From Candidatus Enterousia sp. (GTDB taxonomy: Bacteria > Pseudomonadota > Alphaproteobacteria > Rs-D84), in the NCBI GenBank assembly GCA_045643965.1, contig JAZRGB010000023.1, positions 12,137 through 76,136 of the forward strand: 64,000 nt of DNA. The letters run 5' to 3'. A program made the position numbers and the translations under genes. Of the stretch, positions 1 to 64,000 are shown piece by piece. Within the stretch, counting starts at the first letter, position 1. Every line of letters starts with the position of its first letter. Under the pieces are notes generated by a model. That model ran no database searches. It saw only the letters and a list, made by a program, of their open reading frames with translations, and was not told the DNA's origin.

Positions 1-469
1 TCTGTTGTTGCATTTGTGCCATCTGTTGTGAATTTTGTGCAGCCGCAGCCTGTGCCGCAGCCTGTTGTGCGGCCAATTGCTGTTCTTGCATTTTGGCATT
101 GGCATTTGCAACAATTTGTGCAGCGATTGAATCAATCAAACTGGCACCATGTTTTTTACAATCTTTGTTTGAATTTACACAACCTTCGACAATTGGTCTG
201 GCAATTTCCAGTGTTGTACATGCACTACACTTTGGTTGTGCACAACGTTTTATCATCGCATCACAATTTCCAAAATCAGCCGTTGGTGCACCCGCAGCCC
301 CAGCCAACGTGCGATTATTCATCAATGTATTCCAATTATTGTTATTTGCAGAACCACCATTACCATTCCACGCAGTTAAATTACTGCCCGCAGTGGTTGC
401 AACATTTGCCCCACAAACACATGGGACAAAAAACAAGGTCAGCAATAAAAATCGCTTAAACAACTTCAT
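1..469 (-). CDS. Partial CDS (N-terminal part; gene continues beyond the window start): hypothetical secreted protein with a Gln/Ala-rich low-complexity region
   Basis: Manual reverse-complement translation from ATG at 469-467 gives MKLFKRFLLLTLFFVPCVCGANVATTAGS... (signal-peptide-like), open to the window edge. It is absent from the ORF track because no stop lies inside the window. Plus-strand ORFs 16..459 and 93..485 (PQPVPQPV) are antisense artefacts of this gene. Confidence 0.4.
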   Translation of the reverse strand, partial: MKLFKRFLLLTLFFVPCVCGANVATTAGSNLTAWNGNGGSANNNNWNTLMNNRTLAGAAGAPTADFGNCDAMIKRCAQPKCSACTTLEIARPIVEGCVNSNKDCKKHGASLIDSIAAQIVANANAKMQEQQLAAQQAAAQAAAAQNSQQMAQMQQQ

Positions 470-530
470 ATTCTCTCTTAGGTAAAATTTTACCATATTT
501 TAAATCTATATAAAAGCGAAAAATGATAGA

Positions 531-605
531 AATTTAGAATGATTTAGATAAAAGCAAATCGAGAATCGTTGTCATGAATTGCTGACACAGCCCGTGTTTA
601 GCGAA
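531..605. repeat. Degenerate/partial copy of the palindromic hairpin element family (E1a)
   Basis: Type-I left terminal repeat aatttagaatgatttagataaaa, then the arm caaatcgagaatc shared with copies at 33.8 kb and 52.0 kb. The loop is truncated (gttgtcatgaattg) and the right arm is not complementary. Confidence 0.5.
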
Positions 606-712
606 GAAATTAAAGATAATGGTATAGATAAACGGGTTGGAAATGGCGTAGTGTACAAAAGTTACATGAGCCATCGCCAACCCGCTTTAGATATACCATT
701 AGATTTAATTTA
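606..712. repeat. Palindromic hairpin element, type-II termini (E1b)
   Basis: Left terminus gaaattaaagataatggtatagata, stem cgggttggaaatggc / gccatcgccaacccg, core GTAGTGTACAAAAGTTACATGA at 648-669, right terminus tatataccattagatttaattt. The right end overlaps the ftsK stop codon (tta at 710-712). Confidence 0.7.
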
Positions 713-2953
713 CAGGATGTGACGTTTGTTATTGGCGTCCGGTGCAGACACAATACCATCTGCTTCCATACGTTCCATAAATCCAGCAGCCTTGTTATAA
801 CCAATTTGTAATCTGCGTTGGATATATGAAATAGTTGGCTTTTTATCACGCAAAACACATTCTTTGGCACGTGCATACAGGTCACCATCTTTGTCACCAG
901 TACCACCAAAACCGCCACCCATCATATCACCACCACCAGATTCTGCAGAATCTGTAACACCTTCGGCATATTCTGGTTCACCCTGGGTACGCAAGAAATC
1001 ACCAATACGTTTTAGTTCTTTGTCATCAATAAATGCACCATGGATACGAACTGGGACACGCCCTGCTTCGCTGAACAACATATCACCCATTGCTAATAAT
1101 TGTTCTGCACCACCTTCGCCAAGACATGTTACACTGTCGATACGGCTACGTGCCTGGAACGAAATACGTGTTGGGAAGTTCGCTTTGATAACACCTGTAA
1201 TTGTTGTTGCGTCTGGACGCTGGGTCGCCATAACCAAGTGGATACCGGCTGCACGTGCCTTTTGTGCAATACGCTGAACACACGCTTCTACGTCTTTACG
1301 TGCCAAACTCATCAAGTCTGCAACCTCGTCAATAATGATTACCATATATGGCATATCTGACAAATCGACTTCTTGTGTTTCGAACAACAATTCGCCCGTT
1401 TCTTCATCAGTTCCAACAGCAACTTGCTTGGTAATCTTTTCGCCACTTTCACGTTTTTGTGCAGCGATTTCATTATAACTTTCGATATTACGTGCATTAA
1501 GAACTTGCAGTTGTTTATATCTTTCTTCCATTTCACGCACAGCCCATTTCAACGCATTAACTGCTGGTTCTGGTTCCAACTTTACAATTGGTGTAATCAA
1601 GTGTGGAATATCATCCCAGAACCCAAAGTCAACACCCTTTGGGTCGATAATAATCAGTTTACATTTATCAGGGGTAAAATGATAAACAATAGATGTAATA
1701 ATGGATTGAACAAATACAGACTTACCAGATCCAGTACGCCCTGCAACCAACATGTGTGGCATCTTGGCCAAATCGAAATACATTGGATTTCCACCAATAT
1801 CAACACCCAACGCCAATGGTATTTTATATTTAGATTCTATGAACAAATCATCTTCCATCAATCCACGATAACGCACAGTCTGACGCTTTAGATTTACCAT
1901 TTCAACACCGATTAATTGTGTCTTTGGAATATGTGCGATACGGATACTTTCTGTTGCCATTGCACGCGTCATATCTGTTACAGTTTTGCTGACATCTGCC
2001 ATACGCGTACCTTCATCTGGCATAAATTCAAACAATGTTACAATTGGTCCAGGTTTAATACCGACAACCTTGCCATGAACACCATATTGTGAAAACTTTA
2101 CTTCCATACTGCGGGCAATTTGTTTTAATTCTGGTGTCACTGAATATTTGCTAAAATTAGACTTTTCCAAGAATCTTGTATCTGGCAATTCGTATGTATT
2201 TGCACGTGCAACACGTGTTTTTACAGCCGCCACAGCAGCAGCTTTTTTTACACTACGCTTCTTTGGGGTGGCTACTTTTTCTTCTTCCGCTTCTTCTTGC
2301 TCTATTTCTTCCTCAACTTCATCTTCTTCATCTGAATCATCAGTTTGTGGCACATACTTTGTTAAATGGAACGCAGACGCCAACCATAATGCCCAACGTT
2401 TTAAAACCTTTAGTCCCCAACGAACATGTTCCCATTTTATGTGTAGTAACATTCCACCCATAATACAAAAAACAACCACACATAAAACACCAACCAACAC
2501 AGCACCAACCAAACCAATCAAATACACAACATCAGCTGATACCACCGCACCAAACATACCACCGTATGTTGAACGTGGTGCAATTAAACCAAATCCAATT
2601 ACCCCCATGCACAGTGTAATAAATCCACGCAATAAATTATATTCCGGCAGATTTTCATATTCCAACCCCAGTATTTGCACAATTCCCCATCGTGCAATAC
2701 ACAAAAACAAAAACAGCCCAGGTATTACACCAAATGCATAACGCACCATACCAACCAAATACCCCATCACAGATTGGTCACCAAATGTACTGGATACGCC
2801 AAAGCCATCTAAATAAGAATTATAAAACAGCATTGCAAACACAGCCCACAATGCAACACCCAAGACACATACGCCAAATACACGTTGTGCCAAACTTTTT
2901 AATGCACCAGACACACGTTCCGGTAAAAAATTAGACTTTCTTTTCCCTGCCAT
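710..2953 (-). CDS. ftsK: DNA translocase FtsK
   Basis: ORF 710..2995. N-terminal TM helices and an acidic linker are followed by a C-terminal FtsK/SpoIIIE ATPase domain (GRTGSGKSVFVQSIITSIVY, Walker A) and a gamma-domain-like tail. Start chosen at MAGKRKSN (2953); the upstream ATG at 2995 is also possible. Confidence 0.9.
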   Translation of the reverse strand: MAGKRKSNFLPERVSGALKSLAQRVFGVCVLGVALWAVFAMLFYNSYLDGFGVSSTFGDQSVMGYLVGMVRYAFGVIPGLFLFLCIARWGIVQILGLEYENLPEYNLLRGFITLCMGVIGFGLIAPRSTYGGMFGAVVSADVVYLIGLVGAVLVGVLCVVVFCIMGGMLLHIKWEHVRWGLKVLKRWALWLASAFHLTKYVPQTDDSDEEDEVEEEIEQEEAEEEKVATPKKRSVKKAAAVAAVKTRVARANTYELPDTRFLEKSNFSKYSVTPELKQIARSMEVKFSQYGVHGKVVGIKPGPIVTLFEFMPDEGTRMADVSKTVTDMTRAMATESIRIAHIPKTQLIGVEMVNLKRQTVRYRGLMEDDLFIESKYKIPLALGVDIGGNPMYFDLAKMPHMLVAGRTGSGKSVFVQSIITSIVYHFTPDKCKLIIIDPKGVDFGFWDDIPHLITPIVKLEPEPAVNALKWAVREMEERYKQLQVLNARNIESYNEIAAQKRESGEKITKQVAVGTDEETGELLFETQEVDLSDMPYMVIIIDEVADLMSLARKDVEACVQRIAQKARAAGIHLVMATQRPDATTITGVIKANFPTRISFQARSRIDSVTCLGEGGAEQLLAMGDMLFSEAGRVPVRIHGAFIDDKELKRIGDFLRTQGEPEYAEGVTDSAESGGGDMMGGGFGGTGDKDGDLYARAKECVLRDKKPTISYIQRRLQIGYNKAAGFMERMEADGIVSAPDANNKRHIL

Positions 2954-3022
2954 AACGCTGGTTATTTTATCATAAAAAACACAAAAAAAACACACGATTT
3001 TTACACCGTCTGAAATTTATAT

Positions 3023-3712
3023 TTAATTAGTCTTTTTTAATAACTGCCATTTTATAATATCAGCAACAACCATACCAATAAAGGCCCCAAGCAATACATC
3101 CGATGGCCAATGTGCCCCAACTGCAACACGTGAAAAACCAACCAATATTGCCAGTGTCCATGTCAGAACTTTATACTTTGGTGCCAACATGCCAATCATC
3201 ACCAGCCCTGCAAAAGTAACAGTTGTATGACCAGACGGCATTGAATTAAACGCCCAATCTAATGATGGTGGATAAAAGCCAACCATATCCAACGCTTCGA
3301 AAAATATAGGTCTGGCACGTCCAATAAATGTCTTTAAAATTTTAACCAAAACACCTGCTGACAAAACGCTATAGAAAATCAAAAACGCATGACTTGCTTT
3401 TGTTTTTTCGAAACAATCACGTACACTGCCCAGCAAATTATTTACCTTAAATGATATTTCTGACTTTATCATTTTTTTGATACACAATACCGCAGCCGTA
3501 ATAAAAGATACCAACAACCATACCTTGCCAGCAAAAATAACATCAAAAAATTTCCATAAATCACAATCAAATTGACGTATAAAAACAAATAATGGTTTAT
3601 CCAACCAAACAATTCCCAAAAATACCAAGATTGCCGTTATCAACGACGCAATCCCCATTTTTTTCCATTTTATTTGATTATCTTTTGTTAAAAACATTTC
3701 ACACCCCCACAA
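3023..3712 (-). CDS. PAP2-family membrane phosphatase (phosphatidylglycerophosphatase-like)
   Basis: Multi-TM protein with PAP2 motifs (KxxxxxxRP ... PSGH ... SRVAVGAHWPSDV). The exact start is uncertain. Confidence 0.65.
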   Translation of the reverse strand: MWGCEMFLTKDNQIKWKKMGIASLITAILVFLGIVWLDKPLFVFIRQFDCDLWKFFDVIFAGKVWLLVSFITAAVLCIKKMIKSEISFKVNNLLGSVRDCFEKTKASHAFLIFYSVLSAGVLVKILKTFIGRARPIFFEALDMVGFYPPSLDWAFNSMPSGHTTVTFAGLVMIGMLAPKYKVLTWTLAILVGFSRVAVGAHWPSDVLLGAFIGMVVADIIKWQLLKKTN

Positions 3713-3718
3713 ATAATT

Positions 3719-5224
3719 TTATAAATCAATTAATCCATTATATATTTTCATATCCGTCAAAATCTTTACAGACACAGCCATTGATAACGCATCTTCATCT
3801 GTTCCACTGGCAAATGTTGGACAGCCCTGGCGAATATCTTTTGGATTAACATTTTTTTCTTTATTAAAATCACGTGCGTTAAAATCACCATTAATAACAT
3901 TTAAAAAGAAGGCATTTTGTTGCTGACTGGAACGAATATTAGACAAACATACAATTGGGAAAACACCACGTCCATCAATAACCTGTCCCTGACCTGATTT
4001 GACAGATTTGTTTAACAGTTCTAATGCACCACCATTGTTCAAATCAATAACAGTTGCGATTCTGGCACTGCCTGCTGTTGGCGTCCCAACCAACACACCA
4101 CGTTTTGTTTCATAAAAAGCAGACGCAATCGCTTCTGCAGTACCACGTGTTTGATCAGACATTAAAACCACAACTGGCATTTCAGTAATAGCTTTTGCAT
4201 TTGGCACAACTTCTACTTCATCCATTGCTGTTTCAACAATACGCATAACTGGAATTTCACCCATAAACAATCCTGCCAATTTTGCAGCCGCACGTTCATC
4301 ATCACCACTGGACGCACGCAAATCAAAAATAATACCTTCGGCATCTGTATATGTATTCAATGCCTTTTTCACAATATCAACTGCACCATCAGATACCTTG
4401 TGTACAATGATTTCCAGTATTCCACCATTGTCTGGATTTGAACGATGAACAATATCTGCATCTGCAACAATAACTGTCGCACGACGCAAGACAACATCTT
4501 TGCTGCCACGCGGTGACAATATTTTTATTTTTGATGTACCAGAATTAAATCCACTGATAACAGATGCCAATTCTGCATCAGACATATTACGTACCAATTT
4601 GCCATTGATTTGAACAATCAAATCCCCTGCACTGATACCAGCCGTATCTGCAGGTGCCCCTTTGAATACACCATCAACACGGAAATTACCACGTTCGTCA
4701 CGTACACCTTCCATACCAACACTAGTTAACAATCTGCCATCTTCGGTAATTTGTGCGGATTTAGAAAAAATATATCTGCCATTTTCATCCAAGCCACGCA
4801 TCATACCATCAACAACATATTGGTACATTTCGTTTTCTGACAGCGATTTCATATATGAATCATTTGCACGCATCTTTAAAATTAATGCTGTGGTAATTTC
4901 ACCGAATGCATTCCAATCGTTTTTATCTGGGCGTGGATAATTTGCAATAATCTTATCATCCCAAACCAATACAACCCGTTCATCCGTTGCAGCAATATGT
5001 GCAGATGGATTTAAATTTTCTAAACTTTCAATTGCAACATTCAGGCTTTTTCCACCCCACTTTACCCCGTTTAATTTTTCGTAAACGTCCGCAAAGTTTT
5101 TGGACATTTCAAATACAGGCAAACCATCTTGAATTTTTTCATCAGAAAAGAACAATCCGTCTGCAAAACACGGTGTCATACCAATGGCAAACGCCAACAT
5201 AAAAAATATTTTTGCTATTCTCAT
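3719..5224 (-). CDS. ctpA: Carboxy-terminal processing protease (S41 family)
   Basis: Signal peptide, PDZ region, then an S41 peptidase core (IIFDLRASSGDD... VVVLMSDQTRGTAEAIA). Confidence 0.85.
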   Translation of the reverse strand: MRIAKIFFMLAFAIGMTPCFADGLFFSDEKIQDGLPVFEMSKNFADVYEKLNGVKWGGKSLNVAIESLENLNPSAHIAATDERVVLVWDDKIIANYPRPDKNDWNAFGEITTALILKMRANDSYMKSLSENEMYQYVVDGMMRGLDENGRYIFSKSAQITEDGRLLTSVGMEGVRDERGNFRVDGVFKGAPADTAGISAGDLIVQINGKLVRNMSDAELASVISGFNSGTSKIKILSPRGSKDVVLRRATVIVADADIVHRSNPDNGGILEIIVHKVSDGAVDIVKKALNTYTDAEGIIFDLRASSGDDERAAAKLAGLFMGEIPVMRIVETAMDEVEVVPNAKAITEMPVVVLMSDQTRGTAEAIASAFYETKRGVLVGTPTAGSARIATVIDLNNGGALELLNKSVKSGQGQVIDGRGVFPIVCLSNIRSSQQQNAFFLNVINGDFNARDFNKEKNVNPKDIRQGCPTFASGTDEDALSMAVSVKILTDMKIYNGLIDL

Positions 5225-5253
5225 ATTACACCCCCCATTGGTATGACATACTA

Positions 5254-6117
5254 TTAATTATCTGTATCACGCAAATTAAAGTTATACAAAATCATATTAG
5301 ATATAAAGATACTTGTAAATGTTCCCATAACGACCGAGAAGCCCATTGCAATCGCAAATTCACGCAACATCGCCCCACCGAACAAATACAAACCAACCAT
5401 TGCCAACATTGTTGAAATACTGGTCAACATTGTACGTCTGAACATTTCACCAACAGACAAATCAATCAAATCTGCCATTGGCATTTTGTGATATTTCTTT
5501 ACATTTTCATCAATACGGTCATAGTTAACAACCTTGTCATTAATAGAATAACCTATACCAGTCAGGATAATTGCAATTGCCGTCTGATTAAATTCCAAAC
5601 CTGTGATTGAATAAAAACCAAACATCAATACAAAGTCCAAGAACAACGAACAAAATGCACCAACTGCATACCCACCTTTGTATCGAATCCAAACGTAAAC
5701 AGCCATCATAATAAAGGCAAACAATATCGCCAAAATACCACCACGAATCAATTCACCACCAATTTTTGGTCCAACAATTTGAACTTGTGAATATTCAACG
5801 TTATTACCCAAAATATTTTTTATTTCGGACACACGTTCATTTTGTTGTGCTTCTGTTGACCCTTTTGGTAATCCCAAACGAATTAATATCGCCTTGCCAT
5901 CAACCTGTTGCAATTCAGGACTAAATTCAGATAATGCGGCACGCATTTTATCAATTGTATAAGACTGTTCAACTGGTGTTACTTCCATTGAAATACCACC
6001 TGCAAAGTCAATACCATAATTCAGTCCACGGAACAACAGCGACAATATCGACAACAAAACCAACGCACCAGAAACGATGTACGCAATTTTACGATATTTC
6101 ATTATATGTAATTTCAT
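5254..6117 (-). CDS. secF: Protein translocase subunit SecF
   Basis: SecD/SecF family membrane protein. It follows secD, the canonical yajC-secD-secF order. Confidence 0.85.
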   Translation of the reverse strand: MKLHIMKYRKIAYIVSGALVLLSILSLLFRGLNYGIDFAGGISMEVTPVEQSYTIDKMRAALSEFSPELQQVDGKAILIRLGLPKGSTEAQQNERVSEIKNILGNNVEYSQVQIVGPKIGGELIRGGILAILFAFIMMAVYVWIRYKGGYAVGAFCSLFLDFVLMFGFYSITGLEFNQTAIAIILTGIGYSINDKVVNYDRIDENVKKYHKMPMADLIDLSVGEMFRRTMLTSISTMLAMVGLYLFGGAMLREFAIAMGFSVVMGTFTSIFISNMILYNFNLRDTDN

Positions 6118-6134
6118 ATTAATACCCCCACATC

Positions 6135-7688
6135 TTATTTTGCATAACCAATTTTTTTATTTTTGCCGTTCATGTACCAGTCAATCAGAACCTTGGACAA
6201 CCATACGCAAGTAAACAATGTTGTCAAAATACCGATAGACAAAGTCACTGCAAATCCACGAATTGGACCAGCACCAAACTGGAACAAAACCAAACCACAA
6301 ATCAATGTTGTTAAGTTTCCGTCCAAAACAGTCTTCATTGCACGATCGAACCCGATATTAACAGCACGCAAACTTGGTGTACCTGAACGCACTTCATCCC
6401 TGATACGTTCAAACGGCAATACGTTTGCGTCCACCGCCATACCCAACGTCAGAACGATACCGGCAATACCTGGCAATGTTAATGTTGCCCCGAACAATGC
6501 GGTAAGTCCCACAATCATCCCCAAATTTACAACCAATGCGATACCTGCAATCACACCAAATGCACGATATACAAAGAACAAGAAAATAAAGATAAACAGT
6601 ACACCTGCAATCGCACCAACCTTTCCTGCTGCAATTGTATCAGCACCCAATCCGGCACCAACAACACGTTCTTCGATAACTTGCAACGGTGCAGGCAACG
6701 CACCAGAACGCAACAGTACCGCCAAATCTTTGGCACCCTGTAATGTAAAGCCACCTGAAATCTGACCACGCCCCCCAGGAATTGGTTCACGAATAACAGG
6801 TGCAGACAAAACTTTACCATCCAAAACGATTGCAAATCTTTCATTTACATGTTCTGTTGTTAATTTTGCAAATCTGCGTGCACCAGACGCATCAAACACA
6901 GTTGACACAACCGGCATATTATTCTGGTCAAATTCTGCCTGAGAATCTTTTAATGATTCACCTGAAACTTCAACCCTTGAATACACAGGAATCAACTGCC
7001 CCCCCATATCCATATATGGCAAAAATTCCGTACCATTTGGTGCACGACCAGACGCAATTTGTTCATTTGAAACATTTTCATTTACCAAATGAAATGTCAT
7101 TTTTGCAGTCTGACCAATCAAATTTTTAATATGTTCTGGGTTATCAACACCTGGCAACTGAACCAAGATGTACTTACCACCCTGACTTTGGATTGATGGT
7201 TCTTTGGTACCCAATGCGTCAATACGACGACGAACGATTTCAACACTGCGTGCCAAAGCATCTTTTATCATTTCTTGCTTTTGCAATTCTGAATAAGACA
7301 AATAAATTGTTTTACCATCAGACTTCATATCAACAGTATTACCAAACGCAGCCTTTAAACGTCCCTTGGCATCAGAAACCTGTTTTTCTTCACGAACAAC
7401 CAATGACACAACACCATCATGATTACGCAGATTTGAAAAACGAATAACGCCTTTTTTTCTGTCAATCATGTTACTACGAACTTCTTCGTACAATTGCTGT
7501 GTTTTTTCAGCAAACATTGTATTCGTATCAACTTCCAATAACAGTTGTGCACCACCCTTTAAATCCAACCCAAGTGACACAGGTCCAATCCACGATGGAA
7601 AATAAGGTGCCAACTTTGGCGACATTGTTGGTACAGCCAACAACACACAAAATACAGCAACAAAAATTATCGCCAATTTTTTAAACAT
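6135..7688 (-). CDS. secD: Protein translocase subunit SecD
   Basis: 517 aa with a large periplasmic domain and C-terminal SecD/F TM bundle, located between yajC and secF. Confidence 0.88.
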   Translation of the reverse strand: MFKKLAIIFVAVFCVLLAVPTMSPKLAPYFPSWIGPVSLGLDLKGGAQLLLEVDTNTMFAEKTQQLYEEVRSNMIDRKKGVIRFSNLRNHDGVVSLVVREEKQVSDAKGRLKAAFGNTVDMKSDGKTIYLSYSELQKQEMIKDALARSVEIVRRRIDALGTKEPSIQSQGGKYILVQLPGVDNPEHIKNLIGQTAKMTFHLVNENVSNEQIASGRAPNGTEFLPYMDMGGQLIPVYSRVEVSGESLKDSQAEFDQNNMPVVSTVFDASGARRFAKLTTEHVNERFAIVLDGKVLSAPVIREPIPGGRGQISGGFTLQGAKDLAVLLRSGALPAPLQVIEERVVGAGLGADTIAAGKVGAIAGVLFIFIFLFFVYRAFGVIAGIALVVNLGMIVGLTALFGATLTLPGIAGIVLTLGMAVDANVLPFERIRDEVRSGTPSLRAVNIGFDRAMKTVLDGNLTTLICGLVLFQFGAGPIRGFAVTLSIGILTTLFTCVWLSKVLIDWYMNGKNKKIGYAK

Positions 7689-7710
7689 AACCTAACCCTT
7701 TTTACTTTTT

Positions 7711-8022
7711 TTATTCAACACCAGCCACTGCGTTTTTTGCAACTTCGATTACAACGCCCTTGGCTACTTCTAAATCAATTGTTTTTTCATTTACTTTTTT
7801 AATAGTACCATAAATACCAGCCGCCATTACACGGTTACCAACCTGTAATGAATCCAGCATTTTTTGATATTCCGCCATACGTTTTTTGTTTGGACGAACC
7901 ATTAAAAAATAGATGATTCCAAAAACAACCATACAATACAAAACCATCCCCCAAAAACCGTTTTGTGGGGCTGCTGCACCAGTTTGAACAACTGTATCTA
8001 CAACTTCTGCTGTTTGTTCCAT
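7711..8022 (-). CDS. yajC: Preprotein translocase subunit YajC
   Basis: 103 aa with a single TM helix and the conserved YajC motif (LQVGDRV-like: LQVGNRVMAAGIYGTI), upstream of secDF. Confidence 0.85.
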   Translation of the reverse strand: MEQTAEVVDTVVQTGAAAPQNGFWGMVLYCMVVFGIIYFLMVRPNKKRMAEYQKMLDSLQVGNRVMAAGIYGTIKKVNEKTIDLEVAKGVVIEVAKNAVAGVE

Positions 8023-8094
8023 GTATTTTCTCCTTGATTTAATACAGGAACATTAGTAAAAAAACCCAGATTTGTAAAGTAAAAATACAAGAAA

Positions 8095-9837
8095 TTACAA
8101 TCTTTCAAACCAAGTATCAATTTCAGTTATCGGAATGAATTTATACACAGGACGACCATGATTACACTGCCCACCACGTTCTGTTTTTTCGATATCACGC
8201 AGCAATGTATCCATTTGAACAAAATCTAACTTTTGCCCCGCCCGCACAGAATGATGACACGCCCAGTTTGCCAACTTTAAATGCAACTTTTCTTTTAACT
8301 GCGAAGAATGCCCATTTATACGCACTTCATCTGCAACACTACGCAACACATCTGCCCAATTCATATCCCAGTCAGATGGCTTTTCAAATATCGCAATCGC
8401 ATTATCGCCAAACGCGTCAACATGTAATCCAGACTGTTTTAATTCATCAGAAATAGACACAACCGCAACAACATCTTCTTCACGCAGATTAACAACAATT
8501 GGCGTCAACAATGGCTGTGTCTTTATTTTATTATTACGTAATTTTTCATATGTAATTCTTTCATGTGCAGCATGCTGATCAACAATCACCATATTATCAT
8601 CTTTCTGTGCGATGATATATTTATTTGCGACCTGCCCCACAACACGTCCCAACGGCATATCAACAAAAACATTTTCTATTGGTGTTTCTGCATGTTTTGG
8701 CACAGGTGTCACACAAACAGAATCAACAAACGGATTTTGCACCACAGGCTTAATTTCATCACGCACACAAAATGCACTTGGCTTAACTGCAAATTCAAAC
8801 TGTGGAAATGACTGTGCAGGTTTTGCTGTTTCAACAGGCGTTACCTGTTGCACAACATTACTTACCATTGTTTGTGACAATCTGTCACGCAAAGTTTTGA
8901 TTATAAATGACCGCACATGTGTAGGTTCTAAAAAATGCACTTCGGTTTTTGCAGGCGATACATTAACATCAACCGCATTTGTTGGCAACCACAGATACAA
9001 TGCACACAGCGGAAATTCACGTGCATGCATAACATCCATATACGCTGCACGCAACGCACCAACCAAAACCTTATCCTTGACTGGCCGACCATTAACAAAC
9101 AAAAACTGATCAACAGATGACGCACGTCGCAATGTTGGTTCTGAAATATAACCTGTTAATTTCATACCCGATGTTGATGATGACACAGCATCAATTTCCA
9201 ACATACGCCCAACAACATCGTCGCCCATAACCGCAGCAATACGAGATAACAAATCCTGATTTTTCGGAAAAATCCACTTATCATTTAGAACAAAACCAAC
9301 ATCTGTTCGTGCCATTGCCAACTTTTTTACAACTTCCAAAACAGACATTAATTCCGCCCTGTCACCACGCAGAAATTTTAATCTGGCCGGTGTTTTTGCA
9401 AACAGATTTCTGACACGCATACGCGTACCAACCTCCCACTCAGAAGGTTTTATTTCCCCTGTATTACAATCAATCTGCCAACCATTTTCATCTGCACCAT
9501 TATTAGTATCAATCGTCATATCAGACACAGACGCAATTGATGGCAACGCTTCACCACGAAATCCCATAAAGTTAATATTCAACAAATCATCATCTGGTAA
9601 TTTTGACGTTGCGTGTCGTGTAATTGCACGTGCCAAATCATCACGTGACATACCAGAACCATTATCAATAATACTTATCAATGTGCGTCCACCATCTGTG
9701 ACATCAACCACAATCTGGTCAGCACCCGCATCCAGTGCATTTTCAACCAGTTCTTTGACCACGCTGGCTGGATTTTCAACAACTTCGCCTGCTGCGATTT
9801 GATTAATCAAAAAATCAGGCAACACACGAACCGTCAT
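8095..9837 (-). CDS. mutL: DNA mismatch repair protein MutL
   Basis: N-terminal GHKL ATPase motifs (IAAGEVVENPASVVKELVENALDAGA ... IIDNGSGM), 580 aa. Confidence 0.9.
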   Translation of the reverse strand: MTVRVLPDFLINQIAAGEVVENPASVVKELVENALDAGADQIVVDVTDGGRTLISIIDNGSGMSRDDLARAITRHATSKLPDDDLLNINFMGFRGEALPSIASVSDMTIDTNNGADENGWQIDCNTGEIKPSEWEVGTRMRVRNLFAKTPARLKFLRGDRAELMSVLEVVKKLAMARTDVGFVLNDKWIFPKNQDLLSRIAAVMGDDVVGRMLEIDAVSSSTSGMKLTGYISEPTLRRASSVDQFLFVNGRPVKDKVLVGALRAAYMDVMHAREFPLCALYLWLPTNAVDVNVSPAKTEVHFLEPTHVRSFIIKTLRDRLSQTMVSNVVQQVTPVETAKPAQSFPQFEFAVKPSAFCVRDEIKPVVQNPFVDSVCVTPVPKHAETPIENVFVDMPLGRVVGQVANKYIIAQKDDNMVIVDQHAAHERITYEKLRNNKIKTQPLLTPIVVNLREEDVVAVVSISDELKQSGLHVDAFGDNAIAIFEKPSDWDMNWADVLRSVADEVRINGHSSQLKEKLHLKLANWACHHSVRAGQKLDFVQMDTLLRDIEKTERGGQCNHGRPVYKFIPITEIDTWFERL

Positions 9838-9866
9838 AAAAATCCTTCCTTTTTTCGCTTATAAAT

Positions 9867-10337
9867 TTAGTCTTTAAATTTAACTTCTAAAATTTCGTAT
9901 TCTTTTTCACCACCAGGCAATTTTACGATACAAGTATCACCAACACAACGACCAATCATCGCACGTCCCACTGGGGATGTACACGAAATAACAGTACGTC
10001 CATCCGATTCGATATCAGACAAAATTCTGCACTGCATTTTATTACCATCTTCGTCTTCGGCGACAACACGTGCACCAAAAACCACCCTGTCCCCTGACAA
10101 AGAATCAACATCAATAACAGACGCATTTTCAATAACACCTTCGATAAATCTGATACGTGCATCAATCTGACGTTGTTTTTCTTTGGCGGCACTATAATCC
10201 GCATTTTCAGACAAATCCCCCAGCGAACGTGCCCACTGGACGACTTTCAAGATTTCTGGTCTTTGATTTTCTTTCAAATCTTTTAATTCTTTAATCAGGC
10301 TATCAAAACCTGCACGTGAAATCGGTTTCTTTTCCAT
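9867..10337 (-). CDS. greA: Transcription elongation factor GreA
   Basis: Start chosen at MEKKPISRAGFDSLIKELKDLK (157 aa). The Gre coiled-coil and FKBP-like C-terminal domain are present. Confidence 0.85.
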   Translation of the reverse strand: MEKKPISRAGFDSLIKELKDLKENQRPEILKVVQWARSLGDLSENADYSAAKEKQRQIDARIRFIEGVIENASVIDVDSLSGDRVVFGARVVAEDEDGNKMQCRILSDIESDGRTVISCTSPVGRAMIGRCVGDTCIVKLPGGEKEYEILEVKFKD

Positions 10338-10428
10338 AACTATAATCCTATATCTTTTTGTTCTCAGAATTATACGCATTCATTTTAATTTTGCAATTAT
10401 CAAATGAAACAGGTATAATTTTACTATT

Positions 10429-11487
10429 ATGTTCAGGTTAAATATCTTAAATCGCTTTTTATTACGCCGATTTTTTTCCGGTGTTGGTTTGGTATTGTTG
10501 GTCGTATGTGGCATCATCATGGCTGTAACATTTGTTGAACGTCTGCCATCAAACCCAAACGCAATTGCGGCATTATATGATGCATGGATACGTCTATTGG
10601 AATACATTCCAATGTTTTTACCAATGGCCGTATTTATGGGCACATTATTAACATCGTACAATCTTACCAAATCCAGCGAAGGTATTATTATATCCAGTGC
10701 AGGACTATCCCCTTATCAGGCAACACGTCCTTTTTTTATCGGTGCATTTTTAATTGGTTTATTTGCAACAACTGTTATTAATCCCTACTCTGTCAAAATC
10801 AGTTCTGAAAATATAACCGCCGAAAATCTACAATTAATCGATGACAAAATCTGGTTACACGAAGGTGGCACAGACAAAACAATCACAATGAACGCCGAAA
10901 CCCTGCACAAGGCAAATAACTCTTTGGAATTTATTAATACAACAATATATATCCAAGGAACCGACTTTAAACTGAAAGAACGCATCACAGCAAACAATGT
11001 AACATTATCAGACAACAAATTATCCACAACAAATGCAACAATCCTGCACCAAGACGGCACAACAACTAATGGCACATGGGAAACAGACACATTATTGACA
11101 CCACAAACTGTTCTGGACAGATATTTACAACCAAATCAAATATCGTTCTGGCAACTGCCATCATTTATCAGAAAAATGCAAAGTATTGGTGCCCCAATAC
11201 GCGGTCATTTGATACAATTATGGACACTGTTATTTTTACCATTAACTATGATTGCAATGGCAACACTGGGGGTTGCATTTTCACAAACAAAGCAACGCAG
11301 AAATTACAGTTTTGGAATCAAGTTTAGTTTGGGAATCATAACATGCTTTGCTTTATACTTTTTAATCAATCTGTTTAACGCATTGGGTGCAACAGGAACA
11401 CTGCCACCAATATTATCTATCATTGCACCACCATTAATTATAATCGCAGGTGCAGGAATATTTATGAACAGTTTTGATACAATATAA
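10429..11487 (+). CDS. LPS export ABC permease, LptF/LptG (YjgP/YjgQ) family
   Basis: 352 aa with three N-terminal TM helices, a central periplasmic domain and three C-terminal TM helices, the typical YjgP/YjgQ topology. Confidence 0.6.
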   Translation: MFRLNILNRFLLRRFFSGVGLVLLVVCGIIMAVTFVERLPSNPNAIAALYDAWIRLLEYIPMFLPMAVFMGTLLTSYNLTKSSEGIIISSAGLSPYQATRPFFIGAFLIGLFATTVINPYSVKISSENITAENLQLIDDKIWLHEGGTDKTITMNAETLHKANNSLEFINTTIYIQGTDFKLKERITANNVTLSDNKLSTTNATILHQDGTTTNGTWETDTLLTPQTVLDRYLQPNQISFWQLPSFIRKMQSIGAPIRGHLIQLWTLLFLPLTMIAMATLGVAFSQTKQRRNYSFGIKFSLGIITCFALYFLINLFNALGATGTLPPILSIIAPPLIIIAGAGIFMNSFDTI

Positions 11488-11647
11488 ACAGATAAACCAA
11501 GGGTTCGAACAATATGCCAATAAAAAAGAAAAAAAAGAAAACAAATTTTCGCATTTTCTTAACCTGGACAATTATTGCAGTATTGATACTATTGATGCTG
11601 ATATCGTTTCCTGCAACCCAACACATGACCGAAATCGTAGTATATCC

Positions 11648-12508
11648 ATGAATTACATAGATATTTTTTTAGAAGCCCTGTCTGCAGAAAAAGGTCGCAG
11701 TGAAAAAACATTGACCAGTTATGCATCTGATTTGCATTTGGCAGACGATGCAATAAATGGCGGTCTGATGAACGCAACAGAATCAGACATACAAAACTAT
11801 CTGTCATCATTACCAGACAAAGCATCTTCAATTGCACGCAAGGCATCTGCCCTGCGTGGGTTTTATAAATTTTTAATGCTGGAAAAAATTATAAAAAACA
11901 ACCCAACAACAAATCTAGAACTACCAAAAAGAAATCGTGCATTACCAAAATTTTTAACTGTTGATGAAATAGAACTATTAATATCTTCGGCCGGCGACAT
12001 ACGCAATTCATTACGTTTGCGTGCCATGATTGAATTATTATATGCATCAGGTCTGCGTGTATCTGAACTGTGCGAATTACCCGTATCTGGCATATTGGGC
12101 AATAAATTATTAATTCATGGCAAAGGTGCAAAAGAAAGACTGGTCCCCATGCACGACGCTGCAATACATGCACTGAACAAATGGATGGACGCACGTGGCG
12201 ATACAGATTCTAAATATGTATTTCCATCAAACGCCAAATCAGGCCATATAACACGTGATGGATTTTTCAAGATTTTAAAAAAATGTGCTGTACTGGCCGG
12301 AATTGATCCAAACCGGGTCAGCCCACACGTTTTGCGTCATTCATTCGCATCACATCTGCTGGCAGGTGGTGCAAATTTACGTGCAATACAAACAATGCTG
12401 GGCCACGAAGACATATCAACAACCCAGATTTACACACATGTAATGCCAGAAAAATTAAAAGAAACAGTATCTAATCATCACCCATTTGCAAACAAGAAAG
12501 GTATATAA
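11648..12508 (+). CDS. xerD: Tyrosine site-specific recombinase XerC/XerD
   Basis: ORF 11474..12508. Start chosen at MNYIDIFLEAL (ATG 11648). The C-terminal catalytic motifs are HVLRHSFASHLLAGGANLRAIQTMLGHEDISTTQIYTH. XerC and XerD cannot be told apart from sequence alone. Confidence 0.8.
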   Translation: MNYIDIFLEALSAEKGRSEKTLTSYASDLHLADDAINGGLMNATESDIQNYLSSLPDKASSIARKASALRGFYKFLMLEKIIKNNPTTNLELPKRNRALPKFLTVDEIELLISSAGDIRNSLRLRAMIELLYASGLRVSELCELPVSGILGNKLLIHGKGAKERLVPMHDAAIHALNKWMDARGDTDSKYVFPSNAKSGHITRDGFFKILKKCAVLAGIDPNRVSPHVLRHSFASHLLAGGANLRAIQTMLGHEDISTTQIYTHVMPEKLKETVSNHHPFANKKGI

Positions 12509-12511
12509 GAA

Positions 12512-13015
12512 ATGATAAAAAAATGCGACCATTTGGGATGTACCAAGGCCGGAACATGCCGTGCCCCAAAAACACGTGACTTAAAAGAATATTGGTTTTT
12601 TTGTCAGGAACACGCTGCAGAATACAACAAAAATTGGAACTTCTATGCAAATATGACCCCCGAAGAAATCGAAGCGGATTGGGAACGTCAAACATTTGGC
12701 GAACCATTAAAAGATGCCAAAACAGCAAATACTGACGCATCAGATTATGCCAGTTTTATAAACGACTTCATCACAGGACGCAGTAAATTTGACCGCATGC
12801 CTGTAAAAAGCAAATTACCAACAACAGTCGTATCTGCATTTCGTGTATTTGATTTGGGTATATCTGCCACATGGCGTGAAGTCGGCGTAAAATATCGTGC
12901 ATTGGCAAAAAAATACCACCCAGACACCGCAACAGATAAAAAAAATGCGGCCACAGAATTTGCAAAAATATCTGCTGCATACGACATATTGAAAAAACAT
13001 TTTGGCAAGAAATAA
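12512..13015 (+). CDS. J-domain protein with an N-terminal Cys-rich (zinc-ribbon-like) region
   Basis: C-terminal J-domain signature YRALAKKYHPD. N-terminal CDHLGC...C...C...FC.EH. Confidence 0.6.
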   Translation: MIKKCDHLGCTKAGTCRAPKTRDLKEYWFFCQEHAAEYNKNWNFYANMTPEEIEADWERQTFGEPLKDAKTANTDASDYASFINDFITGRSKFDRMPVKSKLPTTVVSAFRVFDLGISATWREVGVKYRALAKKYHPDTATDKKNAATEFAKISAAYDILKKHFGKK

Positions 13016-13037
13016 GGCTTTTTTATAAGCCTTTTTT
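13014..13037 (+). terminator. Rho-independent terminator
   Basis: aaggctttttTATAagcctttttt hairpin followed by a T-tract immediately after the J-domain gene. Confidence 0.6.
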
Positions 13038-13070
13038 ATGATATAATTTTATCCAAAAGGAGAATTATAT

Positions 13071-14369
13071 ATGAAAAAGCAATTGTCTGTTATCGTTGGT
13101 GCATTGGCAATTTTGGCCACATCAAATGCGTATTCTGAAACAAATTGGGGCACACGTTCTGGTTCCAGTGTAAACTTGTCCAGCACGCCATCAACACGCA
13201 CACGCGAAAACATAAATTACAAAAAATATCAAACAACAAAACGTACATACACAACCAAAGATTCTGGTGACCTGTATTATACAAAACCTGCAAATCGCAG
13301 TGCATTGTACAAAGAATACACAGGTGCAAATTCTTCACGTGCAACAGAAACAAAAACAACAGTACGCAAGGTACGTTCTGAAACAGCACGCACAACAGCA
13401 AAACGCAAATACTTTTTGGCACACCCATTTTTCCAACCATTGGGTGGCAAATTCGGTTCTATAACAGACCTGTCATATACTAACAGTTCATATGATTTCA
13501 CAATGAATCAAACTGTTCCTTTTTATGATAACACAGGCACACCTTTGACACCATCTACAACACCATTATCTGACCTGACAGCCAATTGGACTACAAAGCA
13601 ATTAGTTATCAAAGAAGATTTCAGTTATGGTATCACAGATCGTTTTGCGATTTTGGGAATGCTGCAATATAATTCTTCTGATTACGAAACAGAATATGAC
13701 GATCCAACTGCCCCAAAAGACAAAATGAGTGACAGTGGTCTGAATTTATATGGTCTGGGCGTACAATGGCGTTTTGTTGATAACGACCAATGGATTGCAA
13801 TGGCGTCCGGATATTTCCAACATCAAAAAGACATCGCAAATAACTTTATTCTGGAAGCCAAGGCAGGATATAAAGTACAACGTTCTACAATCTATGGTTT
13901 GGCACGTGGTTGGTATATTGATTTAGAAGGCAATTCTTATGGCAACGCCATTTCTGGCAACGAAGTAAACGGCGATCCTTCTATGATGTATTTACCATAC
14001 CAAGTTGGCGACACCAGTGCAATGTATCTGGAAGGTGGCTTGGGTGTATTCAGTGTCTTAAACCAAGACTGGACATTAAATGTTGAAGCGGTATTGGGCA
14101 ACTATGACTGGCATAACCAGGCATCCGTAAAGGCCGCAATCGCATGGCAACCAAATGATTGGTTTGCACTGAACCTGTACGGTAAAACATCTATTTATGA
14201 TACTGCAAATGATAAAACCCTTGATTTGTATTATCAGAACCCACAAATTAAAATAGATAACGGTGCTGGCGGTCAAATATCTTTGGACAGCCTGTACCCC
14301 GTTGGAACAGCAGACTTGGATAAATATTCAGAAATGACAATCGGTCTGCAAGCAATATTCCAATTCTAA
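13071..14369 (+). CDS. Outer-membrane beta-barrel protein (hypothetical)
   Basis: Signal peptide MKKQLSVIVGALAILATSNAYS, alternating amphipathic beta-strand pattern, and a C-terminal aromatic residue (…IFQF). Confidence 0.55.
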   Translation: MKKQLSVIVGALAILATSNAYSETNWGTRSGSSVNLSSTPSTRTRENINYKKYQTTKRTYTTKDSGDLYYTKPANRSALYKEYTGANSSRATETKTTVRKVRSETARTTAKRKYFLAHPFFQPLGGKFGSITDLSYTNSSYDFTMNQTVPFYDNTGTPLTPSTTPLSDLTANWTTKQLVIKEDFSYGITDRFAILGMLQYNSSDYETEYDDPTAPKDKMSDSGLNLYGLGVQWRFVDNDQWIAMASGYFQHQKDIANNFILEAKAGYKVQRSTIYGLARGWYIDLEGNSYGNAISGNEVNGDPSMMYLPYQVGDTSAMYLEGGLGVFSVLNQDWTLNVEAVLGNYDWHNQASVKAAIAWQPNDWFALNLYGKTSIYDTANDKTLDLYYQNPQIKIDNGAGGQISLDSLYPVGTADLDKYSEMTIGLQAIFQF

Positions 14370-14382
14370 CATAAACATAACT

Positions 14383-14409
14383 TGATATTCCCGTATCATA
14401 CGGGAATAT
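14383..14409. promoter_or_regulatory. Perfect 12-bp-arm palindrome (gatattcccgta tca tacgggaatatc)
   Basis: Read directly from the sequence between the two OMP genes. There is no T-tract after it, so an operator or RNA hairpin is likelier than a classical terminator. Confidence 0.4.
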
Positions 14410-14433
14410 CATCCCAGGAGAGAGAGTCCCATC

Positions 14434-15171
14434 ATGCGTAAATTTTTATCCGTATTTTTTGTCAGTGCTTTTATCGCCCTGCCCGTATCATCATATGCAA
14501 ATGTATTGGAACACGATACATCTGATCCACTATATTTACTAAACACCGAAGAATTGTTAAGTCAAACATCTGTATCCTACTGGAATCACATGTTACGTAT
14601 CGGTCAAGGCATATCTTATGGTATGAATCAACGTTTATCAATTGGTGCAAACGTTCATTACCAACACCACTTTAACGGTGACATGGATGGATTTTCTGCT
14701 ATTGATTTGGGGGCAACATATCGTATGACACGTGCAACAGACACAGAATCACGTGTTATATCCGACCTGATATTTGGGTTTAAATTCGGCGGCAGTTCTC
14801 ATGCCCGCACACCATATTATGCAGATTCTACATACTATGCAGGTCTGCGATTTGGACGTCAATGGGCCGGCATGACATTGGCAGCAACAATCAAATCCAG
14901 TTGGGTCTTTGATGATGAACGTGGAATGTCATTTATTGACTTTATACCCGAAGCATATTTCAGAATTGCACCAGATTGGCGTATTGGCGGTGGCTTTACA
15001 ATTCGCAAGGCAACAAACCGTGATCCAGTCACAGGTGACGATTATGACCAAGAATGGCTGAACACAAAACTGGTCCGTCAATTTGGCCGCACACAATACA
15101 TTGGTCATATCGACTATGAATTCGAAAGCGATGAAATTCAATTCGGCGGAAAGTTGAATATTGTATTTTAA
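14434..15171 (+). CDS. Outer-membrane beta-barrel protein (hypothetical, OmpA/OmpW-like size)
   Basis: Signal peptide MRKFLSVFFVSAFIALPVSSYA and C-terminal …LNIVF. Confidence 0.5.
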   Translation: MRKFLSVFFVSAFIALPVSSYANVLEHDTSDPLYLLNTEELLSQTSVSYWNHMLRIGQGISYGMNQRLSIGANVHYQHHFNGDMDGFSAIDLGATYRMTRATDTESRVISDLIFGFKFGGSSHARTPYYADSTYYAGLRFGRQWAGMTLAATIKSSWVFDDERGMSFIDFIPEAYFRIAPDWRIGGGFTIRKATNRDPVTGDDYDQEWLNTKLVRQFGRTQYIGHIDYEFESDEIQFGGKLNIVF

Positions 15172-15172
15172 T

Positions 15173-15206
15173 AAAAATCGGGAATTTTTATTCCCGATTT
15201 TTTTCT
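15173..15206. terminator. Bidirectional Rho-independent terminator
   Basis: aaaatcgggaatttttattcccgatttttt between the convergent OMP gene and trxB. Confidence 0.7.
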
Positions 15207-15213
15207 CTACAAA

Positions 15214-16113
15214 TTATGATAACTTATTCAAATAGGCAATTGCGTCCATACCAGCACTGCACCCAGTACCAACAGCGGTTGCAATCTGCATTTTCAAATC
15301 GCTGTGAACATCACCTGCAACGAACATACCTGCTGGCAATTCAGATGGTGCCAGTCGCCCCAGCCCATCACGTTTAATATCTTCTGATAAATAGTCTGTG
15401 TTTGCTTCGTGTCCGATTGCAACAAAAACACCATCCACAACCAATTGTTCACCCGTTGTTGTTGTGACAATCAGTTCACCATCTGTGGAATCTGTTTTTT
15501 CTTCGATTTTTTCTAAATCTGTATTAAACAAGCATTCAATATTTTCACGCTGTGCAACGCGTTCACGCAATATTGCTTCGGCACGGAAAAATTCAGATTT
15601 ACGATAAACAATTTTTACAGTCTTGGCCAAATCTGCCAAATACAACGCATCATTTAATGCACTGTTTCCGCCACCCATAACGATTACTGTTTTACCACTG
15701 TAAAAGAAACCATCGCATGTTGCACAATATGAAACGCCACGTCCCATCAATTCACGTGCACCTGCGATTTCCAGTTTACGTGGACTGGCACCTGTGGCAA
15801 CAATCACTGTTTTTCCAACATATTCTTTATTATTTGCGGTAACAACAAATTCATCATTTTCATTTTTCACAACACTTGTCGCACAAACAAATTCAACATT
15901 TGCACCAAATGATTCCGCCTGATTTTTCATAAATTCAGCCAATTCACTTCCACTGCCGGCCCAGCCTGGATAATTTTCCAATGTTGCGATACCTGCCATC
16001 TGGCCACCTAATCTGTCACCGCCCAAAACGATTGTTTTCTTATTTGCACGTGCCGCATACAATGCCGCAGTTAATCCCGCAGGCCCAGAACCTAAAATAA
16101 TTACATCATACAT
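15214..16113 (-). CDS. trxB: Thioredoxin-disulfide reductase
   Basis: MYDVIILGSGPAGLTAALYAARA (FAD GxGxxG), CATCDG redox-active site, second NAD(P) GGGNSA motif. Confidence 0.92.
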   Translation of the reverse strand: MYDVIILGSGPAGLTAALYAARANKKTIVLGGDRLGGQMAGIATLENYPGWAGSGSELAEFMKNQAESFGANVEFVCATSVVKNENDEFVVTANNKEYVGKTVIVATGASPRKLEIAGARELMGRGVSYCATCDGFFYSGKTVIVMGGGNSALNDALYLADLAKTVKIVYRKSEFFRAEAILRERVAQRENIECLFNTDLEKIEEKTDSTDGELIVTTTTGEQLVVDGVFVAIGHEANTDYLSEDIKRDGLGRLAPSELPAGMFVAGDVHSDLKMQIATAVGTGCSAGMDAIAYLNKLS

Positions 16114-16272
16114 TTGATTTTCTTCCTTTACTTTTTCCTGGGGTCAATATAACAAAAATTACAAACCCACACAACCAAAATTATCAACATTTAAAACAGT
16201 TACACAAATTCTTTACAAACATTATAAACAGTTATAGAATACAATCCGAAATTATGACAAAGGACAATTAAT

Positions 16273-17550
16273 ATGTTGGATATAAAATTTATTCGTGAAA
16301 ACCCAGACACAGTTAAAAAAGCATGTGAATTAAAAGGCATGACAGATTATACAGATCAAATCTTGGAACTGGATGCACGCGTTCGTGAACTAAAAACAAT
16401 TACACAAAGCAAAACTGCTGAAAAAAATAAAATCACACGTGAAATACCAACCGCCACAGACAAGGCACCATTGATTGCAAAATCCAAAGAAATCAATGCA
16501 GAAATCGCAAATGACTTGGCAGAATTGGCAAACAAAGAACAAGAATTAAACGAACTGTTGCATTGTGTTCCACAAATACCAAGTGCAGACACACCATTTG
16601 GCCATGACGATTCTGAAAATGTCGAAGTTCGTCGTGTTGGCACACCACGTGAATTTGATTTTACACCACGTCCACAATGGGAACTGTTGGAAATGAACAA
16701 CTGGTATAAACCTGAAAAAATTGCATCAATTTGTGGCACACGTACATATGCCCTGTTCGGTGAAGCAGCAGAACTGGAACTGGCGATTCAAACATACGTA
16801 TTGCAAAAATTAATTGCCAAAGGTTTCACATTTGTAAACTGCCCTGCAATAACAAAACCACAAACAATCTTTAATGCAGGTCACTTCAAGGGAACAGATG
16901 TATCTGTTATGAACAATGATGTATTTATGCTGACTGATACAGACAGATGCTTGGCTGGAACTGCTGAAATCATTTTAAACTCACTGCACAGCGATGAAGT
17001 TTTAAATGAAAAAGACCTGCCAATTAAATATGCCGGTTTTTCACCATGTTTCCGCAAAGAAGCCGGTGCTGCTGGTCGTGACACTCGCGGAATCGTTCGC
17101 ATACATCAATTTAACAAGGTTGAACAATATATCTATTGCACACCTGAACAATCTGATGAAATGCATGAACATTTATTAAATAATCTGTGTGAAATTATGG
17201 AAGATTTAGAATTACCATATCGCGTTATTATGGCATGTACTGGCGACATGGGATTCAACAAAGTAAAAATGCACGACGTCGAAGCATGGTTCCCAAGTGA
17301 AAACACATATCGTGAACTGGGTTCTTGTTCTTCGATTGGTCAATTCCAAGCACGCAGAACAAATACCAGATACCGTGCCACAGATGGCAGTATGCAATTC
17401 TGTGCAACATTGAACAACACTGGAATTGCCCTGCCACGTGCAATTGTACCTGTTATTGAAAACCACCAAAACCCAGACGGTTCTGTCAATATTCCAAAGG
17501 CACTGCAACCATTAATGGGTGGCCGAACAAAAATCGGTGGAAAGCATTAA
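16273..17550 (+). CDS. serS: Serine--tRNA ligase
   Basis: N-terminal coiled-coil tRNA-binding arm (MLDIKFIRENPD...) and class II core motifs (FRKEAGAAGRDTRGIVRIHQFNKVE). Confidence 0.92.
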   Translation: MLDIKFIRENPDTVKKACELKGMTDYTDQILELDARVRELKTITQSKTAEKNKITREIPTATDKAPLIAKSKEINAEIANDLAELANKEQELNELLHCVPQIPSADTPFGHDDSENVEVRRVGTPREFDFTPRPQWELLEMNNWYKPEKIASICGTRTYALFGEAAELELAIQTYVLQKLIAKGFTFVNCPAITKPQTIFNAGHFKGTDVSVMNNDVFMLTDTDRCLAGTAEIILNSLHSDEVLNEKDLPIKYAGFSPCFRKEAGAAGRDTRGIVRIHQFNKVEQYIYCTPEQSDEMHEHLLNNLCEIMEDLELPYRVIMACTGDMGFNKVKMHDVEAWFPSENTYRELGSCSSIGQFQARRTNTRYRATDGSMQFCATLNNTGIALPRAIVPVIENHQNPDGSVNIPKALQPLMGGRTKIGGKH

Positions 17551-17578
17551 AAAACGCCCGTTTGGGCGTATTTTTATT
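17549..17578. terminator. Bidirectional Rho-independent terminator
   Basis: aaaaaacgcccgtttgggcgtattttt between serS and the convergent hypothetical gene. Confidence 0.7.
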
Positions 17579-18146
17579 TCTGAAACGATTGTGCTATTTC
17601 AACAAACGGACGTGCAAAACAATTTGCAGATTCGATTGCTAATTTACTTTTATATTTCTTTGCATTTTCAACAATTTCTTTTGAATATGTATCGCTGTGT
17701 CCATCATACATCCATTGTTGTACAGCACGACAGAAACGATAATATTCTGCACCATTACCATTAAAGAATACACTTGTTGCTTTGTTCCAAACAATACCTG
17801 TTGGATCTTGGACAATATAATAAGCAGAAGAAAAATCTCTTAACCCCTTTGCATCTGCATATTCCACCGCACGTTTACGCCATGCTGCTTCTGTTGTTTC
17901 ACGTGAAAAATACAAATCTGGATTTTTTGCAACCTGTTCCATAAACACCAAACTGCGTGCTGCATCACAACGCTTTTGCAAATCCATATTTTTCCAAATT
18001 GATTTAATACGTACACGTGCCAAATCTGTTAAACTTTTCAGTCCAACTTTTATTGCTTCACGAACTTCTTGTTCTTTATAAGTCTTATACATAATCCCAA
18101 CTCCTTTGGTTATTATTACATCACCGTCACAATTAAATATAGACAA
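17574..18146 (-). CDS. Hypothetical protein
   Basis: 190-aa ORF with coding-like codon usage and no recognisable motifs. The start may be MYKTYKEQ at 18092. Confidence 0.45.
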   Translation of the reverse strand: MSIFNCDGDVIITKGVGIMYKTYKEQEVREAIKVGLKSLTDLARVRIKSIWKNMDLQKRCDAARSLVFMEQVAKNPDLYFSRETTEAAWRKRAVEYADAKGLRDFSSAYYIVQDPTGIVWNKATSVFFNGNGAEYYRFCRAVQQWMYDGHSDTYSKEIVENAKKYKSKLAIESANCFARPFVEIAQSFQK

Positions 18147-18256
18147 AACAACACAAATGTCAATATTTTTACAAAAAAATATTCATAAATTCTTGAAAAA
18201 TGTAAATTTTCGTTATACCCTGTACTGGAAATTCAAAAAAATATGGGGCAAAACTT

Positions 18257-20089
18257 ATGAAAATACGCAATATTGCAATTATTGCACACGTTGACCATGG
18301 AAAAACAACCTTGGTTGATAATATGTTAAAGCAAGCAGGCACATTTCGTGAAAACGAAAAAGTCGAAGACCGTGTTATGGACAGCGGTGATATTGAACGC
18401 GAACGCGGCATTACTATTTCTGCAAAACCCACATCTATTCAGTGGGGCGAATACAAGATTAATATTGTTGACACACCTGGGCACGCAGACTTTGGTGGCG
18501 AAGTAGAACGAATCCTGTCGATGGTTGACGGTGTGGTATTATTGGTTGACAGTGCCGAAGGTCCACTGCCCCAAACAAAGTTCGTATTATCCAAGGCATT
18601 AAAACTGGGCCTGCGTCCAATTGTATGTATTAACAAGGTTGACCGTGGCGACGCACGACCAGATGAAGTTTTAACAGAAACATTTGATCTGTTCGACAAA
18701 CTGGGTGCAACAGATTCACAACTTGATTTCCCATATTTATATTCTGTTGGTCGTGATGGTTGGGCTGTTCGTGATTTGAACGACGAACGCAAAGATTTGA
18801 CACCATTGTTCCAATTAATTGTTGATCATGTACCTGCCCCAGACTGTAACGGCGAACGTTGTCAGTTGGACGCACCATTTACAATGTTGGCAACAACATT
18901 AGAAGCAGATCCATACGTCGGTCGAATTTTAACAGGTAAAATTGAATCAGGTACAGTTCGCGTTGGTCAATCTGTCAAAGCAATCAACCGAAACGGCGAA
19001 TTTATCGAAAACGCCAAGATTACAAAAATCATTGAACATCGCGGTGTTGAAAAAATCTCACGCGACACTGCATCTGCTGGTGACATTGTTGTTGTGGCTG
19101 GTTTTTCCAAGGCAACTGTGGCAGACACACTGTGCGATCCATCTGTTACCGAACCAATTCCTGCGATGCCGATTGATCCGCCAACCCTGACAATGACATT
19201 CTTTGTTAACACATCACCATTGGCGGGTAAGTCTGGTAAAAAATTAACATCACGCATGATTGGCGAACGCCTGTTCAAAGAAGCAGAAACAAACATTGCG
19301 TTAAAAGTTGAACAAAGTGAAAACAACGAAGCATTCGAAGTATCTGGTCGTGGTGAATTACAACTGGGCATTTTAATTGAAACAATGCGTCGCGAAGGTT
19401 TTGAATTATCAGTATCACGTCCACGCGTTGTTATGATTGAAAATGAAAATGGCGAAAAACTGGAACCAATCGAAGACGTTGTAATTGACGTTGATGACGA
19501 ATTCAGCGGTGTTGTTATTGAAAAAATGACAAAACGCAAGGCAACAATCACCGAAATGAAGGCATCAGGCGGCGGCAAAACACGTATTGTATTTTCTGCC
19601 CCGTCACGTGGTTTGATTGGATACTTGTCAGAATTCCGAACAGACACACGTGGCACAGGTATTATGAACCGTGTATTTGATAAATACGATGTGTATCGTG
19701 GTCCAATACAACAATATCGCCCAGGTGTATTGGTATCTATGGAAAAAGGCAGTGCTGCAACATATGCATTATTTAATTTGCAACCACGTGGCACACTGTT
19801 TATCGACCCACAAACCGAAGTATATTCTGGTATGATTATCGGCGAACACAGCAAAGAAAACGACTTGGAAGTTAATCCAATCAAGGGTAAAGAATTAACA
19901 AACATGCGTTCCGTTACAGCGGATGAAAAATTATTCTTGGCTCCTCCTCGTCGCATATCACTGGAAGAAGCACTGTCATATATCTTGGATGATGAATTGG
20001 TTGAAATCACACCTGACACAATTCGTCTGCGTAAAAAAGAATTAGACAGCAACACACGTAAAAAATTAAAGAAACATATCGAAGAATAA
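18257..20089 (+). CDS. typA: Translational GTPase TypA/BipA
   Basis: NIAIIAHVDHGKTTLVD, DTPGHADF, NKVD GTPase motifs and an EF-G-like domain arrangement, 610 aa. Confidence 0.92.
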   Translation: MKIRNIAIIAHVDHGKTTLVDNMLKQAGTFRENEKVEDRVMDSGDIERERGITISAKPTSIQWGEYKINIVDTPGHADFGGEVERILSMVDGVVLLVDSAEGPLPQTKFVLSKALKLGLRPIVCINKVDRGDARPDEVLTETFDLFDKLGATDSQLDFPYLYSVGRDGWAVRDLNDERKDLTPLFQLIVDHVPAPDCNGERCQLDAPFTMLATTLEADPYVGRILTGKIESGTVRVGQSVKAINRNGEFIENAKITKIIEHRGVEKISRDTASAGDIVVVAGFSKATVADTLCDPSVTEPIPAMPIDPPTLTMTFFVNTSPLAGKSGKKLTSRMIGERLFKEAETNIALKVEQSENNEAFEVSGRGELQLGILIETMRREGFELSVSRPRVVMIENENGEKLEPIEDVVIDVDDEFSGVVIEKMTKRKATITEMKASGGGKTRIVFSAPSRGLIGYLSEFRTDTRGTGIMNRVFDKYDVYRGPIQQYRPGVLVSMEKGSAATYALFNLQPRGTLFIDPQTEVYSGMIIGEHSKENDLEVNPIKGKELTNMRSVTADEKLFLAPPRRISLEEALSYILDDELVEITPDTIRLRKKELDSNTRKKLKKHIEE

Positions 20090-20117
20090 AAAATCCGCCA
20101 AACGGCGGATTTTTTTA
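20089..20117. terminator. Bidirectional Rho-independent terminator
   Basis: aaaaatccgccaaacggcggattttttt between typA and the convergent Cys-rich protein gene. Confidence 0.75.
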
Positions 20118-20128
20118 AATCATTTTAT

Positions 20129-21943
20129 TTATTGGATTCCAACTGTAAACTCATCGCCCCAACCTGCAACAGGTTGACCACCAATTGTACATTTCAAATC
20201 TTCAAAACCATCTTCGACCTGATGTTTTTTCATAACACTGCTGGTAATCAAACCACCGGCTGTACCTAATACAACAGCAGCAATCGAATCCGATGCCAGA
20301 CGTGCTGTATTAAATTTACCATCTTTGTCTTTCCAAACACTTACCTTCATTCCACCAACAATCGCATCCAAAACACCACTTGCTGCAGTAATTGCAGAAC
20401 GAGATTTTTCATTTTCTGAAACAACAACCGTTACATTTTGACAATATTTTTCAACAGACATTTCTACCCTTGTTGATATTTTATTATATTGTTCAGCAGT
20501 TGCATTTGGATCGTTACATAAATTTTCAAATTCTTGTATCAGTTGTAAAACAAAAGAATTATCTTTGCATACTTCTTTATACAAACCGATAGACGCCAAA
20601 TCAACAGCATCACATCTGAACGTTGTTATAGGAATAACTCCATCTTCTTCACCACCTGATTCAGGAATTATACATACTCCCCTACCTTCACGAATCGCAA
20701 ACTTTTTATTTTCACCAACACAATTACAATTTTTTCCATCCCATGTTGCGACAGATGTTCGCAAATCACAACACGCTTTGCCTTCTGGTGTTGAACGCGA
20801 TTCTTTACAACTTTTTTTATTTGGATCTGGTTCTGGTTTAACAGTCTGTCCATGTAAAGCATAGCAAACATTATTTGTTATATAATACGTTGCACCCGAT
20901 AAAACAGTTGCTTCAGAACTTGGCACATAAATATCTTTATCACCGAATGTTGTAACTAATTTTCTTCCTGTCAATGATGCACATGGGCTAAGTGCAGATG
21001 TACCATAATCTTCCCATACATTTCCACCATCCGAAGAACATCTGTATATTTTTGGATCTGTAATCGTTTTATTTGCCAAAACATGTGTTCCGGTCAGCAA
21101 AACCACTGTACCGTTATTACATGCTTTTTGCGTAACCCCACCACAAATCAAGGCCTGACGTGTTGATTCATGACCAACAGTTGGGAACAAATATTCATTA
21201 GAAATTTTAAACGATAGTGTTGGCATATCTTGCACTTCACACATATATCGTGTACCTACAATATTCGTCTTGGCAACACATGTATTATTTGCTTGATCCA
21301 GAACATAACCATCATTACATTCTTTAACCTTGCAGACCAATTTATCAATTGATTCACAATGCAATGTAAAACGCAATGCGTTCTTTGCAGTTAACTCTGT
21401 TGCTCGTTTACAAGCATCTTCAAACAATGTCTCTGGATAATCTTCACCAACAGCTAAATATTTTTTTACAGGATCTTTATTACCATTTAATTTAGGCACA
21501 GTACATCCCGCCTCAACAAACCTTGGAGTTCCTCTTTCATAAATACATTTATAAGTTGCTGATTTATTAATTTTTTTTCCTCTAAAATAATGCCCTGCAG
21601 ACAATGTTACAAACGGTTCAGACTCCCCTGTACAACTGGCACTACCGCACTGATACGCACCCTGTGACATATTTAAAAAAGAAACTTGATTAGTAGGCTT
21701 ATAATTTCTTTTTACAGATTCAGGTGCAGCTGCAAGTGCCGCTTCAATATCTGCCTGTGAAGCTACAGTATATCCACTTCTATTACTTGCTTTATTCCAA
21801 TCAGCATCACTTATAAACAAATATTTATCGCTACCTGGGGTATCCTTGACAGACAAATAAGCACCCTGGCCACACGTTGCAAACGCACCAGTACTGGCAA
21901 AACATACACACACCAACAACATTAATTTCAAAGTATTTTTCAT
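20129..21943 (-). CDS. Large cysteine-rich secreted/surface protein (hypothetical; EGF-like Cys spacing, C-terminal TM anchor)
   Basis: Signal peptide MKNTLKLMLLVCVCFASTGAFA, about 35 Cys in CxC/CxxxC clusters (e.g. CKVKECNDGYVLDQANNTC), and a hydrophobic C-terminal segment IAAVVLGTAGGLITSSVM. Confidence 0.6.
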   Translation of the reverse strand: MKNTLKLMLLVCVCFASTGAFATCGQGAYLSVKDTPGSDKYLFISDADWNKASNRSGYTVASQADIEAALAAAPESVKRNYKPTNQVSFLNMSQGAYQCGSASCTGESEPFVTLSAGHYFRGKKINKSATYKCIYERGTPRFVEAGCTVPKLNGNKDPVKKYLAVGEDYPETLFEDACKRATELTAKNALRFTLHCESIDKLVCKVKECNDGYVLDQANNTCVAKTNIVGTRYMCEVQDMPTLSFKISNEYLFPTVGHESTRQALICGGVTQKACNNGTVVLLTGTHVLANKTITDPKIYRCSSDGGNVWEDYGTSALSPCASLTGRKLVTTFGDKDIYVPSSEATVLSGATYYITNNVCYALHGQTVKPEPDPNKKSCKESRSTPEGKACCDLRTSVATWDGKNCNCVGENKKFAIREGRGVCIIPESGGEEDGVIPITTFRCDAVDLASIGLYKEVCKDNSFVLQLIQEFENLCNDPNATAEQYNKISTRVEMSVEKYCQNVTVVVSENEKSRSAITAASGVLDAIVGGMKVSVWKDKDGKFNTARLASDSIAAVVLGTAGGLITSSVMKKHQVEDGFEDLKCTIGGQPVAGWGDEFTVGIQ

Positions 21944-22013
21944 ATTCCCTTCCTATTTATTCTATCCCTTTTATTTTATCATATTTTCATTATCCTTCCA
22001 AGAGATAAAAACA

Positions 22014-22044
22014 TAAAAAAATCCGCCATTTGGCGGTTCTTTTA
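22014..22044 (-). terminator. Rho-independent terminator downstream of dnaA
   Basis: ccgccatttggcgg hairpin with flanking A/T tracts, just 3' of the dnaA stop. Confidence 0.65.
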
Positions 22045-23319
22045 TTTATATTCTGAAATCATTTGTTGAATCTGGGCAGATAATACCAAATCACTGGCCA
22101 AGTGTTTTTCGATTTGTTTAATTGCATATAATACTGTTGCATGATCACGACCACCAACAAAATTACCAATTTCTGACAATGACAAGCCTGTTACATTTTT
22201 CAATACAACCATCATAATCTGACGTGCCAATACCAATGAACGACTGCGACCATTACCACATACAGCATCATATGATACAGCCAATTTTTCACACATTTCA
22301 CGAACCATCGCACTTGGTGTTTTTGTTTTTTGCAATGTATCTGCCAACAAGCGTTGTGCAATATCCATATCAACATTTGCACCCATCAAATCTGCATATG
22401 TTTTGATTTTTGTTGCAATACCAGCAACCAAGTGACCATCATTTGCAGTACGTTGTGACAATGCACTTGCAACATCCATTGCAACACCCGCACGTTGTAA
22501 CATAACTGTTTTTACATGTGCATTTGGTGCAGCAATATCAGCAGTCAAACCAGACGCAAACAAAGATTGAACACCGCGTTCAAAACCAGTCAAATTATTT
22601 GGTGCTGCATTTGCAGTCAAAACAACGTTTTTACCAGCATTACGCAAATCTACAACCAATTGTACAAATTCTTCGGTTGTTGCTTTTTTACCAGACAATG
22701 TTTGAACATCATCCAAAATAAATGTATCACAGTTACGGCAGAAATCTTTGAAAGCAAAAATATTATGTTCCTTTAAAGAACGTGTAAATTCAGATACAAA
22801 TTGTGCACCACTCATTTTTACAACGCGACCCTGTGATGCACCTGCGATGCAATCTGTTAACAATGTTTTACCACAACCAGATGCACCATAAATAAACAGC
22901 GGGGAAAAAGAAACTGCACCCGCTGCCACTTTTTTACATGCAGATACGACGAACAAATTTTCATCACTGCATACAAAAGAATCAAAAGAAACGTTTGTTG
23001 TTGCAGCAACCTTGGCAGGTGTGAAAACCTGAGTCTGATTGTCATTTGCAACTGTTGTTGCTTTTTGTGCAACGCCACAAACAACAATTTTAACATCCAA
23101 ACCAAATTCATTTGCAACAGACTTGATAACATTTGCATGCACACTGCTAATAAAATCAGCAGAAAATTGATTTTGTGCACCCAATACCAATGTATTACCT
23201 ACAACATCAAATTGTAATGGTAAAATCCAGGATTTATAACTTGCAGAATCGATTTTTGCGGCAATCCCCCCCTTGATATTTTCGATATTTATCATTGATG
23301 GTTTTGCCAGTGTCTGCAT
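22042..23319 (-). CDS. dnaA: Chromosomal replication initiator protein DnaA
   Basis: AAA+ motifs (PLFIYGASGCGKTLL), sensor and box motifs, and a C-terminal DNA-binding helix-turn-helix. Start chosen at MQTLAKPSM with a strong SD (aggag) 8 nt upstream; the ORF track extends 15 codons further. Confidence 0.92.
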   Translation of the reverse strand: MQTLAKPSMINIENIKGGIAAKIDSASYKSWILPLQFDVVGNTLVLGAQNQFSADFISSVHANVIKSVANEFGLDVKIVVCGVAQKATTVANDNQTQVFTPAKVAATTNVSFDSFVCSDENLFVVSACKKVAAGAVSFSPLFIYGASGCGKTLLTDCIAGASQGRVVKMSGAQFVSEFTRSLKEHNIFAFKDFCRNCDTFILDDVQTLSGKKATTEEFVQLVVDLRNAGKNVVLTANAAPNNLTGFERGVQSLFASGLTADIAAPNAHVKTVMLQRAGVAMDVASALSQRTANDGHLVAGIATKIKTYADLMGANVDMDIAQRLLADTLQKTKTPSAMVREMCEKLAVSYDAVCGNGRSRSLVLARQIMMVVLKNVTGLSLSEIGNFVGGRDHATVLYAIKQIEKHLASDLVLSAQIQQMISEYK

Positions 23320-23447
23320 ATTATTTTCTCCTTTCCTTCCCTTAAAAGAGTGTCCCGTTTCCAAAGCATTTTCGAAACACCATATAATTAAAAATGACGT
23401 CCTGTTTTTTCAGTACGAATTGATAAAAAAATCAACCGTACTTATAT

Positions 23448-23546
23448 TCAGAACGCCCATTAATTTGACGTTCCAAATGTCCAGAACACCATTTCTTGTT
23501 GATGTCCCAATACTCAGAACGTCCCTTCCTTTTTGACGTTCCAATC
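23448..23546. promoter_or_regulatory. Three tandem ~33-bp repeats (cagaacRYcc...ttgaYgtYccaa) in the dnaA upstream region
   Basis: R1 23448-23479, R2 23480-23512 and R3 23513-23546, read directly from the sequence. Each carries a TTGACGTTCCAA-like motif. The AT-rich dnaA upstream region is a candidate regulator or initiator binding array. Confidence 0.5.
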
Positions 23547-23665
23547 TTGCTTTGAATACGTCAAATAATTTATAAGATATATTTCAGTTTACAATCAAAT
23601 ATTAATCAAAAAATGAACATTTATTTTTTGGCAACGATTCGGATTTTTATTGGTTTTCTGCGGTT

Positions 23666-23686
23666 TGTATATACACTGTATATACA
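23666..23686. promoter_or_regulatory. Doubled 10-bp perfect palindrome TGTATATACA-c-TGTATATACA
   Basis: Read directly from the sequence, 10 bp downstream of the dprA stop and inside the dprA-dnaA intergenic region. Confidence 0.45.
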
Positions 23687-23695
23687 TGAAAAGAA

Positions 23696-24718
23696 TCACA
23701 AACGAACGTATCCACCATCAACTTTTCGTACCAAACCTTGTAATTCTAACACTACTAAATTAGCCTTGATTTCCGAAACCGTTTTTTTGACAAGTTGTGC
23801 CAATACAGATTCTGACACAGGAATGTTTCCAATTTTATCAATCAGACTATTTTCCGAATCATTTTTTTCTGAATTTTTTATTTTTTTCACATCATTTTTT
23901 GACGTTTTGAAAAAATCTTGGGCCCCCATACACAGTTTTGCATCGCCAGACCGAATCAGTGAATTTGGTCCTATTCCCCGTAAATCCGCGGGATGCGACG
24001 GAATTGCCCACACATCACGACCATATTCAACTGCGAATCGTGCAGTAACCATTGATCCAGACTTTAAATCAGCCTCGCCTAATATTAATGTATCAGACAG
24101 ACCTGCAACCCAGCGATTCCGCTGCACAAAGTTTGTTGCCACAGGCACAAACCCCACAGGCATTTCACTTATAACACATCCGCGTTCTACAATTTCCCAA
24201 TACAACGACTCGTTTTCCAATGGCCATATATAATCTGCACCACCAGCCAAAACAGCAATTGTCTGTGAATTGCCACTTACACGCAACGCACCACGATGTG
24301 CTGCTGTATCTGTACCAATCGCCATACCGGATACAACTGCAAAATCATGTTCAGCAAATTTTTGTGCAATATCTGCAACAAAGGTCATACCGGTCGCCGT
24401 GGCATGACGTGTTCCGACAATTGACACCATTTGCTTAGACAATGTATCTGTATTACCACGCACTGTTATAACGGGCGGATGGTTTTTTAATTTACGTAAC
24501 CCCACAGGATATAAATTACTGTCATCTGATATATAATGTATATTATTTTTATATGCAAAATCCATTTCACGCATAACAGAATCACGGAATTCATTATCAA
24601 ACCCCATTGATTCTACAACCGCAGAAACAGACCCGAATCGTTTTATCAATTCCGCATAACGAACAGGCCCTATCTTAGGTGTACGAATAATCAATAACTT
24701 TTCAAATAAATCTGACAT
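23696..24718 (-). CDS. dprA: DNA processing protein DprA
   Basis: Rossmann-like DprA core (IVGTRHATATGMTFVADIAQKFAEHDFAVVSGMAIGTDTAAHRGAL) and a C-terminal winged-helix-like tail. Confidence 0.85.
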   Translation of the reverse strand: MSDLFEKLLIIRTPKIGPVRYAELIKRFGSVSAVVESMGFDNEFRDSVMREMDFAYKNNIHYISDDSNLYPVGLRKLKNHPPVITVRGNTDTLSKQMVSIVGTRHATATGMTFVADIAQKFAEHDFAVVSGMAIGTDTAAHRGALRVSGNSQTIAVLAGGADYIWPLENESLYWEIVERGCVISEMPVGFVPVATNFVQRNRWVAGLSDTLILGEADLKSGSMVTARFAVEYGRDVWAIPSHPADLRGIGPNSLIRSGDAKLCMGAQDFFKTSKNDVKKIKNSEKNDSENSLIDKIGNIPVSESVLAQLVKKTVSEIKANLVVLELQGLVRKVDGGYVRL

Positions 24719-24755
24719 ATTTGCAGTATACGATAAAACAGCAACATAAAACCAA

Positions 24756-24781
24756 TAAAAAATCCGCAGTTGCGGATTTTT
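24756..24781 (-). terminator. Rho-independent terminator
   Basis: aaaaatccgcagttgcggattttt downstream of the secreted hypothetical gene (minus strand) and upstream of dprA. Confidence 0.65.
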
Positions 24782-24786
24782 CTAAA

Positions 24787-25614
24787 CTATATAGCCAAAT
24801 CAAAGATTCCTTTGTATCGGTCACAAATATCTTTTACTTCTACATCTGTTGTACCGACCCAAATTTCTTTACTGCATTCCGCCTTCAGGGTCTTTAACTG
24901 TGAAACAAATCTGTTGTATTCCGATGCATTTTCATTTTTTAAAACAGCCAACTGTGAACGTAACAACTGTTCACCTTCCAGTGCTTTTTGTCCCATAACC
25001 TTACCACCAATGGCCTTGTTACCAAACAATTCCATTGCACCGACACCCAATGCAGCACCACCAACAGACGCCCCAACGGTACCTAAAACACGATTCTTTT
25101 TCTTGGCATCCAAAATTCTTTGACGCATATCATCTGCATTTACCCAAGAAGCACATGTAATTCCCTTACCCATTTCAAAGTATTTTCCAGCAACATCAGA
25201 AACATCAATTCTGCTGTCATCTGACGACAATTCAACCTTTACAAAACAAGTATTATTTTCTGGTTCCATTGTATCTTCAACCATCCCAGAATAATTATTT
25301 AAATTACTATAACGAGACGCCCAAACAAAAGTATTTCCAATACCTATATTATTAGACAAACAAGCATTACGTTCTTTTTCACGCAAATCTTTATTTGCGG
25401 GTTGCATTGTATTTGGCGTAACAGCCAACGAATCTGAAACCGTTACTGTTTTATTATTAGCCGCAGCCATCGCAGAAATTTGATTTTTTGATACAGTTGC
25501 ACGTGGTGCAGCATCCATCTGATTAGACATAGACACACGACCACGTCCCGCAGGTACAGCCCCCGCAGAACAAACAGCCATACAACCAATAAATAAAGTC
25601 AGAATTTTTTTCAT
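24787..25614 (-). CDS. Hypothetical secreted protein
   Basis: ORF 24787..25635. The likely start is MKKILTLFIGCMAVCSAGA (signal peptide). No recognisable domain. Confidence 0.5.
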   Translation of the reverse strand: MKKILTLFIGCMAVCSAGAVPAGRGRVSMSNQMDAAPRATVSKNQISAMAAANNKTVTVSDSLAVTPNTMQPANKDLREKERNACLSNNIGIGNTFVWASRYSNLNNYSGMVEDTMEPENNTCFVKVELSSDDSRIDVSDVAGKYFEMGKGITCASWVNADDMRQRILDAKKKNRVLGTVGASVGGAALGVGAMELFGNKAIGGKVMGQKALEGEQLLRSQLAVLKNENASEYNRFVSQLKTLKAECSKEIWVGTTDVEVKDICDRYKGIFDLAI

Positions 25615-25687
25615 ACTCTCTTTCCCTACTAGCATACATTTATATATATTATATCACAAAATCGATAAAAAATAAAGACTTTATAAT

Positions 25688-25722
25688 AAAACATCGGGCA
25701 GTTGCCCGATGTTTTATTTTTT
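25688..25722 (-). terminator. Rho-independent terminator of plsY
   Basis: aaaacatcgggcagttgcccgatgtttt with a T-tract. The plsY stop codon lies in the tract. Confidence 0.7.
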
Positions 25723-26301
25723 CCACTTCCACTCTATTTTCGATTCACTGCCAGAAATTAATCTAACTATATTTCCACGATGACGCCACATGCACAACAA
25801 ACCAATTGCTAAAAATGCGAAACCAACATTAATACTTATTGCAAATCCCAATACAGGAATCAAACAAAATACGATTGTTGCACCCAACGAAGAAATACCA
25901 CTGCTTAATGCAACCAACAACCATTCCAACCCACATACAACAAAAGACATCGGACTGACCGCCAACAACACACCAAACAGCGAAGAAATCCCCTTGCCCC
26001 CATGGAATTTTAACCAAACAGGATAACAATGGCCGACAATGGCGACAAAGCCACACCATGCCCCAAACGCATCACCTGCGACATATTTACCAATAAACAC
26101 AGCAGCAATTGCCTTGGCCATATCCAACAACCATACCAATCCAGCCATACGCAATCCACCAACACGCATAACATTTGTTGCACCGATATTACCACTGCCA
26201 ACCTTGCGTAAATCGCCCTTGCCCGCCAACTTCGTCAGCAACAATCCCATTGGAATAGAACCCAATAAATAAGAGATAATAATACTAAAAATATAAATCA
26301 T
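25714..26301 (-). CDS. plsY: Glycerol-3-phosphate acyltransferase PlsY
   Basis: 195 aa multi-TM protein with GSGNIGATN and HCYPVWLKFHGGKG motifs. Confidence 0.88.
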   Translation of the reverse strand: MIYIFSIIISYLLGSIPMGLLLTKLAGKGDLRKVGSGNIGATNVMRVGGLRMAGLVWLLDMAKAIAAVFIGKYVAGDAFGAWCGFVAIVGHCYPVWLKFHGGKGISSLFGVLLAVSPMSFVVCGLEWLLVALSSGISSLGATIVFCLIPVLGFAISINVGFAFLAIGLLCMWRHRGNIVRLISGSESKIEWKWKK

Positions 26302-26374
26302 GTTATTTTTCCTTGATTTTATGTTTGTTTTTTATAAAATACCAGAAACATTTCGAAAATAAAAGGAAAATAAC

Positions 26375-26635
26375 GTGGCAAATCATAAGTCATCTGAAAA
26401 AAGAATTTTGGTATCGGCCAAAAAGAACGCAATCAACACAGCACGCCGCAGTGCAGTTAAAACAGCAACAAAGAAAGCATTGGCTGCTGTTGCATCTGGG
26501 GACAAGGCTGCTGCTACAACAGCTGCACGTAACGCAGAAAGCAAGATTATGAAATCTGCTGGCAAAATCATGCCAAAGAAACGTGCTGCACGCAAAATTT
26601 CGCGTTTGGCCAAAAAAGTTTCCAAAATGGCTTAA
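26375..26635 (+). CDS. rpsT: 30S ribosomal protein S20
   Basis: MANHKSSEKRILVSAKKNAINTARRSAVKT..., an 86 aa basic protein. Confidence 0.9.
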   Translation: MANHKSSEKRILVSAKKNAINTARRSAVKTATKKALAAVASGDKAAATTAARNAESKIMKSAGKIMPKKRAARKISRLAKKVSKMA

Positions 26636-26649
26636 TAAAATTCAGAATT

Positions 26650-26679
26650 AAAAAATCCCCCGATTGGGGGATTTTTTTT
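26650..26679 (+). terminator. Rho-independent terminator of rpsT
   Basis: aaaaatcccccgattgggggatttttttt. Confidence 0.8.
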
Positions 26680-26721
26680 AGTTCCTTGCAAATTTTTAAC
26701 AAAACGTGTAAATTATATGGT

Positions 26722-27570
26722 ATGAAAACAAAACGTTTATTTCTGTTTGCAGGCTATCATCCAAAAAACATTGTTGATGATGCACTGACCTATTACGTAA
26801 AATCATTATCCAAATTTGGTGATGTTGTTCTGTGTATGGACTGCGATTGTCCAACATCAGAAACAAACAAACTAAAGAAATACACACTGCACACAATCGC
26901 CACGCGTCATGGTGAATATGATTTTGGTTCATACAAACGTGCGTATTTATGGGCGTATGAAAATTTAAAACTGACCGATTATGATTTTGTATATCTGGTA
27001 AACGATTCTGTTTATGGCCCAATGTACCCATTGGAACGATATTTTGATGCAATGGAAAATATGGGACATGATGCATTTGGTCTGGTTACCAAAAATCGTA
27101 CATCACATCCCCATATACAATCTTGGTTTATCGGTACAAAACCTGACATTTTCTTATCCGATTGGTTTGACAGTTTTATGCGTAATATCAAAAAGTTGGC
27201 CAACAAAGGTCAAATAACTTCTCAATATGAAAACGGATTTTCAAAATTGGTTCTTGAACACGGTTCCACATGGGATTGTTTATATTCTGTATTCAATCGT
27301 GGCGTATATAACAAGGTAAAAAAACTATATAAATCAGGCATGCCGTTTATGAAAAAGGTTGCATTTACCCGCAATCATGGTGGACTGGGACGTCAGGTTT
27401 TATACGTATTGAATCACGTTGATAAGAATCTGTCGGATGCAATTTTATCATCTGCAAAGCAGCAATATGGCGAAAAACAAGTTAAATGGTTACTGACCAA
27501 GAACCCGATAAAAACCGCATTCCGAAATATCCGACATATATTATGTAAAGTATTTATAGAGGGAATATGA
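26722..27570 (+). CDS. Polysaccharide biosynthesis protein, rhamnan-synthesis-F (RgpF)-like glycosyltransferase
   Basis: ORF 26686..27570. Start chosen at MKTKRLFLFAGYHPKN (26722). An EYDFGSYK motif and the overall pattern are reminiscent of the RgpF family. The assignment is tentative. Confidence 0.45.
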   Translation: MKTKRLFLFAGYHPKNIVDDALTYYVKSLSKFGDVVLCMDCDCPTSETNKLKKYTLHTIATRHGEYDFGSYKRAYLWAYENLKLTDYDFVYLVNDSVYGPMYPLERYFDAMENMGHDAFGLVTKNRTSHPHIQSWFIGTKPDIFLSDWFDSFMRNIKKLANKGQITSQYENGFSKLVLEHGSTWDCLYSVFNRGVYNKVKKLYKSGMPFMKKVAFTRNHGGLGRQVLYVLNHVDKNLSDAILSSAKQQYGEKQVKWLLTKNPIKTAFRNIRHILCKVFIEGI

Positions 27571-28415
27571 TAAAAAACAACCAAAAACTTAAACGCGTTG
27601 CAGTTATAACAATGGCCAGAAATGATGAATTTTTTCTGACCCGTTGGATTAAATATTATGGCGAACAATTTGGTTCAGAAAATCTGTATATCTATTTGGA
27701 TGGACTGGATAATAACACACCAGAAAATTCGGACAATGCACATATAACCAAACTGCCCCACCATGACATGTCACGAAGTGATGGCGACAAATATCGCATT
27801 GGTCTGATATCTGATTTAGCGAACAAATTATTAAAAGAATACGACATTGTTATTGGTTGCGACTGTGATGAATTTTTGGTTGTTGACCCAAATACAAATA
27901 TGACATTACACAAATATTTATCTCAGAAAAAATTCAACACCACATTGTCTGGAATTGGACTGGATGTTGGTCAGCATATGAAACACGAAAAAACACTGAA
28001 TAAATCAAAACCATTTTTATCCCAGCGTGCGTTTGCATTATTATCTACACGATACACAAAACCAGTCGTTATAAATCGTCCTGTACGTTGGGGTTCTGGC
28101 TTTCACCGCATAAAGAATCACAACTTTCATATCGACAAGAATTTATACCTGTTACACTTTGGTGCTGTTGATATGAAAATGCTGGAAACCAAGGCTGCCG
28201 CACGCGGCACAGACTGGTTAAATCATCTGCGTCGTCGCGGGAACGGAACAATTAACGATGTAACAAATCGCCCTGCCCGTGGTGAATTCTGGATAAAACT
28301 AGCACGCAAAATTCAGACTTACATTCGTGCACCATACGCAATTAATAAACCAAATATGCTGGGATTAAAAATTGTTGTAAAAATCCCAGAACGCTTAAAA
28401 AAATCAGGCGTTTAA
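27567..28415 (+). CDS. GT-A fold glycosyltransferase (family-2/92-like; DxD motif CDCDEF)
   Basis: N-terminal VAVITMARNDEFFL and DxD (GCDCDEF). It overlaps the upstream gene by 4 nt, indicating operonic arrangement. Confidence 0.45.
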   Translation: MIKNNQKLKRVAVITMARNDEFFLTRWIKYYGEQFGSENLYIYLDGLDNNTPENSDNAHITKLPHHDMSRSDGDKYRIGLISDLANKLLKEYDIVIGCDCDEFLVVDPNTNMTLHKYLSQKKFNTTLSGIGLDVGQHMKHEKTLNKSKPFLSQRAFALLSTRYTKPVVINRPVRWGSGFHRIKNHNFHIDKNLYLLHFGAVDMKMLETKAAARGTDWLNHLRRRGNGTINDVTNRPARGEFWIKLARKIQTYIRAPYAINKPNMLGLKIVVKIPERLKKSGV

Positions 28416-28444
28416 AAAATCCCTTTTCAGGGATTTTTTATTTT
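28414..28444. terminator. Bidirectional Rho-independent terminator
   Basis: aaaaaatcccttttcagggattttttatttt between convergent glycosyltransferase genes. Confidence 0.75.
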
Positions 28445-29448
28445 ATAAACTCTTCTATTCTGCCTTTATATTTCTTTGCACGCCCATTACAAGACACATC
28501 ACACACACCGGATTTATATAATTCGTCCACAGATTTTCGTGCAACATTAATATCTTTTTCTTCTGATAACCCCCGCACCTTTTGCATCATAGTAATTACA
28601 AAAGGCCACAAGAATTCACGATTAAAATGCTTAAATTCCCCAGCAATCGCTTTTTCTTTATATAAATTATATGAATAAATCAAACCGTGCACCAATGACT
28701 TAATCATAAATAAATCCTTGGCAGAATTTAAAGACGAAGTCGCATTTGGCATATAAAAATACAATGGCAACCGTAACATAACGGTCTTTGGCCGTGCCAA
28801 TAATATCGATACCCACCAAGGAAAATCTTCGATAATAATTCCACGTATAAATGGTGTTTTTTTAACCAAATCTGCACGATACAACGCCAACACAGGATAA
28901 CAATGTTTTCTGGTTGGACGTTTTACATGCCATGTTCTATTTTTTTCTGTTGCATGAAAAATAACATTTTTCAAAGAATATATGCGTTCATTTCCATATT
29001 TCTTATTTTTATTTTCCGGCAAAACATCTGTAATATCGACCCCTTGTAACATTTTTTTTCGCAGTCTATTATGAAATTTTACATCATGATCAAACATCAC
29101 CATATCTGCATTTTTTTGTTTTGCAGCATTATATGTTAATTCCAGTGTTTGCAAATGAATAAAATCATCACTGTCCAAAAACAATATATAATCACCAGTC
29201 GCATGTTGTACACCAATATTTCTGGCATCAGATTGTCCACCATTTTCTTTATGTATTACAACAAAGCGTTTATCACGTTTTGCATATTCGTCGGCGATTT
29301 CACCAGATTTATCTGGACTGCCATCATCGACACAAATCGCCTGCCAGTCTGTAAAAGTCTGATTTAATACACAATCCAAACATCTTCGCAGATATTTTTC
29401 AACATTATATATTGGTATAATTATTGAAATCTTTGGATTTTTTTTCAT
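28438..29448 (-). CDS. Glycosyltransferase family 2 (paralog A)
   Basis: ISIIIPIYNVEKYLRRCLDCVLNQTFTDWQAICVDDGSPDKSGEIADEYAKRDKRFVVIHKENGGQSDARN, the GT2 GT-A signature. Its N-terminal 100 aa are nearly identical to the adjacent paralog. Confidence 0.85.
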   Translation of the reverse strand: MKKNPKISIIIPIYNVEKYLRRCLDCVLNQTFTDWQAICVDDGSPDKSGEIADEYAKRDKRFVVIHKENGGQSDARNIGVQHATGDYILFLDSDDFIHLQTLELTYNAAKQKNADMVMFDHDVKFHNRLRKKMLQGVDITDVLPENKNKKYGNERIYSLKNVIFHATEKNRTWHVKRPTRKHCYPVLALYRADLVKKTPFIRGIIIEDFPWWVSILLARPKTVMLRLPLYFYMPNATSSLNSAKDLFMIKSLVHGLIYSYNLYKEKAIAGEFKHFNREFLWPFVITMMQKVRGLSEEKDINVARKSVDELYKSGVCDVSCNGRAKKYKGRIEEFIK

Positions 29449-29453
29449 ATTTA

Positions 29454-30467
29454 TTATCCTATGAAATTCACTATATCATCACGCAATTGTTCTGCCCATT
29501 TATATGGTGGATTTGATAACGCACCGATTTTATGCATTTCTATAAAGCATTGACGTGCATCGGCTAACTCTTCATCAGAACGTATATATTTTAACTTACG
29601 AAACGCCCACTTAATAAAGAACCATTTAAAGTTCTTGTTCCATTGTTCCATTTGATAATCTGTGGAATTTTCTTTATATGCAGAATACGCATCAATTATA
29701 CCTGTGCACAAACTTTTCATTATACGCAACTGTTTTGCACTTAATACAATTCCACCAAAATTTGGAATATAAAAATACAATGGTAACGGTGCAATTGTAA
29801 CACGCGGATTGCGTAACATAACCCTGCTCCACCATGGGAAATCTTCGAATAAAATCCCCTTGATAAAAGGAATATCTGCAATCAATTCACGTTTATACAA
29901 ATTTTTCCAAACCTGACAATGTTTTATCAACCAATGACGTTTTGGATTAAATTTATTGTGCGTACGTTCTGTTGCATATTCATAAACATCATCTGTTACA
30001 CGTGTTTTAATTTTATTCAGATTATATCTTTTATGAATCGCACGTGGCACAACATTATCCGTATCCAACCCCAGTTTATGACGCACCATTAATTGCGGGC
30101 GATATATTCTATCATATGTAAAAGATACAATATCAGACCCGTCACGCAACGCCAATGAATACGCAATTTCTAATGTTTGTGGGTGAATAAAATCATCACT
30201 GTCTATATACAAAATATAATCACCGGTTGCATGCGGCATACCAGCATTACGTGCATCGGACAAACCACCGTTTTCTTTATGAATAACCACAAAACGTTTA
30301 TCTCGTTTTGCATATTCTTCGGCGATTTCACCAGATTTATCTGGACTGCCATCATCGACACATATCGCCTGCCAATCTGTAAAAGTCTGATTTAATACAC
30401 TATCCAAGCATCTCCTCAGATATTTTTCAACACCATACATTGGAATAATTATTGAAATTGCAGGCAT
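29454..30467 (-). CDS. Glycosyltransferase family 2 (paralog B)
   Basis: ISIIIPMYGVEKYLRRCLDSVLNQTFTDWQAICVDDGSPDKSGEIAEEYAKRDKRFVVIHKENGGLSDARN, with a diverged C-terminal half. Confidence 0.85.
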   Translation of the reverse strand: MPAISIIIPMYGVEKYLRRCLDSVLNQTFTDWQAICVDDGSPDKSGEIAEEYAKRDKRFVVIHKENGGLSDARNAGMPHATGDYILYIDSDDFIHPQTLEIAYSLALRDGSDIVSFTYDRIYRPQLMVRHKLGLDTDNVVPRAIHKRYNLNKIKTRVTDDVYEYATERTHNKFNPKRHWLIKHCQVWKNLYKRELIADIPFIKGILFEDFPWWSRVMLRNPRVTIAPLPLYFYIPNFGGIVLSAKQLRIMKSLCTGIIDAYSAYKENSTDYQMEQWNKNFKWFFIKWAFRKLKYIRSDEELADARQCFIEMHKIGALSNPPYKWAEQLRDDIVNFIG

Positions 30468-30482
30468 ATATCATCTCCGTTT

Positions 30483-31391
30483 TTATTTATACATATTAAT
30501 TATTGTTTCTGCAAAAGTATCTTTTTTAGGTTTTTCAGAACCACGATATGTCAATTTTTGAAAGAACGAACCACTTGTCACCTTATCAAAAGTTTCTTGA
30601 TTGAATGGTTTATCATGATACGCCCACCATAACATGTGCGTTGGGTCCTGATCAACATGTGGCATTTTTTCAAAATACTTTTTTGCACGTTCATCATTTA
30701 AAACCAATGTCTTAAATAACAACTGGTGCATAAAATAATCAAAATTTGAATTTTCATGTTTCCAATATTCCAAAATCATTGCACGCCATGCTGCCAACAA
30801 ATACGCCCCTTTGCGTGCACGAATAAAGCAATTTTGCATAAACGAATAAGGACTGCCAACATTTTGACCTGCCATATAAACAAAAAAGTCTTCATTTTCA
30901 ATCCAACTTGGGATTTCACTGGTTGCCAGCCCTGTTGAATCCAGCCAATACCCACCATGTTGATATAACAATTCAACACGACAAATATCTGCAAAGTGTG
31001 CATGTGCAATCTTACCGGCACGACGTTTTTCCATAACATAATCAGGCAATGTTATATAATCAAAAACCGTCTTTTCATCCAATACTATCAATTCTTGTTT
31101 ACAATTTCTGCGAACACTGCGAAAACAAGCCTGAACCAATGGTGGAGCTTTATCTTCACCCTGTAACCACAATGTAAAGATTTTATCATTTTTATCGTTA
31201 TTTGTAACCTTGGTTTCTTTTACAGAAGCAACTGCAGGTAAATATCTTTTAAAATATTTTGGAATAACCTTGGAAATAACATCACTTCGAACAATACGTC
31301 TGTGTACACGCGAACGCCATGGCCAATTTAAAATATGACCACGCACCATAATTTCTGTCATTGCAACAAATCTTGCCAAGTTCATACACAT
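30483..31391 (-). CDS. Glycosyltransferase, DXD sugar-binding family (capsule-synthesis/OCH1-like)
   Basis: Motifs IFTLWLQGEDKAPPLVQACFRSVRRN ... DIVRVELLYQHGGYWLDSTG are typical of the Gly_transf_sug / Caps_synth families. The start is uncertain. Confidence 0.55.
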   Translation of the reverse strand: MCMNLARFVAMTEIMVRGHILNWPWRSRVHRRIVRSDVISKVIPKYFKRYLPAVASVKETKVTNNDKNDKIFTLWLQGEDKAPPLVQACFRSVRRNCKQELIVLDEKTVFDYITLPDYVMEKRRAGKIAHAHFADICRVELLYQHGGYWLDSTGLATSEIPSWIENEDFFVYMAGQNVGSPYSFMQNCFIRARKGAYLLAAWRAMILEYWKHENSNFDYFMHQLLFKTLVLNDERAKKYFEKMPHVDQDPTHMLWWAYHDKPFNQETFDKVTSGSFFQKLTYRGSEKPKKDTFAETIINMYK

Positions 31392-31450
31392 CCCCTTTTT
31401 TACATATTTTTAAACACCCAGCCAAACAAATGTCTGACTGGGCAACACTT

Positions 31451-32533
31451 TTATTCTTCGGATTCAGACATCACATCATCGTCATCATCGATTGGACCGG
31501 TTGTCATTTCTTCGGCAATTCCCGATGAACGTGCCATAATTTTTTCCAGCAACACTTCTTGTACATCTGGATGATCTTTTAACCATTGACGTGCATTGGC
31601 TTCGCCCTGTCCCATACGTTCACTGTTATACGAATAGAAACTGCCAGCCTTTTCAATCAAATCATATTTCACACCCATATCCAAGATTTCACTGATTCTT
31701 GAAATCCCTTCGCCATACATAATTTTAAAATCAACCGTACGGAAAGGTGGTGCAACTTTGTTCTTTACAATTTTTACCCTTGTTTCATTACCAACGATAT
31801 TTTCTTTATCCTTGATTTGTCCTGTACGACGGATATCAAGACGTACAGACGCATAGAACTTTAACGCATTACCACCAGATGTTGTTTCTGGATTACCAAA
31901 CATAACACCAATCTTCATACGAATTTGATTAATAAATATCAGCAATGTATTACTGCGTGATACAGAACCCGCCAATTTCTTTAATGATTGTGACATCAAA
32001 CGTGCAGTTGTACCAACAAAAGAATCACCAATATTACCTTCTAATTCTGCCTTTGGCACCAATGCAGCAACAGAATCAATTACAACAACATCAACCGCCC
32101 CAGATTTAATCAAAGTATCTGCGATTTCCAATGCCTGTTCACCAGAATCAGGTTGTGAAATAATTAAATTTGCAACATCAACACCCAACTTTTTTGCATA
32201 ACTTGGGTCCAAGGCATTTTCAGCATCAATATACGCACATGTACCACCTTTTTTCTGTGATTCTGCAACCGCATGCAATGCCAATGTTGTTTTACCAGAA
32301 CTTTCAGGTCCATAAATTTCAACAATTCTACCCTTTGGATAACCACCGATACCCAATGCAATATCCAACCCCAGCGAACCAGAAGATATCGCTTCGATAT
32401 TTTGTTGGGAACCGTCACCCATTTTCATAATTGCTTCTTTACCGAATTGCTTTTGAATTTGTGCCAACGCAGATTCCAGTGCAGGATTTTTAACTGGTGC
32501 ACCCGCGTCCTTACTTGCATCTTTCTTTGCCAT
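31451..32533 (-). CDS. recA: Recombinase RecA
   Basis: [20 protein letters not shown] Walker A, L1/L2 loops, 360 aa, acidic C-terminus. Confidence 0.95.
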
Positions 32534-32596
32534 AATTTTCCCCTTTTTTTCTTATCAAAATCATACAAAGAACACCAACAAAAAGCAATAAAATAG

Positions 32597-33784
32597 TTAT
32601 TTTTTACAAGGCACCAAAATCAGCATAACAAACGCACCGACAAATGCACTGACCGTCCAAACAGCCGCCGTTGTTCCAAACAGTGTAATCACCCCTGCCC
32701 CCAACATTGGAATTATCACACTTGGTAAATTCACACTTGTTCTGAACACACCATAAAAGCGTGATTGTTGCGACTTTGACACACCGTCAAAGAATAACAA
32801 ATCATGCACAGGTTCCATAAACGCACCTGAAATCTGCCACAAAATAAATATCGCCAACAACGGCACACCAGACACAAACGCTGCAACAGCCGCTAACACA
32901 GAAAACGACCCAAAACCTAACATCAGCCAAAATGTCTTGCCATACTTTCTAACCAAACGCCCCATCAGTTCGCTTAATACCAAATAAGGAATTATCCCGA
33001 CAGTCAGAACACCCCCCAAAACATCTTTTGAAAAACCATTTTCAATAACCAATATCGGCACATATAAAATACGCAACGCACGCAAAGAATAATACCCAAA
33101 ATTAACCAAATACGCACGCAGCATCCCAGGTATTTTAAAGAACGCACCTGCATTTTTTATCAATGCCTTAAATGTTTTTCTGGGGTTAACAGGTTTTAAT
33201 TCCTTGTCTTCTTGGACAACCTTAAACAATTTAAACATTGTCCACCCCATCAAATATATAACAGCCGACCCAAAGAACGCCGCCCTATTACCAAAATGAT
33301 TTGCAATTACCACGGCCACAAACGGAGCAAAAAAAGCCCCAAGATTTCCCCACAAATGATATCTTGAATTCAATCGTGCCATACCGATATTTTTTGAAAA
33401 ATCAGACATAAACAATGGAATCAACACTGTAATCAAAGTTGTCGCAAAACCCGTTGTATAATCCAAAATAACAAACGTACGTGGCAATATCGAAAAACTC
33501 ATCATCGCGTAACAAATTGCCACCATCAGCATTGCGAAATAGAACACACGCACTTTTGAAAATATACGCAATATCTCATTCGCAAACAACGCAACAATCA
33601 AACAAAATATTGAATAAATCGCAACATAAATACCAACAACAGCACTGTTGCGAAAGATTTCCAAGATAACCAATGAATAAACAGCATTATAAATACCATC
33701 TGCAAAACCAGTAAACAATCCCAGATTTGCAAATGAAAAACCATTTACCTTACGACCAACTGAAATATACTTCTCTCTTCCCAT
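32597..33784 (-). CDS. MFS transporter
   Basis: 395 aa with about 12 predicted TM helices and an MFS-like loop motif (RLVRKYGK). Confidence 0.6.
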   Translation of the reverse strand: MGREKYISVGRKVNGFSFANLGLFTGFADGIYNAVYSLVILEIFRNSAVVGIYVAIYSIFCLIVALFANEILRIFSKVRVFYFAMLMVAICYAMMSFSILPRTFVILDYTTGFATTLITVLIPLFMSDFSKNIGMARLNSRYHLWGNLGAFFAPFVAVVIANHFGNRAAFFGSAVIYLMGWTMFKLFKVVQEDKELKPVNPRKTFKALIKNAGAFFKIPGMLRAYLVNFGYYSLRALRILYVPILVIENGFSKDVLGGVLTVGIIPYLVLSELMGRLVRKYGKTFWLMLGFGSFSVLAAVAAFVSGVPLLAIFILWQISGAFMEPVHDLLFFDGVSKSQQSRFYGVFRTSVNLPSVIIPMLGAGVITLFGTTAAVWTVSAFVGAFVMLILVPCKK

Positions 33785-33820
33785 AGCCTATGTATTATAT
33801 CATAAAAAAACACTAACCAC

Positions 33821-33910
33821 AAATTCATGATTAGTGAAAAAAGAAATCGGAAATCGTAGTGTACTTAACGCTACATAAGACTCCCGATTTGTTTTTAGAT
33901 GAATTATTAG
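33821..33910. repeat. Palindromic hairpin element (E2), type-I termini, degenerate left end
   Basis: aaattcatgattagtgaaaa | arm gaaatcggaaatc | core GTAGTGTACTTAACGCTACAT (33856-33876) | arm ctcccgattt | ttagatgaattattag. Confidence 0.65.
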
Positions 33911-33917
33911 CCAATAA

Positions 33918-34026
33918 ATAAAATAAATTAGAATGATTTAGATAAAAAGAAATCGGAAATCGTAGTGTACTTAACGCTACATGAGATTTCCGATTTATTT
34001 TTAGATGAATTATTATAATTTATTTT
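33918..34026. repeat. Palindromic hairpin element (E3), type-I termini, complete
   Basis: aaataaattagaatgatttagataaaaa | stem aaaaagaaatcggaaatc / gagatttccgatttattttt (18 bp) | core 33962-33983 | ttagatgaattattataatttatttt. The secB stop codon and its last two codons lie inside the right terminus. Confidence 0.75.
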
Positions 34027-34520
34027 GCTTGTTTCTGGGCATACAACGCAGCAAAATCCACTGGCTGCATTGCAAATGTTGGGAACCCAGATTCAGATGT
34101 CAAACGTGTAATCAATGCACGTACTGCTGGGAACAACAATGTTGGAACATCAATCAACAATGTACGTTTCTTTGCTTCTTCATCTTTTTCTTCTTCCATT
34201 TGAACCAGACCTGAATAAGTTGATTCAATCAAGAATATCGATTTATCGCCATTTTCCAGTTTTGAATGAACCTTGGTAATCAAATCAACCATGAACAAGT
34301 TATTTTCTGCACCCTTGATTTGAATATCAATATTGATTTCTAATTTTGCCTGACCATTGTCATTTTTAAAGAACAATTCTGGAACATTTGGGCTTTCAAA
34401 AGAAATGTCTTTCAAGTACTGAGATATAATATTAAATTTTGCGATTATAATTTCTCCTTGTGATATTTGTGGCGACCTTAATGTCTGGACTTGCGTCCCT
34501 GTTCTATGATAATATAGCAT
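34020..34520 (-). CDS. secB: Protein-export chaperone SecB
   Basis: KFNIISQYLKDISFESPNVPELF... matches the SecB family. The acidic C-terminus ends ...ALYAQKQAK. The upstream ORF start may be over-extended. Confidence 0.85.
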   Translation of the reverse strand: MLYYHRTGTQVQTLRSPQISQGEIIIAKFNIISQYLKDISFESPNVPELFFKNDNGQAKLEINIDIQIKGAENNLFMVDLITKVHSKLENGDKSIFLIESTYSGLVQMEEEKDEEAKKRTLLIDVPTLLFPAVRALITRLTSESGFPTFAMQPVDFAALYAQKQAK

Positions 34521-34556
34521 TATTAAATTATTTTACAAGTGGGGGAATGTTTAAAA

Positions 34557-35657
34557 ATGTCTTTTTTCAATAAATCTTTTATAAAAAACGGTTTAATTGC
34601 TGCGTTTTGTGGATTTGTATTGGCGGCATGTGACCTGTCCACACCAACTGTATCTGGCGACAATTCAATAATTCCATCAAATTTGAAACGTGTATCTTAC
34701 AGTCAATTACCCGGCTGGAACGATGATGACGTCCGCTATGCACTGCAGGCATTTCGTAATTCTTGCAAGGCAAAGATTCAATATGTCGGGCGTGTAATTC
34801 CAGATCGTGAACTGTTTGCTGAAAAATGTCGCATGTTACCCAGTGCATCTGCAGATGTCGCAACTGTTCGTGCATGGTTTGAATCACATTTCCAACCATA
34901 CCAGATATTTAACGAAAACGGCACCGATACCGGCACATATACAGGATATTATTCACCAATAATCCCTGCATGTCGCAAGCAAACTGCACAATGCAACGAA
35001 CCATTGATGGCTGTTCCAAATGATGGCAGAAATTACAAAGGTGTGTCAAAAAAAGACATTGTTGAAAAGAAAATCGGTCGCGTTCTGTATTGGGCAAATA
35101 TCGTTGACGTACAAAACCTGCAAATCCAAGGCAGCGGTAACTTAAGACTGGAAGACGGCACAGATGTAAAACTAAACTTTGGTGCTGTAAACGATATGCC
35201 ATATAAATCAATCGGTGAAGAATTGCGTAATCGTGGCATACGTCCTGCTGGCGGTTATTCAGCCGAAGCAGTATGGCAACACCTGAAAGCAAACCCAACA
35301 CTTGCCAAAGACGTAATTTATAAAAACCCACGATACGTATATTTCTATGAATCAACACCACCAGACGTTGTTGGAAAACTTGGCACGCCATTATCAAAAA
35401 TCCGCAGTGTTGCAATGGACGACAGTTTATACACACTGGGATTGCCAGTATATATCAGCACAAACTTGTCTGATGGCCGTGCATTTCGTCGCTTGATGAT
35501 TGCCCAAGATACAGGCAGTGCAATCCGCGGATTTATCCGTGCAGACATTTTCTTTGGCAAAGGTGACGAAGCATACAAACTTGCCCAGGGTCAACACGCC
35601 CAAGGAAAAATGTTTATCCTGATGCCAAAAGAATACACATATGTCAAACCAAGATAA
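34557..35657 (+). CDS. mltA: Membrane-bound lytic murein transglycosylase A
   Basis: ORF 34539..35657. Start chosen at MSFFNKSF with a lipoprotein-like signal (LAACDLS). The MltA domain plus 3D domain is present (…RGFIRADIFFGKGDEA). Confidence 0.8.
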   Translation: MSFFNKSFIKNGLIAAFCGFVLAACDLSTPTVSGDNSIIPSNLKRVSYSQLPGWNDDDVRYALQAFRNSCKAKIQYVGRVIPDRELFAEKCRMLPSASADVATVRAWFESHFQPYQIFNENGTDTGTYTGYYSPIIPACRKQTAQCNEPLMAVPNDGRNYKGVSKKDIVEKKIGRVLYWANIVDVQNLQIQGSGNLRLEDGTDVKLNFGAVNDMPYKSIGEELRNRGIRPAGGYSAEAVWQHLKANPTLAKDVIYKNPRYVYFYESTPPDVVGKLGTPLSKIRSVAMDDSLYTLGLPVYISTNLSDGRAFRRLMIAQDTGSAIRGFIRADIFFGKGDEAYKLAQGQHAQGKMFILMPKEYTYVKPR

Positions 35658-35970
35658 AAAATTAAACGTCCGCATTTCACGTCCGCAAACAATTGCGGGT
35701 GCATTGGGTGGACTGATAAAAATTTTTGGGATTCGTGCATCTGATTCTGATTTGGCAAATCGCTGGGATGAAATAATGGGTGATGATATTGCAAGCATTG
35801 CAAAATTGGCAGCAATCAAAAAAAATCGTGATAACACATTTAATATTGTAATTCGCCCTGCCACACCTGCATACGCACTACAACTATCATATCAATCAGA
35901 AGAAATCACAAAACGCATAAATAAATACTTTGGATATAACGCAGTTGGAAAAATAAGTTTTAGAAAATGA
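35641..35970 (+). CDS. DUF721 (DciA-like) family protein
   Basis: 109 aa with an IAGALGGLIKIFGIR...WDEIMGDDIASIAKLAAIKKN pattern typical of DUF721. It overlaps mltA and ruvC, consistent with an operon. Confidence 0.5.
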   Translation: MSNQDKKLNVRISRPQTIAGALGGLIKIFGIRASDSDLANRWDEIMGDDIASIAKLAAIKKNRDNTFNIVIRPATPAYALQLSYQSEEITKRINKYFGYNAVGKISFRK

Positions 35971-36446
35971 CAAAACGCGTATTGGGCATTGACCCAGGAT
36001 TATTACACACAGGTTGGGCAGTTATTGATACTGCTGGTTCATCACGAAAATATATTGCCAGCGGTGTAATTTTACCAAATCCAAAAATGGAAATGGCCGA
36101 CAGACTTGTTACAATTTTTCGTGAAGTGACAAAACTGTGCGAAACGTTCGACCCCGATGAATGCAGTATTGAAATAACATTTGTAAATAAAAATCCAAAA
36201 ACAACTTTGATTCTGGGTCATGCACGTTCTGCTGCAATTGTCGCTGTTGCAAACAAGGATATTCCAATATTTGAATACGAACCAAACAAGATAAAAAAAG
36301 CCCTGACTGGTGCGGGACACGCCGACAAAAGTTCAGTTGATAAAATGGTTCAAATTTTACTGCCAACGGCCCACCCAAAAACCGCAGACGAAGCAGACGC
36401 AATCGCAATCGCCCTGTCACACACAAACATGATGCGTATATTCTAA
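35967..36446 (+). CDS. ruvC: Crossover junction endodeoxyribonuclease RuvC
   Basis: VLGIDPGLLHTGWAVI (catalytic Asp), …EADAIAIAL…, 159 aa. Confidence 0.9.
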   Translation: MTKRVLGIDPGLLHTGWAVIDTAGSSRKYIASGVILPNPKMEMADRLVTIFREVTKLCETFDPDECSIEITFVNKNPKTTLILGHARSAAIVAVANKDIPIFEYEPNKIKKALTGAGHADKSSVDKMVQILLPTAHPKTADEADAIAIALSHTNMMRIF

Positions 36447-37156
36447 CAGGATTTTATTCTACAATAATTTTCTATGATTTTATTTCTAAGATTTTCGTCT
36501 TTTACTTTTTGCTGGGTATATTTAAACATTTCTTGTTCTGTCTGTTTATCCATATTTTGCAACAGATGCAAAATTGTCCAAGACAGTCTGGCATCTATAT
36601 CATATTTTTCACGAAACAAAACCTGAAATTTTAACGCACGCGAAATTAGTGACGGTTCTTTATACAATGTTCCAATTTTATCGTTTACTATCAGATAATT
36701 TTCCAATTCTATTGTTTTATTTGATGTAAACGCATAAAACGGTGCAGCAGCAAAAATTTGCTGTGACCCGTTATGATAAAACAGAGAATTTACATTAAAA
36801 TCAAAATACTGACCAACTATTGCAGCAGGCCAATCAAATTCTTTATTAAAAATATCAACTTCTGGGAAATTTTTTAAACCTAACTTTATCCCACCAAAAG
36901 AATTTTCCTGTTTCCATAAAACATTTTGATTTTGTGATAAATCTGGTTTCTTTGACAATATTAAATCAATGTCTTTTGGGTCAAACTGTGTGTTTGTCAG
37001 TTCAGATAAAACAGCATCACGAACAAATCCGCCGACTGCAAAACATTCTGTACTTTTTGGCAAATTCAAATCATTAACAACACCGTCAACCAACGGGGCA
37101 ATTTTCTTGTCCGCCCGACGAATTACACTTTCAACATCTGCCAGATACCATCTCAT
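36443..37156 (-). CDS. Nucleotidyltransferase, CCA-adding/poly(A) polymerase head-domain family (short, 237 aa)
   Basis: Pol-beta-type NTase signature CFAVGGFVRDAVL...DIDLIL (GGxVRD...DxD). It lacks the usual about 150 aa C-terminal body of a canonical Cca. Confidence 0.55.
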   Translation of the reverse strand: MRWYLADVESVIRRADKKIAPLVDGVVNDLNLPKSTECFAVGGFVRDAVLSELTNTQFDPKDIDLILSKKPDLSQNQNVLWKQENSFGGIKLGLKNFPEVDIFNKEFDWPAAIVGQYFDFNVNSLFYHNGSQQIFAAAPFYAFTSNKTIELENYLIVNDKIGTLYKEPSLISRALKFQVLFREKYDIDARLSWTILHLLQNMDKQTEQEMFKYTQQKVKDENLRNKIIENYCRIKSC

Positions 37157-37177
37157 TACAAATCCAACGATTGATAT

Positions 37178-37287
37178 AAAAATAAATTAGAATGATTTAG
37201 ATGCGGAACGGTCCCGATGGTGTAGTGTACAAAAGTTACATGAGCCATCGGGACCGTCCACAGATGAATTATTATAATTTATTTTTA
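37178..37287. repeat. Palindromic hairpin element (E4), type-I termini
   Basis: aaaataaattagaatgatttagat | stem ggaacggtcccgatggt / gccatcgggaccgtcc | core GTAGTGTACAAAAGTTACATGA (37222-37243) | cagatgaattattataatttattttt. It abuts the yebC stop (cta 37288-90). Confidence 0.75.
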
Positions 37288-38004
37288 CTAGGCAGCGGCT
37301 GTGAACACCTTCTGCACATCATCATTTGCATCCAATGCATCAACCAATTTTTCCAGTTTTGCATATGCTTCGTCATCCAAATCCATTGGCATATTTGGCA
37401 ACCATGTCAGTTCTGCCTGTTCTGGTTCGCCCAAGATATCTGCCAAATATTTTTGTGCGGTTACAAAATCTTCTGGTTTTGTTGTGATGATAAAGCCTTC
37501 TTCGGATGTTTCTAGATTATCCGCATTTGCTTCCATAATAATTTCCATCATTTCATCTTCGGTTTTGCCGATTGATGCAGGATACATAATCTGACCTGCA
37601 CGTGTAAACATGAACACAACAGAACCTTCTTCGCCCATATTACCGCCATTTTTACCAAAGATATTACGAATTTCTGGCACAGTACGACGTGGATTGTCTG
37701 TCAATGCTTCAACAATAACAGGCACAGCACCTGGGCCATAACCTTCGTATCTAACTGCTTCGTAACTTTCTGTATTTGCACCAGACGCTTTTTCAATTGC
37801 ACGTTTGATATTATCGTTTGGCATTGAATTTTTGCGTGCTGTCAAAATAGCCAAGCGTAATCTTGGGTTATTATCTGGGTTTTTATCGCCCAACTTGGCA
37901 GCCATTGTGATTTCACGTGCCAATTTTGTAAACAAACCACTGCGTGCGGCATCGGCTGCACCTTTTTTATGTTGGATATTATGCCATTTACTGTGTCCAC
38001 TCAT
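37288..38004 (-). CDS. yebC: YebC/PmpR family transcriptional regulator
   Basis: MSGHSKWHNIQHKKGAADAARSGLFTKLAREI, the canonical YebC N-terminus. 238 aa. Confidence 0.9.
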   Translation of the reverse strand: MSGHSKWHNIQHKKGAADAARSGLFTKLAREITMAAKLGDKNPDNNPRLRLAILTARKNSMPNDNIKRAIEKASGANTESYEAVRYEGYGPGAVPVIVEALTDNPRRTVPEIRNIFGKNGGNMGEEGSVVFMFTRAGQIMYPASIGKTEDEMMEIIMEANADNLETSEEGFIITTKPEDFVTAQKYLADILGEPEQAELTWLPNMPMDLDDEAYAKLEKLVDALDANDDVQKVFTAAA

Positions 38005-38055
38005 ATTTGACCTTTTTATTTATTTAGATTAAAATTACCAGTAAAAGGATAACAA

Positions 38056-38646
38056 ATGATTGGAAAATTGCAAGGCATTGTTGACTATATCGGCGATGGA
38101 TTTATTATTTTGTTGGTTCATGGTGTCGGGTACAAGGTTTTTACCGCAGAATACCTGACCCACAAATCGACGGTGGAACTGTGGATTGAAACGATTGTCC
38201 GTGAAGATTCAATTCGCTTGTTTGGTTTTTCAACCCTGCAATCCCAAGATTTATTTAATATGCTGACTGGCGTATCTGGCGTTGGTCCAAAGGTTGCATT
38301 GGCAATAATGGGTACGATAAAATCTGATACTTTGATTTCTGCAATTGCAACAGGCGATGCAAAAACAATTGCCACCGCCCCAGGTGTTGGCAAAAAGATG
38401 GCTGAAAAAATTATCGTTGAATTAAAGAACAAGGTTGGCGGTGCATCTGCCACATTATTTGCATCTGACGTATCGGTTGGTGCCACATCATCTGCCCTGC
38501 CAGATTTATTAATGGCATTGGAATCATTGGGTTATCGCAGACTTGATATAATTGAAATGGCCCAAAAACTGGTAAATGAAAATCCAGATTACGATGTATC
38601 AAAACTGGTCCCAATGGCATTAAAAGAAATTAGTAAAGGAAAATAA
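38056..38646 (+). CDS. ruvA: Holliday junction branch migration complex subunit RuvA
   Basis: MIGKLQGIVDYIGDGFIILLVHGVGYKV (OB domain) and HhH motifs (LTGVSGVGPKVALAIM / PGVGKKMAEKII). Confidence 0.9.
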   Translation: MIGKLQGIVDYIGDGFIILLVHGVGYKVFTAEYLTHKSTVELWIETIVREDSIRLFGFSTLQSQDLFNMLTGVSGVGPKVALAIMGTIKSDTLISAIATGDAKTIATAPGVGKKMAEKIIVELKNKVGGASATLFASDVSVGATSSALPDLLMALESLGYRRLDIIEMAQKLVNENPDYDVSKLVPMALKEISKGK

Positions 38647-38674
38647 AAAATGCCCCAGTGGGGCATTTTTTATT
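38646..38674. terminator. Bidirectional Rho-independent terminator
   Basis: aaaaatgccccagtggggcatttttt between ruvA and the convergent ABC transporter gene. Confidence 0.75.
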
Positions 38675-40466
38675 CACCAACAAAACCACCAGTTTGCATT
38701 TTCCACAACTTGCTGTATGCACCCCCAGAACGCAACAGTTGTGCATGTGTTCCAGATTCAACAATACGCCCCTTGTCCAAGACAATAATTCTGTCCATAT
38801 TACGCAATGTTGATAATCTGTGTGCAATTGCAATTGTTGTTTTACCACGCATCACGGTCTTTAATGATTTTTGTATCAGCAATTCATTTTCAGAATCCAA
38901 TGCAGATGTTGCTTCGTCCAAAATCAACACTGGTGAATCTTTTAATATTGCACGTGCAATTGCAATACGCTGACGCTGACCACCAGACAATTTAATACCA
39001 CGATTTCCAACCAATGTATTATATCCATCTGGTAAACCACTGATAAAATCGTGAATATTTGCCTTTTTGGCAGCCTTGATAACATCCATCTTGCTGGCAC
39101 TTGGACGTGCATATTTAATATTTTCCAACAGCGATCTATTAAACAAAACTGCTTCTTGTGGCACAAAAGATATATTCTTGTGCAAAGAATCCTGTTTAAC
39201 ATCACGAACATCATATCCATCAATTTTTATTGCACCAGATTTAACGTCGTATGCACGCAAAATCAAATTGACCAGCGTTGTTTTTCCTGCCCCAGACAAT
39301 CCAACAATACCGATTTTTTCACGTGGGCTAACATTTAAATCAAAATGTTTTATAACATCTTTTTTACCATAGTTAAATGACACATCATCAAATTCTATTT
39401 CACCATGAACATTTTTCAAACTCTTGGCACGTGATGCATCAACAATTGAACACGGCAAAATAATATCTGTATATGCATGAATTGCTTTTGTTTTTTCTTC
39501 ACTGTACGCAACCATAACTTCTATCAAAGAATCAAACGCCCTGGCAATTGAACGTCCTGCTGCAAAAACAAACATACCGTCAGCCAATGACATAGTGCCC
39601 ATTTTAATAAAATACCAACACATCAGAATCAAAGACAAACAAAGAGCAAACCACAATATTTGTGACGGTCTGTCTTGCATACGACGCAAGAATCCAATTT
39701 TATGATCCAGTTTTATTGATTCTTCTTGTTGATTCCAAATATATTTATTTTCATATTCGATATTACCAAACAGTTTTGCAGTCAATGCATTTCCCAAACT
39801 GTCTGTTCGAATACCTGAAATCTTTGCCCTGACATCTTGTGCTTTTTTTTGTTCAGCATTAATTTTACGTTGCCAAATAAATCGCCAACCTGTACGCAAG
39901 ACTGCTGCAACAACAATCATCAGTGCAATCCAAACATTTTGAAATAATACACCCACAGACAAAACCAACATACCCAGCACCAGTTTTATAACGCTTGTAT
40001 AAAATTCCAATGTCAACGAATTTAAACCGTTACAAACTGTTCCCATTTGACTGATTACCTGCCCCGAAGACCTGTTTATAAAAAAGTCTGTATCATTTTT
40101 ATAAACACGTTTATACAAAACAAAACTGGCATAGCGTGATATAATCGGCCGCCAATAATGATTCATATATTGCCTTATAAATCCAATCAGCATAATCGTC
40201 AGGTATATTCCTACAATCCACCAAACTTTTTGATTCCATTGTCCAACAACAGCACTTTCAAATATTTGAACTGCCCACTTATTTGTATATGGGAACGTCA
40301 CATTATCGAACATATAACCTGCAATTATTGTGATTCCTGCAACAATATAAAACAGCGGAAACCGTTTTATAACAGACCAATAAAATCCAAACACTGTCGC
40401 TGAAAAATCAGTTATATTTGCATTTTGTTGTTGCTCTTTGTTTTTATGAAAAATTTTACGAAACAT
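38670..40466 (-). CDS. ABC transporter, fused permease/ATP-binding protein (MsbA/multidrug exporter-like)
   Basis: 6-TM N-terminal domain plus NBD (GLSGAGKTTLVNLI Walker A, LSGGQRQRIAIARAIL signature, ILILDEATSALD Walker B). Confidence 0.85.
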   Translation of the reverse strand: MFRKIFHKNKEQQQNANITDFSATVFGFYWSVIKRFPLFYIVAGITIIAGYMFDNVTFPYTNKWAVQIFESAVVGQWNQKVWWIVGIYLTIMLIGFIRQYMNHYWRPIISRYASFVLYKRVYKNDTDFFINRSSGQVISQMGTVCNGLNSLTLEFYTSVIKLVLGMLVLSVGVLFQNVWIALMIVVAAVLRTGWRFIWQRKINAEQKKAQDVRAKISGIRTDSLGNALTAKLFGNIEYENKYIWNQQEESIKLDHKIGFLRRMQDRPSQILWFALCLSLILMCWYFIKMGTMSLADGMFVFAAGRSIARAFDSLIEVMVAYSEEKTKAIHAYTDIILPCSIVDASRAKSLKNVHGEIEFDDVSFNYGKKDVIKHFDLNVSPREKIGIVGLSGAGKTTLVNLILRAYDVKSGAIKIDGYDVRDVKQDSLHKNISFVPQEAVLFNRSLLENIKYARPSASKMDVIKAAKKANIHDFISGLPDGYNTLVGNRGIKLSGGQRQRIAIARAILKDSPVLILDEATSALDSENELLIQKSLKTVMRGKTTIAIAHRLSTLRNMDRIIVLDKGRIVESGTHAQLLRSGGAYSKLWKMQTGGFVGE

Positions 40467-40641
40467 TAGACCCCCTTTTTTGTCACCAGCACAATATCTA
40501 CTAAAATCAACATGTTAATTCAAGCGATATTTGACAAAAATTGACAAATAAATAATTTGACTTTTCTCTCTTTTCGTTTATACTGATTATATCACAAAAC
40601 AAATAACAAGAAAACTTTCTTGTACATACGTTATCAACACA

Positions 40642-41970
40642 ATGAACAATAACGATACAATCTTTGCATTATCAAGCGGACATGGAAAATCAGGTGTTTC
40701 AGTAATTCGTATTTCTGGCGAAAACTTATCTGATATATTTTCAACATTTATAAACAAATCAGATTTTACACCACGCCATGCATATTTTACAAATCTGCGT
40801 GATGAAACCGGTGATTTAATTGATCAGTGTTTGGCAATCTACTTTCCTGCCCCAAATTCTTTTACAGGCGAAGATGTTATCGAACTGCATACACACGGTG
40901 CACCTGCGGTTATAAATAAAGTCTTTGATTTTTTACAGACAAAAAATATGCGTATGGCAACACCTGGGGAATTTTCCAAACGTGCATTTTACAACAATAA
41001 AATGGACTTGGCCGACGTTGATGGACTGGCGGCACTGTTAGACGCCCAAACAGACATGCAACGCAAACACGCACTGCGTTCAATGATGGGTTCTGACAGT
41101 CGTGTATATAACGCATGGCGAAACAAAATGATAGAAGTGTCCGCATACGCCGCAGCAATTCTTGATTACAGCCCAGATGATTTACCTGCAAATATCTGTG
41201 ACACGGTTCGCACGCACGCAGAACAATTATTTGATGAAATCGGCAACGCATTATTACAATACAAAACCGCACGCAGTATTCGTGGTGGAATAAATGTTGT
41301 ACTGGCTGGTGAAACAAATGTTGGAAAATCATCAATCTTTAATTATATCGTTGGTTCAAATCGTGCAATTGTATCTGATATTGCCGGTACAACACGCGAT
41401 GTTGTGTCCGCCACCGTTGACATTGATGGATTTATGGTAAACCTGTCTGACACCGCGGGCATTCGTGAAACATCTGACACGATTGAAAGCATTGGTATTG
41501 AACGCACAATGTCTGAAATTGAAAACGCAGATATTGTTCTGAACGTTTATACCCCAAACAATGTTCCAGATTTTGAAACATTTGATTCGCGTATCGGTCC
41601 AAATCCAAACATTGATATTGTAAATAAATCAGACACAATTGATATTGATGATATAAACAAGCGTTATAACACAATATATGTATCTGCCAAGACAGGCGAT
41701 GGCATGGAACAGTTAATGGACACACTGCGTCACACAATCCATGAAATGTTTGACGGTGCAGAATCTGCCCTGTGTGTAAACGCACGCACAAAAACATTAT
41801 TGGAATCTGCACACAGCGAACTTGGGAACGCGATTGCATCTGGCGACAATTATGACATATTTGCAGAACACACACGTCGTGCTGCAGATGCGATTGGGAA
41901 AATACTTGGCACCATCACAGCGGCCGAAGTTATGGATATGACATTCGGACAACTGTGTCTGGGAAAATAA
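40642..41970 (+). CDS. mnmE: tRNA modification GTPase MnmE
   Basis: N-terminal TIFALSSGHGKSGVSVIRISG, G-domain GETNVGKSSIFN...DTAGIRE, and the C-terminal …CLGK tail. Confidence 0.92.
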   Translation: MNNNDTIFALSSGHGKSGVSVIRISGENLSDIFSTFINKSDFTPRHAYFTNLRDETGDLIDQCLAIYFPAPNSFTGEDVIELHTHGAPAVINKVFDFLQTKNMRMATPGEFSKRAFYNNKMDLADVDGLAALLDAQTDMQRKHALRSMMGSDSRVYNAWRNKMIEVSAYAAAILDYSPDDLPANICDTVRTHAEQLFDEIGNALLQYKTARSIRGGINVVLAGETNVGKSSIFNYIVGSNRAIVSDIAGTTRDVVSATVDIDGFMVNLSDTAGIRETSDTIESIGIERTMSEIENADIVLNVYTPNNVPDFETFDSRIGPNPNIDIVNKSDTIDIDDINKRYNTIYVSAKTGDGMEQLMDTLRHTIHEMFDGAESALCVNARTKTLLESAHSELGNAIASGDNYDIFAEHTRRAADAIGKILGTITAAEVMDMTFGQLCLGK

Positions 41971-41975
41971 AAAAC

Positions 41976-42004
41976 AAAAAAATCCCCAAAACGGGGAATT
42001 TTTT
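41976..42004 (+). terminator. Rho-independent terminator of mnmE
   Basis: aaaaaatccccaaaacggggaatttttt. Confidence 0.8.
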
Positions 42005-42006
42005 AT

Positions 42007-42110
42007 AAAATTAAAGATAATGATATAGATACGAACAACCCCGAAACCGTAGTGTACAGAAGTTACATGAGGTTTCGGGGTTGTTTGTAGATATGCCATT
42101 AGATTTAATT
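42007..42110. repeat. Palindromic hairpin element (E5), type-II termini
   Basis: aaaattaaagataatgatatagat | stem acgaacaaccccgaaacc / ggtttcggggttgtttgt (18 bp) | core GTAGTGTACAGAAGTTACATGA (42049-42070) | agatatgccattagatttaatt. It abuts the fadD-like stop (tta 42111-13). Confidence 0.75.
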
Positions 42111-43691
42111 TTACTCGTGACGGTCTGGGTATTTGCCCTCAATCAAATTCTTGCGAACCTGATGATGTTTTACCTTTTGCGTACCGGTTAATGGCAAATC
42201 TTCGGTTGTCATTGCATAGTGTGTAACCCACTTGTAACTTGCAACCTTTTTATTTGCAGCAGCAATTTCCGCACCCAGCTGTTCTAATGTCACACCTTCT
42301 TCAACACTGAACACACCGTATGTAACAGTTTTATCTTTTACAACATGTTCAAATACTGCGACATTTTTTACACCTGGGATTGTGATAAACATGCCTTCCA
42401 GTTCGTCTGGATAAACATTTTTACCACTATCTAAAACGATAACCTGCTTTTTACGACCTGCAAAATGCAATTCGCCGTTTTTATCCATTGTAACCATGTC
42501 ACCTGTATTAAAGAATCCACGTTCATCAAAGATTTCTTTGTTGGCTTCTTCGTTGTTCAAGTAACCACCAAACACCTGATGACCACGCAACCACAGAACA
42601 CCAACGCCATCTTCGTTTTTATCACGAATTTCGCATTCATTGTTCAATGTTGGTGCACCGAACGCAAATGGGAAACGTTTCTTTGTTGGTTTGGAAATAC
42701 AGATTGGTCCAACTGTTTCTGTCAAACCATAGCCCTGAATAAATGTCAGCCCCAAACGTTCATAGAATGTTTCAACTTCTGGTTTTGTTGCAGCACCACC
42801 TGCAATCAACAGACGTGCACGACCACCAAACACATCCAGAATTGGTTTCTGAACCTTACGTACCAAGAAGCCAAGACCGATTTTGTTCAACACTTTACCA
42901 TACTTTAATACAAAAGATACCAATCCCCATTTCTTTTGTGCCTTTACATTATCGATGATTTTATTACGGAAAACTTCCCATAATCTTGGTACCGCAGGGA
43001 TAACTTGTGGACGGAATTTCTTAAAGTCAGCCATAATTTCTTTTGGATTGATTGTTGGCTGCAACAGAACGCCCGCACCATAATGCAGCGTTGCCAAGAT
43101 TTCAACTGCAAAACCAAACACATGATACATTGGCAAGAAACCATACAGATAATCCCCTGGTTTAATCCATTCTGCCATTGATTCCAAAGAATTTGTACAT
43201 TCAACAATATTAAAGTGTGTTAATGGCACAACCTTTGGCACACCGGTTGATCCAGATGTAAATGACATTGTTGCGATATCCAAAGATTCAACATTTGCAG
43301 GTTTTAATTCTGGTTTAACCTTGCCGTCTTTTTTGGTTATATCATAGAATTTAAATTTGCTGGTCTTGTACACAAAAGACTTTTCTGCACAAACCATATG
43401 ACAGTTTGTAGTTGATGTCATATTATCATATTCAAATGGAGTCAGATTTGTATCCAACAATAACACTGTTCCACCCAAATACCAAATTGCAAACATTGTA
43501 ATTGGAAATTCTGGGATATTGTGTGCCAAGATACCAACCACATCACCTTTTTTAACACCGGCTGCATCCAACGATGCGGCACGTGCCTTTACCAAGTTAA
43601 TGAAATCTTTGTATTTAACGCCCTCGCGAACCAGATATAAATTGTCTGGCCATGTTTGTGCTGTGCGTTCCAGTAACTGATACATATTCAT
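42111..43691 (-). CDS. Long-chain-fatty-acid--CoA ligase (AMP-binding enzyme family)
   Basis: AMP-binding motif MSFTSGSTGVPKVV, and …GYGLTET… / …NTGDM… family motifs. 526 aa. Confidence 0.8.
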   Translation of the reverse strand: MNMYQLLERTAQTWPDNLYLVREGVKYKDFINLVKARAASLDAAGVKKGDVVGILAHNIPEFPITMFAIWYLGGTVLLLDTNLTPFEYDNMTSTTNCHMVCAEKSFVYKTSKFKFYDITKKDGKVKPELKPANVESLDIATMSFTSGSTGVPKVVPLTHFNIVECTNSLESMAEWIKPGDYLYGFLPMYHVFGFAVEILATLHYGAGVLLQPTINPKEIMADFKKFRPQVIPAVPRLWEVFRNKIIDNVKAQKKWGLVSFVLKYGKVLNKIGLGFLVRKVQKPILDVFGGRARLLIAGGAATKPEVETFYERLGLTFIQGYGLTETVGPICISKPTKKRFPFAFGAPTLNNECEIRDKNEDGVGVLWLRGHQVFGGYLNNEEANKEIFDERGFFNTGDMVTMDKNGELHFAGRKKQVIVLDSGKNVYPDELEGMFITIPGVKNVAVFEHVVKDKTVTYGVFSVEEGVTLEQLGAEIAAANKKVASYKWVTHYAMTTEDLPLTGTQKVKHHQVRKNLIEGKYPDRHE

Positions 43692-43761
43692 AGTTAAAAT
43701 TCCTTGTTGTTTTTATATTGGACACCCGTTATTATACAGAACAAGAAACAGGAAAGCAAAC

Positions 43762-44532
43762 ATGAAAATACTTACATTAAATATTAACTCTATCCGTGCC
43801 CATATTGAAAGTTTTATTGATATTTTACGCAGTGGCGAATACGACACAATCATGGTCCAAGAATTAAAGGTCGAAACTGCGAACTTTCCACATATGGTTT
43901 TTGATGAATTTGGATATAACGTAAAGGTTTTCGGACAAAAGTCTTGGAACGGTGTTGCTGTATTTTCTAAATATTCCATTGAAGATGTGACAATGGGATT
44001 ACCAACATATCCCGATGTTAACGCACGTTTTATCGAATGTGTTATTGATGGTCAAGTACGTTTAATAAACGTGTATATGCCAAATGGGGATTTGGTAACA
44101 TCACCAAAATTTCCATATAAACTGGAATGGATGAACGCATTTACAAAATATATTGAACAATATTTAAACAGCCCAGAACCAGTAATAATCGGCGGTGATT
44201 TTAATGTTGCAATCGAAGACAGGGATATCTGGAAACCAAAAAATTATGAAGGTGTTGCAATTTCTGCCCCCCAGGCACGCAGTATTATGAACGATTGGTT
44301 AAATTCTGGCTGGATGGACGCATGGCGTACCCTGCACCCAGACACAATTGATTACACATGGTATGGATACCGTGGCCGTGACACCGTTGGCAATAAACAA
44401 GGCCTGCGTCTTGATTATTTCTTGTGCAATAAAACGGCCGCAAAAATGGTAAAGAATTGCGAAATCGACATTGAACCACGATTGGCAGAAAAACCAACCG
44501 ACCATTGTGGCTTAATGTTGGAATTAAAATAA
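43762..44532 (+). CDS. xth: Exodeoxyribonuclease III
   Basis: MKILTLNINSIRAH…VQELK…, an EEP-family AP endonuclease. 256 aa. Confidence 0.9.
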   Translation: MKILTLNINSIRAHIESFIDILRSGEYDTIMVQELKVETANFPHMVFDEFGYNVKVFGQKSWNGVAVFSKYSIEDVTMGLPTYPDVNARFIECVIDGQVRLINVYMPNGDLVTSPKFPYKLEWMNAFTKYIEQYLNSPEPVIIGGDFNVAIEDRDIWKPKNYEGVAISAPQARSIMNDWLNSGWMDAWRTLHPDTIDYTWYGYRGRDTVGNKQGLRLDYFLCNKTAAKMVKNCEIDIEPRLAEKPTDHCGLMLELK

Positions 44533-47034
44533 TCACACTCTTTTTAAATCATCATATTGACGATATTTTTTATCACTTGTTTCGTGATATTCATAGCCTG
44601 CCCCACCAGCAGAATAAATATTAAATAACTCTGTCGTCTTGGCAACAGCCGCATTTATCATCTGTTGTGTTATCTGTTCATCATATTCAATTACACGAAC
44701 GTCATTATTTTTCAGTTGTAAAAATTTCATAATTGGTGCTGATGACAATGGACTGGTCTGAATTTTAAATCCACCAGATTGCAACATAAACGCTTCTAAT
44801 GGTAATTGTGGCATATTTCCATCCAACAATTGTTTTTTTGTTGGTGCCGCACCTGTTTTAAAATCCATAACCCCACCATCCCAAACCAAGTCTGCACGGG
44901 CACGAACATTACGACCAGCGATTTTAATTCCACCACTAAATTCAGATTTTGCATTTTGAATTTTTGACAGTTCTGTTGCAACCACAGGTGCAATTTCTAA
45001 AAATCTTTTATGCCAGAAATGGAATAACACACTGCCCCGCCCTAATTTTTCAAGTGCGGCAGCATCCATTTTTGCAACCAAAACATCTGGACGTAAATCT
45101 GTTGCATTTTCAATAACACCATGCACCAGATTTCCAAACGTTCGTGCATCTGGACCAATCCAGTAATCATCTAAAACACGCAATTTCAAAATATGTTTCA
45201 CATAATACGCATACGGATTATGAATCAAATATTCTAAATCAGTAACATAAACATCAGACCAATCCGCAGGCGGTGTTGGCACAGAATCAATCAACGGACA
45301 ATACGGAACATCATCCATACTTGCGATATCCGCAACTATATTTTTACCTGCGTCTAAATCAATTTTTGCACGTCTTGCAATCACACGTGATAAAAATCTG
45401 GACTCTGTCGTCTGAACCCCACCAGACACGGTTGAACGCGTCCAAAACACCCGCTTTGCACACGACAGATTCATAAAATCCAATGCCTGTAATGATACTT
45501 TTCTGTTTGGTGAAGGTAATCCAATTTCCATTGCAACACGTTTTGGCAACCATGCGTTTTCATATCCAGTTGACGGGAACATCCCATCATTAAGCCCTGT
45601 TAAAATTACAACATCTGCTGTCTGCATACGCGATTCAATCGTCCCCAACACAATAACACGTGCGTCTGGTTTCATCGCATTTCGTTGCGATGCGGTTGAA
45701 ATTGCATCTGCGACAAAACTGCGTGCATCTGACAATGTCAGTTTTACATCTGCCATACTCAACGCATCAGACATCTTTTTTATTGCATTCCAAATCTGAA
45801 CACTTACATCATCGTCCACCGCAAATTTAGGCTTAAAATCGACCAAATTATCATCAACAATTTTTGCAATTGTATCAAACAGATTAAAATTACACTGTGT
45901 ATAAATCTTATCAAATTGACCACTGTTTGCCTCAATCCATGCATCCAACACATTTAATATTGCACGTCCCGTCAGCGTCATAGCCCCAGATATTGCAGCA
46001 GAAAAATCTGCATCAATACCAAATGTTTCGAACGCATTTGCAATTCGTTGATTTCCAGCCGCATCAGGCGTAATAATCAAAACAGATTTATTTTCATCCA
46101 CACATTGTTTGGCAATTTTTGCAACAGCCACTGCTTCTGTTGCTTCGCTGCAACATGTAACCAAACTGCAATGAGATAAATCATATTCATCAAATAAAAC
46201 ATTACAATCGTTTCCAAACGCATAATTCATAAAGTCAATCGCAGACGCCCCAACATCAATTGGAACAACATCATCAGCACACACACCAACACTTTCTAAA
46301 AACTTATGTTCTGCATTATATGGATTTGTATCCAACACAAAATCGGACACCCTGCCATTGATTTTACCAGACAAAATTATCCGTCCATGTGGCAACGCAT
46401 ATACCGCACGCATCAAATCAGCAGTTGCAGGAACACTGGCTGTTGAACCGCAAACAACAACCAACTTATACTTATGAAAATGATTAACCCAGTTACGAAT
46501 ATCTGCATTTCTGATTTGCACACTTGTCTTGCGTCCATTGGCGTACAGATTCATAAATTCAGACAAAATATTTAAAATTTTTGCCTTGTTCTGAAAATGA
46601 TTTGCATATTTTTCATCAACTAAATCTGGCCAGTCAACAGTTGCAGCATCAATACCTTCGTTTTCCAGATAATCTTGCATACGAATTAAATCACGTGCCA
46701 ACATTAATCCAGTAGATAAATTACCAACATTGGCATCTGCCGCCAACAACTTTGCCAACACCACCACACGTTCTGCATCTGATATTTCTGTTACCTGTTC
46801 TGAATCTGAAATTTCTTCATCTGCCCCATCACCCAATGGCACCAACATAGGCAACATTGCCACGCCACCAGATTTATCAGCAATTAATTTTTCCACACTA
46901 CGTACTGCACGACGACTGGGCAAGAATATCAACATATCAGACAAATCAACCCCAGAATTGTCGATTAAATTCCACAACGCATCCAAGATACGTGCAGGAT
47001 TTGTTGCATAAAAAATATTCTTATTTGATACCAA
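44533..47034 (-). CDS. addB: Double-strand break repair protein AddB (alphaproteobacterial type)
   Basis: 833 aa. C-terminal PD-(D/E)xK nuclease motifs (ARADLVWDGGVMDFKTGAAP ~ GRIDRID...DYKTG). There is no adjacent addA. Confidence 0.65.
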   Translation of the reverse strand: MVSNKNIFYATNPARILDALWNLIDNSGVDLSDMLIFLPSRRAVRSVEKLIADKSGGVAMLPMLVPLGDGADEEISDSEQVTEISDAERVVVLAKLLAADANVGNLSTGLMLARDLIRMQDYLENEGIDAATVDWPDLVDEKYANHFQNKAKILNILSEFMNLYANGRKTSVQIRNADIRNWVNHFHKYKLVVVCGSTASVPATADLMRAVYALPHGRIILSGKINGRVSDFVLDTNPYNAEHKFLESVGVCADDVVPIDVGASAIDFMNYAFGNDCNVLFDEYDLSHCSLVTCCSEATEAVAVAKIAKQCVDENKSVLIITPDAAGNQRIANAFETFGIDADFSAAISGAMTLTGRAILNVLDAWIEANSGQFDKIYTQCNFNLFDTIAKIVDDNLVDFKPKFAVDDDVSVQIWNAIKKMSDALSMADVKLTLSDARSFVADAISTASQRNAMKPDARVIVLGTIESRMQTADVVILTGLNDGMFPSTGYENAWLPKRVAMEIGLPSPNRKVSLQALDFMNLSCAKRVFWTRSTVSGGVQTTESRFLSRVIARRAKIDLDAGKNIVADIASMDDVPYCPLIDSVPTPPADWSDVYVTDLEYLIHNPYAYYVKHILKLRVLDDYWIGPDARTFGNLVHGVIENATDLRPDVLVAKMDAAALEKLGRGSVLFHFWHKRFLEIAPVVATELSKIQNAKSEFSGGIKIAGRNVRARADLVWDGGVMDFKTGAAPTKKQLLDGNMPQLPLEAFMLQSGGFKIQTSPLSSAPIMKFLQLKNNDVRVIEYDEQITQQMINAAVAKTTELFNIYSAGGAGYEYHETSDKKYRQYDDLKRV

Positions 47035-47575
47035 GTGTTTCCCTTAAACTCTCCAGACCAGTTTTCTTTTCTGCTGATGTATATAATATTTCTGGAATCA
47101 TTGCACCATGGTCAGTATGTTTAATTTCCATCTGATTTTTTTCACGAACTTTCTTGTCTTTCTTTGTATAAACAATCTGATAAGGTATTGCATTTGCATC
47201 ACAAAAATCCATCAAATCTAAATCAGAATCACGCACACCAATTCGCGAATCTATTAATATAAACAAACGCTTTAATTGGCTGCGATTTAACAAATAATCT
47301 TCCAATCTTTGCAGCCAGCGCATTGCATCTACTTTGGAAACTTTGGCATAACCATACCCTGGCAAATCGACAATCATTACCCTATCGTCTAAGTTAAACA
47401 GATTTAAACTTTGCGTACGGCCCGGCGTATTAGATGTACGTGCAATAACAGTTCCAACAATCGCATTTATCAATGAAGATTTACCCACATTACTGCGACC
47501 AATAAAAGCATATTCTGCAAATTGAGTCTTTGGCAACGATTTTACAGTTTCAAAACTGCCAACAAATTTAATCAT
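47021..47575 (-). CDS. engB: Ribosome biogenesis GTP-binding protein YihA/EngB
   Basis: GRSNVGKSSLINAI (G1) and DLPGYGYA (G3). 184 aa. Confidence 0.9.
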   Translation of the reverse strand: MIKFVGSFETVKSLPKTQFAEYAFIGRSNVGKSSLINAIVGTVIARTSNTPGRTQSLNLFNLDDRVMIVDLPGYGYAKVSKVDAMRWLQRLEDYLLNRSQLKRLFILIDSRIGVRDSDLDLMDFCDANAIPYQIVYTKKDKKVREKNQMEIKHTDHGAMIPEILYTSAEKKTGLESLRETLGIK

Positions 47576-48369
47576 TATTTATCCCCTGATTCTAATAATC
47601 TCTTGTATGCTTCTTTCTTAGATATTCCTGCACGCGATGCCAAATCTGCCGCCGCACTTTTCATCGATGTTGCTGCAATATCATTTACAATATTACTAAT
47701 TTCTTCATCTGTCATTTTATGTTCTGGACGCGGACCGACAACAATAACAATTTCACCACGTGGCGGTGTTATATTCATCAAATCAGAAGGATACCCAACA
47801 ATTGTTTCTTCGTACATTTTTGTAATTTCACGAACGATTGCAATTTTGCGTTCTGGCATAACGCGTGCAAAAGACGCAATTGTATTCATAACACGATTTG
47901 GACTTTCATAATAAATTATTGTATGCGGTATTTTATTATCATCACGTAATTTCTTTTCATCAAAAAACCCACAGAACGTAAATCTGTCTGTTGGGAACCC
48001 AGACAACACCAACGCAGAAATTGCCGCCACAGGTCCCGGAACAACAAAAACAGACACCCCCGCTTCACGTGCCGCCCGCACCAATCTGAACCCTGGGTCA
48101 CTGATTCCTGGCATACCTGCATCACTGACCGCTGCAATTGCAAGTCCATTTTGCATTTTTTCAATCAATTCTGGCACTACATCACGTTCATTATGTTCAT
48201 GACAAGAAATACGCTTTGTTTTTATATCAAAATGTGATGCCAACTTACCAAAAACACGTGTATCTTCTGCAGCGATTAAATCGACAGACTGTAAAACTTC
48301 AATCGCACGTGGCGACATATCAGACAAATTTCCAATTGGCGTACCAACAATATAAAGCCCTGATTGCAT
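47575..48369 (-). CDS. rsmI: 16S rRNA (cytidine1402-2'-O)-methyltransferase RsmI
   Basis: LYIVGTPIGNLSDMSPRAIEVLQSVDLIAAEDTR, tetrapyrrole-methylase fold. 264 aa. Confidence 0.9.
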   Translation of the reverse strand: MQSGLYIVGTPIGNLSDMSPRAIEVLQSVDLIAAEDTRVFGKLASHFDIKTKRISCHEHNERDVVPELIEKMQNGLAIAAVSDAGMPGISDPGFRLVRAAREAGVSVFVVPGPVAAISALVLSGFPTDRFTFCGFFDEKKLRDDNKIPHTIIYYESPNRVMNTIASFARVMPERKIAIVREITKMYEETIVGYPSDLMNITPPRGEIVIVVGPRPEHKMTDEEISNIVNDIAATSMKSAAADLASRAGISKKEAYKRLLESGDK

Positions 48370-48417
48370 TTAGAATCCTTTTATAGTAAAATGATACAAA
48401 ATAAAATGGATTTTTCA

Positions 48418-50007
48418 ATGTATATAAACAGAATTTTTACTTATTTAATTTCAGTCTTTGTTTTAACAGGCTGTGCGGGCAAATTAACCCAAGATGCAAA
48501 TTGGTCTGTATCTGATGATACAGTTGTGGGTCACCCATCTAATCTGGAACACGGTCCGTTTTCAAACATGTACGGCACATTTACAGACGACGCACATAAT
48601 ATTGCAGTACTGTTACCATTATCTGGCACATCTGCATCTGCAGGCAAGACAATCCGCACATCTGTTGAAATAGCAGTACTGGAAAGCAGTGCTCAAAATC
48701 TGTCTGTATCATTTTATGACACCGCATCTGATGCAAAAACATCAATTGATACCGCATTGGCATCAAATCCAGATGTTATAATTGGCCCACTGTTTGCCAA
48801 AGACGCATATGATTTACGCAAATCAAAGCCATCTGAAACACCTGCTATATCATTTACATCTGATGCGACTGCGGTTGGTGATGGTGTTTTAAGCGTTGCA
48901 TTAATGCCAAACAATGGTGTCGAAGAAATCGTCAAACAAATTAAATCTGACGATATCAAGAAATTCATTATTATCGCCCCCGACACAAAATCAGGTCATT
49001 TAATGGCAGGCACCGCAAAATCGGCTGCCCAAATTTATGAAATGCCATTAATTGGAATATTCTTTTACACAGAAAAAGATTCCGATTCCATTAAAAATGC
49101 CGCAATGTCTGCATCAATGTATAATGCACGAACAACCGCACACACACGTGCACGTCAGGTTATATCTGATGTCTTGACTGGTGAAACATTAACTCCTATT
49201 GAAAAATCAAACTTAAACACCCAACTGGAAAAACTGGAAAAAACAGAAACAGTTGGCAACGTACCGTATGACGGAATTTTATTCTTAGGCAACGGTGAAG
49301 ACACCAAGGCACTGGCATCCTTTCTGCGTTATTACAATGTTGGTGCACGCGACGCCGCATTTTATGGAACAACAATGTGGGACGGATCAGATATCGCATC
49401 TGATTACACGTTAAGCGGTGCAAAATACGCCACAATGCCACAAACAAAACCAGAATTTACAGCATTATATGAACAAGTATCTGGCACAACACCAAATCGA
49501 CTGGCCAGTTTTGGATACGACGCAACCAACATGGCGATTAATATGCTGGCATCCAACAAATCTAAATCTGCATATTTATTAGACCCCAGCGGTTACATCG
49601 GAACAGACGGTCTGTTCAGATTAAAACCAAATGGCGACAACGAACGTGCATTACGCATAATGCAGTTGAACGGTTCTGGCACACCAACTGAAATCCGCCC
49701 TGCACCAACCAGTTTTATGATACCATTGTATAACATTGAACAGAAACGCATTGAACCAGCAAATGCAATGGACATGGAAACATCTGGCATTGACCCAGAC
49801 GATTATATTCGTCTGCCAGAAAGATTGCGTGATAAATATCGCAGCAAAACAATCGGTGCAAACACAAAACAAGAATCAACACCAATTCCAACAAATATCG
49901 TTACAATAGAATCAGACAACACATCTATAAAATCATCTGAATTTAAACCTGTAAAATTGGAATCTGTTAAACGCACATACATCGAAGAATACGAAATCGA
50001 AGAATAA
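48418..50007 (+). CDS. LppC/LpoA-family lipoprotein (penicillin-binding-protein-activator-like, periplasmic-binding-protein fold)
   Basis: ORF 48364..50007. Start chosen at MYINRIFTYLISVFVLTGC (lipobox). A periplasmic-binding-protein type-1-like segment (IAVLLPLSGTSASAGK) is present. The gene is divergent from rsmI, as in the rsmI-lpoA/lppC synteny. Confidence 0.5.
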   Translation: MYINRIFTYLISVFVLTGCAGKLTQDANWSVSDDTVVGHPSNLEHGPFSNMYGTFTDDAHNIAVLLPLSGTSASAGKTIRTSVEIAVLESSAQNLSVSFYDTASDAKTSIDTALASNPDVIIGPLFAKDAYDLRKSKPSETPAISFTSDATAVGDGVLSVALMPNNGVEEIVKQIKSDDIKKFIIIAPDTKSGHLMAGTAKSAAQIYEMPLIGIFFYTEKDSDSIKNAAMSASMYNARTTAHTRARQVISDVLTGETLTPIEKSNLNTQLEKLEKTETVGNVPYDGILFLGNGEDTKALASFLRYYNVGARDAAFYGTTMWDGSDIASDYTLSGAKYATMPQTKPEFTALYEQVSGTTPNRLASFGYDATNMAINMLASNKSKSAYLLDPSGYIGTDGLFRLKPNGDNERALRIMQLNGSGTPTEIRPAPTSFMIPLYNIEQKRIEPANAMDMETSGIDPDDYIRLPERLRDKYRSKTIGANTKQESTPIPTNIVTIESDNTSIKSSEFKPVKLESVKRTYIEEYEIEE

Positions 50008-50693
50008 TGAAAAAACTATTAATTTGGGATTTTGATGGTGTTATTGCAGACAGTGAAAAATTATGGGTACAATCTTGGATTGAAGTTTTAAAAACAGAAA
50101 AAAACATTGTATTAACAGATTCTGAAATCAAAGATTTATTAGTCGGCGTTTCCGACAAAACGCGTTGTCAAAGACTTGAAAAACATATATCAAATTTAAT
50201 TCTTGATAACGAATTTATGCAAAAAATTCATGAAAAAGAATATTATCTGGGCAGTAATTTTATGACTGCTATTAATGGTGTTGAAAACGTAATGGCAAAC
50301 ACATATTTTGAACATTGTATTGCCACAGGTGCGACATCAGAACAACATCAATGGAAAATGAAACAATTTGAATGGATACGAAAATACATGTCTGACCAAG
50401 ACTTTTTCACCGTTGACATGGTAACACATGGCAAACCTGCACCAGACTTATTTTTATTGGCGGCAAAAACAAAGAAATATCATCCATCAGATTGCATCGT
50501 TATTGGCGACAGTGTAAACGATTTTATGGCTGCAAAATCTGCAAACATGGATTGTATTGCGTTTGTTGGTGCCACAGGTAATAACACCGATGAATATATA
50601 AACAAATGTAAAACTTATGATATTTTTGATATCTGCGACAATATGGATTCAGTAAACACAGCGATAAACAGATGGTTAAAAAACAAAATTTGA
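50007..50693 (+). CDS. HAD-superfamily hydrolase (beta-phosphoglucomutase-like subfamily)
   Basis: LIWDFDGVIADSE motif I, and …GDSVNDFMAAKSANM… motif IV. Its start overlaps the upstream stop (TAATG). Confidence 0.75.
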   Translation: MKKLLIWDFDGVIADSEKLWVQSWIEVLKTEKNIVLTDSEIKDLLVGVSDKTRCQRLEKHISNLILDNEFMQKIHEKEYYLGSNFMTAINGVENVMANTYFEHCIATGATSEQHQWKMKQFEWIRKYMSDQDFFTVDMVTHGKPAPDLFLLAAKTKKYHPSDCIVIGDSVNDFMAAKSANMDCIAFVGATGNNTDEYINKCKTYDIFDICDNMDSVNTAINRWLKNKI

Positions 50694-50716
50694 TAAATTA
50701 ACAAAGGTGGCAGATT

Positions 50717-51445
50717 ATGGCTATTATACTTGGCGGTGGTGGACATGGGGAACAAACCGTTATTACAAACAAGTTATTTGAAAGTTTAATAGATTCAAAC
50801 AAACCGATTTTATATATTCCTTTGGCGTGGGAACACTATGACGAAGGTTATCAAAATTGTAAAAAGTTTTTAATTGGCGAATTTAGTAACATCAAACATG
50901 GCGAAATAGAAGTTATACAATCTGCAGACGAAATTTTAGATAAAAATTTATTTGATTATTCTGCTATTTTTATCGGCGGTGGAAATACCTATAAATTATT
51001 AAAAAATTTGAAAGACAGTGGTGCATTCGAAAAAATAAAACAATATACCGACAACGGTGGCATTGTTTATGGTGGCAGTGCTGGTGCCGCAATATTTGGC
51101 AAAGATATTAATTCTATTTTTTATATGGATACAAATAATGTCGATTTAAAAGACACCAGCGGATTTAATTCACTATTTGGATTTTCACTTACTGCACACT
51201 ATACAAATCAAAGTGAAGAGAATCATAAACACGCCACAGAATATATAACAAAATATTCTATGCACGAACCAATAATCGCATTACCAGAAGAAGACAGTCT
51301 TTATACAGATGGGAAAATTGTAAAAATAGTTGGGTCAAGACCATGGTATATTTTCAACAATGGTAAAAATCAACAATCAGCACCGAACGTTGAATACACA
51401 CGTGATGAATTTATCAATATTGTAAAAACCACCAGCAATACCTAA
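50717..51445 (+). CDS. Peptidase E / S51-family dipeptidase
   Basis: IFIGGGNTYKLLKNL … YGGSAGAAIFG (catalytic Ser in GGSAG). 242 aa. Confidence 0.7.
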   Translation: MAIILGGGGHGEQTVITNKLFESLIDSNKPILYIPLAWEHYDEGYQNCKKFLIGEFSNIKHGEIEVIQSADEILDKNLFDYSAIFIGGGNTYKLLKNLKDSGAFEKIKQYTDNGGIVYGGSAGAAIFGKDINSIFYMDTNNVDLKDTSGFNSLFGFSLTAHYTNQSEENHKHATEYITKYSMHEPIIALPEEDSLYTDGKIVKIVGSRPWYIFNNGKNQQSAPNVEYTRDEFINIVKTTSNT

Positions 51446-51475
51446 ACACACCTGCCCTATTAACATAATCACAGA

Positions 51476-51504
51476 AAAACCGACCATAAAGGTCGGTTTA
51501 TGTT
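51476..51504 (+). terminator. Rho-independent terminator of the peptidase E gene
   Basis: aaaaaccgaccataaaggtcggtttatgttt. Confidence 0.7.
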
Positions 51505-51522
51505 TCTGGTGGGAGTGGCTGG
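51503..51522. repeat. 20-bp direct repeat copy of the tRNA-Tyr-like 3' end (tttctggtgggagtggctgg)
   Basis: Identical 20-mer at 51503-51522 and 51746-51765. The second copy is the 3' acceptor/T-stem end of the minus-strand tRNA-Tyr-like gene. This is an att-site-like duplication. Confidence 0.7.
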
Positions 51523-51715
51523 GGCCCTCGATACACAATAATTAAAATCAAAAAAATCTTGTTCCGGCGATTTTTTAAGATTTTTATAATTGTATATTCT
51601 CGTATTCGCTCGGCATAAATGCCTGCGCGGCAACCGTAACGATTTTGCTTCGCTTTACTCGCAAAATCTACTTGTTGTCGAACGTGCATCTAACCCATAA
51701 GCCACGTCCACAGAA

Positions 51716-51746
51716 ACAAAAAACACCCCAAACGGGGTGTTTTTTA
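51716..51746 (-). terminator. Rho-independent terminator downstream of the tRNA genes (also functional-looking on the plus strand)
   Basis: aaaaaacaccccaaacggggtgttttttatt. Confidence 0.7.
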
Positions 51747-51749
51747 TTT

Positions 51750-51825
51750 CTGGTGGGAGTGGCTGGATTCGAACCAGCTCAGGCTTAAGCCAACAGATTT
51801 ACAGTCTGCCCCGGCTCTCCAACTC
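51750..51825 (-). tRNA. tRNA-Tyr(GTA)-like gene, 3' two-thirds canonical, 5' acceptor/D-arm region not canonical (possibly truncated or pseudo)
   Basis: The minus-strand sequence reads …gcaga CTGTAAA tctgt | tggcttaagcc (long variable arm) | gctgg TTCGAAT ccagc | cactccc A CCA. The anticodon GTA, class-II variable arm and T-arm are canonical. Only about 17 nt precede the anticodon stem, too few for an acceptor strand plus D-arm. The candidate 5' strand ggagttg pairs imperfectly with the 3' strand. Confidence 0.45.
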
Positions 51826-51843
51826 CGGCGCACGCCCAATCCT

Positions 51844-51917
51844 TGGTGCGGGCAGCGGGAATCGAACCCGCATTTCAAGCTTGGAAGGCTTGCATACTAG
51901 CCTTTGTACTATGCCCG
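51844..51917 (-). tRNA. tRNA-Gly(TCC)
   Basis: GCGGGCA TA GTAC AAAGGCTA GTAT G CAAGC CTTCCAA GCTTG AAAT GCGGG TTCGATT CCCGC TGCCCGC A CCA. All stems pair. Anticodon TCC. The 3' CCA is encoded. Confidence 0.85.
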
Positions 51918-51999
51918 CAACAAAATCAAAGCCCAGTGATTATATAATAAATGAAATCAAAATCAAGACATTTTTTACCAAAACAACATAATTAGCAAA

Positions 52000-52107
52000 G
52001 AAATTAAAGATAATGATTTAGATAAAAACAAATCGGGAATCGTAGTGTACAAACGCTACATGAATTGACCGGTACTGCTTTTAGATAAATTATTATCGGC
52101 AATTTTT
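52000..52107. repeat. Palindromic hairpin element (E6), type-II left terminus, degenerate (non-complementary right arm)
   Basis: gaaattaaagataatgatttagataaaa | arm acaaatcgggaatc | core GTAGTGTACAAACGCTACATGAATTG (52042-52067) | accggtactg | cttttagataaattattatcggcaattttt. Confidence 0.6.
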
Positions 52108-52109
52108 TA

Positions 52110-52213
52110 GAAATAAATTAGAATAGTTTAGATAAAAGTAGTGCCGGCAATGTAGTGTACAGACGCTACATAAATTGCCGGCACCGCTTTTAGATAAATT
52201 ATTATAATTTATT
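52110..52213. repeat. Palindromic hairpin element (E7), type-I termini
   Basis: gaaataaattagaatagtttagataaaa | stem gtagtgccggcaat / attgccggcaccgc | core GTAGTGTACAGACGCTACATAAAT (52152-52175) | ttttagataaattattataatttatttt. It abuts the stop codon (tta 52214-16) of the small Cys-rich gene. Confidence 0.75.
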
Positions 52214-52489
52214 TTATTTGATTGGCGGGAAACAATCACCCCCACTCTCTGGACAACAGTTATATCCTAAATCACCCATGTTGGTATAAACTTCACCAAC
52301 ACAACAACCATTTTTATCTGGTGTTGTGCCATCAAGACATTTCAACGATGGACCAAATGAAAACATATCAATATTTGCATATACTAAAATACCAAACATT
52401 GCACCCAACACAAAAGAAACAACCAAGGAAACCCATGATGTTGTTTTACTTGTTTTTTTCATTGTTGATTTTTTTGTAACTTTTTTCAT
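52214..52489 (-). CDS. Small membrane-anchored protein with a C-terminal 7-Cys module (paralog of 52503..53060)
   Basis: A basic N-terminus plus TM helix (WVSLVVSFVLGAMFGILVYA), then CLDGTTPDKNGCCVGEVYTNMGDLGYNCCPESGGDCFPPIK. The motif is shared with the neighbouring gene. Confidence 0.6.
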   Translation of the reverse strand: MKKVTKKSTMKKTSKTTSWVSLVVSFVLGAMFGILVYANIDMFSFGPSLKCLDGTTPDKNGCCVGEVYTNMGDLGYNCCPESGGDCFPPIK

Positions 52490-52502
52490 ATTTTCTATCC
52501 TC

Positions 52503-53060
52503 TTATTCTATTGGCGGAAAACATTCACCATCCCCAGACTTTGGACAACATGCAAAAACAGAATTACCAAGGTCTTTAAAGACTTCACCTGTGCAACAAC
52601 CAAACTTGTTTGGTTTTGTTCCATCAACACACAAACCCGCATCCAAATTTGCCAATTCTTGTTCCAACAATGCTTCTTCATCGATTTCTTCTGTTTCTTC
52701 TGCGACAAATTCTTCGTCTTCGACGGCTACTTCTGCCGCTGTTGTTACGACATCAGATTTTGTTTCTGTAACTGTTTCTTCTGCAACCTCTTCTGGGGTT
52801 GTAACAGTTGCAGCAACAACAGTATTTTTCACCGCAGACGACTTACGTTTTGCTGCACTGCGTGAACACTTGCTGCGATAATCTGTCTTTAATTTATCCA
52901 ATTCTGCGATTTCGTCTTCTGTTGGTTCTTCGACAGCAGACAATTCTGTAATTTTCGCCTGAATATCTGCACAAGACACACGTTCTGCAACATTTGGTGT
53001 ATCTTCTGCAAATGCACCTGTCGCAGTAATTAATCCAATTAACGCAATCAATATTTTCAT
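52503..53060 (-). CDS. Secreted acidic protein with a C-terminal 7-Cys module (paralog of 52214..52489)
   Basis: Signal peptide MKILIALIGLITATGAFA, a Glu/Thr/Val-rich acidic linker, then CVDGTKPNKFGCCTGEVFKDLGNSVFACCPKSGDGECFPPIE. Confidence 0.6.
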   Translation of the reverse strand: MKILIALIGLITATGAFAEDTPNVAERVSCADIQAKITELSAVEEPTEDEIAELDKLKTDYRSKCSRSAAKRKSSAVKNTVVAATVTTPEEVAEETVTETKSDVVTTAAEVAVEDEEFVAEETEEIDEEALLEQELANLDAGLCVDGTKPNKFGCCTGEVFKDLGNSVFACCPKSGDGECFPPIE

Positions 53061-53073
53061 ATGATGTACCTTT

Positions 53074-53820
53074 TTAGTGTTCGTTTATGATTTTTTCGAC
53101 TTCCAGAATAAAATCTATCGCAGGATTTGTTAATTTTTTTGCAGTTTCAAAAATTTCTTCTGCGGCAGCTTGCATATTTAAACGTTTATACGTTTCAACA
53201 ACTTCGATTGTTTCTTCATTGTTAAATTCATCGTCTTGCAATGCACGTGCAATTTCCAATTCTTGCTTTGCCAGTTCAACATATTTTGCTTTGTTTTCAT
53301 CACAGCCACGTTCTGACAAGTTTGCATAAATTTTTGCACGTGTAATACGTTGATATGGTGGCATAGAAGTATATTCTTCTGGTAATTTGTCTAATAATGA
53401 TGCTTCTATTTTTTGACATGTTGTTTGTGCATCATTCTGTCCACCCAACGCAGCAACTATTTCCATTTCACGTGATATTGCAGCACGATACACACCTTTA
53501 TTCTGTGGACAACCATGCTGGAACAATGTTTCATAAATTCGAATATTGTCTTTATGATATTCTATATTACTTGAATTTTCATCATTCAAATACCCCAACT
53601 GAATTTCTTCGATAATGGCACAAGTTTCTTTTTGCTGATTCTGTTGTAATTCTGTTGCGTCCTGAACCAATGCTTGTTTTGGTTTTTCAGTGTTATATCC
53701 AATTCCCATACCAACCATAACACCACACACAAACAGCATTATCAGTGCCAACCAACCCTTGATTTTCTGTGAACGTGTATAAACAACTTTATAAACTTTC
53801 TTAGATTGTTTTTTTGCCAT
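53074..53820 (-). CDS. Hypothetical membrane-anchored protein with two ~60-aa internal repeats
   Basis: ORF 53074..53868. Start chosen at MAKKQSKK, with SD ggagagg upstream. The TM helix is WLALIMLFVCGVMVGMGIGY. Repeats are (…IYETLFQHGCPQNKGVYRAAISREMEIVAAL…) and (…IYANLSERGCDENKAKYVELAKQELEIARAL…). Confidence 0.55.
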   Translation of the reverse strand: MAKKQSKKVYKVVYTRSQKIKGWLALIMLFVCGVMVGMGIGYNTEKPKQALVQDATELQQNQQKETCAIIEEIQLGYLNDENSSNIEYHKDNIRIYETLFQHGCPQNKGVYRAAISREMEIVAALGGQNDAQTTCQKIEASLLDKLPEEYTSMPPYQRITRAKIYANLSERGCDENKAKYVELAKQELEIARALQDDEFNNEETIEVVETYKRLNMQAAAEEIFETAKKLTNPAIDFILEVEKIINEH

Positions 53821-53851
53821 AATTTCCCCTCTCCTATTTTCTGCTATTATA

Positions 53852-54562
53852 CTATTGAACAACGCCATTGTGAATAGTTATTTTTCTATCTGCTCTGTCT
53901 GCCAATGACATATCATGTGTAACAAACAGCATTGCCATTTTATTTTTACGCACAATATCCAACAACAAATCAAACACGGCACCTGCATGTTGCGGATCCA
54001 AATTACCTGTTGGTTCATCAGCCAATAATATATCAGGATTATTTGCCAACGCACGTGCCAACGCAGTTCGCTGTTGTTCACCGCCACTCATTTCCCCTGG
54101 ATGATGCGATGCACGATGTGCAACATTTGTTGCCTTTAATAATTTTATTGCACGTGTATTTGCAGTATCTTCGTCCATACCATTTGCCAACATTGGCAAG
54201 ACAACATTTTCCAGTGCTGTAAAATCAGATAACAAATTATGTTTTTGATATACAAAACCAATTTTATTTCTGCGTATTTTTGTACGCATATCTTCGTCCA
54301 TTTTATGTACAGGTGCCCCAGAAATAACAATACTGCCACCACTTGGCTTATCCAGCAACCCAACACACTGTAACAACGTAGATTTACCACATCCAGACTG
54401 TCCAACCAAGGCAATTATTTCCCCACGATGCAAATCAAAACCACCACCACGTAAAATATGCAATGGTTGACCGCCTTCGATAAAGGTCTTTTTAATATCA
54501 CGCACCGACAGAACGACATCACCCTGCTTTACCCGTGACAAAGAATTTAAAATATTCGCCAT
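53852..54562 (-). CDS. lolD: Lipoprotein-releasing system ATP-binding protein LolD
   Basis: GEIIALVGQSGCGKSTLL Walker A, LSGGEQQRTALARAL signature, and the LolD-specific region. 236 aa. Confidence 0.85.
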   Translation of the reverse strand: MANILNSLSRVKQGDVVLSVRDIKKTFIEGGQPLHILRGGGFDLHRGEIIALVGQSGCGKSTLLQCVGLLDKPSGGSIVISGAPVHKMDEDMRTKIRRNKIGFVYQKHNLLSDFTALENVVLPMLANGMDEDTANTRAIKLLKATNVAHRASHHPGEMSGGEQQRTALARALANNPDILLADEPTGNLDPQHAGAVFDLLLDIVRKNKMAMLFVTHDMSLADRADRKITIHNGVVQ

Positions 54563-55219
54563 TTATTCTTTTTCCTTACCTTGATTTTTCTTCATTAAAT
54601 ACTCGTTCACTTGTTTTTGCAATAACGCCCTATTATCTGGACATAATATATACTCTAAACGTACGCCTATCTTGTCTAAAACAATTCTTAATTGTTTCTG
54701 TTCATTATGATCAGACTCTGCTTGTTCATAACTTCTATTTATAAAATAAGATATTTCTTCTGGTCCAAAACCATACAGGGCCCCTCTTAAAAAATTGCTT
54801 TTAGCAATCTCATCATCCGGAACATTTACAATTGATAGTTCTGGATTATTTTCTTGTACCCATTTAAAATGTTTATCAAGAAACTCTAAATATTTTGTTC
54901 TTTGACTTGCCCGATATTTTTCCACAACATCCAGTTCTTCATCAGACAAGTCCCCCCTATCCACACAGCCAATTTGAATCAAGTCTTTAATAGTGGGATA
55001 CTTAAAGACAAAAAAATCAATCTTTCCTGATTCTATTTCAAATTTTTCAGGAGGCATTCCACCTGGCAACTTATATTGAAACCATAACCTTTTTGGAAAT
55101 TTAATTCCCAGCCTTGCCAAATCCGTTTCTAATATTTGTGCAGAAGAATTATACCCACCACCAACATTTGCAAACTGCAACATACAAGCATTCAAAAAAA
55201 GCATTAATTTTTTATTCAT
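54563..55219 (-). CDS. Hypothetical periplasmic protein/lipoprotein encoded between lolC and lolD
   Basis: 218 aa with signal peptide MNKKLMLFLNACMLQFA (possible lipobox LNAC). It abuts the lolD start with a 0-nt gap and overlaps the lolC stop by 8 nt. No similarity to LolA or LolB is recognisable by eye. Confidence 0.55.
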   Translation of the reverse strand: MNKKLMLFLNACMLQFANVGGGYNSSAQILETDLARLGIKFPKRLWFQYKLPGGMPPEKFEIESGKIDFFVFKYPTIKDLIQIGCVDRGDLSDEELDVVEKYRASQRTKYLEFLDKHFKWVQENNPELSIVNVPDDEIAKSNFLRGALYGFGPEEISYFINRSYEQAESDHNEQKQLRIVLDKIGVRLEYILCPDNRALLQKQVNEYLMKKNQGKEKE

Positions 55220-56465
55220 TACGTAATACCTCTACCGGGTCTGTATTTGCGGCCTTCCATGCAGGATACAATGTTGCCAAGAATGCCAACGCAACTGCAA
55301 TTAATGCAATTCCCAATACATCTGTCCATACCAGTTTAGATGGTAACTCAGACAAATAATACAATTCCGCAGGAAACAAATCACGCCCTGTTAACCATTG
55401 GAAAAACTGTCTGATTGGTTCGATATAAATCGCAATCACAACCCCCAGAATTGTTCCAAAAAACGCACCAATAACACCGATTGATGTACCCGACAAAACA
55501 AATATCTTCATCATCGATTTACGCGACACGCCAAACGTACGCAGCACTGCGATATCTTTGTTTTTATCTTTAACCAACATAACCAATGACGACACAATAT
55601 TAAACGCAGCCACAATTACAATCAGCAACAAGATTAAAAACATAACATTTGATTCAACCTGTAACGCACCAACAAAACCACGATTTAAATCACGCCAATC
55701 ACGAACAACGAAACCGTCCGGCAACAAACGTCCAAGTGCAGATGCAACATCTGTTGTGTCTTCTGGGTTTTTCAAGAACAAATCAATATGCGTAACAGAA
55801 TTTGGAATATTCAAATATTTTTGTGCTGTTTCCAACGGCATAAATATATACCCAGAATCATATTCATACATACCCATAAAGAACGAACTTTTTACTGGAT
55901 ACGACATAATCCGTGGCATTGATCCAAATGGGGTTGGTGTTGCACCATTTGCAGACACTAATGAAATATTATCCCCCATACCAACACGCAACGCACGTGT
56001 CAGCGATGCCCCCGCAACCAATTCGCCATCTGTGATTGCAGATAAATCTTTACCATAAATACGTGTTCCTGTTTTTGTTTTGGCTGCTAAATCAGACATA
56101 CGAATACCACGAACCATTGCACCTGTATTATTACCATTTGCAGTTGCCATAACCTGACCTTCAGCAATTGGAACAATACCTGTTATATTTTCTGCAACAA
56201 TCTTGTTTTGTTTCATCTTGTCAATCAAGAAATCAAAGTCTGATATCGCACCATCTTGATGATAAACAACAACATGCCCGTTCATACCAACAATACGTCC
56301 CAACAACGTATCATGAAAACCACCCATAACAGACATTACAACAATCAACGTTGCAACACCCAGCATAATACCAATCAAAGACACCCACGAAATAACAGAA
56401 CCAAAACCACGTTTTTTGGCACCCAAATATCTAAAAGCTATTTTTCTTTCCAGTTTTGAAAACAT
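55212..56465 (-). CDS. lolC: Lipoprotein-releasing system transmembrane protein LolC/LolE
   Basis: FtsX-like permease with a MacB-like periplasmic domain. N-terminus MFSKLERKIAFRYLGAKKRGFGSVISWVSLIGIMLGVATL is typical of LolC/E. Confidence 0.85.
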   Translation of the reverse strand: MFSKLERKIAFRYLGAKKRGFGSVISWVSLIGIMLGVATLIVVMSVMGGFHDTLLGRIVGMNGHVVVYHQDGAISDFDFLIDKMKQNKIVAENITGIVPIAEGQVMATANGNNTGAMVRGIRMSDLAAKTKTGTRIYGKDLSAITDGELVAGASLTRALRVGMGDNISLVSANGATPTPFGSMPRIMSYPVKSSFFMGMYEYDSGYIFMPLETAQKYLNIPNSVTHIDLFLKNPEDTTDVASALGRLLPDGFVVRDWRDLNRGFVGALQVESNVMFLILLLIVIVAAFNIVSSLVMLVKDKNKDIAVLRTFGVSRKSMMKIFVLSGTSIGVIGAFFGTILGVVIAIYIEPIRQFFQWLTGRDLFPAELYYLSELPSKLVWTDVLGIALIAVALAFLATLYPAWKAANTDPVEVLRNE

Positions 56466-56475
56466 TAAAATTTCC

Positions 56476-57804
56476 TTATTCGTTCAAGAAATCACGCAAT
56501 GCGTCACCGATTAATTCTTCGGTATTATCATCATGCCCTGTTGCACCATCCATTATTGAAATAATACGTGGCGACATAAACACAACCAGTTCCGCAAATG
56601 GCGACACCAATGTTTCTGGGGTTGTAACAAAAGAATGTGTTGGAATACCAACAATTACATAATTATCACCAACAGTCGTTGGGATATTAAACGAAGACAA
56701 TTCTCCATTTGATGTTCGCAGAACAATTTTTGCATCAATTTTATCACGACCACCAAAGTCCCCATACGTACCTGTTGCACCAATAATCAAATCTGTTTCC
56801 AGTCTTTCTTCCTTGCCACATTGACCAATATCAAAACGTGACTGCCAACCATTTGGAATCGCAAAGGTTCCTTGGGAAATCAGAACAACATTTGCTTGCT
56901 GACCTAAAAATTCTTGTAATGTTTTTGTATTAATTTCTGGTCCAACAACCAATGCACGACCAACAACCCCAGGGATAGACATTTTCACATTTTTATCCCC
57001 AAACGCAGGCAACAAATTCATCCAAACTATTGGATTATCTGTACGTGGATACACACGATAAACATCAATATCCCATGCAATCATGTATTTTTTTCCTGCA
57101 ATATCTGCAATTATCTTTGCGACTTCACGTTCTGTCTGATAATTACCTTCGAACACGACTGTTTTATCGTTCCAATCAACCAGCAGATTTCGCATATCAG
57201 CACCATGCATCGCATCCAACAACGCCATAATAATAGTTTCATTATGTGGCATTTTTATCAGCCACTTTGCACGATGTGTTAAATGTAATTCACCATTATG
57301 TTCATCATAAGAATAATAAACACGTCCCATTTTTGTCATCAGTTCAACAGCATCTGCCAATGTTCCAGACGAAATAGAACCAGATATTTTTTCATATAAT
57401 GGTTCGTCTTCAATAACTGCAATATCTGTACCCAACAACAACTTATCTAACGCTTGTTTAACCGTCAAATCTTTGAATTCATAGTCATCGACTTTCAGTT
57501 CTGGCAATTCATCACCTGTTGCCAAACGAATAATTTCGACTTTTTCTTCTGGAACAACAGACACAACCTTTTGATTATTCCAATCAACTTCACATCTTTT
57601 TGGCAACTCTATTGAAAACCTGCGTGCAGTATCAGTTGTTAATGCGGCTTTTTTCGGGAAAATTGGCACAGAATTTTCATCAATAACCAGATTATCAACA
57701 ACTGTTATTGTATCGTACAAAGGCACATTCTGTTGTTTCTGTGTACATCCCAGCATCACAAAAACCGACAACAAGCCAATCAAACTTTTTTTCAAAAAGA
57801 TCAT
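56476..57804 (-). CDS. Secretin-family outer-membrane lipoprotein (GspD/PilQ/BfpB-like; tentative)
   Basis: Lipoprotein signal (LSVFVMLGC). C-terminal secretin-like motifs …VIVGIPT… and LVVFMSPRII (compare LVIFLTPxII in secretins). There are no other secretion or pilus genes in the window. Confidence 0.4.
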   Translation of the reverse strand: MIFLKKSLIGLLSVFVMLGCTQKQQNVPLYDTITVVDNLVIDENSVPIFPKKAALTTDTARRFSIELPKRCEVDWNNQKVVSVVPEEKVEIIRLATGDELPELKVDDYEFKDLTVKQALDKLLLGTDIAVIEDEPLYEKISGSISSGTLADAVELMTKMGRVYYSYDEHNGELHLTHRAKWLIKMPHNETIIMALLDAMHGADMRNLLVDWNDKTVVFEGNYQTEREVAKIIADIAGKKYMIAWDIDVYRVYPRTDNPIVWMNLLPAFGDKNVKMSIPGVVGRALVVGPEINTKTLQEFLGQQANVVLISQGTFAIPNGWQSRFDIGQCGKEERLETDLIIGATGTYGDFGGRDKIDAKIVLRTSNGELSSFNIPTTVGDNYVIVGIPTHSFVTTPETLVSPFAELVVFMSPRIISIMDGATGHDDNTEELIGDALRDFLNE

Positions 57805-57840
57805 TTTCCTTTCCTTTTTGTATTATATGAATACTTTATA

Positions 57841-58164
57841 TCAAATATTCATAACTTTTTCAAATTCTGCCAACGTCATTTCATGTATTGGTTTTTGCGT
57901 TGGTGTTGTTAAATCTTTGACCTTGTCAAACTGAACAGCAAACCGATTTATCAAATTTATGATATCAGGCGACAAACTTTTATCCACATCGATTAAACGT
58001 CTGCCATATTCTACAACATATTCCAACAAGTCTGCAGCATAAAAACGTCCATTATAATTTTCCATTGCAATTCCGCCCTTTTGGACACATATTGCAGACA
58101 TAAGCATTGCCGTCTGATTATACAAATTTGCCAGTTTTATAAACTGTTGTACAGATATTGCCAT
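57841..58164 (-). CDS. Hypothetical protein
   Basis: 107-aa ORF with coding-like composition and no recognisable motif. Confidence 0.4.
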   Translation of the reverse strand: MAISVQQFIKLANLYNQTAMLMSAICVQKGGIAMENYNGRFYAADLLEYVVEYGRRLIDVDKSLSPDIINLINRFAVQFDKVKDLTTPTQKPIHEMTLAEFEKVMNI

Positions 58165-58240
58165 TTAAAATTTCCTTTCTCTCTTTTTTACATTATAAAA
58201 ACTATTGCCCCAAAAAGGCAATTAAATTATAATATAAAAC

Positions 58241-58621
58241 ATGAGAATAAAAATTTTACCAATTTTACTGATATTAACCGCATGTGCATCTGCCAATCGT
58301 GGCAGTATTGATGACGCAACAATCCTGAACTGGGAAAACGAAGCGGTAACAACTGAACAATTCGTACGTGACCACAAGGCGTGTTTGGGCATAAACAAAC
58401 CTGCACACCAACCACGTTCACGTATTGCAAAATTGCTGTCCCCAAATCAAAGTTCAATTATGCCGGATTGGGACGGTCTGTGGGTAACATTTCAATCAAA
58501 CGAATATCGTGATGTTGGTCAACGCAGTTTAATGTCTGTACCACGCAATACTGCATCTAAAACAGTCGGTGCATATCGCAGATGTATGTTCAGACGTGGA
58601 TATTTACTGCGTGCAATGTAA
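58241..58621 (+). CDS. Hypothetical lipoprotein
   Basis: Signal peptide plus lipobox MRIKILPILLILTAC. 126 aa. Confidence 0.5.
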   Translation: MRIKILPILLILTACASANRGSIDDATILNWENEAVTTEQFVRDHKACLGINKPAHQPRSRIAKLLSPNQSSIMPDWDGLWVTFQSNEYRDVGQRSLMSVPRNTASKTVGAYRRCMFRRGYLLRAM

Positions 58622-58624
58622 AAA

Positions 58625-59023
58625 TCATTTCAGAACTAATTTTCTGCCACCGTTATATTCCGTAATATAAACATGAACAGTGTCTGTTGGTAATACATCC
58701 AATGCTATTTCTGGCCACTCTATTAACGTGATATCATTTTCCATTGCATGTTGTAAACCAACCTCAGTTAATTCTGACACATCTGTTAATCTGTACAAAT
58801 CAAAGTGTGAAATACCATCATAATTCTGCACGATTGTAAATGTTGGACTTGGCACAACAGTATCTGCACCACGCAGTGTTTGAATCACAGTACGTGCAAT
58901 TTCAGACTTTCCCATTCCCAAATCCCCGTGCAACGCGACAACCACAGGTGCCTTCAGTTGCTTTGCAAATTCAGCAGCCCACGCACGCATTTGATTAACA
59001 TCAGACAATATAAATTCTTGCAT
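58625..59023 (-). CDS. tsaE: tRNA threonylcarbamoyladenosine biosynthesis protein TsaE
   Basis: P-loop VVALHGDLGMGKSEIAR. 132 aa. Typical YjeE. Confidence 0.85.
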   Translation of the reverse strand: MQEFILSDVNQMRAWAAEFAKQLKAPVVVALHGDLGMGKSEIARTVIQTLRGADTVVPSPTFTIVQNYDGISHFDLYRLTDVSELTEVGLQHAMENDITLIEWPEIALDVLPTDTVHVYITEYNGGRKLVLK

Positions 59024-59026
59024 TTC

Positions 59027-61018
59027 TTACTCCAACAATAACAAATCATCTTCCAGACCATGAATTTGGTCGCGAATTTCTGCAGCCAATTCAAATTCCA
59101 AGTCTTCGGCAGCCTGATGCATTTTCTTGGTTAACTTTTTTATTTCTGCCCTGACAGATTCTGCATCCATAACCCCGCCAGATTTATCATAAACAAATTT
59201 TCGTGACTTGTCAGTTTTTTCTTGTCTTTCACCAACTTCTGAAAACACGGCCTTGGTCACAGTTTTTGGCACGATACCATGTTCTGCATTAAAGTCCATT
59301 TGGATTTTACGTCTGCGTGCTGTTTCATCCAGCGCACTTTGCATAGATTCTGTAATTTTATCAGCGTATAAGATAACACGTCCATTTGCATTTCGTGCAG
59401 CACGCCCAATCGTTTGAATTAAAGAACGCGTAGAACGCAAAAAGCCTTCTTTGTCCGCATCCATAATTGCAACCATTTCACATTCTGGCACATCCAAACC
59501 TTCGCGTAACAGGTTTATACCAACCAGAACATCAAATTTACCCAAACGCAATTCACGCAACAGTTCGATACGTTCCAACGTTTCTATATCGCTGTGCAGA
59601 TATTTTGCACGCACACCATTTTCATTTAAATAATCTGTTAATTGTTCTGCCATTTTCTTGGTAAGCGTTGTTACCAAAACACGTCCAGAAACATTTTTAA
59701 CAGCATCCAGCAAATCATCAACCTGATGTGTTGTTGGTCGCACTTCACATACCGGATCCAGCAATCCTGTTGGTCGAATAACCTGTTCTGACACAATTCC
59801 ACCCGACTGATTCAATTCCCATTCTGCAGGTGTTGCAGATACAAAAATAGTCTGGGGGCGTAAATTATCCCACTCATCAAACGTCAATGGTCTGTTATCA
59901 ATACACGCTGGCAATCTGAATCCATATTGTGACAAGGTTTCTTTTCTGGCACGGTCACCACGACTCATTGCACCGATTTGCGGAACAGTCACATGACTTT
60001 CATCAATAAACAACACTGCATCTTTTGGCAAATATTCAAACAATGTTGGTGGTGGCTGACCCGGCAAACGCCCAGATAAATATCTTGAATAATTTTCCAC
60101 GCCACGACACGTACCGGTACTTTCCATCATTTCAATATCAAAGTTTACACGTTCACGCAGTCTTTGTTCTTCTATATACTTCATATTTTGATGAAAGTAT
60201 TCTAATCTTTCTGCTAAATCTTTTCTGATTTGTGTAATCGCCTGTAAAACACTGGGCATCGGTGTAGCATAGTGTGTATTTGGATAAACCGCAATTCTAT
60301 TTAACTTTTGCAGTTTTGCCCCTGTTAAAGTATCAAATTCCCATATTTCTTCGACTTCATCGCCCCAAAAACAAACCTTCCAGCCACGATCAACCGCATG
60401 CGATGGGAAAATATCCAGCGTATCACCACGCACACGAAATTCACCACGTGCGGGTGCCATATCATTTCTTTTATATTGTATATCAACCAACGAACGAACA
60501 ACATCAGCAATTGACACAACGTCACCAACATTTACAACCAATCGCATTCCTGCATATTGTTCTGGCGACCCCATACCGTATATAGATGATACACTGGACA
60601 CAACAACGACGTCACGTTCTTCCAACATTGCACGCGTTGCACTGTGACGCATACGGTCCAATTGTTCATTAATTGATGCGTCTTTATCAATATATGTATC
60701 TGTTGTTGGCATATACGCTTCTGGTTGATAATAGTCATAATAAGAAACGAAATATTCGACATGATTTCTTGGGAAAAAAGATTTCATCTCTGTATATAAC
60801 TGTGCCGCCAAAATCTTGTTCGGTGCCATAATTAATGCAGGACGCCCCAGTTCTGCAATAACATTTGCCATTGTAAATGTTTTTCCAGACCCAGTTACAC
60901 CCAACAAAACCTGAGATTGCCTACCTTCATTTACCCCCGACACCAGTTCAGCAATGGCGGTCGGCTGATCACCCATAGGTTTATAGTCACTTTCAAGATA
61001 AAATTCTGCTTTTTTCAT
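59027..61018 (-). CDS. uvrB: Excinuclease ABC subunit B
   Basis: GVTGSGKTFTMANVI Walker A, helicase motifs, beta-hairpin, and a C-terminal UVR domain (AAEDLEFELAAEIRDQI). 663 aa. Confidence 0.95.
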   Translation of the reverse strand: MKKAEFYLESDYKPMGDQPTAIAELVSGVNEGRQSQVLLGVTGSGKTFTMANVIAELGRPALIMAPNKILAAQLYTEMKSFFPRNHVEYFVSYYDYYQPEAYMPTTDTYIDKDASINEQLDRMRHSATRAMLEERDVVVVSSVSSIYGMGSPEQYAGMRLVVNVGDVVSIADVVRSLVDIQYKRNDMAPARGEFRVRGDTLDIFPSHAVDRGWKVCFWGDEVEEIWEFDTLTGAKLQKLNRIAVYPNTHYATPMPSVLQAITQIRKDLAERLEYFHQNMKYIEEQRLRERVNFDIEMMESTGTCRGVENYSRYLSGRLPGQPPPTLFEYLPKDAVLFIDESHVTVPQIGAMSRGDRARKETLSQYGFRLPACIDNRPLTFDEWDNLRPQTIFVSATPAEWELNQSGGIVSEQVIRPTGLLDPVCEVRPTTHQVDDLLDAVKNVSGRVLVTTLTKKMAEQLTDYLNENGVRAKYLHSDIETLERIELLRELRLGKFDVLVGINLLREGLDVPECEMVAIMDADKEGFLRSTRSLIQTIGRAARNANGRVILYADKITESMQSALDETARRRKIQMDFNAEHGIVPKTVTKAVFSEVGERQEKTDKSRKFVYDKSGGVMDAESVRAEIKKLTKKMHQAAEDLEFELAAEIRDQIHGLEDDLLLLE

Positions 61019-61076
61019 TTTTTTATTAACAATCTTAAATATAATCCATTATAATCAAATTACAAGGAAAGAGAGA

Positions 61077-63554
61077 ATGGCATTAAAACCTAGATATAAA
61101 CGCAGAATCTTTTGGTCAATTATATCCACAATTACTGTGATTGCACTGGCAATTGTATTGGTACCACCATTTATTACATTAAACGGGTTTAAATCTGTGG
61201 TTGAACAATCTGTTTATAATCAAACAAATGTTCCTTTAAAATTAAATGGCGACATACATTTCAGTCTGGTTAGCGGTGCAACAATTGCGGCCCACGATGT
61301 TGATATTCCAGATGCAAAAATTGGTTCAATTCTGTTTTCAATTCCATTTCACAGTTTTTTTAATCTAAAAGAAGCAAAATTAAATGACGCTGTTATTATC
61401 TATGATGCAGACATAAATGTAAAAAAATTAGAACCCGCTGTTTTTAATCACGACATAAAAATATATAACAGCGACATGAACTTCTTTGGACGCAAGTTTC
61501 ATATTATACGTGCAGACTTTACTAACAATGAATTTCACGGAACAATTCGATCAGAAAATCATAAATACGACGTAGAATTTATAAACGATACATTTAATAT
61601 AAAAAACAAGAACAATAAACTTGATTTAACAGGTCAGTTTTACTCAGACGGATCCATACGTGGTCACATGGATATCGAAACCAGAAATATAAATGAATGG
61701 TTTGGATTTGACGAACCAAAGATTACCCGCCCTGTAAAATTATCAACTAATTTTGAATGGGATGGTGGCAATGGATACGAATTCAGTAATTTAAATGCAA
61801 ACGGATTTTCTGGAAACGTTATCGTATCTGCAAATGGCGAAAAGACAATTCAACTTGTATCACATGATGCAAACATTGATTTATCTTTTTTGGCAAAACC
61901 AACTAATCTGTTAACAAAAACTAAATTTAATTTAGATTTCTATGGCATTATTACATTTATGAACTATACCTTTAAACATGTAAAAATAGATGTTGTTGCA
62001 GACCAGAACATCGTACAAATTACAAACATTATTGCAGATGATATTGTTATCACAGGGGGTCAAATAACAAAAACAGGTGCAAAAGACATAATGATTACAA
62101 TGCCTGTGAACGATACAAACGCAATGTGTATATTTTCTGGCACACCAACAGATTGGCAATGTTCTAAATTCACTTATGGCAATCTGTTTGGCACTATATC
62201 CGTCAAAGACAATACATTTAATATAAACATACAATCAGAAACACCAATGCCCGCAAACAACAGCAAACTGATGGATATGGTTTATAAACTTGGCAATCGT
62301 GGCATTATCAAATTTAAATTTTCAGACATTGGCGGAACATACAAAATTAACAAAAACGATGTTATTCCAACATACGATTTTGCAAACGGCAAAACATTAA
62401 AATGGTTAAAAATAAATATTCCATTTTTACCTAAATACATGCTTGAAGAAGTTGGCAATTTCACATGGCAAAATAATGTACTGACATTTATACCAAATAA
62501 TAAACAGTGGCAATTATCAACATACGATAATTATTTTGACATATCTGGGAACAGTTTTAAAACATGGCTGCCGAACACAGATCTGCGTTTTGTAAAAGAC
62601 AGTAAATATTCTTTTTCTGGGTATTACGAAAAAAACAAAATATCTAATTTAAAATTAAATGTATTTGATCATGAATTTACAGGTTCTGTATCGAATAAAA
62701 ACATTACGTTGCATACAGACATGTTATCTATTAATAAATTCACAAATCAGTCATTTTTTGACAGATTTTCAGAACAAGAATTTTAAACAAACGCCCCTAT
62801 ATTAACACTATTTGATTTGCCATATAACATATCGCTATCTGCAAACAAACTTGTATATGACAACAGTGAATATAAAAACTTTGTATATTCATTAAAACCA
62901 AACTCTCAAACATTTTCCATCACAGACATGTCACGTGGAAACATACTTGCAACGATTGATAAAAACAAAACAAATTATGAAATTTTTGCTCAGTTAAATC
63001 AGTTTATTATAAACGGTATGTTATTATCAAAAGAATTACCATTAAACCTTCGTGATACGATGATAACAGGCGAATTAAACTTTATAACAAACGGCAAAAT
63101 TGCACACGATATTTATTATAATCTGTCTGGCGATATTGATGTTTCTTTTTCAGACGGCTATCTTATTGGAATGTCTTTTGATAAATTCTATGCGTCTGCA
63201 GAAAACATAACCACCCTTAATGCAGAATACGCACTGGCAAACGCATTAACAACCGGTGAAACAAAGATTAAAACAATGCGTGTAATTGGCACATATCAAA
63301 ATGGCAACTTTATAACATCACGCCCAATAGAATTATCAATGCGACACACAAATGCAGTTGGGGGTCTGGCAATAACAGACGGAAAAATGACAGCAGAATT
63401 TGATTTAACATTACGTGGCACTGCACCAACCCCTGTAACAATTGAACTGGGTATAACGCCAGATGGCACACGCAATTATTCGCTATCTGAAATCATGCAA
63501 AACATGGACCCTGGTTTCATGCGGGCATTTGTAAAAACACACGATAAATTTTAG
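61077..63554 (+). pseudogene. AsmA-family outer-membrane assembly protein, interrupted by an in-frame TAA at 62784-62786 (ORFs 61077..62786 and 62817..63554 are in the same frame)
   Basis: N-terminal TM anchor plus AsmA-like N-domain (…LNGFKSVVEQSV…PLKLNGDIHFSLVSGATIAAHDVDIP). The downstream ORF continues in frame 0 after a single TAA. Its track start is a TTG, and 10 sense codons lie between the stop and that TTG. It could alternatively be two genuine genes. Confidence 0.45.
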
Positions 63555-63901
63555 TGTTTAACTTCTTGGTCAAATTCATAACGTGACATTATTTTGCCAC
63601 TTGCATCGGCATAATATGTATATCGCCCTACTTTGACACAGTGAAAACCATTTGCATAAAATTTGATATTTCTTTGTGCCTGTAACAACGTCTTATTTTG
63701 TCCGATTAAATCAGCAGGTGCACCAAACAACACACTGGACACACGTCCCCAAAAACCATGGACAATATATGGTGCATACAACAATCCACCACGTTTTTCC
63801 AGACGTGACATATTATATCTGTCACAATGTGATTTAATTTTATTTTCCTGATACGATGTCAGATTTAAATTATGTGATAATTTATCAATATAATCGTGCA
63901 T
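63551..63901 (-). CDS. Hypothetical protein
   Basis: 116-aa ORF convergent with and overlapping the AsmA-like gene by 4 nt. No recognisable motif. Confidence 0.4.
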   Translation of the reverse strand: MHDYIDKLSHNLNLTSYQENKIKSHCDRYNMSRLEKRGGLLYAPYIVHGFWGRVSSVLFGAPADLIGQNKTLLQAQRNIKFYANGFHCVKVGRYTYYADASGKIMSRYEFDQEVKH

Positions 63902-64000
63902 GATTATTCTCTCTGTGTTTTGTTATTTAATCGGCACGAATTATATTTATATAAAAACAAAATCCAACAGGTATGATTTCATAAAAAATCCCCCAAACTG

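Follow-up and report, generated by a model that had tools for sequence, protein, structure and literature searches.

A nested hairpin element with variable stems at the stop codons of leading-strand genes in Candidatus Enterousia

The yebC copy and its relatives in the window

The window, the whole 64,000-nucleotide stretch of Candidatus Enterousia DNA that we analyzed, holds five complete and three partial copies of a hairpin element. The copy under study, E4, lies between a yebC/TACO1-family gene and a 237-aa open reading frame (ORF) which begins on the same strand 20 nt past the element, so that E4 is intercistronic. We give its coordinates on the better-folding strand, hereafter the displayed strand; because yebC lies on the minus strand, the yebC mRNA carries the reverse complement of the strand displayed. 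The locus is organized as follows:

36443..37156, minus strand: 237-aa ORF downstream of E4, on the same strand as yebC
37177..37287, plus strand: E4, complete element (covariance-model match, 109.8 bits)
37177..37198, plus strand: left outer arm, T1 type, TAAAAATAAATTAGAATGATTT, pairing with 37266-37287 via G-T and G-A positions
37199..37202, plus strand: left AGAT, a direct, not inverted, copy of 37262-37265
37203..37221, plus strand: left inner arm, class C, gcggaacggtcccgatggt, part of the variable inner stem
37222..37243, plus strand: apical module, GTAGTGTACAAAAGTTACATGA, that is GTAGTGTAC-AAAA-GTTACATGA
37244..37261, plus strand: right inner arm, gccatcgggaccgtccac, part of the variable inner stem
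37262..37287, plus strand: right AGAT (37262-37265) and right outer arm (37266-37287), AGATGAATTATTATAATTTATTTTTA
37288..38004, minus strand: yebC/TACO1-family gene; its stop codon TAG (37288-37290) adjoins E4

The element is a nested hairpin of ~110 bp, in which an A/T-rich outer stem, an AGAT on each arm and a variable inner stem of 17-19 bp lead up to an invariant apex. Opposed in the hairpin, the two AGAT copies give A-T, G.A, A.G and T-A; in the left one the A and G are invariant across 60 aligned copies and the T nearly so. The apical module, invariant across the family as GTAGTGTAC-N4-5-GYTACATGA, makes up a loop of 22-24 nt and forms a 5-bp mini-hairpin (GUGUA/UACAU) with a G-U closing pair; GTAG and CTAC tetranucleotides lie inside it, adjoining the top of the stem. 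The element ends in imperfect inverted repeats of 23-26 bp, of at least two types (T1 and T2), and the outer arms contain TATAAT and TAGAAT. It is the interior of the element, not its termini, that is most conserved. On the gene-sense strand, the right AGAT and outer arm of E4 read TAAAAATAAATTATAATAA, within which several TAA triplets occur.

The loop motif occurs five times in the window at up to three mismatches, against 0.01 occurrences expected. The apical module also served as the search pattern for the stretches L001-L119 from other genomes, so that its conservation there is partly by construction; in left-arm-anchored searches of this same pattern-selected set it was present at 142 of 150 sites. 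The other copies in the window are:

540..575, plus strand: E0, remnant; end of the left outer arm and class A left arm; most of the loop is gone
604..714, plus strand: E1b, complete; T2 outer arms, class E stem; ftsK stop codon (710-712) inside
33827..33907, plus strand: E2, partial; both arms and loop, without the left outer arm (41 bits, model positions 16-95)
33918..34028, plus strand: E3, complete; T1 arms, A/T-rich class A stem; secB stop codon (34020-34022) inside
42005..42114, plus strand: E5, complete; T2 arms, class D stem; stop codon of an AMP-binding enzyme gene (42111-42113) inside
52000..52105, plus strand: E6, chimeric partial copy; left arm of class A, right arm class-B-like
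52108..52217, plus strand: E7, complete; T1 arms, class B stem; stop codon of a 91-aa ORF (52214-52216) inside

The genes upstream of these copies (ftsK, secB, yebC and the AMP-binding enzyme gene) are scattered over 52 kb. E2 is followed by a small terminator hairpin on the gene-sense strand, and the arms of E6, being of different classes, are not complementary.

Pairing and the repertoire of stems

E4 folds strongly, both as RNA (-55.7 kcal/mol, z = -13, with 0 of 200 shuffles as good) and as DNA (-28.4 kcal/mol, z = -9.5). In 116 distinct copies drawn from many metagenome-assembled genomes, 89.6% of the inner stem is Watson-Crick paired, against 45% when partners are permuted, and over the whole structure the paired fraction of cells is 94.7%, compared with 71.5% after shuffling and 38-40% with the partner slid; shared ancestry among the copies makes the shuffle statistics look more significant than they are. 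Changes have occurred on both sides in 36 of 38 pairs. A segment correlates far better with the segment it pairs with across the hairpin (0.60-0.86) than with its neighbor along the arm (0.26-0.35). What is maintained across the family is pairing, rather than stem sequence.

The strand antisense to the upstream gene folds better in 108 of 111 copies, with a mean of -50.6 against -39.7 kcal/mol. On this strand-specific point the outer arms are strongly asymmetric (135 G-T against 18 A-C; 304 G-A, counted as GA/AG, against 5 C-T, counted as CT/TC). In the inner stem we looked for an excess of G-U mismatches as a marker of the RNA strand and found none on either strand (48 vs 51). A better fold antisense to the gene is unexpected for a sense RNA and suggests a role as single-stranded DNA or in antisense.

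The stems fall into 29 clusters among 118 copies, and their classes recur across species and are common to different loci; every stem of the window is matched almost exactly by 1-9 stems in other genomes. A/T tracts are present in classes A, B, E, F, J and K and absent from C, D, G, H and I. Within one genome the copies are all different, and thus there is no sign of a recent burst. These data revise the earlier note on this DNA, which had described hairpin stems that differ completely between copies yet stay complementary. The five stem pairs that it quoted are all present in the sequence, and complementarity held up against folding energies and permuted partners alike, but "completely" was too strong, given the recurring classes. 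Selection on structure only, as the note put it, is right in that the family keeps pairing and not stem sequence; the stems do not drift freely, however, but draw on a limited repertoire shared across species. GC-rich stems are found in four of the five complete window copies, the E3 stem having ~22% G+C by our count. As for conserved termini and loop, the loop is invariant, but the termini are not simple inverted repeats and AGAT is direct on both arms.

A comparison of orthologous sites showed how stems come to differ. How similar two stems are shows no correlation with how similar their flanks are (rho 0.11; 141 pairs), and in 114 of the 141 pairs the stems are as unrelated as random pairs; flanks that are 94% identical can bear unrelated stems. 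The outer arms are often kept at such sites (identity up to 1.00) while the stems are unrelated (0.24-0.35), and the element junctions are conserved across species. The few stems that are retained are conserved at 0.94, against 0.85 for the coding flank. Since stem identity does not follow the flank and most stems are unrelated, the diversity at a site is mainly due to replacement of a whole module and not to compensatory mutation in place. At the yebC site, close relatives have class C, B, J or G stems, outer arms of another type, remnants, or no element at all. We looked there for an empty site, but the element-free relatives show diverged spacers or remnants only, so that the exact insertion borders at yebC cannot be fixed.

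Chimeras with non-complementary arms occur in the window (E6) and in three of the scanned stretches (L005, L035 and L049). In tandem arrays, the sole complete copy is the one proximal to the stop codon; the other copies miss their gene-proximal end and keep the distal end and a downstream terminator "tail". We also considered that the loop had been inserted into pre-existing terminators, the stems coming from the target, and rejected it: 0 of 56 top-of-stem 9-mers were found in ordinary short-loop hairpins, and outer arms travel with stems. The near absence of "empty" outer hairpins, of which there is one case (L005), weakens the idea of an inner hairpin that moves on its own and duplicates AGAT within an outer palindrome.

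Stop codons and the replication strand

The element adjoins or includes the stop codon that ends the gene upstream in 98 of 118 copies (ORFs of 80 codons or more, with the stop at -8 to +13 of the element start). The stop offsets concentrate at the TAA triplets within the outer arm, and 94 of these 98 stop codons are TAA; in a separate count, TAA ends 73 of 77 flush genes and 371 of 469 other genes. In fact, the element fills the first ~110 nt past the stop codon and often provides that stop codon itself.

Its polarity is fixed: all copies on one contig lie on the same strand, seven of seven in the window. The right-hand neighbor is a minus-strand gene in ~104 of 115 cases, and the flanking genes are arranged (+,-) in 52 cases, (-,-) in 44 and divergently in 1-2. 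In convergent pairs, the sense strand of the flush gene has a GC skew of +0.22, against -0.06 for the other gene, a difference seen in 48 of 49 pairs; skew of the lagging type was found in one of 77 flush genes, compared with 178 of the 469 others. In 14 of 106 copies, among them the yebC case and a ribosomal-protein-like operon, the next ORF on the same strand begins no more than 40 nt downstream, and a canonical terminator follows within 90 nt in only 18 of 106. The position at the stop codon, the fixed orientation and the restriction to leading-strand genes are new beyond the earlier note.

No TA or longer direct repeat marks a target-site duplication at the borders of E4 and E5, where A/T-rich ends limit resolution. 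By eye, we saw no convincing dif/Xer site, IHF site, CtrA box or GANTC methylation site. The consensus holds no attC core, the only GTT-containing motif, GTTACAT, not fitting GTTRRRY by our reading. We also rejected an antisense gene for a small RNA driven from a sigma-70 promoter of its own: the left arm has an invariant nAnAAT box, but the distance to candidate -35 boxes in the upstream "tails" is only 13-15 nt, and the region upstream of the element is not conserved between loci, again by our reading.

Host range, known relatives and origin

The loop-pattern scan of species genomes yielded at least 119 stretches, nearly all from Enterousia or uncultured gut Alphaproteobacteria; matches in other organisms lack the arms. 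The hosts, Candidatus Enterousia and its relatives in the alphaproteobacterial order Rs-D84, are gut bacteria with genomes of ~0.75-1.0 Mb and a coding density of ~90% (PMC12306168). At the Rfam gathering threshold the window matches two tRNAs only, and nothing matches the element; at E <= 10, the best sub-threshold matches are generic miRNA-precursor hairpins (28 bits, against a threshold of 100). Viral contigs gave 35 loop-pattern matches, which we take as chance because none has arms or outer repeats, and the plasmid and phage collections gave no match to the element. With E. coli RAYT (4ER8), IS608, ISDra2 and Sulfolobus TnpA as queries, phmmer found no Y1 transposase (E <= 10) among 11,480 ORFs in 1.84 Mb of related loci, ~two genome equivalents. 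Nor does any longer element with the same termini, such as a parent IS, occur in the 880 kb around the copies, the 8 of 150 left-arm matches without a loop being remnants or chance.

Several known repeats resemble the element in part. Like the GTAG- and CGTC-tagged REP/BIME/REPIN sequences, it is a high-copy extragenic palindrome, mostly 3' of ORFs, between unidirectional or convergent genes (PMC3733652). REPs likewise lie mostly downstream of ORFs and form sub-families with alternative complementary stem residues and G-T pairs (PMC3733652), and translation is influenced by REPs that lie no more than 15 nt from a stop codon (PMC12306157). The mosaic organization is also shared, some REP dimers sitting inside larger palindromes; the arms of the element, however, are by our inspection not themselves palindromes, so that it is not a REP dimer. 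The element is also larger (~110 bp with a variable stem of 17-19 bp, against 20-40 bp with stems of 6-13 bp), and it has GTAG/CTAC in the apical loop where the REP tag is unpaired at the foot of the stem. In contrast to REPs, nearly every copy of the element abuts or overlaps a stop codon, only leading-strand genes are followed by it, and no RAYT was found in the 1.84 Mb.

Rickettsia palindromic elements (RPEs) are ancient repeats of 100-150 bp in reduced alphaproteobacterial genomes, with several sub-families; they can overlap coding sequence, contribute residues to proteins, and insert in frame in genes and in RNA genes. To our knowledge they have no known transposase and no reported stop-codon or leading-strand rule, and we know of no description in them of a hypervariable paired stem with an invariant loop. 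We liken the element to RPEs by description only, as a palindromic repeat of reduced alphaproteobacterial genomes that contributes protein residues, but it follows the stop-codon and leading-strand rule, whereas the insertions of RPEs are in frame within genes. Correia elements of Neisseria and ERIC/IRU-type sequences are palindromes of ~100-150 bp with terminal inverted repeats, co-transcribed with their neighbors as long RNA hairpins that alter mRNA processing and stability (in part after PMC2229807). In its size, its terminal inverted repeats and the -10-like boxes of its outer arms (TATAAT, TAGAAT) the element recalls them; unlike Correia elements, which have a TA duplication, either orientation and a conserved interior, it has no duplication seen (E4, E5), absolute polarity and a variable interior stem.

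Integron attC sites are hairpins of 57-141 bp placed right after an ORF in fixed orientation, conserved in structure over sequence; they function as a fold of one strand, whose position with respect to replication matters. The element shares the fixed orientation directly 3' of an ORF, the keeping of structure and not sequence, and one strand that folds better, but it lacks R''/R' core sites (RYYYAAC / GTTRRRY), lies outside cassette arrays with adjacent intI/attI, follows housekeeping genes (ftsK, secB, yebC) and has an apical module without attC counterpart. PATEs of the IS200/IS605 type depend on a Y1 transposase and have separate left-end and right-end hairpins, by whose structure the ends are recognized; their orientation is coupled to replication by way of single-stranded DNA on the template of the lagging strand. 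The element resembles them in showing no target duplication and in an orientation tied to replication; it differs in being a single continuous hairpin, with no Y1 gene detected in the 1.84 Mb. Set beside an intrinsic (Rho-independent) terminator, the element gives a mixed picture: its loop is 22-24 nt, A/T tracts are present in six stem classes and absent from five, 14 of 106 copies lie at most 40 nt ahead of the next ORF, and 18 of 106 are followed by a separate canonical terminator.

We favor, with a probability of roughly 0.55, a lineage-specific 3'-UTR hairpin of the REP/RPE kind, in which pairing is actively kept up and conversion with its anchors in the conserved flanks and loop shuffles stems between copies. 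Both its mode of spread and its function we infer from sequence. The element would share a transcript with its gene, as a hairpin in the 3' UTR or between cistrons. Stem pairing is probably all that its function needs, so that stem sequence would be free to differ between copies, and this function is most likely REP-like: a barrier to 3' exonucleases, a partial terminator, or a structure near the terminating ribosome. The functional RNA or DNA hairpin put forward in the earlier note would be plausible. The conserved outer arms and loop could act as short homology anchors for ectopic gene conversion that swaps whole inner hairpins, products with mismatched arms being lost or corrected. The strict replication polarity would make its spread or survival dependent on the strand that is exposed as single-stranded DNA at the fork, and a dedicated transposase is apparently not needed today. 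Several points stand against this reading, among them the better fold on the strand antisense to the upstream gene. An anchor of ~23 bp is inefficient, and conversion alone does not explain the absence from lagging-strand genes; a pairing-only requirement does not predict the cross-species sequence conservation within stem classes; and the 3'-UTR/conversion reading leaves unaccounted for those tandem arrays whose one complete copy is that next to the stop codon.

It is rather unlikely, in our view, that the element is a non-autonomous single-stranded-DNA transposon, an IS200/IS605 PATE or a RAYT-mobilized REPIN. A Y1/HUH enzyme would read the folded hairpin (loop, AGAT) on the lagging-strand template and insert it 3' of, for example, TAA, and stems could vary since the fold alone would be read. 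The strict replication polarity with leading-strand genes only, the lack of a visible duplication at E4 or E5, a junction always at TAA, and the direct AGAT repeats on both sides of the inner hairpin fit this scheme, and the apical GTAG/CTAC recall REP tags (PMC3733652). But the hairpin is one long one and not two subterminal ones, GTAG is at the apex and not at the foot, the Y1 searches came back empty, and copies within a genome are all different, with no recent burst visible. Conserved junctions with differing stems at orthologous sites fit replacement in place better than re-insertion. Genomes below 1 Mb would, we expect, be unlikely to retain a transposase. The hairpin-binding IS200/IS605-type transposase raised by the earlier note has polarity and, at two copies, the missing duplication in its favor, and the single long hairpin and the absence of Y1 in 1.84 Mb against it. 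A conventional MITE moved in trans by a DDE transposase (for example of the IS630/Tc1 type, with TA duplication), its internal palindrome being incidental, is the least credible reading: imperfect terminal inverted repeats of 23-26 bp of at least two types, a size of ~110 bp and multiple and partial copies suit it, but not the interior being more conserved than the termini, a near-absolute orientation and strand bias, the absence of TA or any other duplication at E4 or E5, or the lack of a longer element with these termini in 880 kb around the copies. Ordinary MITE decay, which the earlier note had set aside, is indeed not what is seen here.

The linkage of partner segments, far tighter than that of adjacent ones, together with strand-symmetric mismatches in the inner stem, would also be expected of a neutral long palindrome, an unselected hairpin whose complementarity comes from intrastrand template switching (quasi-palindrome correction). 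We nevertheless find this hardly likely: arm-to-arm correction would erase AGAT/AGAT and the fixed G-T and G-A asymmetries, which persist family-wide, retained elements are more conserved than their coding flanks, and both the stop-codon position and the leading-strand restriction would be left without account. Moreover, ~70-100 useless copies of 110 bp, as extrapolated from the window density, are unlikely to survive in genomes of less than 1 Mb that are ~90% coding (PMC12306168). Because the same conserved asymmetries between arms persist, intra-palindrome conversion, another proposal of the earlier note, cannot be the sole account. A purely functional RNA hairpin (terminator, insulator or 3' stabilizer) evolving in place by compensatory mutation, with no copying between sites, also seems improbable to us. 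The position right after ORFs, the strong covariation, the long-term occupancy of orthologous sites and many stems with A-tract/T-tract flanks like the window's canonical bidirectional terminators all speak for it; against it, stem identity is independent of flank divergence, classes are common to loci and species, inner-stem mismatches have no G-U excess (48 vs 51), several copies are located within operons, a U-tract is missing from classes C, D, G, H and I, and the sense strand folds more weakly.

An undescribed replication-coupled, strand-specific copying or exchange in genomes under 1 Mb without a dedicated transposase remains a doubtful candidate: the element could be an attC-like site dispersed over the stop codons of leading-strand genes, or a 3'-UTR insertion templated by RNA or cDNA into the nascent lagging strand. 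If real, such a process would account jointly for the TAA-flush junctions, the leading-strand restriction and the better fold on the leading-strand template, and also for arrays truncated gene-proximally with a "tail" and for cassette-like swaps of inner stems. Put more concretely, as a folded single-strand recombination site used by a host recombinase in the attC manner or as RNA-templated copying of 3'-UTR fragments into the nascent lagging strand, it appears very unlikely. The placement right after ORFs, fixed orientation, structure conserved over sequence, better-folding strand on the leading-strand template, cassette-like exchange of inner hairpins with outer arms kept, and arrays of gene-proximally truncated copies that keep the distal end and the terminator "tail" would all agree with it. 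However, attC core sites are absent (GTTACAT being off GTTRRRY), hosts are scattered housekeeping genes and not cassette arrays, "empty" outer hairpins are rare, and neither a recombinase nor a reverse transcriptase was identified.

If we extrapolate from the window density, ~1% of a minimal genome (~0.9 Mb, 90% coding) is given to these hairpins. Hairpins placed right at the point of ribosome termination on leading-strand genes suggest either a real role at the mRNA 3' end or an unusually constrained selfish element, and the combination of stop-codon targeting with replication polarity is apparently undescribed. The family also constitutes a large natural set of stems under a pairing constraint (95 distinct left arms among 118 copies), and further offers a switch-like replacement of hairpins at orthologous sites. 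Because the repeats supply stop codons and C-terminal residues, gene calling is affected. In metagenome-assembled genomes of the Rs-D84 clade, the repeats coincide with contig ends.

Nested hairpins that keep their pairing

The long hairpin at 37177-37287, which we call E4, is a nested structure of about 110 bp, and complete or damaged copies of it recur in the window, every one on the + strand.

Parts of E4 and other copies of the element in the window
37177-37202, +: left outer arm of E4, with AGAT at its end
37203-37221, +: left inner arm of E4, gcggaacggtcccgatggt
37222-37243, +: apical module of E4, GTAGTGTACAAAAGTTACATGA
37244-37261, +: right inner arm of E4
37262-37287, +: AGAT and right outer arm of E4
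604-714, +: complete copy E1b
33918-34028, +: complete copy E3
42005-42114, +: complete copy E5
52108-52217, +: complete copy E7
~540-575, +: partial copy E0
33827-33907, +: partial copy E2
~52000-52105, +: chimeric copy E6

The folding energy of E4 is -55.7 kcal/mol for the RNA form (z = -13) and -28.4 kcal/mol for the DNA form (z = -9.5), values equalled by no shuffle. The earlier note had listed the stem pairs of five copies, correctly, and its central observation, that the stems vary while pairing stays, is right. It also called the stems GC-rich, which holds for four of the five in a window of 33-41% G+C; the E3 stem has about 22% by our count.

Pairing in the element exceeds chance. Since the copies are related, the following figures are not probabilities: across 116 distinct hits of a covariance model, Watson-Crick pairs make up 89.6% of the inner stem against 45% with permuted partners, and 87% of the outer stem (97% with G-U) against 68%; pair counting gives 94.7% paired against 71.5% in shuffled controls and 38-40% with a slid partner, and finds double changes at 36 of 38 pairs; in 60 aligned copies both sides have changed at 28 of 38 predicted pairs. 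The stems are more complementary than shuffled controls; the opposite would, by the earlier note, have refuted its observation. Kinship is addressed by the slid controls and by a segment analysis, in which two copies that are alike in one stem segment tend to be alike in the segment it pairs with across the hairpin (r = 0.60-0.86) and only weakly so in the physically adjacent one (r = 0.26-0.35). Thus, pairing is preserved by some process stronger than linear linkage.

The two strands do not fold equally well. In 108 of 111 copies the better fold belongs to the displayed strand, which is antisense to the upstream gene and is the leading-strand template (mean -50.6 vs -39.7 kcal/mol), because three of its asymmetries are fixed family features: AGAT lies opposite AGAT, giving A-T, G.A, A.G and T-A (once in outer arms of type T1, twice in type T2); G-T pairs occupy several outer-stem positions that differ by arm type (135 G-T vs 18 A-C); and an invariant G-U closes the apical mini-hairpin. 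On the gene-sense strand these positions turn into C.U, U.C and A.C mismatches. Mismatches within the inner stem favour neither strand (48 vs 51), as expected for recent decay. The fixed asymmetries argue against simple arm-to-arm homogenisation and reveal a constraint on one specific strand or on the sequence of a single arm.

We scanned one genome per species with the pattern GTAGTGTACN{4,5}GYTACAT. At least 119 stretches were found, nearly all in gut metagenome-assembled genomes labelled Candidatus Enterousia or uncultured Alphaproteobacteria; the few matches from other phyla have neither the arms nor the outer repeats. Enterousia belongs to the order Rs-D84 and has genomes of ~0.75-1.0 Mb with a coding density of ~90% (PMC12306168). 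The apical module was the search key, so its conservation in these loci is partly by construction, and its presence in 142 of 150 sites reached through the left outer arm is a check not fully independent, as the loci are the same. A covariance model run on 80 independently fetched loci of yebC, the minus-strand gene that ends at E4, recovered the same architecture; in relatives further away the loop varies modestly. No similar sequence was found in Rfam or in the viral contigs and the plasmid or phage collections searched. The element is a lineage-wide family of nested hairpins with maintained pairing and invariant apical and AGAT motifs.

Stop codons, transcripts and the leading strand

The element sits flush with the end of a gene. 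In 98 of 118 copies an ORF of at least 80 codons has its stop at -8 to +13 of the element start, the offsets clustering on TAA triplets of the outer arm (gene-sense strand, TAAAAATAAATTATAATAA), and in ~45% of cases the element itself provides the stop codon and the last protein residues. TAA accounts for 94 of these 98 stops; in a separate count it ends 73 of 77 such flush genes vs 371 of 469 other genes. Upstream of the copies in the window lie ftsK, secB, yebC, the gene of an AMP-binding enzyme and, before E7, a 91-aa ORF (52214-52489, -) without a Pfam match.

Polarity is fixed as well: with the element written as window +, its right-hand neighbour is on the minus strand in ~104 of 115 cases, and copies on one contig all share a strand. 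In convergent pairs the flush gene has a sense-strand GC skew of +0.22 vs -0.06 for the other gene (48 of 49 pairs). Lagging-type skew is found in 1 of 77 flush genes vs 178 of the 469 other genes, which show a bimodal distribution, and 89 of 93 loci have a C-rich displayed strand, as does the window throughout. Thus, the element follows leading-strand genes only.

Downstream, the next same-strand ORF lies within 40 nt in 14 of 106 copies, for example in a ribosomal-protein-like operon and after yebC, where a 237-aa ORF (36443-37156, -; no Pfam match) follows at 20 nt, just downstream of E4. A separate canonical terminator follows 18 of the 106 copies, and a further partial copy 28. The ORF and terminator counts suggest that the element often lies inside a transcript and is not simply the terminator. 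The canonical bidirectional terminators of the window (15173-15202, 25685-25718 and 38642-38674; e.g. AAAAATCGGGAAT/ATTCCCGATTTTT) are similar in composition to the element's A-tract/T-tract stem classes and share no stem 9-mers with it.

Wholesale replacement of stems

The 118 copies carry 95 distinct left arms, which form 29 clusters; ten clusters have at least three members, each over many genomes, so that stem classes keep their sequence across species. The stems are thus not drifting freely, and the earlier interpretation is right in part. The earlier note had the stems differ completely between copies, which overstates it: each stem of the window has 1-9 near-identical relatives elsewhere.

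The comparison covered 141 pairs of copies located behind orthologous genes, with 70% or more identity over a coding flank of 300 nt. How alike the stems are bears no relation to how alike the flanks are (rho 0.11, p = 0.21). In 114 pairs the stems are as unrelated as random ones (0.40 vs a background of 0.41), and they are unrelated in 26 of the 37 pairs with flanks at least 85% identical; in the 10 pairs that retain the stem, it is more conserved (0.94) than the coding flank (0.85). The outer arms are often kept (identity up to 1.00) where the inner hairpin has been swapped. After yebC, close relatives (97-85% YebC identity) carry stems of class C (the window), B, J or G; other states are a third outer-arm type, an 'H' class common to a whole clade, one-outer-arm remnants, or an ordinary terminator alone. 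Stems are therefore usually replaced wholesale at orthologous sites. Non-complementary chimeras, with unpaired arms from different stem classes, are rare and mostly in degenerate tandem copies (E6, 52000-52105; L005, 4367; L035, 3336; L049); they are consistent with crossover within the conserved loop.

To explain this switch-like replacement, which together with the stop-codon position and the leading-strand restriction is the most interesting aspect of the family and was absent from the earlier note, we propose that ectopic gene conversion, anchored by homology in the conserved outer arms and loop, would swap inner hairpins, and products with unpaired arms would be eliminated or corrected. 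The replication polarity points to a single-stranded DNA step in spread or survival. By analogy with REPs, the element may persist as a useful paired hairpin of 3'-UTRs or intercistronic regions; alternatively, it could persist as a well-tolerated selfish palindrome. No target-site duplication was seen at E4 or E5, no longer element with the same termini in the loci around copies, and no Y1 transposase in 1.84 Mb of related loci. Outer hairpins that are 'empty' hardly occur, and no two copies in the same genome are alike, so nothing points to a recent burst.

In its workings the element comes closest to REP/BIME elements and Rickettsia palindromic elements (the latter compared by description), and it also recalls Correia elements, attC sites and IS200/IS605-derived elements. 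REPs occur with alternative complementary stems and downstream of ORFs (PMC3733652), and translation is affected by those no more than 15 nt from a stop codon (PMC12306157); unlike the element, they carry a foot tag. MITEs differ by their duplication and parent IS, attC sites by core sites and cassette arrays, and IS200/IS605-derived elements by paired end hairpins and a Y1 gene, none of which was found for the element in the loci searched. We file it as a repetitive extragenic palindrome in kind, outside any named family.

Tails, arrays and footprints

Behind the element or array there is often a small terminator hairpin, CCGCTAATCACGAATTTGTGGTTAGTGTTTTTTT on the gene-sense strand, or CCCACCGCAAGGGGGTGGG in another lineage (window ~33786-33826, minus strand; L002, L067). 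These tails recur with each unit of tandem arrays (window 540-714 and 33827-34028; L004, L007, L031, L036, L103, L107, L113 and others). In these arrays the stop-codon-proximal copy alone is complete; the copies that follow it are without the gene-proximal outer arm and the greater part of the stem arm on that side but retain the loop, the other arm, its outer arm and the tail. Units within a single array have different stem classes. Just left of the E6/E7 pair lie two adjacent tRNA genes (51754-51837 and 51847-51918, -), and a terminator-like hairpin is nearby (51711-51752).

After the yebC stop, six loci (L182, L197, L177, L196, L153, L130) bear solo gene-distal outer arms (TCATTCTAATTTATTTT) or both outer arms joined with the hairpin gone, footprints indicating that elements are lost by internal deletion. 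In element-free relatives, tandem repeats fill the first ~60 nt between this stop and the terminator: heptamers, (GGTTAGT)n or (AGAGTTC/AAAGTAC)n, or AGAGAGCA-type repeats (L139, L140, L150, L151, L156, L195; L145, L152, L160; L134, L135, L142). The GTGATTAG/CTAATCAC motif of the tails looks related. A different, G+C-rich repeat, CCCCTCC..GGTGGAGGGG..GGGGAGGG, occurs in the 3' gene flank of some relatives (L123, ~1136-1200; L071, downstream of its element). Finally, metagenome-assembled contigs end inside the element at L001, L032, L045, L079 and L086; the repeat appears to break assemblies of the Enterousia clade.

Follow-up and report, generated by a model that had tools for sequence, protein, structure and literature searches.

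The tRNA-Tyr gene of this Candidatus Enterousia contig is followed by an element of ~205 nt that closes with a copy of that gene's 3′ end. It is one of a family of elements that share conserved, covarying helices and carry the 3′ end of the tRNA that they follow; this rule of cognate copying holds across 18 tRNA species. We consider the element likely to be a distant and generalized tRNA-trailing element of the RtT type, as known from E. coli (Rfam RF00391). A preliminary description had taken the repeated tRNA end for the scar of an integrase; the repeat would instead be an integral part of an RtT-type element, forming its 3′ end, and neither an integrase scar nor the remnant of an island.

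The tRNA unit and its trailing element

On the minus strand of the window (i.e., the whole 64-kb stretch of DNA that was analyzed), a promoter-like site is followed in order by tRNA-Gly, tRNA-Tyr, a hairpin, the ~205-nt element and another hairpin. The features are as follows:

51939..51966, minus strand: putative promoter of the tRNA-Gly/tRNA-Tyr unit (TTGATT, 16 nt, TATAAT; called by consensus match only)
51844..51918, minus strand: tRNA-Gly(TCC), first gene of the unit (ARAGORN; Rfam RF00005, 71 bits)
51751..51837, minus strand: complete class-II tRNA-Tyr(GTA) with encoded CCA (ARAGORN; Rfam RF00005)
51711..51752, minus strand: terminator-like hairpin 1, between tRNA-Tyr and the element (terminator scan; inverted repeat I4)
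51507..51713, minus strand: probable RtT-like tRNA-trailing element, ~205 nt (covariance model R2, fold, relatives)
51697..51708, minus strand: 5′ strand of the element, GUGGACGUGGCU, partner in its terminal helix (MFE folds)
51530..51600, minus strand: long AT-rich hairpin module (inverted repeat I5; folds)
51503..51522, minus strand: second tRNA-Tyr 3′-end copy, with its trailer, which closes the element (exact repeat)
51477..51499, minus strand: terminator-like hairpin 2, after the element (terminator scan, 9-bp stem; repeat family D4)

The promoter-like site agrees with the consensus at 10 of 12 positions, is the best match in the region and lies upstream of tRNA-Gly(TCC), which is itself 6 nt upstream of tRNA-Tyr. 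The tRNA-Tyr gene had been described as lacking a D-arm, with its 5′ end at 51825, and as a possible decayed attachment copy. ARAGORN places that end at 51837 and calls a normal tRNA-Tyr(GTA), showing the missing arm to be a boundary error and contradicting the truncation. Acceptor (GGGCGUG/CACUCCC), D-arm (CCGG-AGUUGGAGAG-CCGG in the Rfam alignment), anticodon arm, variable arm, T-arm and CCA are all present, and RF00005 aligned over model positions 1-71 with 39.3 bits (gathering score 29). The gene is thus intact rather than decayed. Its two oddities, a C4:U69 mismatch and C8 in place of U8, are invariant in ~105 related genomes, in which the sequence is identical apart from compensatory changes in the variable arm. 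It is therefore the normal tRNA-Tyr of the clade.

The duplication, on the other hand, is real. The exact 20-mer TTTCTGGTGGGAGTGGCTGG occurs twice in the window (51503-51522 and 51747-51766) compared to zero copies expected in shuffled sequences, and no third copy was detected in the 64 kb with up to three mismatches allowed; within the window, it is therefore not a dispersed repeat. Read on the minus strand, the 20-mer consists of CCAGCCACTCCCACCA plus GAAA, i.e., the last 16 nt of tRNA-Tyr and a 4-nt trailer, found in the second copy at 51507-51522 and 51503-51506, respectively. Each copy is followed by a terminator-like hairpin. Hairpin 1 has a core at 51718-51745 with a 12-bp stem that is lengthened by an A-tract and a U-tract, and the corresponding inverted repeat (I4) measures 19 nt with 95% complementarity.

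The element begins 38 nt past the CCA of tRNA-Tyr, on the same strand, and is composed of a class-1 body, an inserted AT-rich hairpin and the copied tRNA 3′ end. A class-1 covariance model (R2), from whose training set the window had been left out, matched positions 51588-51713 with 63.3 bits (E = 7e-14); no other match in the 64 kb was credible. The predicted minimum free energy is -63.3 kcal/mol (z = -4.4), and in the MFE folds a terminal helix is made up of the GUGGACGUGGCU strand and the copied 3′ strand of T-stem and acceptor. A promoter belonging to the element itself was not found, and a strong terminator-like hairpin separates it from tRNA-Tyr. Elements at three related loci (L019, L024 and L028) are ~90% identical to it. 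The window copy is a derived variant, with 16 rather than 19 nt copied, an 88-nt AT-rich insert and loss of the hairpin enclosed by GAA/UUC. The AT-rich module is common to "class 3" elements, occurs also in L091, L101 and L014, and is placed ahead of the 3′ copy in the window-type variant.

The order of GGACGUG (6/7 identical to the acceptor 5′ strand), a T-loop-like GUUCGA and the tRNA 3′ end is that of a tRNA, as might be expected of a decayed tandem duplicate of tRNA-Tyr, a pseudo-tRNA of which only the 3′ end survives. We find this hardly credible. Neither ARAGORN nor Rfam called a tRNA on the element, its body is conserved across species as a non-tRNA structure behind unrelated tRNAs, and 20 exact bases beside unrecognizable sequence are a poor fit to gradual decay.

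Several other readings were rejected or found to be unsupported. A tmRNA or permuted tmRNA gave weak Rfam matches over the T-arm/CCA (18 and 12 bits) and was not called by ARAGORN. The hammerhead-like core (CUGAGAUGAG...CGA) had no Rfam ribozyme match, its A14 is not conserved, and it is better described as tandem GA. As for a plus-strand sRNA running from the AT-rich hairpin to a bidirectional hairpin 1, wobble asymmetry favors the minus strand, and its candidate promoter (TTGTTC/TATAAT) has a 20-nt spacer and was not in the promoter-scan output. A retroelement-like primer-binding site in the far 5′ strand (TGG...) was set aside, because complementarity to the cognate tRNA end was barely higher than to non-cognate ends (9.72 vs. 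9.23 of 14). Finally, a 63-aa basic ORF (51498-51689) considered as an analog of E. coli tpr is spurious; in L024 and L028 its ATG is out of frame and a TAG follows after five codons.

Relatives, cognate copies and covariation

Approximately half of 110 related tRNA-Tyr loci, from Ca. Enterousia and relatives among the reduced gut alphaproteobacteria, possess such elements. They occur as single units, tandem arrays or hybrids, some sites are empty, and the bodies are modular (classes 1, 2 and 3, and hybrids). The comparison of related loci for an empty site, proposed earlier, showed the unit to be present, absent or swapped. Matches of R2 and of a class-2 model (R1) in 100 related loci adjoin tRNAs, and covariance-model searches of the 64-kb window and ~1.2 Mb of related loci revealed no element away from a tRNA. 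In Ca. Enterousia/Rs-D84, members of the family come immediately after the last tRNA of a transcription unit and reproduce its final 16-19 nt (T-loop A58 to CCA) exactly. Because many sites are empty and the 3′ copies of some relatives (L011, L087, L098 and L111) are decaying, the element is dispensable. Its retention is notable, since the host genomes are small, at 0.75-1.0 Mb, and ~90% coding (PMC12306168).

In relatives, tRNA-Met is trailed by a family member carrying the 3′ end of tRNA-Met itself. A metagenome scan using the tRNA-independent core of the element as query located this core behind 18 tRNA (anticodon) species for 11 amino acids. The element's 3′ end was that of the upstream tRNA in 58 of 63 units, and the copy was exactly 19 nt long, from A58 to A76, in 41 of 57, the length also found in E. 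coli.

In a covariation analysis for which the alignment was fitted to the model, 88.7% of cells were paired vs. 73.3% after shuffling, double-change cells numbered 199 vs. 72 (0/500 shuffles), and the covariation score was 0.324 vs. ≤0.058 with the partners slid. From a MAFFT alignment, RNAalifold retrieved no more than the hairpins that were well aligned, and a covariance-model-based alignment was therefore needed. Helix 1, formed by the 5′ strand and the copied T-stem 3′ strand, covaries across tRNA types (69% paired among 60 distinct members), and the stem of a variable hairpin is kept in 50 distinct sequences. The asymmetry of G.U vs. A.C favors the tRNA strand, with a U.G in L024. An internal copy of the T-stem 5′ strand showed a modest cognate preference (3.23 vs. 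2.85 pairs of 5), the observed mean being reached in 176/5000 permutations. Complementarity of the far 5′ strand to the acceptor plus CCA is striking in individual cases (L087, Ser-CGA) and is not general.

Comparison with E. coli RtT

RtT came to light with the sequencing of the tyrT locus and is still an orphan RNA (10.1101/2024.07.17.603846). It is processed out of the tyrT transcript according to Bosl and Kersten (1991), as cited in two later sources (10.1101/2024.07.17.603846; PMC3318445), is expressed in Klebsiella (PMC4147364), and is reported to show covariation and a tandem-GA motif (10.1101/2020.02.04.933952). The Rfam model covers enterobacteria only and elements behind tRNA-Tyr only. 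RF00391 scored 133-138 bits on E. coli and gave no match in the window at E ≤ 1 (gathering score 45 bits) or in class-1 or class-2 relatives at E ≤ 10; by score, the window element is not a member.

The reverse search suggests a connection between the two groups. The four best E. coli matches of R1, which was trained on alphaproteobacterial elements only, are exactly that species' four Rfam RtT units, full length and ending in ACCA, at 13-18 bits and rough E-values of 7e-4 to 1e-2, vs. 1.7 bits for the E. coli tRNA-Tyr genes. Since the four units are near-identical, they amount to approximately one observation. R2 found nothing in E. coli, so the window is tied to RtT only through class-2 and hybrid elements.

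Architecture provides further points of likeness. Like RtT, the window element comes next after tRNA-Tyr and has the same orientation. In E. coli and in the family, the last 19 nt of the tRNA are copied exactly, from A58 to CCA (16 nt plus the 4-nt trailer in the window), and a terminal helix joins the 5′ strand to the copied T-stem 3′ strand, as seen in the Rfam consensus structure for RtT and, here, in the folds of the window and the covariation of the family. In E. coli and in class-2 relatives, GAUGAGAA is followed by a helix GAACCnn/nnGGUUC, in which nn matches the T-stem of the host tRNA, and then by GA (the tandem-GA motif). The GAUGAGAA and the helix were found, covarying, in class-2 relatives; the window's class-1 variant is without GAUGAGAA and keeps only GUUCGAC of this region. 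Single units and tandem arrays occur in both. Differences were also apparent. Strong terminator-like hairpins flank the alphaproteobacterial units but are absent from RtT, the alphaproteobacterial family follows 18 tRNA species as opposed to tRNA-Tyr, and the window element has no conserved tpr-like ORF and resides in an alphaproteobacterium with a genome of <1 Mb. The likeness to RtT may also be due to convergence. The library that was searched, which is not the whole literature, yielded no report of RtT-like elements in non-enterobacterial hosts or following any tRNA but tRNA-Tyr.

Other tRNA-related RNAs serve as comparators, namely those derived from tRNA precursors (e.g., the 3′ETS-leuZ sponge of E. 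coli) and those with tRNA-like domains (tmRNA TLD, YrlA and viral TLS). A tRNA-linked RNA, or an acceptor/T-arm mimic ending in CCA, could use the enzymes of tRNA processing. The window element has no sequence or Rfam match here, and ARAGORN called no tmRNA. Unlike them, its mimicry is specific to the neighboring tRNA and its T-loop is split by a 50-100-nt insert.

Possible mobility, proposed origin and significance

The region downstream of tRNA-Tyr is a hotspot of variation, with 34 different first genes in 86 loci and large serine recombinases in L032 and L042/L079/L084. In the window, the unit is neighbored by genes for Peptidase_S51, HAD and LppC-like proteins. No integrase, recombinase or remnant of one was found in the bracketed DNA or the flanks examined, and only short, unconserved ORFs lie between the repeats. 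An exact-protein look-up of the neighboring peptidase gave no match, and look-ups of a 264-aa protein returned only short contigs that end at a dispersed hairpin repeat. A phage origin was rejected; IMG/VR viral contigs yielded 0 matches for the 20-mer and 0 for a 25-mer of the tRNA 3′ end. The tRNA operon has the "accessory islet" previously proposed at 52214-53820 on its upstream side, and the islet's two "hairpin elements" are members of a repeat dispersed in the window and unrelated to the tRNA repeat.

These observations bear on the view that the repeats are attL/attR-like scars in tRNA-Tyr and that the 224 bp between them are a decayed island, which we judge to be very improbable. A direct repeat of a tRNA 3′ end that brackets DNA (51503-51522 and 51747-51766) is classic att architecture; as at tRNA att sites, the tRNA is intact and the duplication starts from the T-loop region, the 20-mer is not dispersed in the window, and the tRNA-Tyr flanks of relatives host insertions bearing recombinases. 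Those recombinases, however, are without such flanking repeats within the stretches read. Large serine recombinases are not known to leave long direct repeats. Also unlike an att site, the locus has neither integrase nor cargo, the segment being a small, structured and complete member of a conserved, covarying family present in dozens of species, and its internal sequence covaries with the copied strand. One family serves many tRNAs, and since the core occurs behind 18 tRNA species, each with its own 3′ end copied, an integrase with a single att site cannot explain it. The same att-like architecture exists in E. coli RtT without any island. What stands of the original proposal is that the tRNA 3′-end copy bounds a discrete unit added 3′ of the tRNA gene; the integrase scar and the island remnant do not.

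A non-autonomous mobile cassette that targets the T-loop/3′ end of tRNAs and duplicates 19 bp of its target is also unlikely, less so than an att scar. Its unit would consist of the tRNA 3′ end, trailer, hairpin and body, moved by an enzyme encoded elsewhere, with the conserved hairpins serving the mobilizing machinery; such a unit could still be transcribed. Some loci have the unit and others lack it at one and the same position while the ancestral flank is kept (L006/L027 vs. L018/L021/L049), which is consistent with this, as are the variety of body classes at one site, with hybrids, truncated copies and tandem arrays among them, the core behind 18 tRNA species with its sharp 19-nt duplication, and the recombination hotspot with serine recombinases in relatives. 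Near-identical hairpins on both sides of the element in several loci would likewise be expected, because target and trailer are duplicated together. Against a cassette stands helix 1, in which the 5′ strand of the element changes in step with the copied T-stem strand from one tRNA type to another; target duplication cannot create such pairing. In addition, wobble asymmetry points to RNA, no copy occurs away from a tRNA in the window and ~1.2 Mb of loci, units have no transposase or integrase in or beside them and no matches in viral contigs, and the reduced genomes of the hosts usually purge mobile DNA (PMC12306168). A MITE would be expected to have dispersed copies with TIRs and a short target duplication; the 64 kb hold a single copy, and all matches in the ~1.2 Mb of related loci are behind tRNAs. 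The inverted ends of the element and the 19-nt repeat could pass for a TIR and TSD, but covariation ties the left end to the tRNA copy.

We therefore return to the RtT-type trailing element. Under this explanation, transcription of the element would run in the direction of the tRNA, probably reaching it by passing through hairpin 1. The element bears the 3′ end and trailer of its tRNA, so this end may be made and protected by the tRNA 3′-processing machinery, as reported for E. coli rtT RNA. Recombination between direct copies of the tRNA 3′ end could then allow units to multiply, hybridize and get lost. As to its role, our best guess is that the element acts as a mimic of the tRNA acceptor/T-arm that meets factors acting on the 3′ half of the cognate tRNA.

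In practice, annotators and island finders may take such copies for broken tRNAs or att scars, which is what happened in this case. Were the units selfish cassettes targeting tRNA T-loops, they would represent a new kind of bacterial mobile DNA. The occurrence of the RtT design in a remote lineage of bacteria with reduced genomes, behind 18 tRNA species, provides a comparative dataset, and its natural "swap" experiments make the purpose of the copied tRNA end and the upkeep of its match to the neighboring gene testable. More tentatively, there could be a wide class of "tRNA-shadow" RNAs, in which cognate tRNA ends are placed on a shared core and of which RtT alone has so far been described, a possibility that we consider less likely than not. 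Each such RNA would contain the T-stem 3′ strand, the acceptor 3′ strand and the CCA of its own tRNA, with the cognate match upheld either by selection or by templating from the neighboring gene. They might act as decoys or mimics toward enzymes, toxins or nucleases whose target is the 3′ half of that tRNA, or as cofactors in its 3′ processing. If so, retention of these RNAs in gut alphaproteobacteria with genomes of <1 Mb would imply a tRNA-specific function.

The tRNA-Tyr gene and its surroundings

The preliminary description of this region read the tRNA-Tyr gene as lacking a D-arm. This was a boundary error, as the gene called by ARAGORN extends 12 nt further at its 5′ end and has a D-arm in the Rfam alignment.

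Features of the tRNA-Tyr region
51751-51837, minus strand: tRNA-Tyr(GTA) (ARAGORN; Rfam tRNA model)
51507-51713, minus strand: ~205-nt structured element ending in a copy of the tRNA end
51999-52067 and 52109-52214 (also at ~648, 37222 and 42049), plus strand: dispersed hairpin repeat, core GTAGTGTACARACGCTACAT
52214-52489, 52503-53060 and 53074-53868, minus strand: three consecutive small proteins, no Pfam match

The Rfam tRNA model aligned over positions 1-71 (39.3 bits), with the acceptor GGGCGUG/CACUCCC and the D-arm CCGG-AGUUGGAGAG-CCGG. A tRNA-Gly(TCC) gene was predicted by ARAGORN 6 nt upstream, and the top promoter-like site in a scan of the region precedes it; the same scan found no promoter for the element itself. 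For comparison, a scan with the tRNA-Tyr 3′ 25-mer, limited to one genome per species, yielded 110 stretches (loci designated L plus a number), nearly all from MAGs of gut alphaproteobacteria that carry the label Candidatus Enterousia, Rickettsiales or Alphaproteobacteria. The order Rs-D84, to which Enterousia is assigned, is uncultured, and its genomes measure 0.75-1.0 Mb with a coding density of ~90% (PMC12306168). A C4:U69 acceptor-stem mismatch and C8 were invariant in tRNA-Tyr across ~105 related genomes, and the variable arm showed compensatory changes. The window gene is the clade's normal tRNA-Tyr. C8 replaces the near-universal U8 and, together with C4:U69, is unusual in a functional tRNA.

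The repeat of the tRNA 3′ end proved real. The 20-mer TTTCTGGTGGGAGTGGCTGG has two exact copies in the window (51503-51522 and 51747-51766) and no third copy at ≤3 mismatches, with a chance expectation of 0. Read on the minus strand, it is CCAGCCACTCCCACCA plus GAAA, i.e., the tRNA's final 16 nt followed by a 4-nt trailer. Neither the 20-mer nor the tRNA 3′ 25-mer was found in IMG/VR contigs.

The two hairpins beside the tRNAs, which the preliminary description counted to a small accessory islet, lie upstream of the tRNA operon and belong to an unrelated dispersed repeat. Its core has five plus-strand copies in the window (≤2 mismatches, 0 expected), and three Logan contigs with the neighbouring genes stop shortly before it, in keeping with a repeat that breaks assemblies; from its sequence, it looks REP- or MITE-like. 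Among the small proteins, those of 91 and 185 aa have a common Cys-rich C-terminal domain (C.DGT.P.K.GCC.GEV....G....CCP.SG..CFPPI; 57% identity over 42 aa, E = 3e-17), and identical copies of all three occur in other gut-sample assemblies.

A family of elements behind tRNA-Tyr

About half of the related loci have a recognisable element 3′ of the tRNA-Tyr terminator hairpin, and the tRNA 3′ end recurs as its last part 120-300 nt downstream. The bodies were of three types (classes 1, 2 and 3), and hybrid, truncated and tandemly arrayed forms also occur (L028, L069, L090 and L109). Empty sites, which the preliminary description had proposed looking for, were found in other genomes: the flank AAAGATACACCGCAC... 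lies directly 3′ of tRNA-Tyr in L006, L009, L027, L029 and L093 and after the element's 3′ copy in the filled loci L018, L021, L045 and L049.

A covariance model of 27 class-1 elements, built with the window element left out (R2), detected that element at 51588-51713 on the minus strand (63.3 bits, E = 7e-14). The runner-up in the 64 kb scored 14.8 bits, and the element is therefore single-copy in the window rather than dispersed. Its version is common to L019, L024 and L028 at ~90% identity, and the similarity of the four stops directly after the copied CCA(+GAAA). It consists of a class-1 body minus one hairpin, plus a long AT-rich hairpin, a class-3 module, immediately before the 3′ copy. 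Folded alone, it gave z = -4.4, with the 5′ strand GUGGACGUGGCU pairing with the copied AGCCACUCCCAC. The window element is an ordinary, somewhat derived member, and the interest lies in the family behind it.

Several peculiarities were observed among these elements. A 63-aa basic ORF (51498-51689, minus strand) spans the window element into the tRNA-end copy and recalls E. coli tpr inside rttR; it was rejected as a tpr counterpart, being not conserved, with a stop after five codons in L024 and L028. In L007, L014, L019, L063, L100 and L109, which include elements of all three classes, the tRNA-end copy has the same CC-to-GG change (AGCCACTGGCACCA) beside an unaltered tRNA; it renders CCAG/CUGG self-complementary, and no compensating 5′-strand change was seen in these six loci. 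At L087 (479-660, minus strand), the element opens with TTTCTGGTGGGAGTGGCT, in which 18 nt of tRNA-Tyr 3′ end and trailer are repeated perfectly in inverted orientation, so that tRNA end, hairpin and element start form one long palindrome; its own 3′ copy has decayed to AGCCACTGCACATCA. All family matches but one directly follow a tRNA or an element; the exception is a truncated element of the window type at L021 (1210-1333, plus strand; 5′ half only, 37.8 bits), ~1 kb from tRNA-Tyr.

Cognate tRNA ends and covarying helices

The class-2 covariance model (R1), trained on nine class-2 elements, all alphaproteobacterial, gave two matches away from tRNA-Tyr (L069 and L051), in each case with tRNA-Met(CAT), then a hairpin, then a family member. 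The last bases of the tRNA-Met-trailing element, AATCCCTCCGCTGCTACCA, are those of the tRNA-Met 3′ end, and the T-arm of this tRNA is reproduced in the element's internal helix. A metagenome scan with a tRNA-independent core pattern (GAAAGGGRCCC..GGGAWT..ACAATCC) returned 81 stretches. Of the 63 units with a detectable tRNA upstream, 58 continue 3′ of the pattern with that tRNA's final 16 nt, mostly with 0 mismatches; the 14 bases deciding each match lay outside the search pattern. These tRNAs represent 18 anticodon species and 11 amino acids (Arg x3, Gln x2, Glu, His, Leu, Lys, Met, Pro x3, Ser x3, Tyr and Val). Of 57 unique units, 41 had an exact copy of 19 nt (A58 to A76) and six one of 17 nt, mainly with Val or Leu tRNAs whose T-loop differs from AAU. 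Elements trail only the last tRNA of a unit (0 of 14 operon-internal tRNAs had one), and terminal tRNAs without an element exist (tRNA-Thr(GGT) in every case; of 14 other terminal tRNAs, only two carried one). In L015, L046, L047, L052, L066, L067, L086, L089 and L095, the tRNA-Gly 3′ 16-mer reappears 97-98 nt downstream of tRNA-Gly; with this spacing, a tandem repeat of the tRNA-Gly gene seems more probable than an element.

Covariation was assessed by aligning 60 distinct metagenome elements to R1 and counting pairs. Standard pairs made up 88.7% of cells vs. 73.3% after shuffling (observed value reached in 0/500), a paired fraction inflated by fitting the alignment to the model but with clear shuffle and slide controls. 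Double-side changes numbered 199 cells vs. 72 in shuffles (0/500), and the covariation score was 0.324 vs. 0.126 shuffled and 0.005-0.058 with partners slid. Covariation was found at each of the five pairs of the GAACC/GGUUC helix and in the CCCnnn/nnnGGG helix; the terminal helix, which joins the 5′ strand to the copied T-stem strand, likewise covaried across tRNA types (one pair: AU 17, CG 16, GC 4). The variable core hairpin kept a 5.6-bp end-stem over 50 distinct sequences vs. 2.6 shuffled. Class-1 hairpins showed compensatory swaps, one from GCAAUC/GAUUGC to GCGAC/GUCGC and another between the window (GAUUUUGC/GCAAAAUC) and L019 (GAUUGUGG/CCACAAUC). Wobbles in the core hairpin comprised 18 G.T vs. 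7 A.C, A.C 1x1 mismatches numbered 10 on the sense vs. 24 on the antisense strand, and a U.G wobble is present in L024; this asymmetry modestly favours transcription from the tRNA strand. A strong terminator-like hairpin sits 5′ of the element, between it and tRNA-Tyr.

Because one core serves 18 tRNAs and the 5′ strand covaries with the copy, an att scar was rejected as the source of the 20-mer repeat, which belongs to the element family. No recombinase was found in or beside the unit, nor any recombinase-like ORF in the window flanks examined; the downstream neighbours are Peptidase_S51, HAD hydrolase and LppC/LpoA-like lipoprotein genes. What stands of the integrase reading is recombination at tRNA-Tyr in the clade, where this flank is a hotspot: the first gene 3′ of tRNA-Tyr fell into 34 groups across 86 related loci, and a large serine recombinase takes that position in L032 and in L042, L079 and L084 (Resolvase + Recombinase; Zn_ribbon_recom also in L032). 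The commonest first gene is LpoA-like (31 loci), from which the tRNA unit in the window is separated by two extra genes (Peptidase_S51 and HAD, 50007-51445). The serine recombinase genes lie directly after the tRNA-Tyr terminator and are convergent with the tRNA.

Relation to E. coli RtT and proposed working

In E. coli K-12, the region 3′ of tyrT/tyrV is annotated rttR. The Rfam RtT model (RF00391) found four units there (133-138 bits), each ending in AATCCTTCCCCCACCACCA, the final 19 nt of E. coli tRNA-Tyr, and gave no match to the alphaproteobacterial elements, either in the window at E ≤ 1 or in class-1 and class-2 relatives at E ≤ 10. On the 3-kb E. coli tyrT locus, the best four matches of R1 were exactly the four RtT units, covering the full model and finishing on ACCA, while E. 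coli tRNA-Tyr genes scored 1.7 bits; R2 did not reach RtT. The unit scores were 17.7, 14.3, 14.2 and 13.1 bits (E 7e-4 to 1e-2), and since these E-values are rough and the four units near-identical, homology is likely, not proven. RtT and the alphaproteobacterial elements have a common design, with collinear features: a terminal helix, as in the Rfam RtT consensus, in which a 5′ strand pairs with the copied 3′ strand of the T-stem, the GAUGAGAA motif and a helix GAACCnn/nnGGUUC (both in class-2 elements), with the nn matching the T-stem of the organism concerned (UU/AA in E. coli, AG/CU in the alphaproteobacterial elements), then GA, further motifs and AAUCC plus the tRNA end, with the same 19-nt copy boundary. 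The tandem-GA motif reported in RtT with CaCoFold (10.1101/2020.02.04.933952) fits the GAUGAGAA/helix/GA junction. In the hybrids of L051, L069 and L099, a class-2 5′ half is joined to a class-1 3′ half, and in that of L018 a class-1 5′ half to a class-2 3′ half; class 2 and these hybrids appear to tie the window element to RtT.

Beyond the documented anatomy, family, cognate-copy rule, covarying helices and gain, loss and array dynamics, we propose a working in steps of decreasing confidence. The unit would be made as RNA on the tRNA strand. Its 3′ end would be formed and protected like that of a tRNA, since the element shares with the tRNA the 16-19 nt and the trailer and also has a hairpin; two papers, citing Bosl & Kersten 1991, describe E. 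coli rtT RNA as processed from the tyrT transcript (PMC3318445; 10.1101/2024.07.17.603846). Both steps are also compatible with a selfish cassette aimed at tRNA T-loops, with a 19-bp duplication, which we consider rather unlikely. In the working proposed here, direct tRNA-end copies would recombine, giving arrays, hybrids and empty sites, and, least confidently, the RNA may mimic the acceptor/T-arm half of its tRNA towards some factor.

Elements of the RtT kind were already known, from enterobacteria only, behind tRNA-Tyr only and without a known function. Those found here are not described in Rfam 15 or the literature searched, and may be described elsewhere. New are the distant lineage, the modular bodies flanked by hairpins and, foremost, the association with many tRNAs under a strict cognate-end rule.

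Follow-up and report, generated by a model that had tools for sequence, protein, structure and literature searches.

How two small neighbouring genes in a reduced bacterial genome come to end in the same cysteine-dense module, and what such a module might do in the cell envelope, are the questions raised by a locus within a 64,000-nucleotide stretch of DNA (the window) from Candidatus Enterousia, a gut alphaproteobacterium with a reduced genome that belongs to the order Rs-D84. Members of this lineage are widespread, uncultured inhabitants of the gut of animals and humans, with genomes of about 0.75-1.0 Mb, no respiratory chains, many uncharacterised membrane proteins and a lifestyle thought to be partner-dependent (PMC12306168). 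The term "endosymbiont" used in the original prediction for this DNA is therefore roughly right in spirit, its basis being the 0.75-1.0 Mb genomes and the presumed dependence on partners (PMC12306168). For the proteins considered here, called X, Y and Z, the literature yielded background on the lineage and nothing on proteins of these types.

Both module-bearing genes are found on the minus strand, where two open reading frames with a common C-terminal module had been predicted: Z (91 aa) at 52214..52489 and Y (185 aa, predicted to be secreted to the periplasm) at 52503..53060. Their C-terminal 42 residues share 57% identity and 81% positives in pairwise alignment (E=3e-17), and hmmsearch places the module in Z residues 51-91 (52217..52339, minus strand, E=8e-23; CLDGTTPDKNGCCVGEVYTNMGDLGYNCCPESGGDCFPPIK) and in Y residues 144-185 (52506..52631, minus strand, E=5e-22; CVDGTKPNKFGCCTGEVFKDLGNSVFACCPKSGDGECFPPIE). 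The motif string first given for the module matches both proteins; the accompanying count of seven cysteines needs correction to six, arranged as C-x10-CC-x14-CC-x6/7-C. All six are absolutely invariant and are accompanied by an invariant Glu, a conserved Asp/Asn and three conserved aromatic positions ([FY] following GE-x, [FY] ahead of CC, and the aromatic in CFPP). Because strains at 98-99% DNA identity carry too few substitutions for dN/dS, selection was gauged across species, where pN of about 0.15 and pS of about 0.75 give a pN/pS of about 0.2, with pS saturated, indicating purifying selection on the module. Conserved full-length families and purifying selection place the reality of the module far beyond chance. 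It also lies outside described families, as had been proposed, with no match in Pfam, NCBIfam, PHROGs or PDB sequence profiles. The only library match for either protein, that of Y residues 28-125 to phrog_4521 (a family of unknown function, E=2.5e-4), falls outside the module; it spans the hairpin and acidic linker of Y described below and was treated as compositional.

The architecture of Y largely follows the initial expectation. Behind an AAAGG Shine-Dalgarno-like sequence, the protein begins with a predicted signal peptide (residues 1-18, 53007..53060, minus strand) in which a short N-terminal hydrophobic core, ILIALIGLITA, is followed by an end reading AFA|ED; the putative cleavage site conforms to the -3/-1 rule, and the alanine at position -1 (A18) is invariant across 70 homologues. 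Next comes a helical hairpin (residues about 27-75, 52836..52982, minus strand), defined by AF2 and invariant columns, with helices at residues 30-41 and 48-75 modelled at a pLDDT of about 90, two further conserved cysteines outside the module (the invariant C30 and C65) and a basic RGRR/AKRK tail. Foldseek searches with full-length Y returned generic helical hairpins only. The acidic linker that had been described is likewise recovered: residues 76-127 (52680..52835, minus strand) are rich in E, V, T and A, carry a net charge of -14, are predicted to be disordered (pLDDT<50) and vary in length among homologues. Between linker and module stands a segment, LEQELANLDAGL (residues 128-143, 52632..52679, minus strand), which is modelled by AF2 as a helix over residues 128-140, is nearly invariant in columns 132-143 and precedes modules of the Y type only.

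In Z, which has the Shine-Dalgarno sequence AAGAGGA 7 nt upstream, the basic N-terminus that had been noted is present, with 7 Lys in the first 18 residues. The membrane anchor attributed to this protein has a less certain status, as the hydrophobic segment of roughly 21 residues (residues about 19-40, 52370..52435, minus strand; mean Kyte-Doolittle 2.33 over 19 aa) may be either a transmembrane anchor or a long signal peptide. Within it G29 and G33 are nearly invariant and form a GxxxG motif, and at its end is a conserved [YH]-A-[NS], possibly a signal peptidase I site, cleavage at which would leave Z soluble and not anchored. In another lineage, a Z-like gene stands directly behind a gene of the LppC/LpoA type, an activator of peptidoglycan synthesis. 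The cysteine-dense and extracytoplasmic character first ascribed to the module is upheld, and its location is probably periplasmic.

A profile search of 1.84 billion proteins recovered 255 clusters with the module, which occurs in one to three copies per protein and almost always at the extreme C-terminus, with a tail of 2-7 residues in most. Full-length homologues number more than 310 for Y, and Z has a family of 39 members. The modules fall into two subtypes, Y-type and Z-type, that are co-encoded or, where the Z gene is missing, fused in a single chain. One hairpin is specific to the subtype, reading FKDLGN-VFA in one and YTDMGDLG-N in the other. Across 46 recovered species-level MAGs (each assigned to Ca. 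Enterousia or to an uncultured alphaproteobacterium of the gut, and smaller than about 1 Mb), the Y and Z genes are adjacent in 31; at six loci, Y has a Z-type module inside and a Y-type module at its end, with no Z gene behind it, and at least five genomes have a Y without an adjacent Z. This adjacency and the internal Z-type module in the Y of the six Z-less genomes support the functional coupling that had been suggested for the pair. Anchoring appears not to be essential, because the Z-type module is unanchored in the six genomes with fusions. Among representatives at 50% identity, internal modules are of the Z type in 14 of 16 cases, and the last module is of the Y type in 9 of 15 multi-module proteins.

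The module has also been joined to a component of a secretion channel. In the virB8-virB9-virB10 operons of relatives, a Z-type module is fused to TrbI/VirB10 (PF03743), with TrbI domain and module on one polypeptide in P0203, P0226, P0235, P0255 and P0259 (40-66 bits, cutoff 35), and 18 of 19 long VirB10-type module proteins carry the Z type. The appendage on these proteins is a cassette of Cys-hairpin, linker and Z-type module. Such fusions are limited to the relatives; the Y and Z of the window have no TrbI domain, and no T4SS components are encoded within the window.

One reading is that the module binds peptidoglycan or another glycan in the manner of hevein and similar small, disulfide-rich carbohydrate binders; its conserved aromatics would then fasten Y, Z and the C-terminus of VirB10 to the sacculus or to a glycan at the surface. 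Three conserved aromatic positions on a 42-aa scaffold of disulfide type would suit this role, as would the presence of the module on an envelope-spanning T4SS protein, the Z-like gene behind an LppC/LpoA-type gene elsewhere (the LppC-family gene of the window, identified by Pfam, is a neighbour 2 kb away) and the weak match of one module member to CBM_19 (E=0.052). The CBM_19 match is at noise level, however, with no significant similarity of the module to carbohydrate-binding families, and the strict division into Y-type and Z-type, together with the fusions, fits recognition between partners better than a common glycan ligand. Glycan binding is regarded as unlikely.

The genomic setting of the pair bears on its origin. 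On the minus strand, the genes o107 (57841..58164, the first of the conserved cluster), lip442 (56476..57804), lolE (55212..56465), o218 (54563..55219), lolD (53852..54562), X (53074..53820), Y and Z follow one another in this order, with 13-nt gaps between X and Y and between Y and Z and with tight or overlapping intergenic gaps across the cluster. The variable o218 aside, the order is kept in 46 of 46 species-level MAGs, Y always lying behind lolD-X; it recurs in distant variants of the cluster that adjoin ftsQ/ftsA, and the genes downstream of Z vary among relatives while lolD-X upstream is constant. The lolE product, a permease of the LolC/E type (Pfam MacB_PCD and FtsX), scores 420.3 bits against TIGR02212, above the cutoff of 362.45, and the lolD-like ABC ATPase (Pfam ABC_tran) has TIGR02211 LolD as its best NCBIfam match, at 248.6 bits below the cutoff of 307.75. 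Both the LolC/E permease and the LolD ATPase that characterise a Lol system are present at the locus.

The other members of the cluster are less familiar. The gene o107 occurs in every locus with enough upstream sequence, at 64-93% identity, and the 218-aa ORF o218, between lolE and lolD, is variable: about 10 of the 46 loci have it, with identities of about 25%, and neither Pfam nor NCBIfam offers a family match. The lineage-specific lipoprotein lip442 (lipobox ...MLGC) is very highly conserved, at 85% mean column identity over 20 species; its 1235 homologues are all hypothetical proteins, and it has no match in Pfam, PDB or PHROGs. A by-eye reading of lip442 as a small secretin, from an STN-like motif and a C-terminal ...ELVVFMSPRI, was rejected, its support being confined to an STN match at E=0.031; Pfam gave no Secretin match at E<=0.1, nor did PDB profiles return a secretin. 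X is read from its second ATG as a protein of 248 aa, the start chosen by gene callers, with the Shine-Dalgarno sequence AGGAGAGGGG; the frame remains open to 53868. Always between lolD and Y, it has a TM anchor in which C-G-xxx-G is invariant, a pair of Cys...Cys helical hairpins and, at the C-terminus, a domain of about 80 aa that hardly varies. The hydrophobic segments of X and Z both have conserved glycines of the GxxxG type, and in X and Y the Cys pairs fall exactly at the ends of helical hairpins. BLAST gave no alignment between X and Y, and because profile comparison of the hairpins by hhalign is weak (E=0.062 and 0.0021), their likeness is kept as a resemblance only. No usable match to X, Y, Z, o107, o218 or lip442 came from Pfam, NCBIfam or PHROGs, and PDB sequence profile searches with the module, lip442 and X gave nothing or noise (WlaL, E=0.3). 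A promoter-like site (11/12) is found shortly before X, at about 53846-53874, and co-transcription with lolED is in itself no proof of a functional link.

This arrangement invites the suggestion that X, Y and Z (and perhaps lip442 and o107 too) act as lineage-specific partners of LolDE, handing over or receiving lipoproteins and so making up for LolA/LolB-type factors presumed missing from a reduced genome. In its favour, gene order relative to a genuine lolE and the lolD-like gene does not vary among the 46 genomes or the distant variants, the gaps are tight or overlapping, and the strongly conserved lip442 is itself a lipoprotein; to our knowledge LolB is generally absent from Alphaproteobacteria. 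However, X, Y and Z match nothing in NCBIfam or Pfam, LolA and LolB included, a 42-aa cysteine module and a helical hairpin offer no obvious cavity for acyl chains, the VirB10-borne module has no connection to Lol, and there is a possible internal promoter ahead of X. A role as a Lol-pathway accessory is considered distinctly improbable.

The region downstream of Z figured in a very different view of the pair, in which Y would be a secreted toxin, bacteriocin or effector and Z its tethered immunity protein or receptor, both on a mobile islet next to tRNA genes. The hairpins that were said to flank the pair prove to be two tandem copies of an element some 110 nt long; both are on the minus strand and lie behind Z. 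The first (repeat copy D1/I1, 52133..52192) forms a strong terminator-like stem-loop right behind the Z stop codon (MFE -32.5 kcal/mol, z=-6.84 against shuffles), followed by CUUUUAUCU; the second (51999..52096, 75-93% identity to the first) is degenerate and folds weakly (z=-2.0). The element is not repeated elsewhere within the window, and Rfam searches around the repeats found only noise besides two tRNAs, tRNA-Gly (51844-51918) and tRNA-Tyr (51751-51837). Two further neighbouring chromosomal ORFs were read by eye as what we take to be a HAD-type hydrolase and an S51-type peptidase.

Adjacency to tRNA genes is real, and the islet is not: synteny with lolD-X holds in 46 of 46 genomes, base composition is unremarkable (the GC content, 0.32-0.42, is like that of the surroundings), and tblastn of the modules against plasmid and phage collections found no match. 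Of the marks by which genomic islands are recognised (variable presence among relatives, deviant composition, flanking direct repeats or an integrase), the locus shows neither of the first two, and its repeats are tandem and downstream only. Y and Z close, at its 3' end, a lolE-lolD operon that is inherited vertically, and do not form a mobile islet. Nor does it behave as a toxin and its immunity gene. Such systems are accessory, polymorphic and diversifying, with a separate immunity gene, whereas this locus belongs to the core genome, is universally conserved under purifying selection, with full-length Y homologues, and shows no toxin-type polymorphism; moreover, the module is also part of VirB10, and Y-type and Z-type modules in a single secreted chain are hard to square with a toxin and its immunity protein. 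What speaks for the toxin reading is that small cysteine-rich proteins with export signals are encoded side by side, and that two tRNA genes and repeated or hairpin-forming sequence are close by. Because of the conserved synteny, it is already largely refuted and seems scarcely credible.

What the module looks like is suggested by structure prediction. Modelled alone, it is confidently predicted by AF2 (pLDDT 94.5, pTM 0.70) to be a compact stack of beta-hairpins that resembles one half of a granulin repeat more than anything else. Foldseek ranks granulins first among PDB matches to this model (5 of the 19 listed, from a PDB set holding only 8 distinct granulin sequences), and 1G26, the N-terminal subdomain of human granulin A, superposes with an rmsd of 1.2 Å over 19 columns at 32% identity. 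None of the Foldseek matches to granulins is significant (best E=1.4), PF00396 in Pfam is touched by 5 of 137 module sequences at sub-threshold scores (best E=0.05) and by full-length Y and Z not at all at E<=1, and hhalign of the module with four granulins gives E=0.016 and a probability of 2.8%, though the CC, CCP and C columns align. Because every test of granulin homology is sub-threshold, the resemblance does not refute the novelty claimed for the module. The comparisons do not establish homology to granulins, and convergence would account for the likeness just as well. The affinity to knottins or defensins first suggested is not borne out: the Cys pattern differs, Foldseek probabilities for such folds are only 0.02-0.08 (beta-defensin 4 at 0.02, psalmotoxin at 0.08), and Toxin_35 is touched by 1 of 137 module members at E=5.

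The six cysteines of this fold are presumably joined in three disulfides. They could instead coordinate a metal or cluster, or shuttle electrons or thiol-disulfide equivalents, a possibility to which six absolutely invariant cysteines, two CC pairs among them, with an invariant Glu and a conserved Asp/Asn lend some weight. The lineage, moreover, has no respiratory chains and hence lacks the usual quinone-linked DsbB route (PMC12306168), so that oxidation of the DsbA/DsbB type is presumptive. Against metal or redox chemistry are the lack of CxxC or His-containing ligand motifs, the very confident compact AF2 fold in the absence of a ligand, which is typical of disulfide-stabilised mini-proteins, and the fact that the nearest folds are disulfide-laddered granulins; the Cys pairs at the hairpin ends of X and Y further argue that the periplasm of these organisms forms disulfides. 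Such chemistry as the purpose of the module is very doubtful.

Taken as a whole, the evidence leads us to favour, tentatively and at somewhat less than an even chance, a docking module, particular to the lineage and probably stabilised by disulfides, in an X-Y-Z envelope complex that would be co-expressed with Lol genes and would be neither a toxin nor an immunity protein nor a mobile element. The module would be an autonomous extracytoplasmic mini-domain built on six cysteines, with its Y and Z types co-inherited. A soluble periplasmic Y would combine a helical hairpin stapled by cysteines with the Y-type module, the two separated by an acidic spacer 50-100 aa long, and would be held at the inner-membrane face through contact between Y-type and Z-type modules; it may also touch the membrane-anchored X via the helical hairpins of both. 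In the cell envelope, the resulting complex would serve in structure or assembly. A more ambitious extension, in which the two types form a cognate cysteine-ladder docking code, new to science and proper to Rs-D84, that joins Y to Z, X and VirB10 and physically couples outer-membrane and lipoprotein biogenesis (LolDE, lip442) to the T4SS by which a partner-dependent bacterium of roughly 0.9 Mb would live off other cells, is quite unlikely. In a still bolder version, the granulin-like module could lie at the cell surface and attach to, or mimic, a partner or host.

Retention of a seven-gene operon in every species of a lineage with genomes of some 900 genes suggests that the operon is important, and reuse on the VirB10 secretion channel suggests the same of the mini-domain. 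Being short (42 aa), confidently predicted and easily synthesised, the module makes its binding partners, disulfide map and structure open to experiment. Should the likeness to granulins reflect homology, a growth-factor fold of eukaryotes would gain a rare relative in bacteria; should it reflect convergence, the module would be a new case in which a cysteine ladder makes a tiny domain stable.

Several known systems invite comparison with the module. Granulins (PF00396; human granulin A, 2JYE, and its N-terminal subdomain, 1G26; carp granulin-1) are small cysteine-laddered beta-hairpin domains, as the module is predicted to be, and like it have adjacent CC pairs; their C-P-D-G-x-T-CC ... CCP ... 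C resembles its C-[LP]-D-G-T-x-P-D-x-x-G-CC ... CCP ... C. They have 12 cysteines (C-C-CC-CC-CC-CC-C-C), however, where the module has six (C-CC-CC-C) and longer hairpin loops, and they act in eukaryotes as secreted growth factors or as appendages of proteases, whereas the module occurs in envelope proteins of bacteria. Knottin/ICK toxins and defensins are similar in size and Cys density, but the ICK spacing, C-C-CC-C-C, is unlike that of the module. With LolCDE operons (lolCDE of E. coli, lolE-lolD of Alphaproteobacteria) the locus shares its organisation, Y and Z being co-oriented and tightly packed behind lolE and a lolD-like gene; we know of no Lol operon with X-, Y- or Z-like genes. The repeats of CagY of H. 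pylori and the cysteine-rich mating-pair protein TraN of F-like plasmids have no sequence similarity to the module and are cited as analogies. In type IV secretion, contacts are made by portions of T4SS proteins that lie outside the cytoplasm and are rich in cysteine, and the likeness to the C-terminal extensions of VirB10/TrbI proteins in such systems, CagY among them, resides in the module cassette that the relatives carry on their VirB10.

The neighbouring minus-strand genes Y (52503..53060, 185 aa) and Z (52214..52489, 91 aa) are closely packed, and the last 42 residues of their products align pairwise with 57% identity and 81% positives (E=3e-17). The cysteine module that the original prediction placed at both C-termini is present, with six cysteines rather than the seven it had counted: the pattern common to the two proteins is C-x10-CC-x14-CC-x6/7-C-F-P-P-I-x, and Y carries two further cysteines, C30 and C65, outside it. 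A six-frame HMM scan of the window found no module beyond these two ORFs. As had also been proposed, Y has a short signal peptide, ending in AFA ahead of ED, and an acidic linker, a 52-residue stretch rich in E, V, T, and A with a net charge of -14, while Z has a basic N-terminus, with seven lysines within 18 residues, directly followed by a hydrophobic segment of ~21 residues. Upstream of Y, Z, and X, the gene between lolD and Y (53074..53820, minus strand, with the ORF open as far as 53868), are Shine-Dalgarno-like sequences (AAAGG, AAGAGGA, and AGGAGAGGGG, respectively).

Protein X combines a basic N-terminus and a TM segment, in which C-G-xxx-G is invariant, with one or two Cys-bracketed helical hairpins (at least three in some species) and an almost invariant C-terminal stretch of ~80 residues. 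The bracketing cysteines lie 36-37 residues apart, and the longest forms of X (344-351 aa) contain a further inserted stretch bearing a Cys pair of its own (e.g. ...GCVDVARVNAEHGCDI...). In Y, the full-length model is poor (mean pLDDT 62) and the linker is predicted to be disordered, with residues 30-75 forming a confident predicted helical hairpin in which C30 and C65 lie close to either end. The hairpins of X bear only a weak resemblance to that of Y (hhalign E=0.062; E=0.0021 for an extra hairpin in the X of one species). The data show that X, Y, and Z are a core, lineage-specific extracytoplasmic set built from shared parts: a putative TM anchor in X and Z, a Cys-bracketed hairpin in X and Y, and the six-Cys module in Y and Z.

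The module alone, modeled from a 137-sequence alignment, is predicted with pLDDT 94.5 and pTM 0.70 and contains a β-hairpin at residues 18-24 and 27-32. Its granulin-like Cys pattern was noticed before the Foldseek search, in which the model found no significant match in the PDB (best E=1.4). The copy searched holds only eight distinct granulin sequences, and granulins account for five of the 19 listed matches; the N-terminal subdomain of granulin A superposes with an rmsd of 1.2 Å over 19 columns at 32% identity, a resemblance that shared cysteines may inflate, as the Foldseek score includes residue identity. Sequence tests fell below threshold: PF00396 touched five of the 137 module sequences (best E=0.05), and hhalign against four granulins gave E=0.016 with a probability of 2.8%, aligning PD..GCC / CCP / C of the module to PDGYTCC / CCP / C. 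Because of these sub-threshold results and the possible contribution of cysteines to the structural score, the module is best described as granulin-like in predicted shape, not as a demonstrated granulin homologue. The granulin alignment would suggest disulfides C1-C4, C2-C5, and C3-C6; that the six cysteines instead make up a metal or redox module is decidedly improbable.

More than 310 homologues of Y were found, the listed ones spanning the full length down to 45% identity, and 39 of Z; all lack Pfam domains and informative names. Among the columns of Y that do not vary are all eight cysteines, the alanine at position -1 of the signal peptide, and the helix LEQELANLDAGL just ahead of the module, and 20 of the 22 invariant positions in Z fall inside the 42-residue module. 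Across species, module codons show a pN of ~0.15 against a saturated pS of ~0.75, which indicates strong purifying selection.

One genome per species was scanned and Y was recovered in 46, in all of which the order is o107 (the gene heading the operon), a 442-aa lipoprotein gene, lolE, lolD, X, and Y. More distant variants keep this order, there adjoining ftsQ/ftsA. LolE matches the NCBIfam equivalog TIGR02212 (420 bits, above the cutoff of 362); the best match of the lolD product is LolD, below cutoff (248.6 bits against 307.75). That the set is an accessory to the Lol pathway, whose genes it adjoins, is improbable. The lipoprotein (56476-57804, minus strand, lipobox ...MLGC) exceeds its neighbors in conservation by a wide margin (85% mean column identity, 20 species) and has 1235 homologues, all unannotated, with no match in Pfam, PDB, or PHROG; the look of its C-terminal end (...ELVVFMSPRI) and an STN match of low significance (E=0.031) suggested a small secretin, which no search supported. 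Between lolE and lolD lies a 218-aa ORF without a family match (54563-55219, minus strand), overlapping lolE by 8 bp and abutting lolD, with counterparts of ~25% identity in ~10 of the 46 loci, a variable insertion within an otherwise rigid operon. Divergent from the operon, a putative 126-aa lipoprotein (58241-58621, plus strand, MRIKILPILLILTAC...) has as its sole match COX17 at noise level (E=0.028), and in distant relatives (L058-L060) the position is occupied by a gene that matches it in size and orientation.

Variation is found on the 3' side of Z, where tRNAs lie in the window, secB in one related locus (L001), and rgpF in another (L004). Two tandem copies of a ~110-nt repeat (51999-52205), with no further copy in the 64 kb, lie between Z and tRNA-Gly, so that the hairpin elements thought to flank the pair are near it but both downstream of Z. 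Copy 1 retains a long stem-loop (-32.5 kcal/mol, z=-6.8) with a U-rich tract behind it and is thus a plausible operon terminator; copy 2 is degenerate. A stem of 12 bp that includes GC and has a run of T on either side (51718-51745) looks like a bidirectional terminator between tRNA-Tyr and a 242-aa ORF converging on it (50717-51445), taken by eye for an S51-type peptidase. Promoter-like matches are not enriched over shuffled sequence; one (10/12) lies upstream of o107, and another (TTCACA-17-TATAAT, 11/12, 53846-53874, minus strand), the strongest resemblance to a sigma-70 promoter in the region, falls within the 3' end of lolD directly ahead of X and might allow separate transcription of X-Y-Z as well.

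When modules of the representative set were assigned with HMMs from the Y and Z families, Z-type modules were found in 18 of 19 long TrbI-type proteins and at 14 of 16 internal positions of multi-module proteins, whose last modules are Y-type in nine of 15. Y is followed by Z in 31 of the 46 genomes; in six, Y carries an internal Z-type and a terminal Y-type module and the separate Z gene is absent. The remaining nine have a single-module Y without adjacent Z, the contig ending ~300 bp or less past Y in three. Such alternation between a separate Z gene and a fusion with Y is a classic sign of joint function. The original prediction had envisaged a ligand with a tethered partner or immunity arrangement, or a surface effector, on a tRNA-adjacent islet. 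The islet is contradicted by the operon order conserved in 46/46 loci and by unremarkable base composition, and a toxin/immunity pair carried on it, largely excluded by synteny, purifying selection, and Y-type/Z-type fusions, is extremely improbable.

All 46 Y-bearing genomes are MAGs from guts of human, ruminant, horse, and other animals, labeled Candidatus Enterousia sp. or uncultured Alphaproteobacteria. Genomes of this lineage, the GTDB order Rs-D84, are ~0.75-1.0 Mb, lack the TCA cycle and respiratory chains, and are thought to belong to obligate symbionts or parasites of other cells (PMC12306168). A 43-position profile searched against 1.84 billion representative proteins matched 255 clusters at E<=1e-3, of which 137 also pass E<=1e-10, the module ending 2-7 residues from the C-terminus in nearly all. 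Named proteins are all hypothetical, from MAGs of Alphaproteobacteria or Proteobacteria, and no copy was found in plasmid and phage collections; the domain family appears undescribed and is confined to a poorly known gut lineage. Members fall into three architectures: Y-like proteins (170-330 aa), which hold one, two, or three modules; Z-like proteins (60-130 aa); and proteins of 500-850 aa in which a TrbI/VirB10 domain (PF03743, 40-66 bits) precedes a Cys...Cys segment, a linker, and the module. Among variants, two small genes follow a 325-aa Y-like gene (L058, 8005-8277), one ordinary Z-like and one with a shortened four-Cys module (ECLDGLSPDGNVCCSNNAVDCVSLPKK), possibly decaying or minimal. 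In another lineage (L005 6001-6240, also L006 and L007) a 79-aa Z-like gene lies 4 bp after an LppC/LpoA-type lipoprotein gene, and genes upstream (PDDEXK nuclease, GTPase, methylase) match those of the window, whose LppC homologue (48364-50007) lies on the plus strand, ~2 kb away from the oppositely oriented Z.

The preferred mechanism, held tentatively, is docking through the module, which disulfides would stabilise. Mutual recognition between Y-type and Z-type modules would assemble an X-Y-Z complex where the inner membrane faces the periplasm, and VirB10 of relatives would gain the same docking surface from its own module. Binding of glycan or peptidoglycan by the module is rather unlikely. 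The module is small, its structure is predicted with confidence, and it lends itself to experiment; it has no bearing on a long-standing question.

Among known systems, the module would fall with the cysteine-ladder mini-domains. Its VirB10 fusions (L054 2683-5235; L061 10001-12436), which end in a Cys-bracketed segment, a linker, and a Z-type module, sit in virB8-virB9-virB10 clusters. In L061 the cluster lies in the core chromosome, flanked by secE-nusG-rplK and yidC-lspA, a placement that recalls the T4SS of Rickettsiales, whose genes are scattered over the chromosome.

Follow-up and report, generated by a model that had tools for sequence, protein, structure and literature searches.

LolA, LolB and LppX are beta-rich half-barrels, and the transporters LolCDE and LolDF are current antibiotic targets. 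We know of no cytoplasmic accessory protein for LolCDE/LolDF or for MacB-type transporters. Free-standing homing endonuclease genes, such as the T4 mob and seg genes, are found between conserved genes. A cytoplasmic accessory subunit has been described for MlaFEDB: this is MlaB, a STAS-domain protein that acts on the MlaF ATPase (PMC7367683). Here we describe a gene, referred to as X, that lies between the permease and ATPase genes of a Lol transporter in Candidatus Enterousia (order Rs-D84), a group with reduced genomes, mostly <1 Mb (PMC12306168).

Within the window, by which we mean the whole stretch of 64,000 nucleotides that was analysed, X is an open reading frame of 218 codons with an ATG start, located on the reverse strand at 54563-55219. 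Its product has 218 aa, a mass of 25.4 kDa and a pI of 5.9. The first-pass annotation had described a 218-aa ORF overlapping lolC by 8 nt, with a stop codon abutting the lolD start, and this geometry was confirmed on the sequence. The ATG of X (55219-55217) lies in the end of the permease gene lolCE, whose last codons and TAA are overlapped by 8 nt (AATGAATAA, 55212-55219, reverse strand), while the TAA of X (54565-54563) is directly followed by the ATG of lolD at 54562. The lolCE end reads CGT AAT GAA TAA (R-N-E-stop) and, shifted by one base, becomes the ATG AAT AA. of X. This placement of the start codon within the last LolCE codons forces an MNK or MSK N-terminus on nearly all lol-linked X proteins. 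Of 16 loci with X that were examined, 15 have this 8-nt overlap; at locus L074 the start taken by the script was an upstream TTG, later trimmed to the same MNKK start. The LolCE Asn codon involved is AAT at every X-bearing locus, and among X-less relatives it is AAT in 41/66 and AAC in 21/66.

Signals for translation are also found within the neighbouring coding sequences. A GAGGT Shine-Dalgarno-like motif (55228-55232, reverse strand) precedes the X ATG by 8 nt and falls in the V-E-V codons of the conserved lolCE 3' end, which encodes the conserved C-terminus PVEVLRNE. For lolD, an AAGGA Shine-Dalgarno motif (54573-54577, reverse strand) is contained in the final X codons (..G-K-E-K-E-stop), and an AAGGA-type ribosome-binding motif is usual in the short lolCE-lolD spacer of X-less relatives. 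No terminator-like sites were found inside X or at the lolCE/X and X/lolD junctions. Co-transcription and translational coupling of X with lolCE and lolD, as first proposed, can be predicted from these features and are supported by the retention of overlap and abutment in X-bearing loci, the placement of the Shine-Dalgarno motifs and the lack of terminators.

The genes on either side can be assigned with the help of family models. The lolCE gene (55212-56465, reverse strand, 417 aa) is a single Lol permease gene that matches TIGR02212 at 420.3 bits, over the cutoff of 362.45, and carries PF12704 (MacB_PCD) and PF02687 (FtsX); the arrangement is of the LolDF type. The product of lolD (53852-54562, reverse strand, 236 aa) has TIGR02211 as its best NCBIfam model, at 248.6 bits and under the cutoff of 307.75, and its assignment as the Lol transporter ABC ATPase is based on this best match together with conserved synteny, with lolD-lolCE kept in more than 90 loci. 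Situated 10 nt upstream of lolCE is p442 (56476-57804, reverse strand), which encodes a 442-aa lipoprotein with an LGC lipobox and belongs to the same tightly packed gene string. This protein is 70-92% identical across loci, is present in every Enterousia locus and has no family match in Pfam or NCBIfam; it could work with the Lol system as a partner particular to this lineage. The conserved string begins with p107 (57841-58164, reverse strand), by which a promoter-like site is found at 58221-58192.

Downstream of lolD are three lineage-specific, envelope-type genes, p264, p185 and p91 (52214-53868, reverse strand), which are fast-evolving (29-78% identity), and the first of which overlaps the lolD end by 17 nt. 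A strong sigma-70-like site at the lolD/p264 junction (53846-53874, reverse strand; TTCACA, 17-nt spacer, TATAAT, 11/12 matches) suggests that p264 may begin at a later ATG with its own promoter. Variation is also found between lolD and p264, a second slot that in some Enterousia genomes holds inserts of 0.5-1.4 kb (L042:8570-9930, and about 0.5 kb in L020, L024, L025 and L034), and an HMM excluded membership of these inserts in the X family. The products of p185, which has a signal peptide, and p91, which has a membrane anchor (52214-53060, reverse strand), share a Cys-rich C-terminal motif, C.DGT.P.K.GCC.GE....G.....CCP.SG...CFPPI, for which no family match was found. Both genes are part of a conserved string of genes downstream of lolD. 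Elsewhere, the window carries a match to the alphaproteobacteria-specific AddB model. In related contigs, FtsA and ribulose-phosphate 3-epimerase Pfam domains occur in one 595-596-aa gene adjoining ftsQ (L001:2062-3849, L003:213-2000 and L092:82-1872), an unusual fusion if real.

X is a real gene, as can be concluded from its full-length homologues in the same slot, the size of its family, its pattern of substitution and a confident structural model. Fifteen close homologues have 53-95% identity, 13 of them full-length (217-218 aa) and 2 fragments, and those whose context was read have the same slot and the same overlap. When 1.84 billion cluster representatives were searched with a profile, 134 clusters (at 50% identity) had E <= 1e-3, 68 of them E <= 1e-10, and members were mostly 200-250 aa long. 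Pairwise dN/dS is 0.08-0.37 for X, compared with 0.02-0.11 for lolCE and lolD, which places X under purifying selection that is more relaxed than that on its neighbours. AlphaFold2, given a 14-sequence alignment, returned a model with a pLDDT of 89, a pTM of 0.84, 11 helices and zero strands. X is predicted to be a soluble, all-helical, cytoplasmic protein of about 25 kDa.

Conservation within the family is concentrated at a few positions (S25/S26-A, Y49-K-L-P52, N125-P-E-L, G146..Y-G-F-x-P153-E-E-I and P194), of which only Y49, N125 and G146 are invariant. Most of these are helix N-caps (H26-36, H126-130, H153-161 and H194-216), and the surfaces are variable. This location at helix N-termini gives the conserved positions a structural rather than catalytic look, and no catalytic signature is visible in the family alignment. 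The idea that X could be a DNA mimic was rejected given a family pI that spreads from 5 to 9. Searches of X against Pfam, NCBIfam (E <= 0.1), PHROGs and PADLOC gave no match, and nothing consistent came from Pfam on long family members or from Pfam and PHROGs on 65 members (E <= 1). The family profile found no PDB sequence under E = 0.4; Foldseek found no match for the model in the PDB (best E = 0.73, TM < 0.25) or in BFVD. Likewise, tblastn against phage and plasmid collections gave no match, and viral contigs scanned with the family motif contained no relative. Family members are labelled 'hypothetical protein' in NCBI records. As far as the databases searched and our knowledge extend, the family and its pattern of placement are undescribed, and as far as sampled its range is uncultured gut Alphaproteobacteria (Candidatus Enterousia, and MAGs titled Alphaproteobacteria or Rickettsiales).

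The first-pass annotation had read a signal peptide and a possible lipobox (FLNAC) at the N terminus, and had proposed a periplasmic or lipoprotein partner of the transporter that could substitute for a carrier or acceptor. The N-terminus of X, MNKKLMLFLNACMLQFANVGGG, does have a superficial likeness to a weak signal peptide, and the operon position is suggestive of a secreted or lipid-anchored Lol partner similar to LolA or LolB. However, L-N-A-C is off the canonical [LVI][ASTVI][GAS]C, and neither Cys12 nor the hydrophobic stretch is conserved even in orthologues. Homologues at 65-83% identity have MNTC in place of LNAC; at 53-62% identity, Tyr replaces Cys12, and Lys, Arg, Glu or Asp appears in the supposed hydrophobic core. 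In a 65-sequence alignment and the listed proteins of the family, the N-termini range from hydrophilic to amphipathic, and a strongly hydrophobic segment of 19 residues is found in almost none of them; in X, residues 3-17 are modelled with confidence as a helix by AlphaFold2. A comparison of folds with LolA, LolB and LppX-like carriers had also been suggested: the model has no beta strand, as opposed to the beta-rich half-barrels of the carriers, and the empty Foldseek search of the PDB leaves X with no LolA/LolB/LppX-like fold. The remark that X is unlike LolA and LolB was borne out, as no LolA or LolB model matched and no described family fits. Finally, X is dispensable and absent in most relatives. 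The periplasmic-partner reading is contradicted, and we assign it almost no probability. With respect to lolA itself, none is visible downstream of ftsK, where about 700 bp (window 1-709) hold no long ORF on the ftsK strand; in E. coli the gene after ftsK is lolA.

The distribution of X was determined from loci retrieved with LolCE from GTDB species representatives, using the best 80 of 236 tblastn relatives (LolCE 87-97% identical). These 80 belong to MAGs of animal and human guts that have the titles Candidatus Enterousia, Alphaproteobacteria bacterium or Rickettsiales bacterium. In agreement with the expectation that lolC and lolD are normally adjacent, the lolCE-lolD spacer is 0-40 bp in 66 of these best 80. 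Another 13 carry an insert of 600-750 bp, and all 13 inserts belong to the X family by HMM. Conservation of the lolC-X-lolD arrangement, which had been put forward as a check, therefore holds in part: homologues use the same slot, but its occupancy is optional (13 of the best 80 of 236). The remaining locus (L030:2875-3085) has a 211-bp spacer that is an in-frame, internally deleted X stub. The first ~30 and last ~42 X codons are left, both the lolCE and lolD junctions are preserved, and the 3' part has 88% nucleotide identity to the corresponding end of X in L014. Motifs of type A, the allele type of the window, were scanned for in the GTDB species representatives and were not found, and mini-ORF remnants in X-less spacers were not consistent across loci. 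Presence of X is scattered over the LolCE+LolD tree. For instance, the closest relatives of the window (L005, L006 and L008; LolCE 96-97% identical) are without X, and even sister genomes whose LolCE+LolD are 95-98% identical can be with or without it. X is dispensable and is not needed for basic Lol function.

Looking beyond this slot, the genomic context was read for the 12 family clusters that could be looked up. Five of them have lolCE-X-lolD (P0012, P0013, P0017, P0028 and P0030). Four others (P0077, P0031, P0046 and P0079) have X in a MacAB-TolC-like operon with the order OEP-MFP-ATPase-X-MacB-type permease, although in P0079 the C-terminus of the upstream ATPase is the only neighbour visible. 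In this MacB slot, 1-4 nt are shared between the start of X and the stop of the ATPase gene. The last three clusters lie elsewhere: P0071, P0025, which is a tandem double X, and P0035, which adjoins Zn_ribbon_2 and Mtd_N genes. A further 18 loci came from a scan of metagenomes; 15 of them have lolCE-X-lolD, 2 lie downstream of a pyruvate:ferredoxin oxidoreductase (PFOR) gene and 1 stands alone. Besides the three clusters, members outside ABC operons are found in L096, L097 and L105 and as a second copy in L092 (L092:12084-12674, reverse strand), 5.4 kb from the lolCE-X-lolD of the same contig. A tandem double X of 409 aa is found at L095:6001-7230, and a member beside Zn_ribbon_2 and Mtd_N, the phage tropism determinant N-terminal domain, at L117:1786-2550.

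X is thus found at the ATPase/permease junction of two type VII ABC operons whose gene orders are opposite, and it is strongly biased to such junctions. Approximately 7 distinct genomic slots of X can be counted, 2 of which are type VII ATPase/permease junctions; a rough estimate, assuming ~3 such junctions among ~800 per genome <1 Mb, gives a chance probability for this two-junction placement of ~3e-4. That the same family occupies a second, MacB-type ATPase/permease junction argues that the transporter link is not accidental. On a rough NJ tree the MacB-linked and lol-linked X proteins form separate clades, which suggests that X has long been resident in each slot and has not moved about at random.

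At least five types of X allele can be recognized, and they are at odds with the host tree. For example, L076 and L080 have LolCE+LolD that are 98% identical but X proteins that are 33% identical, and the corresponding values for L014 and L033 are 93% and 30%; in general, X can be 25-33% identical where LolCE+LolD are 84-98% identical. The MacB slot follows the same pattern, with flanks 87-95% and X 26-41% identical. The reverse is also found. Between L062 and L080 the dS of X is 0.03, against 1.0 for lolCE and 1.07 for lolD, and between L051 and L059 it is 0.14, against 1.0 and 0.9. In one pair the near-identical tract continues 100-150 bp into lolCE; in L051/L059 it begins inside X and extends ~100 bp into lolD. 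High-identity tracts that spill into the flanks in this way are the footprint of homologous recombination via conserved flanks. X has been shown to be hypervariable, recently exchanged by recombination and lost by internal deletion.

A pattern of this kind raises the question of a selfish origin, in which X would be a homing-type gene, similar to a free-standing endonuclease gene, that invades X-less lolCE/lolD junctions and co-converts their flanks. The insertion between conserved essential genes and the patchy distribution favour this reading, and the near-identical X amid diverged flanks, with tracts reaching 100-150 bp into them, resembles co-conversion. Both the patchiness and the co-converted flanks are what homing would produce, but ordinary homologous recombination predicts the same pattern, and the L051/L059 tract starts inside X, as ordinary recombination gives. 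Moreover, the 65 members contain no GIY-YIG, HNH, LAGLIDADG or PD-(D/E)xK motif or Pfam match, the fold is all-helical with three invariant residues, no transposon-like terminal repeats flank X, and the second slot, formed by an ATPase 3' end and a permease 5' end, is non-homologous to the first. We consider homing very unlikely.

The main rival to a role in transport is that X is an accessory 'cargo' cassette unrelated to lipoprotein movement, with a function in immunity, defence, anti-defence or interaction with a partner. Here the constitutively expressed, conserved neighbours would provide expression, and the flanks would serve as homology arms for exchange between lineages. Much of the comparative evidence can be read in this manner: the patchy presence on the LolCE+LolD tree, the allele types that run against host phylogeny, the dS of X far under that of its flanks, conversion tracts with variable ends inside lolCE, lolD or X, and the loss through internal deletion in L030. 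Family members outside ABC operons, one of them beside an Mtd_N gene, also fit, as does the lack of detectable co-adaptation of LolCE or LolD; no residue of either significantly tracks X presence (best p = 0.0036, 645 tests). The first-pass annotation had offered an inserted cargo gene as its fallback, and this is closer to the comparative data than its carrier proposal, but the second, MacB-type slot argues for a non-accidental transporter link. A safe harbour chosen without regard to function would be unlikely to recur between the ATPase and permease genes of a second transporter that is paralogous to the first and has its genes in the opposite order. In addition, no match was found in PADLOC, PHROGs, phage genomes, plasmids or viral contigs, and no toxin or nuclease partner gene is adjacent. 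We regard the cassette explanation as unlikely on balance, though one to be taken seriously.

Our best explanation, which we hold tentatively and at slightly less than an even chance, is that X modulates type VII (MacB/Lol-type) ABC transporters from the cytoplasm and can be dispensed with. X would be synthesised in step with the transporter subunits and would act at the cytoplasmic face of the transporter. Most plausibly it would dock on the nucleotide-binding subunit, which is LolD here and a MacB-like ATPase elsewhere, and, following the logic of MlaB in MlaFE, could modulate the ATPase activity or couple it to a cytoplasmic signal. Physical binding and a regulatory effect are inferred. This reading draws on the recurrence of X at the ATPase/permease junction (5/12 and 4/12 clusters, 13 GTDB loci and 15/18 metagenome loci), on start/stop coupling in both the lol and MacB slots, on the appearance of X as a binding scaffold rather than an enzyme, on slot occupancy that is stable, with separate clades, and on functional constraint, with a dN/dS of 0.08-0.37. 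As would be expected of an accessory subunit, X is predicted to be cytoplasmic and is encoded within the transporter operon.

Several observations weigh against the modulator. X is dispensable in sister genomes and L030 keeps a stub only, no LolCE or LolD residue co-varies with it, and members outside ABC operons are found in 3 of the 12 clusters, at L096, L097 and L105, and as the second L092 copy. Hypervariability and recent lateral transfer are also commoner in conflict genes than in transporter subunits. A concatenated X+LolD AlphaFold2 run gave a pTM of 0.46, but with the first ~65 LolD residues misaligned onto X by MAFFT it is uninformative and speaks neither for nor against binding. A related but rather improbable proposal would accommodate the variability: X may belong to a new class of cytoplasmic protein that evolves fast, docks on ATPases of the LolD/MacB type and forms a conflict interface at envelope machines. 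Such a protein could be a switch that shuts down lipoprotein export or efflux, or a shield that protects it, against phage or competitor factors. If true, this would account for the retention, exchange and diversification of X in a genome <1 Mb. Taking the evidence together, the first-pass annotation was right about the geometry and about an undescribed coupled component, and wrong about the signal peptide, the compartment and the role.

Regardless of what X does, the locus is one in which an extremely reduced genome maintains a hypervariable, laterally exchanged gene in an essential operon. A family repeatedly placed and coupled at the ATPase/permease junction is a direct lead to what may be a natural regulator or inhibitor of such transporters. 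If X has no part in transport, its ~134 clusters still make up a new family, all-helical and without a Foldseek neighbour in the PDB.

Comparison with known systems can help to place X. LolA, LolB and LppX are exported or lipidated and form an unclosed beta-barrel with a hydrophobic cavity, whereas X has no conserved export signal, lipobox, beta strands, or sequence or Foldseek similarity to them; the only feature in common is the genomic association with a Lol transporter. Homing genes such as T4 mob and seg are, like X, optional between essential genes, with a host-incongruent phylogeny and tracts into the flanks. X differs from them in being all-helical, in having no nuclease or DNA-binding motif and in recurring at a non-homologous transporter junction. 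Variable immunity and defence genes share more with the population pattern of X, namely presence/absence polymorphism, several deeply divergent alleles that share a fixed slot, a recent history of lateral spread and a non-enzymatic look. In contrast to these, X belongs to no catalogued defence or phage family, has no partner gene, and sits start/stop coupled in a slot within an essential operon, with a context biased to type VII ABC transporters. MlaB is a conserved, stable subunit of another ABC transporter type and has an alpha/beta STAS fold, whereas X is all-helical, optional and without a STAS Pfam match, and so is not a member of that family. What MlaB and X have in common is a small soluble protein, cytoplasmic in MlaB and predicted to be so in X, whose gene lies inside an envelope-lipid ABC transporter operon; MlaB acts on the ATPase subunit and not on the substrate, and the same role is proposed for X.
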